Part shown: piece after piece, positions 1 through 32,000 of the stretch
How positions within the stretch are numbered: the stretch's first letter is position 1
Layout of the letters: each line of letters starts with the position of its first letter
Assembly (NCBI RefSeq): GCF_000148385.1
Contig: NC_014537.1
Span: 960,001-992,000, forward strand
Source of the DNA: Vulcanisaeta distributa DSM 14429
GTDB lineage: Archaea; Thermoproteota; Thermoprotei; Thermoproteales; Thermocladiaceae
Direction: 5' to 3'
DNA: 32,000 nucleotides
Position numbers and translations under genes: made by a program
The notes under the pieces: model-generated
What the model was told of the DNA's origin: nothing
Databases searched by the model: none
Seen by the model: the letters and a program-made list of their open reading frames with translations, nothing else

Positions 1-75
1 ACCTCTCTCCACAAGCTTCTCCGTTAGGAATGAGCCTATGAAGCCAGCACCGCCAGTTATCAATACTCTCATCAT
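1..75 (-). CDS. NAD-dependent epimerase/dehydratase, N-terminal fragment (continues past window start)
   Basis: Reverse-strand translation from ATG 75-73 gives MMRVLITGGAGFIGSFLTEKLVERG, which contains the GxxGxxG Rossmann motif of SDR-type sugar epimerases. The frame runs off the window edge. It starts 3 nt after the stop of ORF 79-480. Confidence 0.6.
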   Translation of the reverse strand, partial: MMRVLITGGAGFIGSFLTEKLVERG

Positions 76-78
76 TAA

Positions 79-480
79 TCACCTCATCAACGCTATACTG
101 ACTAAGCCAATTATTAACCCGAGGAGGAGACCCGTATTTCCCAGGGCTATCTGTATTAAGAGCAGGACCAGCAATACTATTTTCATTAACCTACTTATCC
201 CACGGGCTTGACTATATAATGCATTGGTTATTAGGTATGTCATTATTAATATTAGTATTATAGATATGGTACCAATTATTCCGATATAACCCATCTGTAG
301 GACATTATTTATCTGCGATGTGTATATTGATGGGAATGCCGACATAATAGACTCTACAAAGCTTGAGTCTGTATAATACTCAAATTGAAGGTAAATGAGT
401 ATTCCAGCATTAATTAAGTACAATAGTATGCTTATCCCATAGAGTATATGCCATGCCCTAATCCCCTGCGCCTTACTCAT
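79..480 (-). CDS. small polytopic membrane protein, unknown function
   Basis: 133-aa ORF with an ATG start and about four hydrophobic helices. It is tightly packed with co-directional neighbours. Confidence 0.55.
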   Translation of the reverse strand: MSKAQGIRAWHILYGISILLYLINAGILIYLQFEYYTDSSFVESIMSAFPSIYTSQINNVLQMGYIGIIGTISIILILIMTYLITNALYSQARGISRLMKIVLLVLLLIQIALGNTGLLLGLIIGLVSIALMR

Positions 481-498
481 TGGGTAAAGCCACTACCC

Positions 499-1266
499 TT
501 AGGTTATAAATATTGCAATAATGACCCCAGCAAGCATGCTTATGAAGTGACCAAGCCTATTAATGCCGATGCCGTCTATCACGAGAACCGGTGGTATTGG
601 TATTAATAGCCACAATGATTCATAAACCGTGTACAGTATTATTAGGAAGTTGAGCAAATGCATAGGTCTAACAGGCCCCTTCACAGTATTTATCAACGAG
701 GCCGCTAGGACCGCCCCCATTAATCCCATGGTCATTGCTGATAAACCGTAAGTTGCGATAATCCTGTTATACATTAGGGATAGAATTACGGTAGAAACTC
801 CAATACCAATTATACCCGTTAGAACACCTGCCAGTAAGTAATACCTTAGTCTAAGCTCTAGCACGGCGATAGCCGTCACGAACATGAAGATGGGCAATGT
901 ACCAACTAGGTCAGTGACACTGTCCGGTAATAATGATATGAATAGGTAAATGATAACGTAGAGGAAGCCCCTAATTATACTCTGTCTCATCTCAGTAAGC
1001 GCCTCATTCAAAATTAATTCTGGTTTTATTAGAAAAATTGACGCGTAACTAATCAACACTATTAGCGTTATCACAGTTATATAGGAATAACCAATACCTA
1101 AGCCCTTACGTAACCTACTCAATATGTAAATAAACAGTATGAACAGTATGAACTCAGGAAGCAACGCGTAGTAACTCGGTATTAGTACTGCGACTAACGT
1201 ACTTATTGCCGCGATTATTAATACAGCTGGGTAATAAAGCACAAGGGCTGATGCCTTAATCCTCAT
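499..1266 (-). CDS. polytopic membrane protein, possibly rhomboid-family
   Basis: 255-aa ORF with an ATG start and 7-8 hydrophobic helices. GLSAMTMGLMGA resembles the rhomboid GxSGxxxG helix, and RLGHFISMLAGVIIA resembles the His helix. The family call is tentative. Confidence 0.5.
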   Translation of the reverse strand: MRIKASALVLYYPAVLIIAAISTLVAVLIPSYYALLPEFILFILFIYILSRLRKGLGIGYSYITVITLIVLISYASIFLIKPELILNEALTEMRQSIIRGFLYVIIYLFISLLPDSVTDLVGTLPIFMFVTAIAVLELRLRYYLLAGVLTGIIGIGVSTVILSLMYNRIIATYGLSAMTMGLMGAVLAASLINTVKGPVRPMHLLNFLIILYTVYESLWLLIPIPPVLVIDGIGINRLGHFISMLAGVIIAIFIT

Positions 1267-1331
1267 GGCTATTCCTGACCCATAGTATTAGGTTTTTAAT
1301 ATGCATTACATTATGTGATCAACGATACCTT

Positions 1332-1904
1332 GTGAGGATCGTTATCGTACTTCACGGATCGAGGGATCCCGATTATCTAAGTAGTGTGGAGAGCTTCGCA
1401 AAAAATGTTGGTGTTAGTTATGCATTTACTTCATACTCTGAACCATCAATAAATAATGTTATTGGCGACATATACATACCGTTATTCATTGGGTATGGTA
1501 AGGACTATGAGAGGGCAGTAGCTATAACGGGCTTTGAGACACCACCAATGCTTGAGTGGCCGTATGTGAGGGACTTCCTCCTAAGCCTCGGTCCTGGCCT
1601 ATACGTATTTCATGGAGAGAATGATCCGAGGTTCATTGATAGTGTAAGTAAATTGAGTATCCAGGACATTGTCTTTCTCAAAATTGAACCTATGCTAGAG
1701 GATTATTTAATTAATCATTGCCCAGGTAAGGTGATTCCTGTGGTCTTTACCCAAGGCGTGATCTATAAGGAGATTTCAACAGTGGTTAGGAAATCATGCT
1801 CTAACACCGAAGTTCTAAAACCCCTCTTTGAGCTTCAGGAGTTCATAACATACTTTAGGAATTTACTACCATGGCTATTACAAAATACCAGGCGGGTTAG
1901 ATAA
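1332..1904 (+). CDS. CbiX-like class II chelatase (sirohydrochlorin cobaltochelatase-like), internally duplicated
   Basis: GTG start. N-terminal IVIVLHGSRDP is the CbiX signature, and a second copy YVFHGENDP lies at about residue 92. Its stop is 1 nt before the cbiB ATG, so the two genes form an operon. Confidence 0.6.
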   Translation: MRIVIVLHGSRDPDYLSSVESFAKNVGVSYAFTSYSEPSINNVIGDIYIPLFIGYGKDYERAVAITGFETPPMLEWPYVRDFLLSLGPGLYVFHGENDPRFIDSVSKLSIQDIVFLKIEPMLEDYLINHCPGKVIPVVFTQGVIYKEISTVVRKSCSNTEVLKPLFELQEFITYFRNLLPWLLQNTRRVR

Positions 1905-1905
1905 T

Positions 1906-2865
1906 ATGAAGGCTATTTTTGAGACGGTAATGCTATATTACATCACGATTTTAATGACCTCAGTAATACTTGACTTAGTACTTGGTGAGCCTAAGGGTGT
2001 ATTTGTAAAAATGCATCCCGTGGTTGTTACCGGCAATATTGCGTTTAAATTATTTAGACCAAGCAATAAACTTTTTGGAATATTTCTATGGTTTATTTCC
2101 GTGATCCCAATAACAATTATTTATTACTTTGTACCACGTGTTCTAATGGTCATTAATACTATAATTGGGATCATTGTTTATGCCTATTTCCTAAAATTAA
2201 CGTTTTCAATAAAGCTAATGAGGGATTACACCAGGAGAATAATGAGAAGTATTGAGGTTGGGGATTTAGACAATGCCCGTATGCTGACTCAGCAGATCGT
2301 TAGAAGGAATGTGTGGGAGTTAGACACGACTCACTTAATATCTGCAGTTATAGAGAGTCTCGCCGAGTCCTTTGTTGATGGTCTTTTGTCACCATTGTTT
2401 TACTTCGCATTACTCGGATTACCTGGAGCCCTTCTTCAGAGGCTTTCTAACACCATGGACTCAATGGTTGGCTATAGGGGGTGGCCATATGAGGATGTTG
2501 GCTGGTTTTCGGCTAAGGTCGATACAGCACTGAACTATATGCCTGCAAGGTTATCCTCAATAATTATCTTAATAGCGTCTGGATTAGTAGGATTAAACTG
2601 GAGGGGAAGTATTACGGCAGCTTTTCATTATCATCGTAGTGTGAGGAGTGTTAATTCCGGTTGGCCTATGGCATCCTTTGCAGGCGCATTGGGTGTTATG
2701 CTTGAGAAGGTTGGTGCCTATAGGATAAACGATGGCATGCCCGGTCCCGACATAACCAGGTTAAGATTAGCACTTAGGTTATTCGATGTTTCGGTTATCA
2801 TTGCATTAGTAATTACCTTAGTTCTCTTAATCTTTAGAGTATTTTTTATACCATTATTTATTTAG
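1906..2865 (+). CDS. cbiB: adenosylcobinamide-phosphate synthase CbiB/CobD
   Basis: Membrane protein with LDLVLGEP...HPV at the N-terminus and ESLAESFVDGLLSPLFYFALLGLPGALLQRLSNTMDSMVGYR. Both are diagnostic CobD/CbiB motifs. Confidence 0.9.
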   Translation: MKAIFETVMLYYITILMTSVILDLVLGEPKGVFVKMHPVVVTGNIAFKLFRPSNKLFGIFLWFISVIPITIIYYFVPRVLMVINTIIGIIVYAYFLKLTFSIKLMRDYTRRIMRSIEVGDLDNARMLTQQIVRRNVWELDTTHLISAVIESLAESFVDGLLSPLFYFALLGLPGALLQRLSNTMDSMVGYRGWPYEDVGWFSAKVDTALNYMPARLSSIIILIASGLVGLNWRGSITAAFHYHRSVRSVNSGWPMASFAGALGVMLEKVGAYRINDGMPGPDITRLRLALRLFDVSVIIALVITLVLLIFRVFFIPLFI

Positions 2866-2920
2866 GAAGATTATCAATAGAATGGAATAATTAAATTATT
2901 ACCCATATGTAATCAATAAT

Positions 2921-2931
2921 CTTTATTTTTT
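2921..2931 (+). terminator. oligo-T tract, candidate archaeal terminator downstream of cbiB
   Basis: CTTTATTTTTT lies about 56 nt after the cbiB stop. Archaeal RNA polymerase terminates at T-runs. Confidence 0.25.
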
Positions 2932-2940
2932 ACGGTGGAT

Positions 2941-2958
2941 TATATGACGGGTCATATA
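2941..2958. promoter_or_regulatory. 18-nt palindrome upstream of the Lrp/AsnC gene, candidate operator
   Basis: TATATGAC-GG-GTCATATA has perfect 8-bp arms. It lies just upstream of a TATA-like CTTTTTATAC at 2976-2985 and 60-77 nt upstream of ATG 3018. Confidence 0.3.
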
Positions 2959-3017
2959 TAATATTTAGGAATAACCTTTTTATACTAGTGCTATCAGGTG
3001 TATTTTAGTAGATTACT

Positions 3018-3527
3018 ATGTCTTCCATAACCACATCAAGTGGAGAGTCAACACCGGCTGAAATTGAGAGACAGTTAACGGAGAGACAACTCCAGGTTCT
3101 TCAATACCTGCTTAAAAAGGCTGTCCCACTTAAGGTATACACGGTATATGCTGACCAAGATGAACTCGCTAGAGAACTTGGTATGACTAGGCAGGCACTT
3201 AGTGTGCATCTTAAGAAGCTTAAGGACTTTGGGTTAATAAGGACGGGTCGTGAGTTTGTTGATGTCACTGATAAGGCTCTCAAGGTATTAAGGATGAGTT
3301 CGAATGAGGCGATAATCCTCGTTAAGGTTCAACCTAGGTATAGGACAATAATTTACGAGAAGGTTAAGGAGTTACCCATTGAGAAGGCTTACAGGGTATC
3401 CGGTGATTACGACTTAATACTAATAACAAGGGAGGTCAACGTTAATGACATACTACGCGTACTCAGCATGATGGAGGGTGTTGAGGATACTAAGACCTTC
3501 ATATCCTTAGAAACACTCAGGGAGTGA
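3018..3527 (+). CDS. Lrp/AsnC-family transcriptional regulator
   Basis: HTH segment QDELARELGMTRQALSVHLKKLKDFGLI, plus a C-terminal RAM/AsnC-type ligand domain (AYRVSGDYDLILIT...TKTFISL). Confidence 0.85.
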   Translation: MSSITTSSGESTPAEIERQLTERQLQVLQYLLKKAVPLKVYTVYADQDELARELGMTRQALSVHLKKLKDFGLIRTGREFVDVTDKALKVLRMSSNEAIILVKVQPRYRTIIYEKVKELPIEKAYRVSGDYDLILITREVNVNDILRVLSMMEGVEDTKTFISLETLRE

Positions 3528-3615
3528 GCACATAGTGGAAAAAGGCATTGGTTAAATATTACGGTATTAATCTCATTATTACCGCGCTGGAAGGTTTATT
3601 AACCATATAGGGATT

Positions 3616-4347
3616 ATGCATTCACGTAGTATCATGGAGACCGTAAATCCTGAGGTAAGGATTGACACATACATAAGGAATGTCGCAAACGCGCTTGAAC
3701 AGGTGGAAAGGGAGGGCGTTAAAAATGAGGTGATCGAGATAGCAAGGGCGTATTTAAAAGATTCGATTTACTACTTATCAAGGGGTGATCAATTTAATGC
3801 ATTGGCAACAATAGCCTATGCCGAGGGTTTGCTCGACGCATTGAGATTCCTTGGAATAGCCCATTTTAATTGGAGTAGGACCGATGACCTAATCAGGAGA
3901 GCCCAGAATAAGGTTTTTGTTGCGGGAACGTTTGAAATAATTCACCCTGGGCACATAGCCTACCTAAGGCATGCCTGGACCCTCGGACGCGTGGTTGCGG
4001 TGATCGCCCGTGACTCAACGGTTAAGAAGATCAAGGGTAGGGATGTAATAATACCCGAGAACCAGAGGTTGGAGGTTGTTAGTAATATTGTTTATGTTCA
4101 TAAGGCTAGGCTTGGCTATGAGGGTGATATGTTTAGGGTTGTTGAGGAGGAGAGACCTAACATAATATTGCTTGGGCCTAACCAACCATTTAATGAGGAT
4201 TCATTAAGGGAGGAGTTAAGGAAGAGGGGGTTGGGCAACATTGAGGTAATTAGATTCAACGATTACGTGGACTGCCCACTCTGTAGCACAACAAAAATAC
4301 TCAAGGCAATAAGTAGTAGGTTTAATCAGAATAATCAATTGCCATGA
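3616..4347 (+). CDS. ribL: FAD synthetase (FMN adenylyltransferase) RibL with an N-terminal helical (DUF357-like) domain
   Basis: Nucleotidyltransferase motif VAGTFEIIHPGH, followed by VVAVIARDSTVKKIKGRDVIIPENQRLEVV, which closely matches archaeal RibL. ATG 3634 (METVNPE...) is an alternative start and fits the TATA-like TTTATTAA at 3595-3602. Confidence 0.8.
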   Translation: MHSRSIMETVNPEVRIDTYIRNVANALEQVEREGVKNEVIEIARAYLKDSIYYLSRGDQFNALATIAYAEGLLDALRFLGIAHFNWSRTDDLIRRAQNKVFVAGTFEIIHPGHIAYLRHAWTLGRVVAVIARDSTVKKIKGRDVIIPENQRLEVVSNIVYVHKARLGYEGDMFRVVEEERPNIILLGPNQPFNEDSLREELRKRGLGNIEVIRFNDYVDCPLCSTTKILKAISSRFNQNNQLP

Positions 4348-4397
4348 GTACGGGGACACTTTTATTCTTTATATAGGACTTAATCTAATGGTGTTAC

Positions 4398-5006
4398 GTG
4401 GGTGAACCAATACTTAGGGTAAGATCTGCACCCATCAACCTCACCAGTTACGTGATGAACCCACTCATTATAGCCCTAGCCTGGGTTTTACTCGACATAA
4501 TAATGTTTATACTAGTACCAAGAACCCTATTAAGCATGTTACTAAGCCAGGTTGGTTGGTTTATGATCATCCTAATCTTTCAATTGCTCTTCCTAACAAT
4601 CCTTGTAGGTAGTATACGTAAGGCCATGAGAATGATTAAATGGAGTAGATACTTGATTACAGAACTCACGATATATAATGATCACGTGGTTTTTCTAACA
4701 CGTAATAACAATGAATATAGAATGAGTATTGAGGACTTTAATCCATGTATCATTGAGTACATACCTCCAGCACAAGCCTCACCTCCACCACCTCCTCCAA
4801 TGCCGCCTCCAACCCTAGTTCCATACACCTATGGGCCTGGTGCATTTATAATCAGGATCAGCCATGACGCTGAGGAATACTTCCTATTTATAATGACGTA
4901 TCAATACCCCGAGCTGAAGGATGCCATGGTGAAAATTAAAAAGTCCCTGGACTGGTGCAGCGACTACCTGAAGCCGCGGCGTAAAATGTGGAGATTCATG
5001 GGATGA
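4398..5006 (+). CDS. membrane protein with a proline-rich tract, unknown function
   Basis: GTG start about 27 nt downstream of the TATA-like CTTTATATAGG. Hydrophobic N-terminal third, then a soluble domain containing PPAQASPPPPPPMPPPTLVP (about nt 4764-4823). Confidence 0.6.
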   Translation: MGEPILRVRSAPINLTSYVMNPLIIALAWVLLDIIMFILVPRTLLSMLLSQVGWFMIILIFQLLFLTILVGSIRKAMRMIKWSRYLITELTIYNDHVVFLTRNNNEYRMSIEDFNPCIIEYIPPAQASPPPPPPMPPPTLVPYTYGPGAFIIRISHDAEEYFLFIMTYQYPELKDAMVKIKKSLDWCSDYLKPRRKMWRFMG

Positions 5007-5757
5007 GCCCTCTCGTTATTTTCATGAATTCGCGTTGATTGAATGTGAATGAATAACTTATGAGTGTCATGTTTATGTTCATGAACATGCCACCAAATTC
5101 ACTCTGATATGCAGGATATAGGTATATCGTCATGTTCGTTGGTACACCATTACTTAATATGCATAATTCCGTTATATTCATAATCATCGGAAATCCCTGC
5201 AGCCCACCCTGGGTTGGTGTCAATGTTAACGTTGCGGTGAAGCAGTAGGTTGTTTTTCCATTCCAGGTACCCTTCCCTACGTACTTACTCTCGTTTAATG
5301 CAAGTATTACATACTTGGTAAGGTTTACATAGGGTATGCAGTGGGTCGTGGTTTGTGGACCCATGAAGTTAAGTTCCATGGCATAACAAAGTTCATTATC
5401 ATACCTCCAAAGCGCCACATTAAAGTTAATGCCAGACCCCATGAAATGCCTAAATGAGAATGTGCCATTTATCACAGTTGCATCATTTATTGGCGTCCTG
5501 GATATAGTAACAATGCCCATCAACGGGCCCGTTTGAAATGGTACACCAGGTATTCCTGGAAACTCGTTATTATTTATTACAAGTGTGGAACTAATCACGA
5601 ACTTGTAAGTCACCGTAACATTCCTCATAAACAACTCCCTGGCATTCATGAGGGCTGATTCAGGGCCTCCATTTACTGAAACCGCTAAGTAAGTAACTGC
5701 ACCAGCTATTATAATAATTACGAGTATGGCTGTAATTAATAACGGGGTTTTCATCAA
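4996..5757 (-). CDS. N-terminally anchored extracellular protein, unknown function
   Basis: ATGATG start and a signal-anchor helix LLITAILVIIIIAGAVTYLAV. The body looks beta-rich and carries many N-x-S/T sequons (NVT, NGT, NLT, NES, NIT, NMT). Confidence 0.6.
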   Translation of the reverse strand: MMKTPLLITAILVIIIIAGAVTYLAVSVNGGPESALMNARELFMRNVTVTYKFVISSTLVINNNEFPGIPGVPFQTGPLMGIVTISRTPINDATVINGTFSFRHFMGSGINFNVALWRYDNELCYAMELNFMGPQTTTHCIPYVNLTKYVILALNESKYVGKGTWNGKTTYCFTATLTLTPTQGGLQGFPMIMNITELCILSNGVPTNMTIYLYPAYQSEFGGMFMNINMTLISYSFTFNQREFMKITRGLIP

Positions 5758-5794
5758 TTCTATTTAAACCTGTGAATTATTAAAAGGTTTCGAC

Positions 5795-7360
5795 TTAATA
5801 CCTCCTCGCAATCCTCAACCAGTAATTTGCCTGCTTATCACTGCATGCCAAGTCCCTTAAACCACTAATATCCTTACTTGCATCCTCATCCATAGGCACG
5901 CCTAGTGCATCGGCATCGAGTAATTGCTGTATTGCCATTCCACAATCATTATCGCCACTCCAGGGAACCTCAACAACGCCGCCACTATCAAGGCGTTTCC
6001 TGGCCTCGTCCACCGTGGTAGCTTTAGTAGTCATTGATCTGAGGAACTCCCATGCCATGCTCCTCATGTTATCATTTATCACATTTAATAACTCCTTCAC
6101 AGTGTCCACAATACCTTCACGTGGCGCAACGAACTTCTCCATGGTATCCCTCCTGGCCAGGACAACTTGCCTATTCTCAACGTCCTTAGGACCAATCTCT
6201 ATCCTAAGCGGCACACCCATCATCTCCCAGTAATTATACTTCCAACCAGGCGTCTTATCGGTTCGGTCATCAACCTTAACCCTAATACCAGCATTGGTTA
6301 GCTCCTCCGTTATTGACTTAACCTCCCTCATTATTGCCTCCTCCGTGCCCTTATACATTATTGGTACTATCACCACTTGTATGGGTGCCACGTTGGGCGG
6401 TAGCGCAAGGCCCTTATCATCCCCATGCACAGCGATCATCGCCGCAATAACCCTTTCCGAGATCCCATAACTCGTGGTATGCACGTACTCCCAATCACCA
6501 CTTGGCGTTAGGTACCTGACATCAAAGACCCTTGAGAAGTTCGTGCCCAGGTAATGAACGGTGCCAATCTGCATTGTTTTCCCATCGGGCATCACCGTGT
6601 CGAAGGCTATTGTATAGACAGCGCCTGCAAACTTATCCCACTCAGGTCTTTGACTTATTAGATATGGTATGCTAAGATAATCAAATATTTTCTTGTAAAT
6701 CTCCATGGCCTCCTTAATCTGCCTCTCAGCATCCTCCCTATTTGCATGTGCTGTGTGGGCCTCCTTAAACATCGATATCTCCCTAAGCCTAATCATGGGC
6801 CTCGTGGCCTTAGTCTCAGCCCTAAACACACTCACTATTTGGTAAACCTTGAAGGGTAGGTCCGTGTGGTCCTTAATCCATAGCTTGAACATGGGCATCA
6901 TCGCCGTCTCACTAGTCGGCCTTAACACGAGCCTCTCCTCGCCAGTACCGCCCTTACTTACCCAGAAGACCTCATTCTCAAACCCCCTAATGTGCTCACT
7001 CTCCTTTGAGAAGAATTCGTAGGGTATGAATACTGGAAATAGTACTTCCTGATGCCCTGTCTCGTCATGAACAAGCCTGACGTAGGACTCAACAAGCCTT
7101 CTAATCCTCATGCCATACGGCCTCCAGACATATGCGCCCTTCACTGGGTACCTAAAGTCATAAACCTCAGTCTCCATTATAATCCAGTTAAACCAGTCAG
7201 TGAAGTTCCTCCATTTCTCCCTAGGTCTCTTCTCCCTAGGCTTGATGAGTTGTAGCTTGGCAATAAAGGTCCCTCGAATGCGCTTAAGTAAGGCCTTAAA
7301 AGCATTGTGCCCGCAATCAGGCAGTAAATATTTAAGCAGATTGGGTGCTGCAAAGATCAA
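5795..7360 (-). CDS. proS: prolyl-tRNA synthetase, archaeal/eukaryal type (start uncertain)
   Basis: [53 protein letters not shown], an anticodon-binding region and a C-terminal zinc-domain-like region ending ...RIARRY. The 7360 start is TTG. The only in-frame ATG (7177) would cut off the conserved N-terminal helix. Confidence 0.9.
7325..7334. promoter_or_regulatory. palindromic TATA-like element between the ferredoxin and proS genes
   Basis: TAAATATTTA is a perfect palindrome. Its centre is about 27-30 nt upstream of the ferredoxin ATG at 7360. Confidence 0.4.
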
Positions 7361-7560
7361 TGAATTTCAGATTAAGGGTTGAGGTATTAAGTAACTGTGT
7401 TGGTTGTGGGATATGCTGGACTGTGTGCCCAAAGGGCGTATTGGCAGGTAGGTTGAGGAGTAAGGCCTATGTGCTGAATGAGTCATTATGCTCAGGGTGC
7501 TTCTCCTGCCAGAACAACTGCCCATACTCAGCAATCAGGGTAACACCAATTCAGTACTAA
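7360..7560 (+). CDS. 2x[4Fe-4S] ferredoxin
   Basis: Two CxxCxxCxxxCP motifs ([12 protein letters not shown] and [12 protein letters not shown]). I prefer ATG 7360 over the track's GTG 7345 because of the TATA element at 7325-7334. Confidence 0.8.
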
Positions 7561-8261
7561 GTAATTAGTGGGAGTCCCGTTGATCTAATGAAATTTACAT
7601 ACCCACGGTCGTTAATAAGTCGTATAAATGCCTCCGTTAAGTCCCTACTCATGACCACGTAATCCCCTATGTAGGTAATTACATAATTAACAGCTCCAAT
7701 TAGGTAATCAGTGCTTAATTCACCAATCGAAATAAGTACCATTAAGTCAAGGGGTGTCGGCATTAATGGGCCTAATAAAATGAGGTTATCATATCTGGCG
7801 GCGTTCTTTATGAATTGAACGTAATCATCAACTACAACGGCAGACTGATCAGGTAGGGTTAAGGAAATAACTCCCACCTCCCTCCTAAAAAGCCCTAACC
7901 AAGTATCATAATCAACCTTACCACTAAGCCTATACCTAATTACCAGCCTGGCAATATCGACGCCTAAATCCACTGATCTCCTAAGCCTCTCAATACTATC
8001 ATAGCAATCAATCGTTGCTGAAGGTTCCATAACCATAATACCTCTTAAAAACTCCGGCACCCAACCCCAAAGCCTAACAAATGAACTCCCAAACCCCATG
8101 AGCAACTCCACGGCATCCCTGGGGTTCAGCACAGCTAACCTACAGAACTCCTGCGGTAATGGCAATGATAGTGATTTATAACGCTTAATAATAACCGTGA
8201 GAATATTCCTTAATATGGGCATTGAGGCCTCGATCCTTGGTGAGTAAATTAGCAGGTTCAT
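7557..8261 (-). CDS. hypothetical protein
   Basis: A 234-aa soluble-looking ORF with no motif I recognise. The track start at 8267 is TTG, so I prefer the ATG two codons downstream (8261). Confidence 0.55.
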   Translation of the reverse strand: MNLLIYSPRIEASMPILRNILTVIIKRYKSLSLPLPQEFCRLAVLNPRDAVELLMGFGSSFVRLWGWVPEFLRGIMVMEPSATIDCYDSIERLRRSVDLGVDIARLVIRYRLSGKVDYDTWLGLFRREVGVISLTLPDQSAVVVDDYVQFIKNAARYDNLILLGPLMPTPLDLMVLISIGELSTDYLIGAVNYVITYIGDYVVMSRDLTEAFIRLINDRGYVNFIRSTGLPLIT

Positions 8262-8303
8262 ATGCAACTAGTAATGCTTTACCTGCCTATTAAAGAGGGT
8301 TCG

Positions 8304-8359
8304 TCAGGTAAACCCGAGTTCCTCATCATTAGGTTCTCAGAGGCCTGTTTCCTCATCAA
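8304..8359 (-). ncRNA. candidate C/D-box sRNA (atypical D-guide length)
   Basis: Minus-strand layout: C box UUGAUGA (8359-8353), 12-nt spacer, D' CUGA (8340-8337), 7-nt spacer, C' AUGAUGA (8329-8323), 15-nt spacer, D CUGA (8307-8304). It is intergenic, with A/T-rich TATA-like sequence at 8383-8390 about 27 nt upstream of the C box. Confidence 0.45.
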
Positions 8360-8374
8360 TTGGGTTTGTTTAAT

Positions 8375-8388
8375 ATTAATGCATTAAT
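8375..8388. promoter_or_regulatory. palindromic A/T-rich element in a divergent promoter region
   Basis: ATTAATGCATTAAT is a perfect 14-nt palindrome. It lies 16-29 nt upstream of ATG 8404 and about 20-30 nt upstream of the minus-strand C box at 8359. Confidence 0.35.
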
Positions 8389-8403
8389 TAAGTTAATTTC
8401 TCG

Positions 8404-9135
8404 ATGAGTAATTACGAAGTCTTCACCGGGATTTGTGAACGCATTAATTGCCCGAGAAGCTATGTGGGCTTAATACTAGGTGAATTATCGGACTTAGGCG
8501 TTACCGAGATTCTCAGCGATGGCGCTGTTGAGTTTATGGGATTTAGGTTGTTGGGTAAGGGTCAAAATAGTTTTGTATTTAAGTGTCGTGTCGGTAATGA
8601 GTATTACGCCTGCAAGATTAGGCGTTTTGACTCATCAAGACCGAACTTAGTGAATGAGGGTAATTACCTGAGGCTTGCGAATTCCGTGGGTGTGGGGCCG
8701 AGGCTTATTAAGTATGCAAACGACGTATTGATTATGGAATTAATAAGTGGTGTACCTATACAGAGGTACGTAATTACGGCAGGCCCGATGGAATTAAGGA
8801 TGGTTCTTAAGGACTTACTTTGGCAATGCCGTAGGTTAGACTCCATAGGCCTTGCCCATAATGAGTTGAGTAGGCCTGAGGATCACGTAATCATTAGCAA
8901 TGGTAGGGCGTTCATAATAGATTTCGAAAGCGCCAGCTTAAATAGCAGGATTAGTAATGTTGCCCAGGTGCTGAATGCGTTGATAATGGGTAGGGGTTTT
9001 ATTCAGGATCGTGTTAGGGCGATTATGGGTATGAGTATTGACCTAAATTATTTACGTAGCGTCATTAAGAGGTATAAGGTTACGAGGAGTGATGAGGACT
9101 TTACACAAATACTAAGGTTACTTGGCCTTGAGTAA
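8404..9135 (+). CDS. RIO/Bud32-like small protein kinase with an atypical catalytic loop
   Basis: Gly-rich loop LGKGQNSFVFKC, Lys motif YACKIRR, catalytic-loop region LAHNELSRPEDHVII and metal-binding region FIIDFESAS. Confidence 0.7.
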   Translation: MSNYEVFTGICERINCPRSYVGLILGELSDLGVTEILSDGAVEFMGFRLLGKGQNSFVFKCRVGNEYYACKIRRFDSSRPNLVNEGNYLRLANSVGVGPRLIKYANDVLIMELISGVPIQRYVITAGPMELRMVLKDLLWQCRRLDSIGLAHNELSRPEDHVIISNGRAFIIDFESASLNSRISNVAQVLNALIMGRGFIQDRVRAIMGMSIDLNYLRSVIKRYKVTRSDEDFTQILRLLGLE

Positions 9136-9639
9136 TTCCTGGGCTAGGTTCCATATTTTATCTCCAAGGTGATGAATAACCTTTATGACCTTACCCTTAC
9201 TCGTACTCCTCATCTCATCGGCGGTCATGAGGGATACCCCAATGGCTATGTACCTACCCTTAAGATCCTTAATTAGCAATACATCACCCACGCCAAAGTT
9301 ACCGCTTATTTCCTTAATGCCTGGTCTCATCACATCGGCTCCATTGACTATGTGCGGTACTGCACCGTCATCAACAGTCACGGTTGGGTAACTCGGTATG
9401 TATGGTGGATTGAGGTAGAAGTACGTTAATAATGGTATTATGTACTCCCTTTGTCCTGAGTCAACCTTTACCGTTAGCTTCGCTACCAATGGCTTATCAT
9501 CAACCAAGTACACTGTCGTTATTTCATTAAGCTCATAAACCTCAACCTTCTTGGCACTCCTGAATACTGGTCCCAATTCGCCAACTGCATTGCTTAATTC
9601 CTTAATGTCCTTATTGCTAAGGAAGTATCTCTTAACCAC
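9118..9639 (-). CDS. PUA-domain RNA-binding protein (MCT-1/Tma20-like)
   Basis: GTG start about 27 nt from a TATA-like element. C-terminal PUA signature VDDGAVPHIVNGADVMRPGI...GDVLLIKD...YIAIGVSLM. Confidence 0.85.
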   Translation of the reverse strand: MVKRYFLSNKDIKELSNAVGELGPVFRSAKKVEVYELNEITTVYLVDDKPLVAKLTVKVDSGQREYIIPLLTYFYLNPPYIPSYPTVTVDDGAVPHIVNGADVMRPGIKEISGNFGVGDVLLIKDLKGRYIAIGVSLMTADEMRSTSKGKVIKVIHHLGDKIWNLAQELLKAK

Positions 9640-9720
9640 AGTAATTATTTGCAGGGCTCATTAATAAGTATTTAGTACGTAACTCAATATTTAATAGGCA
9701 GGTATTTAGCACTTATTATT

Positions 9721-10059
9721 GTGTCCACCGAGACAATAACAAGGGCTGAGTTTGAAAAAGTGGTGCTTAAGGTTGGTAAGGTAATACATGCGGAGAGGGT
9801 TCAGGGTTCGAGGAAGTTGTTAAGGCTTATTGTTGATATTGGTGACGAGAGGAGACAAATAATCACGGGACTCGCCGAGTTTTATAAGCCCGAGGACTTA
9901 ATTAATAAGTACGTGGTCGTTGTCGCGAATTTAGAGAGTAGGAAGATCTTTGGTTATGAGAGTCAGGGAATGATACTGGCATCGTGCGATGAGAAGAACC
10001 CGACAATAATAACGATTGATAAACCACAGGATGAGCAGATAGGTAAGAGAGTTTGCTAA
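9721..10059 (+). CDS. tRNA-binding domain protein (Trbp111/CsaA/MetRS-C-terminal-like)
   Basis: VLKVGKVIHAERVQGSRKLLRLIVDIGDERRQIITGLAEFYKPEDLINKYVVVVANLESRKIFGYESQGMILA is the OB-fold tRNA-binding (EMAP/Myf) domain. The GTG start lies about 27 nt from the TATA-like ATATTTAATA. Confidence 0.85.
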   Translation: MSTETITRAEFEKVVLKVGKVIHAERVQGSRKLLRLIVDIGDERRQIITGLAEFYKPEDLINKYVVVVANLESRKIFGYESQGMILASCDEKNPTIITIDKPQDEQIGKRVC

Positions 10060-10100
10060 AGGTGTATTGCTTTAAATTTCCTGTTTTAAAACCGATAACG

Positions 10101-11291
10101 GTGAACATAGAGTATTACGTATTAGATAACGGACTTAGGCTATTGGTAAATAGGATTGAGTCGCCAACGGTCGGTGTGGCAATAGGCATCGGCATAGGTT
10201 CCATATATGAGAGGGAGGATTTACGAGGTATAAGCCACTTTGCCGAGCACTTAATCTACAGGGCATACCCAAACATTGACCTTGAAATAGAGGGGTTGGG
10301 CGGTGTTTCGGATGCGTACACCGAGAGAACACTCACGATGTACCTATTCGAGGTAATACCAAGTGAGCTCAGGAACTTACTGAGGCTCATTCATAAAATG
10401 TTTAGTAATAGGAGGGTGGATAGTGAGGATTTCGAGAGGGAGAGGAGGGTCATACTTTCTGAGATAAAGATGAGGAATGATGACCCAGGCACACTGATAT
10501 ATGACTTAGGGCCCAGGGCATTATTTGGGGATAGTGACTATGGCGCGCCGATCATTGGTTATGAAGAGAGCATTTCCTCAATGACGATAAAGGATCTCGA
10601 GAACTTCCTGGAATCCTACTATACACCGGATAATATGGTGATAAGCATCGTTGGTCCTTTAAGCATGTCAATAAATGAAATAATCGAACTATTCAGTAAG
10701 TGGGATGGTAAGTCAAGCAGTAAAAAGAATCCAACAATGGGTAAGGGAGGACCCATAACCATTAGAAAGCCTATTGAATCGGCTTATCTATCGTATTCCT
10801 GGCAATACAACGTAACCAATGAGGATCCATTCCTGCTATCAATCAAATCATCACTACTGGAATTCCACCTGGTGAATGGCCTTAGTTCATACTTAATGTC
10901 TAGGTTCAGGAATAAGGGCTTGACATACACAATTGATATGGATAGGGATTACCTACCAGGTACTTATTATTATCAGCTGGTGATATCTGCCATTAATGAG
11001 GAGAGTATTGATACTGTGAAGGAGGAATTAATTAATGCATTACTAAGTATTAATGATTTATTTAAGGATGAGTACTATTTAAGTAAGCGATTAAATTACC
11101 TTAAATACCTAATAAGTGATTATCTACGTAGACCACTACAGATAGCCGAGTCCATGAGTTATATGGAGCTGAAGCTCGGTAATCATGACGTTGAGGGATT
11201 CAATAGGGGACTTGAGGAGCATTTTAGGGATTCCCCGAGCAACTTAATAACTAATGGTGTATGGTCCGCGATAATTCCATCGCAATATTAG
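10101..11291 (+). CDS. M16-family (pitrilysin/insulinase-like) zinc peptidase
   Basis: Inverted zinc motif HFAEHLIYR (HxxEH) with downstream GG..DAYTERTLT. I prefer GTG 10101 (VNIEYYVLDNGLRLLV) over the track's TTG 10053 because the TATA-like CTTTAAATTT at 10070-10079 sits about 27 nt upstream. Confidence 0.85.
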   Translation: MNIEYYVLDNGLRLLVNRIESPTVGVAIGIGIGSIYEREDLRGISHFAEHLIYRAYPNIDLEIEGLGGVSDAYTERTLTMYLFEVIPSELRNLLRLIHKMFSNRRVDSEDFERERRVILSEIKMRNDDPGTLIYDLGPRALFGDSDYGAPIIGYEESISSMTIKDLENFLESYYTPDNMVISIVGPLSMSINEIIELFSKWDGKSSSKKNPTMGKGGPITIRKPIESAYLSYSWQYNVTNEDPFLLSIKSSLLEFHLVNGLSSYLMSRFRNKGLTYTIDMDRDYLPGTYYYQLVISAINEESIDTVKEELINALLSINDLFKDEYYLSKRLNYLKYLISDYLRRPLQIAESMSYMELKLGNHDVEGFNRGLEEHFRDSPSNLITNGVWSAIIPSQY

Positions 11292-11351
11292 TGTATTACG
11301 TATACGTAAACATTACGTATGCGCATCAATAAATAAAGCATTACTAGCGTA

Positions 11352-12128
11352 TTATTGTTGTACTCCCAACCGCTCCTTAACCTCCTTAAGTAATAATGTC
11401 ATTGCATCACCAGCCTTACATTGTATGAATACATCGGCGATGTAATCAAGCTCCGTGGGCTCCATATTTATGATAATGACCTTACCACCCATCTCCTTAA
11501 CAAACATTGGTATGTAAGCCGCGGGATAAACAGAGAGTGAGGAACCGATGACTAAGACCGCATCACTCATTAGCGCTAATTTCCTAGCCTTATCGAAATC
11601 CTTAACTGGCTCTCCAAATAATACGGTATCAGGCTTAAGAATGCCACCGCATTCATCGCAGAGTGGCGGTACTTGACCACCATCAATCTTCTTAATAACG
11701 ACTTCCATTGGATATACACGGCCGCATGCAATGCATACAGCCCTCTTCATTGTACCATGAAGCTCAATCACGCTTCTAGAGCCAGCGGCTTGATGGAGTC
11801 CATCAACGTTTTGGGTAATTACCGCCTTTATGATGCCCAACTTTTCGAGCTCGGCCACGGCGTAGTGCGCCCTGTTGGGCTTAGCCACGAATAGCGTGCT
11901 CATCCTCATCCTATAAAACAGCCAGAAATCCTTTGGATGCTGCAGGAAGTAATCTATTGTCGCTATTTCAGGGCTATACTGCCTCCATAATCCTTGGGGA
12001 CCTCTAAAGTCGGGGATTCCTGACTCCGTGGATATGCCGGCGCCCGTGAAGGCTATTGCGTGCTTAGCATTGATCAGTATGTCGGCAGCCCTCTTAATAT
12101 CCTCCGTGTTGCACTGTTTTTCACTCAT
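11352..12128 (-). CDS. cobB: NAD-dependent protein deacetylase, Sir2 family
   Basis: GAGISTESGIPDFRG, TQNVDGLH and a zinc ribbon CxxC...CDEC. Confidence 0.95.
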   Translation of the reverse strand: MSEKQCNTEDIKRAADILINAKHAIAFTGAGISTESGIPDFRGPQGLWRQYSPEIATIDYFLQHPKDFWLFYRMRMSTLFVAKPNRAHYAVAELEKLGIIKAVITQNVDGLHQAAGSRSVIELHGTMKRAVCIACGRVYPMEVVIKKIDGGQVPPLCDECGGILKPDTVLFGEPVKDFDKARKLALMSDAVLVIGSSLSVYPAAYIPMFVKEMGGKVIIINMEPTELDYIADVFIQCKAGDAMTLLLKEVKERLGVQQ

Positions 12129-12188
12129 AGTTAATTATATTGAGTAATTACCAGCGTTATAAGTATTAATCCTGTTAGTGACGGAGAA

Positions 12189-12196
12189 TTTAAAAT
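12189..12196 (+). promoter_or_regulatory. TATA-like element for the C/D sRNA at 12222
   Basis: TTTAAAAT is centred about 27-29 nt upstream of the C box. Confidence 0.4.
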
Positions 12197-12221
12197 TATT
12201 GTGCATAGACTTTATATTGTT

Positions 12222-12272
12222 ATGATGAGCTGACGACGGACTGAACTCACTGATGAGCGCGTTGGTGGCTGA
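12222..12272 (+). ncRNA. C/D-box sRNA (2'-O-methylation guide)
   Basis: Canonical layout: C AUGAUGA (12222-12228), 12 nt, D' CUGA (12241-12244), 5 nt, C' CUGAUGA (12250-12256), 12 nt, D CUGA (12269-12272). The D' guide GCUGACGACGG is the exact reverse complement of the conserved archaeal 16S segment CCGUCGUCAGC. Confidence 0.85.
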
Positions 12273-12831
12273 CCTCATCATATATTGCCTCAATATCGTC
12301 AATAGACCTCACCTCCACGGCATTGATCCCGTAGTGATTCCTGAGGGATTCATACGTAGGCTTATTATGCGCAATAACGTATAATGCCGAGGAGAAGGCG
12401 TATTTCTCCCAATCCCTTATTGTTAAGCTTAGTAGGCTTACACCATTACCTGACCTAATGGGCTCCGTGGAATAAGCACTGACTATGTATGGCACCTTAA
12501 GCCTTTGTGAAATCACCTTGGCAATAACCGCCGCAATCCAATCATGCGCATGCACAAAGTCTATGTCCCTGGGTATTACATAGGGTACCCTGGAGAGGAT
12601 CTCCACAAGTAGGAAGTGCATGTACGCGACGACGTCGCTGAACCACCTATCGCTCACGGTGAATATGCGCACATTGCCATCCATGTAACTACCATTAAAA
12701 TTAGCTGGGTGTACCAGGTATACCTCGTACTTACTGGATAATCGGGTAACTAAGTCCCTAACCTGGAATGCCAGTGACCCAACCACCCTATGCGGTGGGT
12801 ACTCTGTCGATATGTGCAGAACCTTAACCAC
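12247..12831 (-). CDS. GT-B glycosyltransferase, N-terminal lobe only (GT4/glycogen-synthase-like)
   Basis: MVKVLHISTEYPP..., DFVHAHDW and VPYIVSAYSTEP match the N-terminal Rossmann lobe of GT4 enzymes. The ORF stops after 194 aa with no C-terminal lobe, and only 118 nt remain before the next gene. Its last 8 codons are antisense to the sRNA. Confidence 0.6.
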   Translation of the reverse strand: MVKVLHISTEYPPHRVVGSLAFQVRDLVTRLSSKYEVYLVHPANFNGSYMDGNVRIFTVSDRWFSDVVAYMHFLLVEILSRVPYVIPRDIDFVHAHDWIAAVIAKVISQRLKVPYIVSAYSTEPIRSGNGVSLLSLTIRDWEKYAFSSALYVIAHNKPTYESLRNHYGINAVEVRSIDDIEAIYDEVSHQRAHQ

Positions 12832-12836
12832 AGAAT

Positions 12837-13121
12837 TTAACAGTAGATACTGCTTAATTTAATTATTGCAGTGGATGTTAGGTGTACGGAGTCATTGATC
12901 GTGTTAACGTAACCAAGCACCTTAAGCTTATCAACAATGCTCCTAACCTCCTCAACCCTCAAACCAACAATCCTCGCCAAATCCTCGAGCTTAACGGCCC
13001 GCTCCTTATCAATCGCAGCCAATGAATGCAGGGCCTGCATTACGGTCCTTATCTTCGACTCGTAACTCACCTCCACAAAGTATTGTGAATCAATTTTCTT
13101 CTTAATAAATTTCTCTATCAT
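12837..13121 (-). CDS. small winged-helix DNA-binding protein
   Basis: VKLEDLARIVGLRVEEVRSIVDKLKVLGYVNTI is wHTH-like. I prefer ATG 13121 (MIEKFIKK...) over the track's GTG 13157, which would leave only 20 nt to the divergent GH57 gene. Its stop is 5 nt upstream of the GT gene. Confidence 0.55.
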   Translation of the reverse strand: MIEKFIKKKIDSQYFVEVSYESKIRTVMQALHSLAAIDKERAVKLEDLARIVGLRVEEVRSIVDKLKVLGYVNTINDSVHLTSTAIIKLSSIYC

Positions 13122-13177
13122 TAATCGTAAATTGGTAATTGAAATAACAAAAAGCACTTATATAATTATTATCCGTA

Positions 13178-14941
13178 ATGAAGGCAGTGTCTATAGAGTT
13201 AACAACGAATAAAGTGCTTTACGAACCAGGCGAGGACATAACAGTCAATGTAATGGTTAGGGGATTAATGAGTAGGGAGGATATTGAATTAACGGTGATT
13301 AAGGATTCCCAGGAAATAACTAAGCGAGTCCTGCAAGCGATACCTCCGGAATCAGAGATTATGGATTACGTTAGGATAAATGACGTGGGTACCTACGAAA
13401 TAAGCGCCAGGTGCTGTGGTTCAGAGGTTAGGACCCCAGTAATGATCATTAATAGGCCAGAGACACCATTAAGGTTCGTACTGGTTTTTCACAATCACCA
13501 GCCAATCCATAAGTACCCAAGCGGTATTTATCACGGACCCTGGGCATTCCAACACACCTGGTCCCCTGAATTCTACCCAATATATGACGTAGGCCCCTAC
13601 TTACTACATGCCAGACTGGTGAATAAGTATAGGGTTTCCGTAACGTATAACCTAAGTCCAAGCCTGCTGTGGCAATGGGATGACCTACTACGTAATGGCG
13701 TGTTCATTGAGGGCGCGGATCACGTTGAGTACATAGGTCCCTGGGATTCGCGGGTGGGATTAATTAAGGAGGCGATTAATACGTATTCAAGATTAGCTAA
13801 TGAGGGTGTTATAGAGGTGCTAACGAGTTTCCTAGCTCATCCAATAGCCGGTTATTTAATTGAGAAGTTTGAGGTTTATGACCTATTACGGTGGGAGTTG
13901 AGTAGGGGGAAGGAGGTTACTAGGAGGGTTTTGGGTGTGAACGCCGTTGGTATGTGGCTTCCTGAGTTGTACTTTTCCGAGAAGTTGAGGAATATTCTCT
14001 GTGATGAGGGTATTAGGTTCATAGTCCTTGATGGTGTTTATCACCTCGGTGAGGCCATTAAGGATAGGAGTTCCATCTACAGGGTTTATAGGCACGACTG
14101 CTTAACAATACTATTTAGGGATACAGCACTTAGTGACTTACTGAGCTTTCAACTTAACAAGGCCAGTAATGCCCAGGAGGCTGATGCCAATGCCAGGAGA
14201 TTAATTATAGAGTTAATGATGAGGATTAACTACGCCAGGGATGGCGTGGTTACAATGGCCTTAGACGGGGAGAATTGGATGATATTACCAACACCAAACC
14301 CATACGCTGCCCTACTCCTTGAGAAAATAATGATGTACTTATCGCAGGCTAAGTCTGATGGTTATGTAATGCCCATTAGGCCGTCAATAATTAAGGAGTT
14401 TCACGATGAAATTAAGGAAATACCAACAACCTCATGGCTGGGCTCACCGGCTAAGTGGATTAGTGAGAGGGCAGATATACAGTCGAGGCTTTGGTCCATG
14501 GCTCAAGCCGCAATTAGTAAGTGGAGGTTGTATGAGGAGGTTTTTGGAGAGGATGAGGAATTAAGGATGTCCCTTGCAATGACGTTGGATAGTGATTATT
14601 ATTGGGCTGAATTCGTAAACGTAAACCACGTGGGTGAATGGGCGCACTCCGTAATAAGTAGGGCTGAGGATGCGCTCAACTCATTGGGGATTAGGTTTAG
14701 CCTAGAGAATGATCACCTGGAAATTACCGTCAGTAATAACTGGGTTAAGGATGCAAACCTAGTGCTTGGTATTGAAACCCCAGAAACATATCTTGAGTAT
14801 AGTATCAAGGTTCAATCAGGTTCGTCAGAGCCCATAAGAATTAATGGTTTCAATAACGTAGTAATATCATTACTATCACCAAAAACGAGGACGCAGATTA
14901 GGAAGCCCATTAAAATAGTGCGTGAGGTTACGAAACACTAA
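13178..14941 (+). CDS. GH57-family glycoside hydrolase (alpha-glucan-active) with an N-terminal Ig-like domain
   Basis: LVFHNHQP signature, WLPELYFS (nucleophile Glu region) and ALDGENW (acid/base Asp region). About 95 aa of beta-rich N-terminal extension. Confidence 0.9.
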   Translation: MKAVSIELTTNKVLYEPGEDITVNVMVRGLMSREDIELTVIKDSQEITKRVLQAIPPESEIMDYVRINDVGTYEISARCCGSEVRTPVMIINRPETPLRFVLVFHNHQPIHKYPSGIYHGPWAFQHTWSPEFYPIYDVGPYLLHARLVNKYRVSVTYNLSPSLLWQWDDLLRNGVFIEGADHVEYIGPWDSRVGLIKEAINTYSRLANEGVIEVLTSFLAHPIAGYLIEKFEVYDLLRWELSRGKEVTRRVLGVNAVGMWLPELYFSEKLRNILCDEGIRFIVLDGVYHLGEAIKDRSSIYRVYRHDCLTILFRDTALSDLLSFQLNKASNAQEADANARRLIIELMMRINYARDGVVTMALDGENWMILPTPNPYAALLLEKIMMYLSQAKSDGYVMPIRPSIIKEFHDEIKEIPTTSWLGSPAKWISERADIQSRLWSMAQAAISKWRLYEEVFGEDEELRMSLAMTLDSDYYWAEFVNVNHVGEWAHSVISRAEDALNSLGIRFSLENDHLEITVSNNWVKDANLVLGIETPETYLEYSIKVQSGSSEPIRINGFNNVVISLLSPKTRTQIRKPIKIVREVTKH

Positions 14942-16088
14942 TGATGCTTGATCCATTAATTATGTACGTGACGTCCCTGTTGGATATGCGCATCGTTATA
15001 TAGTCATAAACGTAGTCCATACTTAATCCCTCATAATCAATACGTAGGGCAATCCCCCTCATGGGCTCTCCCTCCCTTATTACGTAGCCAAAGCCCCATG
15101 ACCAAGCCCAGGAGGTGACCATCTTAAGTATCGTCTGTGAACTTAATTCACTACCCATCAATAGTCTCATAACCTTAATCTCATCCCAGGGATTAGGCTC
15201 TATCAATGCAACATTATCAGTACCAACTAGTGGTCTCAATCCCCTCCTCACCATGGCGCCCACTCTCGCCAACTTACCAACAAATTCAATATTTGACCTC
15301 GGACAAGTGACCACAGGTAATGTGGGTATTCTCGAAAAATCCTCATCACTCAACTGCGTTAAGTGCACAAACACAGTATTGCCAGTCACAAGAGTATTTA
15401 ATGCTCTGTCTAGGTCATTATCGAGGTAAGTATCCTCAGTTTCGGACACGTGCGTACTAATGGGCAACCCACGTGAGCCACCTAACCTAGAGGCAAGCCT
15501 TAATTCAGCCATTGTGTAGTTGAGTGGTGATATTAGTGATATGCCGAATCCCCTATCAACGAAGTACTTTACCTCATCCTCAAATACCTCATCAACATCC
15601 TCCTCATCATCAGGCTTAACGTAGATCCTAAACGTACTCGGCTCAGTGAGTGGCACGATACATAGACCTGCCCTCCCAGCTTCCTCAATGACCACGTCCG
15701 CGAATACCCTACCGTACTCAATAATCGTTAGTAAACAACCAACACCGTAATTCCTAATCCTACGAAACACGGTAGCCAACCCGCCCCTTAATGACTCAGG
15801 CTTTGCTCTGCGCAGGTAATAATACTTAAGGCCGTATGGCGCGCCAACCACATCATCGATATAATACTTATTGAATAAGCCCATTAGGAAGTAATCAAGC
15901 ACGTGAATATGGGCATTGGTTAATTGGGGCATTAGTAACGTGTTTCCTAAATCAACAACATTATTACTACCTGGTACCCGTCCAATACCGGTCACCTCAC
16001 CATCAGATACATCAATAACAGCATCCTTAATCGGCTGTAACTCCTCACCCACCAGCGCCATTGAGGACTTAATGCTCAATCTACGCAT
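14928..16088 (-). CDS. metal-dependent amidohydrolase (chlorohydrolase/deaminase-like)
   Basis: TNAHIHVLDY (HxH), STHVSETEDT and VGTDN are the motif series of the amidohydrolase superfamily. Confidence 0.85.
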   Translation of the reverse strand: MRRLSIKSSMALVGEELQPIKDAVIDVSDGEVTGIGRVPGSNNVVDLGNTLLMPQLTNAHIHVLDYFLMGLFNKYYIDDVVGAPYGLKYYYLRRAKPESLRGGLATVFRRIRNYGVGCLLTIIEYGRVFADVVIEEAGRAGLCIVPLTEPSTFRIYVKPDDEEDVDEVFEDEVKYFVDRGFGISLISPLNYTMAELRLASRLGGSRGLPISTHVSETEDTYLDNDLDRALNTLVTGNTVFVHLTQLSDEDFSRIPTLPVVTCPRSNIEFVGKLARVGAMVRRGLRPLVGTDNVALIEPNPWDEIKVMRLLMGSELSSQTILKMVTSWAWSWGFGYVIREGEPMRGIALRIDYEGLSMDYVYDYITMRISNRDVTYIINGSSIISVS

Positions 16089-16129
16089 TCGAGGGATGAG
16101 TTTAAGTAGTTAAATTAATGCTTTGTTTG

Positions 16130-17215
16130 ATGAAGATAGCGATTATAGGCTTGAATCCAGGCACTGCGATTTATGCACAATACATGGCTAAGGACGGGCA
16201 TGACATCACTATATTCACAGAAAGCCAGGGTGACGTAATAATCATGGATTTACTACCGCATTCCCTCCTAAACATTGTGAATAAAGAATCAATTAAGTTA
16301 TTCACTAGGAAGTATTTAGAGGACGTACTTGGGATTAATGTAATAAATGTGAGGTTAAGTTCGATAATCATCAATGGGAATAGGGTATTGATTATGAATG
16401 AAAATTATGGACGGGGAGTTGAGGGTAAATACGACAGGGTTATAATTGGTTCTGAGGCGTTACCGAGGGAGTCAGGTGATTGCGTGAGTATTTATAGGGC
16501 TGCTTTATCACCGAGTAACTACATAATTAATGGTAATGATGCAGGTAAGAACACCGAGTCATTAATGCTCGTGACGGATCTCGGTGGTCGCGCCATTACG
16601 AATTCATCGACGGCTCTTGACGATGATATTCTCAAGTCACTACCAATCAATAAGAATGTAGGGGCTGGGGAATGCGTATCCACTGATTATGACGTGGTTA
16701 AGCCATCAATAGGCATGGTTAGTGGGGGTGATTGGTTTATCGGTAGGGGATTTACATTTAGGGACTCATTGAGTGGTATTGAGTATGTGGTTAATAGGGA
16801 TTATCAATTAATCATGATGGGGAAGTTACTGGCAATGAGGGATTTGGGGATCATTGATTCATTGCCATTGATGCCGCGCCTAGAGGTTGGTCTTTCCCGT
16901 AACTGGTCGTTTCTATCCGTGGGGCTTACACGGAATGAGTTAGGTACCGTTTTCAGGGATTTATCATCGTCTAGAGTGGCTTATCACTCGGATGGGGTTG
17001 ACATAGTGGCTAAGGTTATTCATAGGGGTAATAAGTTATTGAGTCTTCAGGTGTTGGCTAGGGGCATTAAGTTGTTCAATTGGTTCTCCTCGATTTATTC
17101 CCTAATCATGCTTAACAATACGGCTTACCTATTACTTGATATGGGTTATGAAGCCGTGTTTAATACTGTTCGTGGATTACTCGAACAATTAATGCTAAAC
17201 TTATACAATATATAG
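16130..17215 (+). CDS. pyridine-nucleotide-disulfide-oxidoreductase-like protein with degenerate dinucleotide-binding motifs
   Basis: MKIAIIGLNPGTAIY replaces GxGxxG. YDRVIIGSEALPR, a second degenerate Rossmann segment IINGNDAGKNTE and a C-terminal dimerisation-like SVGLTRNELG...AKVIHRGNKLLSLQVLARG are also present. I prefer ATG 16130 to ATG 16118 (Rossmann N-terminus, TATA-like sequence at 16100-16117). Confidence 0.55.
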   Translation: MKIAIIGLNPGTAIYAQYMAKDGHDITIFTESQGDVIIMDLLPHSLLNIVNKESIKLFTRKYLEDVLGINVINVRLSSIIINGNRVLIMNENYGRGVEGKYDRVIIGSEALPRESGDCVSIYRAALSPSNYIINGNDAGKNTESLMLVTDLGGRAITNSSTALDDDILKSLPINKNVGAGECVSTDYDVVKPSIGMVSGGDWFIGRGFTFRDSLSGIEYVVNRDYQLIMMGKLLAMRDLGIIDSLPLMPRLEVGLSRNWSFLSVGLTRNELGTVFRDLSSSRVAYHSDGVDIVAKVIHRGNKLLSLQVLARGIKLFNWFSSIYSLIMLNNTAYLLLDMGYEAVFNTVRGLLEQLMLNLYNI

Positions 17216-17276
17216 GTTGTTATGGCTAATAAGTTAGTAAATAAGCTTTATTAATGACCCAACCGAGTAATAGTCA

Positions 17277-18602
17277 GTGCCTGGAATCCTGGCTAACGTC
17301 GATTATGAGGAACCACTCACTAGGTATAGAATAAGGGAGGTGCTCATTGAGGCTCGTAGGCGGTCAATAAGTTATATAGATAAGATGAAGCAGGAGGTTC
17401 TTGCGGACTCATTCTACGTACACTATAGGCAACCAATACTCAAGATGCCCACGGAGAACGAGGACATGGAAACCTCACTATGGAGATTTGTGGTCTCCAC
17501 ATACATAAGGAGTGAGGCCTATAATGACGTGTCCAGGATAACTAGGTTAAATGGTAGGTTGTCCAGGGTAATGGCGATTAAGTTACTCAAGGTGTATAAT
17601 AGCATCCTGAGTAAGATGGATAGGAACGAAGCCTTTAGGCAAATGGTTGAGTCGGCAATGGATCAGAAGAGTGCATCCTCAAGGGAGAGTAGGATGAACC
17701 TAGAACGGGAGGTTCGCTCATTGATTAATTTCTACGTCGGAAGCATGAAGAAGGTCAGCGAGACCGTTAACAAGGTTAAGATGCTCTTTGGGGATTCCGT
17801 GGGCCATGAAATAGCGGATATACTACTGAGCACGGACATCGACCCATACAGGCTCAGGTTAATCTCAATGCTCAACTCACTGATTAAGTTGATTGTGGAT
17901 ACCAGGTACACTGTAGACGTTGTTGAGGACGTAGATGCTGAGCGGGTTGGCACCGTGGGTGGGGTTAAGCGTATGACGAGGGCCTCGGAGCTTAGGGATA
18001 TGATACCGAGTGAGAGGATGCTCATGAAATTCGCCAAGCCAGTATTCGCGTATAAACTGGCCATGGGTAATGTACTGGTTAGGGAGAGGAGGGCCATTAA
18101 GAAGCCTAAGATATACATGCTAATTGATAAAAGTGGTTCGATGTTTTACACAGTAAACATAAACATATTTGAGGTGGGCGCCATTAGTAAGATTACCTGG
18201 GCCACGGCCCTAGCCGTGATACTGGCTATGAAGGGTGGTAACCTAGCCGTGAGATTCTTCGACCAGCAGGTATACCCAATGCTGACTAATAAGAATGATA
18301 TCATAAAGATGTTGCTCTCCTTAATACCGCTGGGTGGCACGGACATAACGAATGCCGTTAGGGCTGCAGTACAGGATGCCGTGGATAAACCATCATTGAG
18401 GGATTACAAATTAGTCGTTATAACCGACGGTGAGGACGATAATGTTGACCCGACGGTATTTAATAAGGCGAAGTCCATATTCAGGTCAGTCAAGGTATTA
18501 CTAATTGGTGGTGAGAATAGTGTTATCGAGGAGAATGCGGAAACGATAAAGATCCAGGAATTAACAAGCGAGAGCCTATCCCACACAATTAAGAAGATCT
18601 AG
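17277..18602 (+). CDS. von Willebrand factor A (CoxE-like) domain protein
   Basis: MIDAS motif MLIDKSGSM, GGTDITNA and VVITDGED, after an N-terminal helical region of about 270 aa. The GTG start lies about 27 nt downstream of the TATA-like CTTTATTAATG. Confidence 0.85.
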   Translation: MPGILANVDYEEPLTRYRIREVLIEARRRSISYIDKMKQEVLADSFYVHYRQPILKMPTENEDMETSLWRFVVSTYIRSEAYNDVSRITRLNGRLSRVMAIKLLKVYNSILSKMDRNEAFRQMVESAMDQKSASSRESRMNLEREVRSLINFYVGSMKKVSETVNKVKMLFGDSVGHEIADILLSTDIDPYRLRLISMLNSLIKLIVDTRYTVDVVEDVDAERVGTVGGVKRMTRASELRDMIPSERMLMKFAKPVFAYKLAMGNVLVRERRAIKKPKIYMLIDKSGSMFYTVNINIFEVGAISKITWATALAVILAMKGGNLAVRFFDQQVYPMLTNKNDIIKMLLSLIPLGGTDITNAVRAAVQDAVDKPSLRDYKLVVITDGEDDNVDPTVFNKAKSIFRSVKVLLIGGENSVIEENAETIKIQELTSESLSHTIKKI

Positions 18603-19011
18603 CTTCAAAGCAATTCATTGGTGAGTCGCAGACAATCACCTGAACCTCAACAACATCATTAATTCCTAACCTACTCAGTATGCCCATCACACTGTCAATG
18701 AAGTACCAAGCAACACACTCACCAGTGGCCCCCTCCGGTATACAGGGTATCTCAACAAGCTCGCCTGGCATTAATCCCTGGGCACTCTCCATGCTCGACT
18801 TTATGTACTTGCCATCGAAGGTATTAACGATACCCTGGACCTCACGCCTAATTTTATCAATATCAGTCACGAGCATCCTCCTACCCCTAACACAGAGCCT
18901 TATTGTCACGTCGTAGTTATGGCCGTGAACATTACCATAAATATCACTAAACCTGACCCTATGGGCTCCGGAGAACATGAACTTCATGGATAAGCAGGTA
19001 GTCTCAACCAC
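18589..19011 (-). CDS. queD: 6-carboxytetrahydropterin / 6-pyruvoyl-tetrahydropterin synthase family protein (QueD-like)
   Basis: FSGAHRV...YGNVHGHNYDVTI is the PTPS/QueD signature. I prefer GTG 19011 (or ATG 18987) to the track's ATG 19050, which sits 6 nt from the divergent gene and inside the shared TATA region. Confidence 0.8.
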   Translation of the reverse strand: MVETTCLSMKFMFSGAHRVRFSDIYGNVHGHNYDVTIRLCVRGRRMLVTDIDKIRREVQGIVNTFDGKYIKSSMESAQGLMPGELVEIPCIPEGATGECVAWYFIDSVMGILSRLGINDVVEVQVIVCDSPMNCFEARSS

Positions 19012-19029
19012 GGATATTCGTAATAATAC

Positions 19030-19041
19030 GCATAAAAATGC
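19030..19041. promoter_or_regulatory. shared TATA-like element between queD-like and cobA
   Basis: GCATAAAAATGC has inverted GCAT/ATGC arms around an A-run. Its centre is about 27 nt from both ATG 19063 (+) and GTG 19011 (-). Confidence 0.4.
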
Positions 19042-19062
19042 ATTTCCCATGGATTAGTGGGG

Positions 19063-19824
19063 ATGGTTGGTAAGGTCATCATCGCAGGGGGAGGACCTGG
19101 TGATGAGGGATTACTAACGCTTAGGTGCATCGAGGCTTTGAGGAGCGCCGATGTGGTGATTTATGATAGGTTAATACCTAGGTCGGCCCTGAACTACGTG
19201 CGTCAGGGAGCCCAGCTAATCTATGCCGGTAAGGAGCCGGGTAGGCACACGATGGAGGAGGACGAGATAATAAGGATTATGATAAGCGAGGCAGGTAATG
19301 GCAAGACCGTGGTTAGGCTCCATGGTGGTGACGCATTCCTGTTTGGCAGGGGTTTTGAGGAGTGCGTGGCTGTGCTTAGTGCCGGCATACCCTGTGAGGT
19401 CATTCCAGGCGTAACCTCGGCTATAGCTGCGCCAGAGGCTTACCTAATACCGCCGGTACTACGTGGTGTCTCTAGCTCGGTGGCTATAGTGACCGGCACA
19501 GAGGACCCGAGGAAGGGTAGGTCATTCGTGAACTTCAGAGAATTGGCTAAGGCCGTCAACACGATCATAATACTGATGGGCGCGTCGAGGATAGGCGAGA
19601 TAGCCAGGGAATTAATTGAGGGCGGTCTTGACCCAGGTACTTATGTTGCTGTAATAACGAGGGCGTATATGGAGAATAGTAAGGTCGTGATAACCACGGT
19701 GGATAAGTTATCCTCTGGGGAGGTAGGTGTGGAGAATCCCTCGGTCATCGTGGTTGGAGATGTCGTACGTGAAGGATTGAAGGCGATGAGGATTGCGGGA
19801 ATAAGCTTCGAAATGAATGTTTAA
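19063..19824 (+). CDS. cobA: uroporphyrinogen-III C-methyltransferase (SUMT)
   Basis: VIIAGGGPGDEGLLTLRCIEALRSADVVIYDRL, VRLHGGDAFLFGRG and VIPGVTS. I prefer ATG 19063 to GTG 19057. Confidence 0.9.
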   Translation: MVGKVIIAGGGPGDEGLLTLRCIEALRSADVVIYDRLIPRSALNYVRQGAQLIYAGKEPGRHTMEEDEIIRIMISEAGNGKTVVRLHGGDAFLFGRGFEECVAVLSAGIPCEVIPGVTSAIAAPEAYLIPPVLRGVSSSVAIVTGTEDPRKGRSFVNFRELAKAVNTIIILMGASRIGEIARELIEGGLDPGTYVAVITRAYMENSKVVITTVDKLSSGEVGVENPSVIVVGDVVREGLKAMRIAGISFEMNV

Positions 19825-19827
19825 TAA
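19820..19827 (+). promoter_or_regulatory. TATA-like element for the C/D sRNA at 19850
   Basis: TTTAATAA overlaps the cobA stop and is centred about 27 nt upstream of the C box. Confidence 0.35.
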
Positions 19828-19849
19828 AAAGTGTTGCGAATAAGTCACT

Positions 19850-19901
19850 GTGATGAGGCACGAGCGTGGCGGATAACGTGACGAGCTTGCGCCCATGCTG
19901 A
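19850..19901 (+). ncRNA. candidate C/D-box sRNA
   Basis: C GUGAUGA (19850-19856), 13 nt, degenerate D' CGGA (19870-19873), 4 nt, degenerate C' GUGACGA (19878-19884), 13 nt, D CUGA (19898-19901). It is intergenic between cobA and the archaemetzincin gene. Confidence 0.55.
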
Positions 19902-19948
19902 TCCTGAGGTTAATGCATTAAAGCATTGATAGGACTGTTGATTGTGTC

Positions 19949-20467
19949 ATGAAGAAGATCCTCGTGTTGACGGAGGTAGAGCTCCCAAGTGACTTCCCTA
20001 GGCAGGTTGAGCATTATCTGGGTAATTTAGTTCAGGTTGAGATGAGGAGGACGGACTTTGAGGGGTTAAAGTCACAGTTCAGGGATGTCAGGAGGGGCCA
20101 GATAAGGGCTGATGTACTCCTTGATTACCTGGAGCCCAGGGTCAGGGGTTATGAGGGTTTTGATAAGGTAGTTCTTGTGATTAACGATGACGGCTATGTG
20201 GAGGGGCTAAACTTCGTATTTGGGGTTGCGAAGATGAGCGGATCATTAGCCCTAGTATTCACAAAGAGACTACGTGGGGAGCAATCACTCTACCAACTGA
20301 GGATACTTAAGGAGGTGCTCCACGAATTGGGTCACTCCTTCGGGCTAGACCACTGCACAGACCCCAGGTGCGTCATGTACTTCAGCAACACGATAGAGGA
20401 TACGGATAGGAAGGGTCCAGGGTACTGCCAAAGATGCATGGCTAAATTACGCTCATTACTTCGTTAA
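19949..20467 (+). CDS. amzA: archaemetzincin zinc metallopeptidase
   Basis: HELGHSFGLDHCTDPRCVMYFSN plus a C-terminal CQRC. This is the HExxHxxGxxH metzincin motif with the Cys4 zinc site of archaemetzincins. Confidence 0.9.
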   Translation: MKKILVLTEVELPSDFPRQVEHYLGNLVQVEMRRTDFEGLKSQFRDVRRGQIRADVLLDYLEPRVRGYEGFDKVVLVINDDGYVEGLNFVFGVAKMSGSLALVFTKRLRGEQSLYQLRILKEVLHELGHSFGLDHCTDPRCVMYFSNTIEDTDRKGPGYCQRCMAKLRSLLR

Positions 20468-20502
20468 TTCAATGACGGTTATATCCTGGGGAATTAACCA
20501 TC

Positions 20503-22074
20503 TCAATTCTCAGGATTAGGCAACCCCAAGTACTCGTTTATTGCGTGGTTAACGTCATCCATACTCCGTAAGTTTACGTTCATAATTTTCGATGGAATGG
20601 GGATGGCTAAGTAATCATCCTCAAGAAACCTGGTCCAACTCTCCGATATTTTCCTACCGAATACCATCAATACCTCCCTGAATATTGCTGAGTTATACCA
20701 AGCGGCAATCATTGGGTTGTTGGTCCTTATTACGTAGAAGTTCTTTGAGGCACACAACGGCTTATTGCTGTAATTAGCAATAACCTTATGCCTAGTAAGG
20801 TCCACCTTATCATGGATGAACACATGACCAAAGGGCATCTTAGACTTTAACTGCATCCATACATGTCGATACCACTTATCGCCAAATTTTAGGGCTGGTA
20901 CCCCCAACCCCTCACCCCACCTAATGTACCTCAATACATCGCCCTCTGGCTCATCACCTATGGTGAGCACGTAAAACCCAGGATCCCGAATTAAGACCTC
21001 ATCCTCGTAATACTCAGGTCTCCTAAGGCATGGGGTTAAGTACTTCCTTGGCAGTTCCAATTGCTCGCCGTTATTGGAAATAACCACGTAATCACGGGTC
21101 TCCTCAACAATCCTCCAGTACTTATTTGGTATGAAGAAGAAGTCTGGACCATACATCTCAATACCCCTAACCACTTCATGCCTCCCTAAATAACGCATTA
21201 ATCCTCTGTCCAGGGCATCCTCCATAATGGAGATAAGCCTCATTGCCCTATCGTAATTAAACAACGACAACCAATTCCTATCAGCGAAGGTGGGCAACCT
21301 CCTTAAATCCACAAACCCCACCCTCCTCAAGCCCCCATCGTAGTAGTAAATACCGGTCTTAGTGCTTGAATTATTAATAACACCCAACAACCCGCCCCTC
21401 TTCCTAATGAAGATTATCAACTCCTTAAACCCACTACCATCGCTGAATGACGGAGCCACCTTATTCTCCACAAGACCAATCACATCATACCTCAACCTCA
21501 ACAGTCTCTTCACACCCTCACCCTGCTCCGTGTAGAACGTGGACGCCGGCATCACGAGGATTGCATAACCACCATCCCTAAGAATGTGGTCTATCAGGAA
21601 GAAGGATAGAACATGGAGACCAGGATCCCCCCTCATAATGAGTCTCCCATAACCCATTGATTCCATCAACTTCAATAGTTCATACCTATTTCGAACCAAT
21701 TGCCACCTAACGAAGGGTGGGTTAGAAATAATTATATCAGCCCTATACCCCCACGCAACCTTAAAGGCATCACCACAAACAACCTCAACATCATTATATA
21801 ACGAAGACAAAACCCTACGGGCCAATTCACACGGTCCCTCGTTAATCTCTATGGCAATAACCTTCCTAGGCTTAATAAGGTCATTCACCGCCGAAAGCGT
21901 GACCCCCGAACCAGCGAATGGATCCATAACCACCACATCACTCCTATACTCCTCACCTAACTCCTGAAGGAAACTTCTAATCACGGTCAATCCATCACGG
22001 CTAGTGTAGTACGATGAGGTACCCCTCCTATCCACGGTCCTCTGAATCTCGTACTGCTCATCGACTAAGTACAT
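20503..22074 (-). CDS. N6-adenine DNA methyltransferase, gamma class (TaqI/Eco57I-like) with a large C-terminal recognition region
   Basis: SSYYTS (motif X-like), DPFAGSG (motif I, SAM binding) and IISNPPF (motif IV), in gamma-class order, followed by about 300 aa of C-terminal region. An SD-like GGTGAGAGG lies upstream of the ATG. Confidence 0.9.
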   Translation of the reverse strand: MYLVDEQYEIQRTVDRRGTSSYYTSRDGLTVIRSFLQELGEEYRSDVVVMDPFAGSGVTLSAVNDLIKPRKVIAIEINEGPCELARRVLSSLYNDVEVVCGDAFKVAWGYRADIIISNPPFVRWQLVRNRYELLKLMESMGYGRLIMRGDPGLHVLSFFLIDHILRDGGYAILVMPASTFYTEQGEGVKRLLRLRYDVIGLVENKVAPSFSDGSGFKELIIFIRKRGGLLGVINNSSTKTGIYYYDGGLRRVGFVDLRRLPTFADRNWLSLFNYDRAMRLISIMEDALDRGLMRYLGRHEVVRGIEMYGPDFFFIPNKYWRIVEETRDYVVISNNGEQLELPRKYLTPCLRRPEYYEDEVLIRDPGFYVLTIGDEPEGDVLRYIRWGEGLGVPALKFGDKWYRHVWMQLKSKMPFGHVFIHDKVDLTRHKVIANYSNKPLCASKNFYVIRTNNPMIAAWYNSAIFREVLMVFGRKISESWTRFLEDDYLAIPIPSKIMNVNLRSMDDVNHAINEYLGLPNPEN

Positions 22075-22403
22075 TAGGTCCTCTCACCCAATTCCCTAAT
22101 CTTTCTAAGTCCGAGCTTTATAACTTCCACGAATAATAAGGGTATCCTTACTCACTATATTACATTATAATCAGTGGTAATCCCATAATGCGGATAATGA
22201 TTAACATTAAGTAAAGAAAGACCATAATTACACTAGATTAAGTGCATCATCACTACACGGGGAATTTAGCAAAAATAACTGTGAAAGGAAAGAATACTCA
22301 TGGGCATTAGGACTCTAAGCCGGTTATTACTACTAAGTATTAGTAGGAACGGAAGAAGTAATGCAACAATAACTAACATGAGATCATTGAAACAGAACAC
22401 GGA

Positions 22404-22412
22404 GGAGGTGAT
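22404..22412 (+). promoter_or_regulatory. Shine-Dalgarno-like sequence for the first ATPase gene
   Basis: GGAGGTGAT lies within GGAGGAGGTGAT, 5 nt upstream of ATG 22418. It is complementary to the canonical 16S 3' end AUCACCUCC. No TATA-like element sits at -27. Confidence 0.5.
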
Positions 22413-22417
22413 TATTA

Positions 22418-24133
22418 ATGTCGAGCTTGAACTCGAGCTTACTGAAGGTAAATAATAAACTAATCATTGGGCTTCGCGTAAAGAAGGAGTTCAACGCATG
22501 GGACATGATAAAGATACTCGATGGTTTGAGAATTACCGTGATAAAGGATGAGGTAGGGTTCTTAATACTTCACACGCCAGCTCACGTTCCATTATTCACG
22601 GGTATACATAGGAATAGAGTGATGCAGCTGCTCAATAGGTGGGTTGATTATGTTGAGCCATTGCCATCAGGAATAACGCTGAGTATAATCGATAATGCAT
22701 CGATAATGTTTTCAGGGGTTAAGGGTAGAGTAACTCCAGTCCAGGACTCAACACCAATCATAATGACAATATGCAAGTCAGGTGATGACCAGGTAAGGTA
22801 TACATTATTCCTAAGAGGAACAACCCGCGGAAAAACCGACGTATTATCATGTGACGATAAGGCATCCTTACCGCAGCTTCAGGATAACGTAGATCTGACA
22901 CTCAAGCCATCACCAAGGCCTGGAAGTATGTTCATGACAAGGTACTACCCAATAGACGTTGACTTAACGAGACACCTAATGGTTTTAGGCGCCACCGGCT
23001 CAGGAAAGACTACACTCGTGAAATCACTAATAAATAGTGCCCTTCAGAAGAACGTGTTTAATAAGATCGTGATCTTCGATCCAACAGGTGAGTACTCACT
23101 AGACCTGGTGGGGCGTGGTTACGTGGCCGTACCCGGCATAGACATTGCCGTTAATCCATTGGCATTACCAAGGCATAGGGCTAGTGAGTTGCTCTCAATG
23201 GCTATTCAAGCAGCTGCTCTCATATACGGTGAGAATGATAATGGCGGTTTCTCATTCATCCAACTTGAGGTCCTTGATAAAGCCCTTGAAAGACTTGGTG
23301 ATAGGAATAACCTGAAGGACCTATACGTAGTGTTGAATGATCTTGAGCAGGAGTTGAGGAGGAATGATTACCTAAATGCCATTTCCGCAGTGAGGCGTAG
23401 GTTGAGGAAGGTTATGATAGCCGCGTTAATGAGGAATGCGCTAAGTGCTAGTGCTGCTCAGTCCAGGTTATTGGTCATAAACATGGCGCCCCTTTACTTC
23501 GTGTCTCAGGTCGCCGCAATCATATTTACACTAACATTTCTTGAAGTGCTCAGTGGCATTCTTAGGGAATCCCTTGTCGTCATTGATGAAGCCCATAGAA
23601 TCCTCAATAGGTATATGGTTGGTGAGTCAATCATTGAGAGGTTGATTAGGGAGGGTAGGCATGATGGTGTTACGCTTATACTTGTGACACAGGATCCCCT
23701 TGACATTAAGAGGAACGTACTCGACATTGTTGGTCATTACGCAGTCTTTAAGCTGAATGGTAAGTCTGCGGTTGAGGCAGCGGACCTATTGGGTATTGGT
23801 AAAGACATGGTCATTAAATTGAAACCCCTCGAGTTTTATTACCACAGTAATGACATTACCGTTAAGGCGCAGATAATGGGTAATCCAGGGATTAATTACC
23901 TAATGGCCTCAGACGTTATTTACAAGAGGTTACTCGAGAGGGTTAATGATGAGGACTACGTTAATGCCATGATTAAGAGGTTTGGGCGTTCATTAAACCC
24001 TGTGTTGGTTCCTCAGGTGGTTGAGTTAGGTGAGAGGTTGGGTTATGACGTTAGGACCATAATCCAACTGGCGGCTAGGAAGGACCCTGAGTACTATAAG
24101 CTGCTTTCCAGGGTGATTATTGGTGAGGAATAA
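22418..24133 (+). CDS. HerA/FtsK-superfamily P-loop ATPase (DUF87-like) with unknown N- and C-terminal domains
   Basis: Walker A LGATGSGKTT (about residue 190), FDPTGEY, Walker B LVVIDEAHRIL and REGRHDGVTLILVTQDP. The roughly 185-aa N-terminal domain and 90-aa C-terminal helical domain have no motifs I recognise. Confidence 0.85.
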   Translation: MSSLNSSLLKVNNKLIIGLRVKKEFNAWDMIKILDGLRITVIKDEVGFLILHTPAHVPLFTGIHRNRVMQLLNRWVDYVEPLPSGITLSIIDNASIMFSGVKGRVTPVQDSTPIIMTICKSGDDQVRYTLFLRGTTRGKTDVLSCDDKASLPQLQDNVDLTLKPSPRPGSMFMTRYYPIDVDLTRHLMVLGATGSGKTTLVKSLINSALQKNVFNKIVIFDPTGEYSLDLVGRGYVAVPGIDIAVNPLALPRHRASELLSMAIQAAALIYGENDNGGFSFIQLEVLDKALERLGDRNNLKDLYVVLNDLEQELRRNDYLNAISAVRRRLRKVMIAALMRNALSASAAQSRLLVINMAPLYFVSQVAAIIFTLTFLEVLSGILRESLVVIDEAHRILNRYMVGESIIERLIREGRHDGVTLILVTQDPLDIKRNVLDIVGHYAVFKLNGKSAVEAADLLGIGKDMVIKLKPLEFYYHSNDITVKAQIMGNPGINYLMASDVIYKRLLERVNDEDYVNAMIKRFGRSLNPVLVPQVVELGERLGYDVRTIIQLAARKDPEYYKLLSRVIIGEE

Positions 24134-26228
24134 ATTAGTAATTGCCATTCTCGTCTCATTAATTACCTACCTCATTGACCATAGGATTTACCTAATCATT
24201 ATTAACACGTTAATACCAATCGTACTAATTAAGGACTTAATTGGGCTTAGGGAACAGGTTAGGCTATTTATTAATGGTGGTGATCCCGTAGAATCCGCGA
24301 GGATTGGTTTAGGGAGTGTCATGGTGAATGATAGGGAGTTAGTGGGTCTTAGGATTTTGGGTGTGGCTTATACGTTTGATTCCGCGTTTGAGGAGGCTTT
24401 GGCTAGGGCTCGTGCTATGGTTCACCTATTCTCTAAGTATAGGGCTGTTATTTTAATATCCTCGAGTGGAGGCTACATTATTGGCGTTGATAAGGGTTAT
24501 TATCATGAATTGGTTGCGGAACTTGAACGACTCAATGTTAAGGTTACCAGGATCAGCGGTTTTGAGTTGGCTAATGCCCTTAGAATGAGTATTAGGCGCA
24601 GGTCATTAGCTAGGCTTCCACTCCTTATACTGCCTATCCCACTCCTCATTATGTCGTCGGCCTACGTATTCCTTGCGATCTCATTACTATACATCATTTA
24701 TTCCATTAATGACCTCTCAAGGAGGAGGTTCGTGGTTAATGTTGGGTTTAATAATGAGGTTATTCACGACCTGAGGGCTATGATGGCCATGGATAGTACG
24801 ATGATAAGGACTGAGGCGCTGAGCCTTATGGGTAGGGTTTCCCGTGCCCGTGCAAGCATTTTATTAATTATCTCGAGCAATGATGAGCTTAGGGACTGGA
24901 TTAAGAACACCGCCAGTAGGGCTTATGGTAAGTTCCTAATGCTTAGGCATATTAGGTACTTCCTCAGTTATAAGGACTTTGAGATTGTATTAAGGAGGAT
25001 CCAACAGGGTGAGGATGTTTACTCACTTTACCTGGCAAGCACAGCGAGGTTCGAATCATCGTTTAAGTGGGGATGGACACCATCAGTACCAATATCAAAG
25101 ATTTTAGGTATTAATCACGGCCGTGCATGGACCATGGAACTAAACCTAGCAGTATTAATGCCGTTCTCATTTCAATTAATTAATGAAGGCCACGGCTTAG
25201 CAGTAATAGGTAGGGACATTAATAATAGGGAGATTCACTGGTCATTTAGCGGTTCAAGCCCCCATGTATTAATTATAGGGCCAACAGGTGCAGGCAAGAC
25301 AACACTGGCCATGAGTATTGCCTACCAGGTTAAGCGTAGGTTAGGGAATAGGATTAAGTTAATAATAATTGATCCCCATGGACATACCGAGGTCCTTAGC
25401 AGGTTGATTAATGTTAGGACCATAGACTTAAGTAGAAATAGAATTACAGTGAACGAGCCATCAATACTAATTGAGTCAGTACGACTATCAAACCCGCTTT
25501 TCGCAATCGGTACCGAGGGCGCATTGCTACGTATGGCGGGTATTGGTGATGAAATTTCGAGCATTGATGAATTAATGAGAAGACTTAAGGAATTATCAAG
25601 CGATTTAATACTGAAGGAGGCGTATTATAACCTATACAATGCACTTGCACCAATAATTAATTACTACAACGGCGTAAATAATGACGCACTGCTTAATGTT
25701 TATGATCTACTTAATGGTGACGCAATCTTCACAATGAGGTCAATACTAAGCAATGAATTACTTAGGTACTTAACACTGCTCATAATACTCTCCATTAGTA
25801 AGAAGGCGATTTCCGAGTGCCCTAATCCACCGTGTCCATTAAGGTACCTCATCATCATTGATGAGGCCCATAACGTACTTAAACTACCGAATGAATACAG
25901 AGTGCTTGGTGTTGATGACCCAGTGGAGAGGATGTTTAGGGAGTTGAGGAAGTTCGGCGTTGCACTATTTATTTTGGTACAACCACCACTTGATGCCCTT
26001 AATGAGGGTATTCTGGGAAATATTGGTACTGCCATTATTCTATCGGGGAACTCACAATACGTCTCTCACGTAGTATCAAACATAAGCGGTATTGATGGTG
26101 ATGATGCTACATGGTTATTGAGTGGGCGGTTCAGAGCATTGGTGTTGCGTCAGGGTGAGCCTAAGCCTATTAAGCTATCTCGACTTCACGTCCCTAAGGA
26201 GTTGATAATGGAGAAAGCAATTGGATGA
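24120..26228 (+). CDS. membrane-anchored HerA/VirB4/TraG-like P-loop ATPase
   Basis: TTG 24120 or GTG 24123 start overlaps the upstream stop, with an SD-like GGGTGA at 24111-24116. Hydrophobic segments at about residues 6-38 and 164-195. Walker A IIGPTGAGKTT (about residue 387), IIDPHGH, Walker B LIIIDEAHNVL and RELRKFGVALFILVQPP. Confidence 0.85.
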   Translation: MVRNKLVIAILVSLITYLIDHRIYLIIINTLIPIVLIKDLIGLREQVRLFINGGDPVESARIGLGSVMVNDRELVGLRILGVAYTFDSAFEEALARARAMVHLFSKYRAVILISSSGGYIIGVDKGYYHELVAELERLNVKVTRISGFELANALRMSIRRRSLARLPLLILPIPLLIMSSAYVFLAISLLYIIYSINDLSRRRFVVNVGFNNEVIHDLRAMMAMDSTMIRTEALSLMGRVSRARASILLIISSNDELRDWIKNTASRAYGKFLMLRHIRYFLSYKDFEIVLRRIQQGEDVYSLYLASTARFESSFKWGWTPSVPISKILGINHGRAWTMELNLAVLMPFSFQLINEGHGLAVIGRDINNREIHWSFSGSSPHVLIIGPTGAGKTTLAMSIAYQVKRRLGNRIKLIIIDPHGHTEVLSRLINVRTIDLSRNRITVNEPSILIESVRLSNPLFAIGTEGALLRMAGIGDEISSIDELMRRLKELSSDLILKEAYYNLYNALAPIINYYNGVNNDALLNVYDLLNGDAIFTMRSILSNELLRYLTLLIILSISKKAISECPNPPCPLRYLIIIDEAHNVLKLPNEYRVLGVDDPVERMFRELRKFGVALFILVQPPLDALNEGILGNIGTAIILSGNSQYVSHVVSNISGIDGDDATWLLSGRFRALVLRQGEPKPIKLSRLHVPKELIMEKAIG

Positions 26229-26257
26229 TTTTGAAGGGAAAATGTAATGAGTAGTAT

Positions 26258-26704
26258 TCAACTCACGTTCTCACCACTATTCTCATTATTGTTATTAACA
26301 TTATTATCGGCGTAATATGACCGATCCGACACGAAAACCTCAACCTTCTTGGCATTTAAGCTCTTAGCTATATATTCAAAGGCAGCCATTGGATTTGTGT
26401 GGCTACCGCAGGTGTATACATCGACGGTGGCATACCCGTGCTCGGGCCAGGTATGGATTGATATGTGGCTTTCAGCGACTATAGCCACTACGGATATTCC
26501 GCCATTGACTCCAAACTTGTAGTAGAAGGTTGATACGACTAACGCACCGGCGATATCCGCTGCCTCCTTAACTGTTTTTAGTAGATACACCTCATCCTTA
26601 AGCAATTCCCTATTGCAACCATATAGATTTCCATACACGTGTACCCCATACACTAGTGCATTCCTCTCCCTGCCCCCCAGTTCTATTAGGGTTTGGGTCG
26701 TCAT
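26258..26704 (-). CDS. speH: pyruvoyl-dependent S-adenosylmethionine decarboxylase family proenzyme (SpeH-type; could be the arginine decarboxylase paralogue)
   Basis: YGCN..., GGISVVAIVAESHISIHTWPEHGYATVDVYTCG with the E-S self-cleavage site. I prefer ATG 26704 to the track's TTG 26713. The C-terminal tail is Asn-rich (NNVNNNNENSGENVS). Confidence 0.9.
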   Translation of the reverse strand: MTTQTLIELGGRERNALVYGVHVYGNLYGCNRELLKDEVYLLKTVKEAADIAGALVVSTFYYKFGVNGGISVVAIVAESHISIHTWPEHGYATVDVYTCGSHTNPMAAFEYIAKSLNAKKVEVFVSDRSYYADNNVNNNNENSGENVS

Positions 26705-26861
26705 CTTCCCCAATATTGAACGTTTTTTGAGTAATGCGTACCCAACCCCTATATAAACATATCCCCCTAAAAACAGCGGTATTACCTTAAACGGTGAAGT
26801 TCACGGCTTGGGTTCATTAGGGGATAAGTATTAAATACTTCAAGTGTAATTTCTCTGTTAG

Positions 26862-27476
26862 ATGGAAGGACTGGATTATTTTAAGAGTGCGTATGTAGAG
26901 ATTGGAAATTTTATTTTAAATGCCCTCAACATAATTAATATGAAGGAGATCGAGTTGTTCGTGGATGCCTTGATAAATGTCTATAAGAGTGATAAGAAGG
27001 TCCTCGTCGTTGGCGCAGGTAGGTCAGGGCTGGTGGGCAGGGCATTCGCGATGAGGTTAATGCACCTTGGTTTTAGGTCCTATGTGCTTGGTGAGACAAT
27101 AACGCCCAGTGTTGGTGATGGTGACCTTGTGGTTGCGATTTCCGGTAGTGGTACGACGACCATGGTCGTGGCTGCGGCTGAGGCGGCTAAGAAGATGAGG
27201 GCTAGGGTCGTCGCAATAACGAGTTATAGAGACTCACCGCTGGCTAATTACGCCGATTTGGTGGTCCAAGTGCCTGGTAGGACTAAGGTGGCTAAAATGG
27301 ATGATTACTTCGCCAGGCAGATACTCGGTCTTCACGAGCCTCTGGCGCCATTGGGGACATTATTCGAGGACACAACGATGGTTCTGCTTGACGCAGTAAT
27401 TGCGGAGTTAATGCATAGGCTTAGGAAGACGGAGGATGAGATAAGGAGTAGGCATGCCAATATTGAGGTTCCCTGA
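26862..27476 (+). CDS. SIS-domain sugar-phosphate isomerase, 6-phospho-3-hexuloisomerase-like
   Basis: [25 protein letters not shown]...[12 protein letters not shown] is the SIS/PHI signature. The leaderless ATG lies about 27 nt from TATTAAAT. Confidence 0.85.
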
Positions 27477-27486
27477 ACTAGTTCCC

Positions 27487-28611
27487 CTATTCCTCGCTCT
27501 CCATTGCCCTAATACCAACGTTTATGAGACGTTTAAACACCCTATCAATTAACCTCACGTAAATGCCCTTTTGACCCACGAACGCACCAAAGGCGTTCTT
27601 TTTCACGGTTACCATTAGCTCAGGCCCCGCGAAGTCCACGTCAACTATGTGCTTACCAATCCAACCAACCGGGTGAAGCGCCCTAATCCACTCCTTGAAG
27701 TTAAGGTTCATCTCCACGGTCCTAACCCTCAGGTTACTCTCACCCTCAATTGCCTTAATCCTCTCACCACCCTTACCAACCACCCTACCCAGGTGACCCT
27801 CCTTAGCTATTATTAATGCGTCAGGCACATTCTCACTCTTAATGCCCAGATTCTCCTTCTCCTGCTTAAACTCAATCACCGTAACTACATCGGCGTCCGG
27901 CGCGTGAACCCTTATTAAGTCGAGTATCTGCTTCTCCGTATTACTCAATTCCCTCTTCCTCATCCTCAACTCAAAGGATACCTTAACACCCCTCTTGGCA
28001 CCTGGTCTGACGATATCCTTAAGGCCTAGGTCCACAACCACCGCATTCTCCTCATTAAGTAGAACCTCCCTGAGCAATGTTGCACCATCCTTCTCAACAC
28101 CAAGTGGTCTCTGGAGCACTGGGTCGCCCGCGATTATTAATCGTGAATTCCTGCCAATCCTCATGAGTATCTCAGCGGCATTTTCAGGCTGAGTGCTCTG
28201 GGCATCGTCAAGGAATATTAATGAGTCATCAAACGTCCTACCCCTTAGGTAGGATACGTCGGTAACCATTACCTTACCCTCCTGAAGAAGCTTCGTTATT
28301 TCCTCCCTATCCATCAATCCCTCAAGGATGTCCTCAAGGTATGCGGAAGCAACCTTATAGTACAGGTCACCAAGTTCCTCAGGCGTTAATGACCTACCCG
28401 TGCTAACGTCAACCACGGGCCTGGCGATTATGAATCGCTTATAGGTCCCTGCAAGTACTGAGGATATGCCGTAAACGCATGATATTAGGCTCTTGCCAGT
28501 ACCCGTTGGTCCGAAGACACCCACTATCTCGTTCCTCGAGTCCTTAAGCGCATTTAGGAATCTCTCCTGTCCAATGCTCATTGGCTTAATCTTGTCCAGT
28601 AATGACGACAT
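27487..28611 (-). CDS. PhoH-like ATPase fused to a C-terminal KH domain
   Basis: Walker A VFGPTGTGKSL, SYLRGRTFDDSLIFLDDAQS, IIAGDPVLQ and a KH motif LGRVVGKGGERIKAIE. Confidence 0.85.
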   Translation of the reverse strand: MSSLLDKIKPMSIGQERFLNALKDSRNEIVGVFGPTGTGKSLISCVYGISSVLAGTYKRFIIARPVVDVSTGRSLTPEELGDLYYKVASAYLEDILEGLMDREEITKLLQEGKVMVTDVSYLRGRTFDDSLIFLDDAQSTQPENAAEILMRIGRNSRLIIAGDPVLQRPLGVEKDGATLLREVLLNEENAVVVDLGLKDIVRPGAKRGVKVSFELRMRKRELSNTEKQILDLIRVHAPDADVVTVIEFKQEKENLGIKSENVPDALIIAKEGHLGRVVGKGGERIKAIEGESNLRVRTVEMNLNFKEWIRALHPVGWIGKHIVDVDFAGPELMVTVKKNAFGAFVGQKGIYVRLIDRVFKRLINVGIRAMESEE

Positions 28612-28654
28612 CGGTTCATGATTAATTAATGGGTTTTTAAATCCTTACTTGTGA

Positions 28655-29188
28655 CTAGCCAAACACTGTCTTCACAGGTGTAATCTTTTCGCGACAGACC
28701 TCCCTGGCCAATTTAACTGGGTCATCAAAGTACTTAATCCTAATGACCCTCCTATCATCGACATACTCAGGGAATGCCTTGGGCAAGGCATCACTACTCA
28801 GGTTAGTCCCGACCAGCACGTATGCGGGCTTACCCATTGCATAGGCTAGGAGCACCTCGATTATCGTCCCAGCACCACCGCCTAACGCCACCAGTACGTC
28901 ACTGGACCTAACCATTATTACAGACCTACACCTAAATTCACACCCACTGTCAATCCTAATAACACCGCTTGGTAATTCGACATCATGTCTCTCCAGGGGG
29001 AGTATGACGGCTATCCTAAAGCCTAGTTTCAACGCCTCATCAATTATCGTCTTCATGAACCCCCAATAACCACCAAGCAATAGTGTGGCCGTTGGGCACT
29101 GCAAGTGAAGCTCCTTGAGAAATTCCCTGGCCATGGCCTCGGTCTTAGGGTCCACAGGGCTTGAATGAGCCGCTATGGCAATCTGCAT
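28655..29188 (-). CDS. LOG/TIGR00725-like Rossmann-fold protein
   Basis: LLLGGYWGFMKTI and VLVALGGGAGTIIEVLLA resemble the LOG/DprA-related lysine-decarboxylase-like family. Confidence 0.65.
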   Translation of the reverse strand: MQIAIAAHSSPVDPKTEAMAREFLKELHLQCPTATLLLGGYWGFMKTIIDEALKLGFRIAVILPLERHDVELPSGVIRIDSGCEFRCRSVIMVRSSDVLVALGGGAGTIIEVLLAYAMGKPAYVLVGTNLSSDALPKAFPEYVDDRRVIRIKYFDDPVKLAREVCREKITPVKTVFG

Positions 29189-29228
29189 CGCTACTACGCT
29201 GAGTTAGGCGCTTAATAATGCTTAATCC

Positions 29229-30278
29229 TCATTGAATATTCATTGATTCTCTAAGCATCGGTATTATGTGGTTATCAATTATGTAGTTAATGACCTCCCT
29301 ACAACCATTACAATTAATGGTTGATACCCTGAACGTAGGTATTGACCCATCAATAACCGCCACACTATTTAATGCAGTATTTACCTCATTCTCTGTGGCA
29401 ATGTCGATCTTATTCACGAGTAGTAATAATGGCGTACCACTAAAGCTGCTTCGGATCTCCCTCAACAGGTTTAATTGTTCCATTAATGAGTAACCGCTGT
29501 GGTTTGTTGGGTCCAGGATAAAGACTATGACCCTCGCCAAATACTTCAGCGCCAGTATTGCCTGGAGTTCGATCTTATTACGTTCGCTCAATGGCCTATC
29601 AAGGAGGCCAGGGGTGTCTATTACCTGGACCTTCACGTCGTTGAGAACCGTGAAATGACCAACATGTAACTCCTTTGTGGTGAATGGGTATTCTGCAACT
29701 TTAGGTTTACCACTACTCACACACCTAACGAAGCTACTCTTCCCAACATTGGGCATTCCAGAGACCACAATCGTGAATAGGCCTGGATCTATGCTTGGTA
29801 ACTTGTCGAGCTTAGTCGCCGCACTCTTCAGGAAGTCAAGCTCCGGCTTTAAGTCCATGATCAAGTCCTTAACCCTGGCTAGGAAGTTCCTCCTAGCCCT
29901 AACTATGTCATTACCTGTCGTGGCGGACCTAATGGCCATCACGGCATCCTTATATATTGATGAGAGGGCCTTCGTGGCATGACCAACCTTAGCCAGGGAG
30001 TGCTTGTACATGGTCCTATCAATCATTAACTCAATCAATTCCCTATAGAATGGGTGCAGGGAATCTAAGAACGGCATCCCGAGGGCCACATCACGAAAGG
30101 CATCACTCAAGTACTTCCTAACCTCCCTAACCCTCCTCAACTCAAGTCTCCTCAACCTATCAATGCCAGGTTCAATACTTGGGTTCCTAGCCTGAAGACT
30201 AAAGTAAACACCAACCACGGCATCCCACAACTCCTCACTGGTCGGTACATGTGGTGCTCTAATCACGTTAATGACCAC
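29229..30278 (-). CDS. NOG1-type GTP-binding protein
   Basis: N-terminal helical NOG1 domain, then G1 VSGMPNVGKSS, G3 DTPGLLDRP and G4 NKID. Confidence 0.9.
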   Translation of the reverse strand: MVINVIRAPHVPTSEELWDAVVGVYFSLQARNPSIEPGIDRLRRLELRRVREVRKYLSDAFRDVALGMPFLDSLHPFYRELIELMIDRTMYKHSLAKVGHATKALSSIYKDAVMAIRSATTGNDIVRARRNFLARVKDLIMDLKPELDFLKSAATKLDKLPSIDPGLFTIVVSGMPNVGKSSFVRCVSSGKPKVAEYPFTTKELHVGHFTVLNDVKVQVIDTPGLLDRPLSERNKIELQAILALKYLARVIVFILDPTNHSGYSLMEQLNLLREIRSSFSGTPLLLLVNKIDIATENEVNTALNSVAVIDGSIPTFRVSTINCNGCREVINYIIDNHIIPMLRESMNIQ

Positions 30279-30375
30279 GCCAATGTCTACAACCCCCTTA
30301 ATAAACGTTTAATCAATAATATACATAACCTAAATAATCGCAGTAATTAATAGGCAATAATCAACAATTAATGGG

Positions 30376-30942
30376 ATGAGCATTAACAGGCTAAGTGTGG
30401 CGGGGCTTCTAGTATTCATTGGCGTGGCTGAATTCCTACTGTTAATGTTGATCGCCGAGACGCTTTACCCGGGGTATTCGGTCTCCAGAAATTACATCAG
30501 TGATTTGGGCGTTGGGCCTACGGCGATCTTATTCAACTCCTCAATAATAATCATGGGCCTCCTACTAGTAATTGCGGCAATACTCGTATGGGGACTTAGT
30601 AAGGTCTTTGCGGTAACAATAGCCCTAACGGGCATTGGCGCAATGGGCGTTGGCGTATTCCCAGAGACCGTTCATCCACTCCACCTAATCTTTGCATTAA
30701 TAGCCTTCCTATTCGCATCAATATCGTCATACCCAACGATAAAGATATCAAGGAGCCCAGGGAGAGCACTATGGCCGATACTAGGCACAATTGGCCTCAT
30801 AGCCCTAATACTATACATAATGCACATGTACCTAGGCCTAGGCCCAGGCGGGATGGAGAGGATGATAGTATACCCAAACCTAACCTGGGCCCTGGCCTTC
30901 TCCGCGGAATTAATGAATTATAAGGATGCCTCCGGGGTATGA
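30376..30942 (+). CDS. DUF998-like integral membrane protein
   Basis: Six hydrophobic helices and the YISDLG motif after TM1. The leaderless ATG lies about 27 nt from TAATTAAT. Confidence 0.65.
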   Translation: MSINRLSVAGLLVFIGVAEFLLLMLIAETLYPGYSVSRNYISDLGVGPTAILFNSSIIIMGLLLVIAAILVWGLSKVFAVTIALTGIGAMGVGVFPETVHPLHLIFALIAFLFASISSYPTIKISRSPGRALWPILGTIGLIALILYIMHMYLGLGPGGMERMIVYPNLTWALAFSAELMNYKDASGV

Positions 30943-31007
30943 TTAGTAATAATCACGGGGCCTAATTATCGCTCATGTATTTAACGGGTTGGTTCACTTG
31001 GGACATA

Positions 31008-32000
31008 CTATGAATATGTGCATGGTGTATAAACTATGCCTGACGATACTCCACTTACGTAAGAGCCAGGTGGTGCATTTGCAAGATTCCAGTATGCGGC
31101 TGTGATTGAAAGATCCACAGTACTGCTTGATGAAGGTACAACATCAATAACCCACCAGGCATTGACCCAAATGGTCTGGTAGGTATAGTAGGCACAGTAT
31201 ACCCAGGAGGTTACTGCATTATTCTCAAAGTCTACCGGAAATGCCGCATAGCTTTCCGTAGATAAACTCGGTAAGTATATGCTGGCTGGTGATATGTCCT
31301 CAAAGGCATTTGGGAATGTCGCATAGCTGCCGCTGGCGCCTATACTGAATGTCCACGTGATGTTGGACAGTATTATAGTGGGTACGTTGGGTAGGCTTGT
31401 GCTATATCCTGGATTTTGAGAGAGGGAAATCATCTCGCTAGTACCAGCAGGTAACGATATACCAATCCCGATAAACGGAATTGACGTGCTACCTATTGAT
31501 TGTGGAATCCATTGAGTAGGACCTCCATCACCGACAAATGTGCTGACCTCGCCTTCCTTATACATCTGATAGCCGGTGTAGTAATCAATGGCGCCCACCT
31601 GGTAACCCTCAAGACCACCGTTATTATACATCGTAGGACTCTCTAAATATGCTTCATAACCGATAACGTTTATGGGGACTGATGATGGTGCACCACCAAA
31701 GATTTCGTTAGATGCCAATAAGCATGTATCCCAGTAATACGTGCCGTTTCCGTCAGAGTAACCCGGTATGCCGTACTGGTACCAACCTGAATAAAGCATT
31801 GGTGCCGCCCATATAAACGTGGTGGTATCCGTCACATACACACCGGATGATGGACTTGAGGCACTGCTAAATTCGACGGAGTATCCCTCGTAGCATGGAT
31901 CCTCGCCTTGCACCGGGTCTACGTTGCTACTTACTGTTGTCGCTGTTGTAGTCGGTCTCATCATGTTTACCATAACCGTTGTTAATTGACTTAAGTACAC
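31008..32000 (-). CDS. Tyr/Ser/Thr/Gly-rich extracellular protein, possibly incomplete at the window edge
   Basis: The frame is open to the window end. The sequence has a Thr/Ser-rich linker TTTATTVSS and is rich in Y, S, T and G with several N-x-S/T sequons. I recognise no catalytic motif. Confidence 0.5.
   Translation of the reverse strand: MYLSQLTTVMVNMMRPTTTATTVSSNVDPVQGEDPCYEGYSVEFSSASSPSSGVYVTDTTTFIWAAPMLYSGWYQYGIPGYSDGNGTYYWDTCLLASNEIFGGAPSSVPINVIGYEAYLESPTMYNNGGLEGYQVGAIDYYTGYQMYKEGEVSTFVGDGGPTQWIPQSIGSTSIPFIGIGISLPAGTSEMISLSQNPGYSTSLPNVPTIILSNITWTFSIGASGSYATFPNAFEDISPASIYLPSLSTESYAAFPVDFENNAVTSWVYCAYYTYQTIWVNAWWVIDVVPSSSSTVDLSITAAYWNLANAPPGSYVSGVSSGIVYTPCTYS

What the first reader, a model, noticed from the sequence alone, without database searches (positions are those of the whole stretch)
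20503..26228. A divergent N6-adenine methyltransferase and a translationally coupled pair of HerA/FtsK-type ATPases may form an uncharacterised DNA-translocation or defence module
Seen in the sequence:
- ORF 20503-22074 (-) is a gamma-class MTase (SSYYTS, DPFAGSG, NPPF) with a C-terminal region of about 300 aa. I can recognise no partner endonuclease.
- Across the longest non-coding gap in the window (343 nt), two large P-loop ATPases are encoded back to back with a 14-nt overlap (stop 24131-24133, start TTG 24120 or GTG 24123).
- Both carry the HerA/FtsK/VirB4 motif series. ATPase 1 has GATGSGKTT, FDPTGEY, VVIDEAH and REGRHDGVTLILVTQDP. ATPase 2 has GPTGAGKTT, IDPHGH, IIIDEAH and RELRKFGVALFILVQPP. 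They therefore look like diverged paralogues.
- Only the second has hydrophobic membrane segments. The first has an unknown N-terminal domain of about 185 aa and a C-terminal helical domain of about 90 aa.
- All three genes have SD-like sequences and leaders, whereas most other genes in the window look leaderless.
- The flanking genes are housekeeping (archaemetzincin, SpeH), with junctions of only 35 and 29 nt. There is no integrase, repeat scar, pilin, VirB6-like channel or nuclease.

Established knowledge: HerA-superfamily ATPases drive HerA-NurA end resection, TraG/TrbE-like functions of Sulfolobales conjugative plasmids, the Ced and Ted DNA-import systems, and the SIR2-HerA and DUF4297-HerA defence systems. 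In each case a recognisable effector or channel partner is adjacent.

Inference: this trio fits none of those layouts. I see three possibilities:
- a methylation-linked, ATP-driven DNA-translocating defence system
- a stripped-down DNA import or export motor with a membrane-anchored coupling-protein-like subunit
- an orphan MTase that is merely adjacent to the ATPase pair
Basis: partly seen in the sequence, partly recalled or inferred. Interest (0 to 1): 0.8.

Follow-up and report, generated by a model that had tools for sequence, protein, structure and literature searches.

The report
Orphan methylase beside extra TedB-like ATPases
The three genes are not one system: the methylase is the leftover half of a decayed restriction-modification cassette that landed next to an older, Vulcanisaeta-specific operon encoding a second, undescribed pair of motor ATPases related to the archaeal Ted/Ced DNA-transfer machinery.

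Summary
The window is from Vulcanisaeta distributa. The trio is not a unit.

**ATPase pair.** It lies between archaemetzincin and SpeH in all seven Vulcanisaeta lineages examined.

**Methylase (MTase).**
- It occupies this site in only two lineage groups.
- Elsewhere it lies 8 kb away or beside TruD.
- In Korarchaeum its homologue pairs with an R-HinP1I-type endonuclease.
- A frameshifted remnant of that endonuclease sits beside the MTase in the V. moutnovskia-like genome. It is absent from the window.
- So the MTase is an orphan survivor of a mobile Type II R-M cassette.

**ATPase 2.**
- It has two membrane hairpins (4 TM).
- It is a divergent paralogue of the membrane-bound, ParA-adjacent ATPase of Ted loci, probably TedB (hhalign 99.9%, 502 columns).
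- Vulcanisaeta carries that ATPase elsewhere in the genome too.
- The V. moutnovskia orthologue, VMUT_1866, is not the published TedB or TedD.

**ATPase 1.** It is a soluble HerA-clade ATPase with unmatched N- and C-terminal domains.

**Operon.**
- A conserved 48-54 aa ORF probably forms its first cistron.
- Both ATPases keep their catalytic motifs and are under purifying selection.

**Function.** It is inferred, not shown: an accessory two-ATPase motor for Ted-type DNA transfer. MADS, SIR2-HerA, HerA-NurA, CedB and CedD membership all fail.

The parts
20503..22074 (-). Orphan N6-adenine DNA methyltransferase, 523 aa. Motif I (DPFAGSG) comes before motif IV (NPPF), followed by a C-terminal region of about 280 aa that is probably the target-recognition domain. 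It is not part of the ATPase operon.
   Evidence: Weak Pfam hits to N6_N4_Mtase, Eco57I and N6_Mtase. Full-length homologues at 36-81% identity occur across thermophilic archaea. The Korarchaeum homologue lies beside an R-HinP1I-like endonuclease. An endonuclease pseudogene lies beside the L004 orthologue and none is in the window. The gene sits at three or more different genomic positions in Vulcanisaeta.
22075..22225 (-). The MTase's own 5' region, with a TTTATA box and a GGTGA SD-like site. It is present only in genomes that carry the MTase at this site.
   Evidence: In DNA alignment A5 this segment aligns only between the window and L004, and is absent from L002 and L001. SD scan.
22226..22299 (+). 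Conserved 5' region of the ATPase operon. It has an A/T-rich TATA-like box (AAAAATAA, 22271-22278) 22-29 nt upstream of the small ORF's ATG.
   Evidence: It is homologous in all lineages whether or not the MTase is present. The A/T box is seen in 5 of 6 lineages. Promoter function is inferred.
22300..22455 (+). Probable first cistron: a 51-aa ORF with a basic, hydrophobic N-terminus and an acidic C-terminus (EEVIINVELELEL). It overlaps the ATPase 1 start by 38 nt.
   Evidence: It is open in 6 of 6 lineages (48-54 aa) with an invariant ATG. dN/dS is 0.16-0.53 in the non-overlapping part. It has no TM segment and no database match. Support is moderate.
22404..22412 (+). A perfect 9-nt Shine-Dalgarno-like site (GGAGGTGAT) upstream of ATPase 1.
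   Evidence: This is the strongest match among the 33 ORFs scanned in the window.
22418..24133 (+). ATPase 1: a soluble HerA-clade P-loop ATPase of 571 aa. It has a family-specific N-terminal domain (aa 1-185), an ATPase core (aa ~178-467) and a helical C-terminal domain (aa 470-571).
   Evidence: DUF87 at 9e-16. Homologues occur only in Vulcanisaeta, at 98-45% identity. Walker A, Walker B and arginine residues are invariant. dN/dS is 0.12. The N-terminal domain is modelled at pLDDT about 80-88. The N- and C-terminal domains match nothing. Fold hits are HerA and VirB4.
24120..26228 (+). ATPase 2: a membrane-anchored TedB-like ATPase of 701-702 aa, probably starting at GTG 24123. Layout: TM hairpin 1 (aa ~5-44), cytoplasmic domain (45-161), TM hairpin 2 (162-199), linker domain (200-375), ATPase (376-690).
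   Evidence: TM scan. hhalign against the Ted-locus ATPase family gives 99.9%, E = 3.7e-35, over 502 columns. The linker alone gives 96.6%. Only 8 hits fall below 1e-30 among 1.84 billion proteins. The orthologue is VMUT_1866. dN/dS is 0.13. Fold hits are SsoHerA, the VirB4 C-terminal domain and TrwB.

Best explanation
Two unrelated things lie side by side.

(1) The MTase is the surviving methylase of a horizontally mobile Type II restriction-modification cassette (MTase plus an R-HinP1I-family endonuclease). The cassette inserted between archaemetzincin and the ATPase operon in the ancestor of the V. distributa / V. moutnovskia group. The endonuclease then decayed. It is a pseudogene in the V. 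moutnovskia-like genome and is deleted in V. distributa. That leaves an orphan adenine methylase with its own promoter.

(2) The ATPase genes belong to an older operon conserved across the genus: a small 48-54 aa ORF, then ATPase 1, then ATPase 2, each overlapping the next.
- ATPase 2 is a divergent paralogue of the membrane-bound VirB4-like ATPase of the Thermoproteales Ted DNA-transfer locus, probably TedB. The two share the layout of hairpin, domain, hairpin, linker and ATPase.
- ATPase 1 is a soluble HerA-clade ATPase with private N- and C-terminal domains.

Inferred mechanism:
- The two proteins form ring ATPases at the cytoplasmic face of the membrane. This parallels the two-ATPase logic of CedB/CedD and VirB4/VirD4.
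- They act as an accessory or alternative motor for Ted-type DNA transfer.
- They would use the pilin and channel (TedC, TedA) encoded elsewhere.

What is shown: gene structure, homology, synteny, selective constraint and the decay of the R-M cassette.
What is inferred: oligomeric state, a DNA substrate and any link to the Ted apparatus.
For: Synteny:
- The ATPase pair lies between Peptidase_M54 and AdoMet_dc in V. thermophila, the 60% clade, the 74-75% clade and the 80% clade.
- The MTase is at this site only in the window and in L004, L005 and L010.
- Its 63%-identical orthologue is 8 kb away beside PaREP1 in L002.
- Another orthologue is beside TruD in L011.

R-M origin:
- The Korarchaeum homologue is convergent with an R-HinP1I-like gene.
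- tblastn finds frameshifted endonuclease pieces in the L004 spacer (E = 1.7e-33). There is a shorter remnant in L010 and nothing in the window.
- MTase dS is 2.5, against about 1.0 for the flanking genes in the same genome pair.
- Only MTase-bearing loci have the extra ~150 nt of 5' region.

ATPase 2:
- hhalign against the Ted-locus family gives 99.9% over 502 columns, including TM hairpin 2 and the linker.
- That family lies beside ParA, a pilin-like gene and a polytopic gene in Thermocladium. This matches Beltran 2023 (PMC9905601).
- The family is also present in V. distributa, V. sp. JCM 14467 and V. thermophila.
- The nearest outside relatives, P0168 and P0167, lie in clusters with pilin-like and 1086-1139 aa polytopic proteins.

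Not the known TedB or TedD: VMUT_1866 against VMUT_1001 and VMUT_0996, and Vdis_0137 and Vdis_0134.

Functional state:
- Walker A, Walker B and arginine residues are invariant.
- dN/dS is 0.12-0.13.
- The overlaps and SD sites are conserved.

Precedent for two cooperating paralogous ATPases in DNA import: PMC11868833 and PMC11823120.
Against: - No pilin, VirB6-like channel, ParA or Rad50 gene lies in the 32-kb window. The link to the Ted apparatus therefore rests on paralogy alone.
- Vulcanisaeta already has its own TedB and TedD, so a further pair has no obvious necessity.
- The identification of the A4 family as TedB rests on matching the published locus description, not on accessions. The pilin-like ORF gave no hit to the solved TedC, 8DFT. 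I could not map the draft Vulcanisaeta locus onto the Vdis and VMUT numbering.
- The domain between the two hairpins of ATPase 2 shows no detectable similarity to the TedB counterpart.
- The structure models are weak (pLDDT 65 and 51). No complex prediction could be run.
- ATPase 1 was not put through the exhaustive HMM search. Its restriction to Vulcanisaeta rests on a word-indexed search and two pattern scans.
Confidence: 0.5

Rival explanations
1. The MTase and the two ATPases form one methylation-linked, ATP-driven defence system, either MADS-like or a new type. The MTase would mark self DNA and the ATPases would translocate on or attack unmodified DNA.
For: In PADLOC the best hits are mad2 for the MTase (2.9e-22) and mad8 for both ATPases (9.7e-25 and 4.4e-21). 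The genes are divergently arranged and all three have SD-like sites.
Against: - The MTase is absent from this site in four of six lineage groups, and lies elsewhere in two of them.
- Its real partner is a decayed R-HinP1I-type endonuclease.
- The MADS model requires mad6, mad7 and mad8. No mad1 or mad3-7 is found in ten flanking genes.
- The mad8 model also grazes PhoH, so it is generic.
- The mad2 hit covers only the catalytic domain.
- There is no nuclease or other effector.
Confidence: 0.03
2. The ATPase pair is a HerA-type defence or DNA-repair motor, like SIR2-HerA, DUF4297-HerA or HerA-NurA, whose effector is encoded elsewhere or is one of the unknown domains of ATPase 1.
For: - ATPase 1's best solved-structure matches are anti-phage HerA proteins (SIR2-HerA, 9.7e-15; Foldseek).
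- NCBIfam HerA_antiphage at 6.9e-14 and HerA_Thermprot at 1.3e-12.
- The N- and C-terminal domains are uncharacterised.
- The pair evolves 2-3 times faster than the flanking genes.
Against: - All HerA family scores are far below the curated cut-offs: 47-51 bits against 800.
- No NurA, Mre11, Rad50, SIR2 or DUF4297 gene is adjacent. The only Sir2 gene is a canonical deacetylase 10 kb away.
- The position is a fixed core-genome one, with no defence-island neighbours.
- The membrane-anchored partner resembles T4SS-type ATPases, not defence HerA proteins.
Confidence: 0.12
3. The pair is a domesticated remnant of a second Ted-like or conjugative (T4SS-like) cluster whose pilin and channel genes were lost. 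It now does something independent of the Ted apparatus, such as autonomous membrane-associated DNA translocation or the movement or assembly of another substrate.
For: - The closest non-Vulcanisaeta relatives (P0168, P0167) are embedded in complete pilin plus polytopic-protein clusters.
- The pair lacks such neighbours.
- It is restricted to one genus.
- Its sequence divergence from TedB is high, at 19-23% identity.
Against: - There is no integrase, repeat scar or compositional anomaly.
- There are no viral or plasmid relatives.
- The pair occupies the same syntenic slot in every lineage sampled, including V. thermophila, so any acquisition predates the genus.
- Retention of the TedB-type linker domain suggests a retained interaction surface.
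Confidence: 0.25

Closest known systems
TedB, the VirB4-like membrane ATPase of the Thermoproteales Ted DNA-exchange system (Beltran et al. 2023, PMC9905601; Recalde et al. 2025, PMC11823120)
   Same: ATPase 2 has the same architecture: two TM hairpins, an intervening domain, a linker domain and a HerA/VirB4-type ATPase. The two are homologous over 502 co-linear columns (99.9%). A shared DR(I/L)xxGE-type motif lies in the linker. Both occur in the same genomes.
   Different: - Identity is only 19-23%.
- ATPase 2 is not in the Ted locus and has no adjacent ParA, TedC or TedA.
- It is not the gene listed as TedB (VMUT_1866 against VMUT_1001).
- Its Walker B context is DEAH rather than DEAY, and it carries a CPxPPCP motif.
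- It is translationally coupled to a soluble ATPase.
- It is restricted to Vulcanisaeta.
The CedB / CedD pair of the Sulfolobales Ced DNA-import system (Wu et al. 2025, PMC11868833; Recalde et al. 2025)
   Same: Both are pairs of diverged HerA-clade paralogues that are presumed to work together at the membrane. The best NCBIfam names are CedB for ATPase 2 (1.5e-15) and CedD for ATPase 1 (5.5e-14).
   Different: - Scores are 52-57 bits against cut-offs of 600-700.
- CedB and CedD are encoded apart, and both usually carry TM segments. Here the genes overlap and only one protein is membrane-anchored.
- CedB and CedD are reported absent from Thermoproteales.
- The N-terminal domain of ATPase 1 shows no detectable relation to anything.
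Bacterial VirB4 (with VirB3) and the VirD4/TrwB coupling protein of type IV secretion
   Same: The ATPase fold is shared: VirB4 C-terminal domain 4AG5/4AG6 at TMt 0.53, and TrwB. Both use two ATPases. An N-terminal two-TM module can be fused or separate. In V. thermophila, hairpin 1 is a separate 68-aa ORF. From general knowledge, VirB3 and VirB4 likewise occur fused or split.
   Different: TIGR00929 scores 21-42 bits against a cut-off of 643. There is no relaxase and no VirB6, VirB8 or VirB10 neighbour. The similarity is analogy plus distant superfamily homology only.
Type II restriction-modification systems with an R-HinP1I/MspI-fold endonuclease, and orphan adenine methylases
   Same: The MTase has full-length homologues next to R-HinP1I-like endonucleases. 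Its catalytic motifs are in the order I then IV. Its distribution is patchy and looks horizontally spread.
   Different: The endonuclease is completely missing in V. distributa. The recognition sequence and activity are unknown. The MazE/AbrB-like upstream gene seen in other lineages is also absent here.
MADS, the methylation-associated defence system (Maestri et al., bioRxiv 10.1101/2023.03.30.534895)
   Same: PADLOC's best models are mad2 (MTase) and mad8 (both ATPases).
   Different: MADS is an eight-gene operon with mad6, mad7 and mad8 mandatory. None of mad1 or mad3-7 is present. The hits cover generic catalytic domains only. The MTase-ATPase linkage is not conserved.

Membership tests
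MADS defence system | Presence of mad6, mad7 and mad8 within 10 genes (the mandatory genes of the published MacSyFinder model) | tested here: not met
   Model definition. PADLOC scans of the three genes and of ten flanking genes find only mad2-like and mad8-like generic domains.
MADS defence system | MTase and ATPase genes conserved together as an operon | tested here: not met
   The MTase is absent from this site in L001, L002, L003, L032 and L033, and lies elsewhere in L002 and L011.
Type II R-M cassette (orphan MTase remnant) | N6-adenine MTase catalytic motifs (FxGxG and NPPF/Y) | tested here: met
   DPFAGSG and NPPF in the translation. Pfam, PADLOC and PDB hits to adenine DNA MTases.
Type II R-M cassette (orphan MTase remnant) | A cognate restriction endonuclease adjacent to the MTase in relatives | tested here: met
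   An R-HinP1I-like gene is convergent with the Korarchaeum homologue. A homologous 190-aa neighbour is found in Acidilobus, a frameshifted remnant in L004 and L010, and nothing in the window.
Type II R-M cassette (orphan MTase remnant) | Sequence-specific DNA methylation activity | not testable with these tools
   This needs a SMRT or Nanopore methylome of V. distributa compared with MTase-less Vulcanisaeta.
TedB (Ted-system VirB4-like ATPase) | HerA/VirB4-type ATPase with an N-terminal transmembrane domain, co-linearly homologous to the Ted-locus ATPase | tested here: met
   For ATPase 2: TM scan; hhalign 99.9%, E = 3.7e-35, 502 columns; linker domain 96.6%.
TedB (Ted-system VirB4-like ATPase) | Encoded in the Ted locus with ParA, TedC and TedA, and identical to the gene catalogued as TedB | tested here: not met
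   There are no Ted-like neighbours in the window. The orthologue is VMUT_1866, whereas the catalogue lists TedB as VMUT_1001 and Vdis_0137. A separate Ted-locus family member exists in Vulcanisaeta.
TedB (Ted-system VirB4-like ATPase) | Functions in Ted pilus biogenesis or DNA transfer | not testable with these tools
   No genetics or expression data are available.
CedB (NCBIfam NF041017) / CedD (NF053655) | Score above the curated equivalog cut-off (700 / 600 bits) | tested here: not met
   ATPase 2 against CedB scores 56.9 bits. ATPase 1 against CedD scores 51.7 bits.
HerA-NurA end-resection helicase | HerA equivalog score, plus adjacent nurA, mre11 and rad50 | tested here: not met
   HerA_Thermprot scores 46.9 and 20.5 bits against a cut-off of 800. 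The neighbours are archaemetzincin and SpeH.
SIR2-HerA / DUF4297-HerA defence | An adjacent SIR2 or DUF4297 effector, plus an anti-phage HerA equivalog score | tested here: not met
   HerA_antiphage scores 51.3 bits against a cut-off of 800. No effector is adjacent. The only Sir2 gene (11352-12128) is a canonical Sir2-family protein 10 kb away.
Bacterial-type VirB4 (TIGR00929) | Score above the subfamily cut-off (643 bits) | tested here: not met
   Scores are 41.5 bits (ATPase 1) and 21.2 bits (ATPase 2).

The most novel reading that the evidence does not exclude
The small ORF, ATPase 1 and ATPase 2 form a self-contained heteromeric membrane DNA translocase that is a new, genus-specific branch of the archaeal T4SS-derived machinery. 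One possibility is a dedicated export-side or direction-switching motor that complements the import-type TedB/TedD pair. In that case ATPase 1's unique N- and C-terminal domains and the small acidic protein would serve as substrate-recognition (coupling) elements.
Probability: 0.15. Interest if true: 0.7.

Novelty: new variant of a known kind. Interest (0 to 1): 0.38.

Why it matters
How archaeal Ced and Ted systems move DNA is an open question: how many ATPases they need, and what sets the direction. In 2025 two groups showed that Sulfolobales need two paralogous ATPases (CedB and CedD). One of those papers also catalogued TedB and TedD in Thermoproteales.

This locus shows that Vulcanisaeta keeps a further pair that has not been catalogued. 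The pair is translationally coupled, under purifying selection, and sits away from the Ted locus. One member is a clear TedB paralogue. That gives a natural case of ATPase duplication and specialisation in this machinery. It also provides a defined set of genes (VMUT_1866 and its upstream neighbours) to include in expression or interaction studies.

The work also removes a false lead. The adjacent methylase is an ordinary orphan left by R-M decay, with the intermediate pseudogene stage preserved in a sister species. The PADLOC MADS hits here are generic.

The significance is limited by restriction to one genus and by the lack of any functional data.

Tried and rejected
- **MADS or another methylation-linked defence system.** Rejected on membership and on non-conserved linkage (and the synteny calls).
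- **The small upstream ORF as a pilin or membrane partner.** Rejected, because it has no TM segment.
- **The window pair as the published TedB and TedD.** Rejected on locus tags.
- **CedB/CedD orthology.** Rejected: scores are about ten-fold below the cut-offs, and genuine Ted-locus ATPases score similarly against those models.
- **Recent tandem duplication of ATPase 1 and ATPase 2.** Rejected. Each scores better against outside proteins than against the other: A1 gives 82 bits to P0256 but 33 bits to ATPase 2, and A4 gives 135 bits to ATPase 2 but 56 bits to ATPase 1.
- **Viral, plasmid or integrated-element origin.**
  - No relatives in IMG/VR, PLSDB or BFVD.
  - No flanking repeats or GC anomaly.
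- **ATPase 1's N- or C-terminal domains related to a TedB or ATPase 2 domain or to a Pfam family.** Nothing was found.
- **Confirming TedC identity by sequence against PDB 8DFT.** No hit.
- **Mapping the draft Vulcanisaeta Ted-like locus (L017, L021) onto Vdis and VMUT gene numbers.** This was inconclusive, because the drafts are frameshifted and from a different species.
- **Technical limits.**
  - The alignment that included the Vulcanisaeta sequences was too divergent for the genome scan.

Full report
**Observation.**
- The three ORFs are at 20503-22074 (-), 22418-24133 (+) and 24120-26228 (+), and they carry all the quoted motifs.
- The intergenic distances are 35, 343 and 29 nt.
- ATPase 1 ends at TAA 24131-24133, and ATPase 2 can start at TTG 24120 or GTG 24123. 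The public annotation of 701 aa and the 11-nt overlap in the orthologues favour GTG 24123.
- A hydropathy scan finds four membrane segments in ATPase 2, forming two hairpins at about aa 5-44 and 162-199. ATPase 1 has no real membrane segment.
- The SD claim holds. ATPase 1 is preceded by a perfect GGAGGTGAT, ATPase 2 by GGTGAT and the MTase by GGTGA. Only 2 of the other 30 ORFs reach a 5-nt match.
- The window is from Vulcanisaeta distributa: ATPase 2 is 100% identical to a protein on a 2.37-Mb V. distributa record.

**The trio is not a unit.** ATPase 1 homologues were found only in Vulcanisaeta, at 98-45% identity.
- In every contig examined, the ATPase pair lies between archaemetzincin (Peptidase_M54) and SpeH (AdoMet_dc). 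This covers V. thermophila (L001), the 60% clade (L002, L003), the 74-75% clade (L032, L033) and the V. moutnovskia-like 80% clade (L004, L005, L010).
- The MTase occupies the site only in the window and in the 80% clade.
- In L002 a 63%-identical orthologue sits 8 kb away next to a PaREP1 gene.
- In Vulcanisaeta sp. JCM 16161 the orthologue is next to TruD.
- V. thermophila has no copy within 10 kb.
- A DNA alignment shows that the ~190 nt upstream of ATPase 1 is homologous in all lineages. MTase-bearing genomes have an extra ~150 nt that carries the MTase's own TTTATA box and leader. So the 343-nt gap is two 5' regions placed back to back.
- For the same genome pair, the MTase's synonymous divergence (dS 2.5) is more than twice that of the flanking genes (about 1.0).

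**What the MTase is.** Its full-length family is spread patchily through thermophilic archaea at 36-81% identity. Members include Acidilobus, Nanopusillus, Sulfolobaceae, Pyrobaculum, Korarchaeum, Fervidicoccus and Thermofilaceae.
- In Korarchaeum cryptofilum the homologue follows a MazE/AbrB-like small gene and is convergent with an R-HinP1I-family endonuclease.
- In Acidilobus a homologous 190-aa gene occupies the same position.
- tblastn with these endonucleases finds frameshifted pieces in the 1.1-kb spacer beside the MTase in L004 (E = 1.7e-33 and 1e-26). L010 has a shorter remnant and the window has nothing.
- The MTase is therefore the orphan survivor of a Type II R-M cassette, with the decay series preserved across sister genomes.
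- The PADLOC mad2 hit covers only the catalytic domain.

**What ATPase 2 is.** An exhaustive HMMER search with the family profile against 1.84 billion representatives found only eight hits below 1e-30. All were Vulcanisaeta proteins or fragments. After that comes a gap down to 97 bits or less.
- Among the weaker hits is a set of proteins of about 690 aa. They align co-linearly and share the layout of hairpin, domain, hairpin, linker and ATPase at 19-23% identity.
- Profile-profile comparison with that set (A4) gives 99.9% probability and E = 3.7e-35 over 502 columns. The match includes the second hairpin and the linker. The linker alone gives 96.6%.
- A genome scan places the A4 family in Thermocladium, Caldivirga and other Thermoproteaceae. 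It also places it in V. distributa JCM 11216 and Vulcanisaeta sp. JCM 14467. One member is a V. thermophila protein.
- In Thermocladium the gene follows a ParA-like gene. It is followed immediately by a 149-aa protein with a signal peptide and two TM segments, and then by a 914-aa polytopic protein.
- That is the arrangement Beltran et al. describe for tedB, tedC and tedA (PMC9905601).
- So ATPase 2 is a divergent paralogue of the probable TedB, and both copies coexist in Vulcanisaeta.
- Its two closest relatives outside the genus also sit in clusters with pilin-like and 1086-1139 aa polytopic proteins. These are P0168, which shares a CPxPPCPxR(Y/W)...DEAH motif with ATPase 2, and P0167.

**Is it already described?** Recalde et al. 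2025 list the following:

| Species | TedC | TedA | TedB | TedD |
|---|---|---|---|---|
| V. distributa | Vdis_0149 | Vdis_0150 | Vdis_0137 | Vdis_0134 |
| V. moutnovskia | VMUT_1011 | VMUT_1012 | VMUT_1001 | VMUT_0996 |

- The V. moutnovskia orthologue of ATPase 2 is VMUT_1866, about 850 genes away. The window pair is therefore neither the catalogued TedB nor TedD.
- Wu et al. 2025 report CedB and CedD as absent from Thermoproteales.
- I found no paper that mentions this pair.
- Caveat: I could not tie the A4 family to Vdis_0137 by accession. The Vulcanisaeta drafts I retrieved are frameshifted, and their gene order did not map cleanly onto the published numbering.

**What ATPase 1 is.** It is a HerA-clade ATPase: DUF87 at 9e-16, anti-phage HerA structures at 1e-14, and Foldseek hits to SIR2-HerA, TrwK/VirB4, TdpAB and HerA-NurA.
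- Every match is confined to aa ~178-467.
- The N-terminal domain (aa 1-185) is modelled at pLDDT about 80-88. Neither it nor the helical C-terminal domain (aa 470-571) matches Pfam, TedB or ATPase 2.
- All named-family scores are far below the cut-offs: CedD 52 bits against 600, HerA 47-51 against 800, VirB4 42 against 643.
- The best-scoring outside proteins are themselves unnamed, sub-threshold members of an archaeal Ced/Ted/HerA-like radiation.
- ATPase 1 and ATPase 2 share only the ATPase domain. Each scores better against outside proteins than against the other, so they are not a recent tandem duplicate.

**Functional state and operon structure.**
- Walker A, Walker B (DE) and the downstream arginines are invariant in both families.
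- dN/dS is 0.12-0.13 against the 80% clade. Amino-acid divergence is 2-3 times that of the flanking housekeeping genes.
- Gene callers predict a 48-54 aa ORF that overlaps the ATPase 1 start by 35-41 nt in all six lineages.
- That ORF has an invariant ATG and an A/T-rich box 22-30 nt upstream in five of the six. Its start is basic and hydrophobic, and its C-terminus is acidic (EEV.(V/I)DVELEL). dN/dS in the non-overlapping part is 0.16-0.53.
- Together with the strong SD in front of ATPase 1, this suggests a leaderless first cistron followed by two SD-dependent, overlapping cistrons. I rate this as probable, not proven.
- In V. thermophila the first hairpin of ATPase 2 is a separate 68-aa ORF. 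Two distinct 68-aa clusters exist in the protein library. This recalls the fused and split forms of VirB3 and VirB4 (general knowledge).

**Rivals.**
- *Defence.* MADS membership fails, and ten flanking genes have no PADLOC hits. The mad8 model even grazes PhoH. There is no adjacent effector for SIR2-HerA, DUF4297-HerA or HerA-NurA. The only Sir2 gene is a canonical deacetylase 10 kb away.
- *Mobile element.* There are no relatives in IMG/VR, PLSDB or BFVD. There are no repeats or GC anomaly. The syntenic slot is fixed.
- *Remnant of a lost second Ted-like cluster that now acts independently.* This cannot be excluded, and I give it 0.25.

**Mechanism (inferred).**
- ATPase 2 is anchored by two hairpins, with its intervening domain, linker and ATPase all on the cytoplasmic side. 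This follows from the even number of TM segments.
- ATPase 1 is soluble and is made in stoichiometric coupling with ATPase 2.
- CedB/CedD are both required for DNA import, and VirB4/VirD4 also work as a pair. By analogy, the most economical model is a two-ring or mixed-ring motor at the membrane.
- This motor would serve Ted-type DNA transfer through the TedA/TedC apparatus encoded elsewhere. ATPase 1's private domains, and perhaps the small acidic protein, would supply substrate or partner recognition.
- Nothing here shows a DNA substrate, oligomeric state or interaction.

**Verdict.** The trio interpretation is refuted, and the reading 'orphan MTase next to an ATPase pair' is right. The pair is a new, genus-restricted variant within the known Ted/Ced/VirB4-HerA kind. 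Interest is moderate (0.38).

Noticed in passing
window 22300-22455 (+); L004 9883-10041; L033 509-673; L032 318-476; L002 9889-10041; L001 9889-10035: A 48-54 aa ORF overlaps the ATPase 1 start by 35-41 nt and is open in all six lineages. It has an invariant ATG and an A/T-rich box 22-30 nt upstream. Its C-terminus is acidic (EEV.(V/I)DVELEL). dN/dS is 0.16-0.53. It is probably a leaderless first cistron of the operon. It has no TM segment and no database match.
   Followed up: partly
L001 11715-11921 and 11944-13785 (V. thermophila); proteins P0176, P0205: In V. thermophila the first TM hairpin of ATPase 2 is a separate 68-aa ORF, followed by a 613-aa remainder. Two distinct 68-aa clusters in the protein library match the same N-terminal profile positions, so the split looks real rather than a sequencing error.
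   Followed up: partly
L004 ~7362-8093; L010 ~8590-8930: A frameshifted remnant of an R-HinP1I-family restriction endonuclease lies between archaemetzincin and the MTase in the V. moutnovskia-like genome. It is shorter in a second assembly and absent from the window. This is a preserved decay series of an R-M cassette.
   Followed up: yes
L007 5805-6011; L008 5773-5997; L009 449-598: Outside Vulcanisaeta, homologues of the MTase are often preceded by a small MazE/AbrB (SpoVT-AbrB) gene that abuts or overlaps the MTase start. This may be a controller protein of the R-M cassette. No such gene exists upstream of the window MTase.
   Followed up: no
window ATPase 2 aa 567-573 (about 25818-25838); P0168 in L029: A CPxPPCP motif with two invariant cysteines lies just before Walker B. 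It is shared by the Vulcanisaeta family and by the outside relative P0168, but not by the Ted-locus family. It may be a metal or disulfide site. Its function is unknown.
   Followed up: no
L021 6418-8325 and 8310-10022 (V. distributa JCM 11216): Downstream of the Ted-locus-type ATPase lies another overlapping gene pair (635 aa with weak AAA_16/nSTAND3 P-loop hits, plus 570 aa with no hits; 16-nt overlap). The neighbourhood differs from that of Vulcanisaeta sp. JCM 14467 (L017), so this region is variable.
   Followed up: no
window 16118-17215 (+) and 17277-18602 (+): Two adjacent genes of unknown function are syntenic in every Vulcanisaeta locus examined. One is 365 aa. The other is 441 aa with a weak VWA_CoxE / von Willebrand A hit.
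   Followed up: no
window 11352-12128 (-): A canonical Sir2-family gene (PF02146, 169 bits) lies about 10 kb from the ATPase pair. It is mentioned only because SIR2-HerA defence systems exist. It is not adjacent, and nothing links it to the pair.
   Followed up: partly
window 79-480 (-) and 499-1266 (-): Two adjacent membrane proteins lie 21 kb from the ATPase pair, next to CobD. One is 133 aa with about 3 TM segments. The other is 255 aa with about 7-8 TM segments and no Pfam match at 1e-5. They show no BLAST similarity to the Ted-locus membrane proteins retrieved here.
   Followed up: partly
L029 (Logan DRR667334 contig, 9.2 kb) and L030/L031 (Thermoprotei MAG): These are unannotated Ted/T4SS-like clusters. 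L029 runs: ATPase, a 340-aa protein, a 118-aa pilin-like protein, a 261-aa 4-TM protein, and a 1139-aa polytopic protein. L030 and L031 carry a run of small signal/TM proteins, a 1086-aa polytopic protein, and a 367-aa plus 357-aa split ATPase. They appear to be further undescribed members of the archaeal DNA-transfer machinery.
   Followed up: partly
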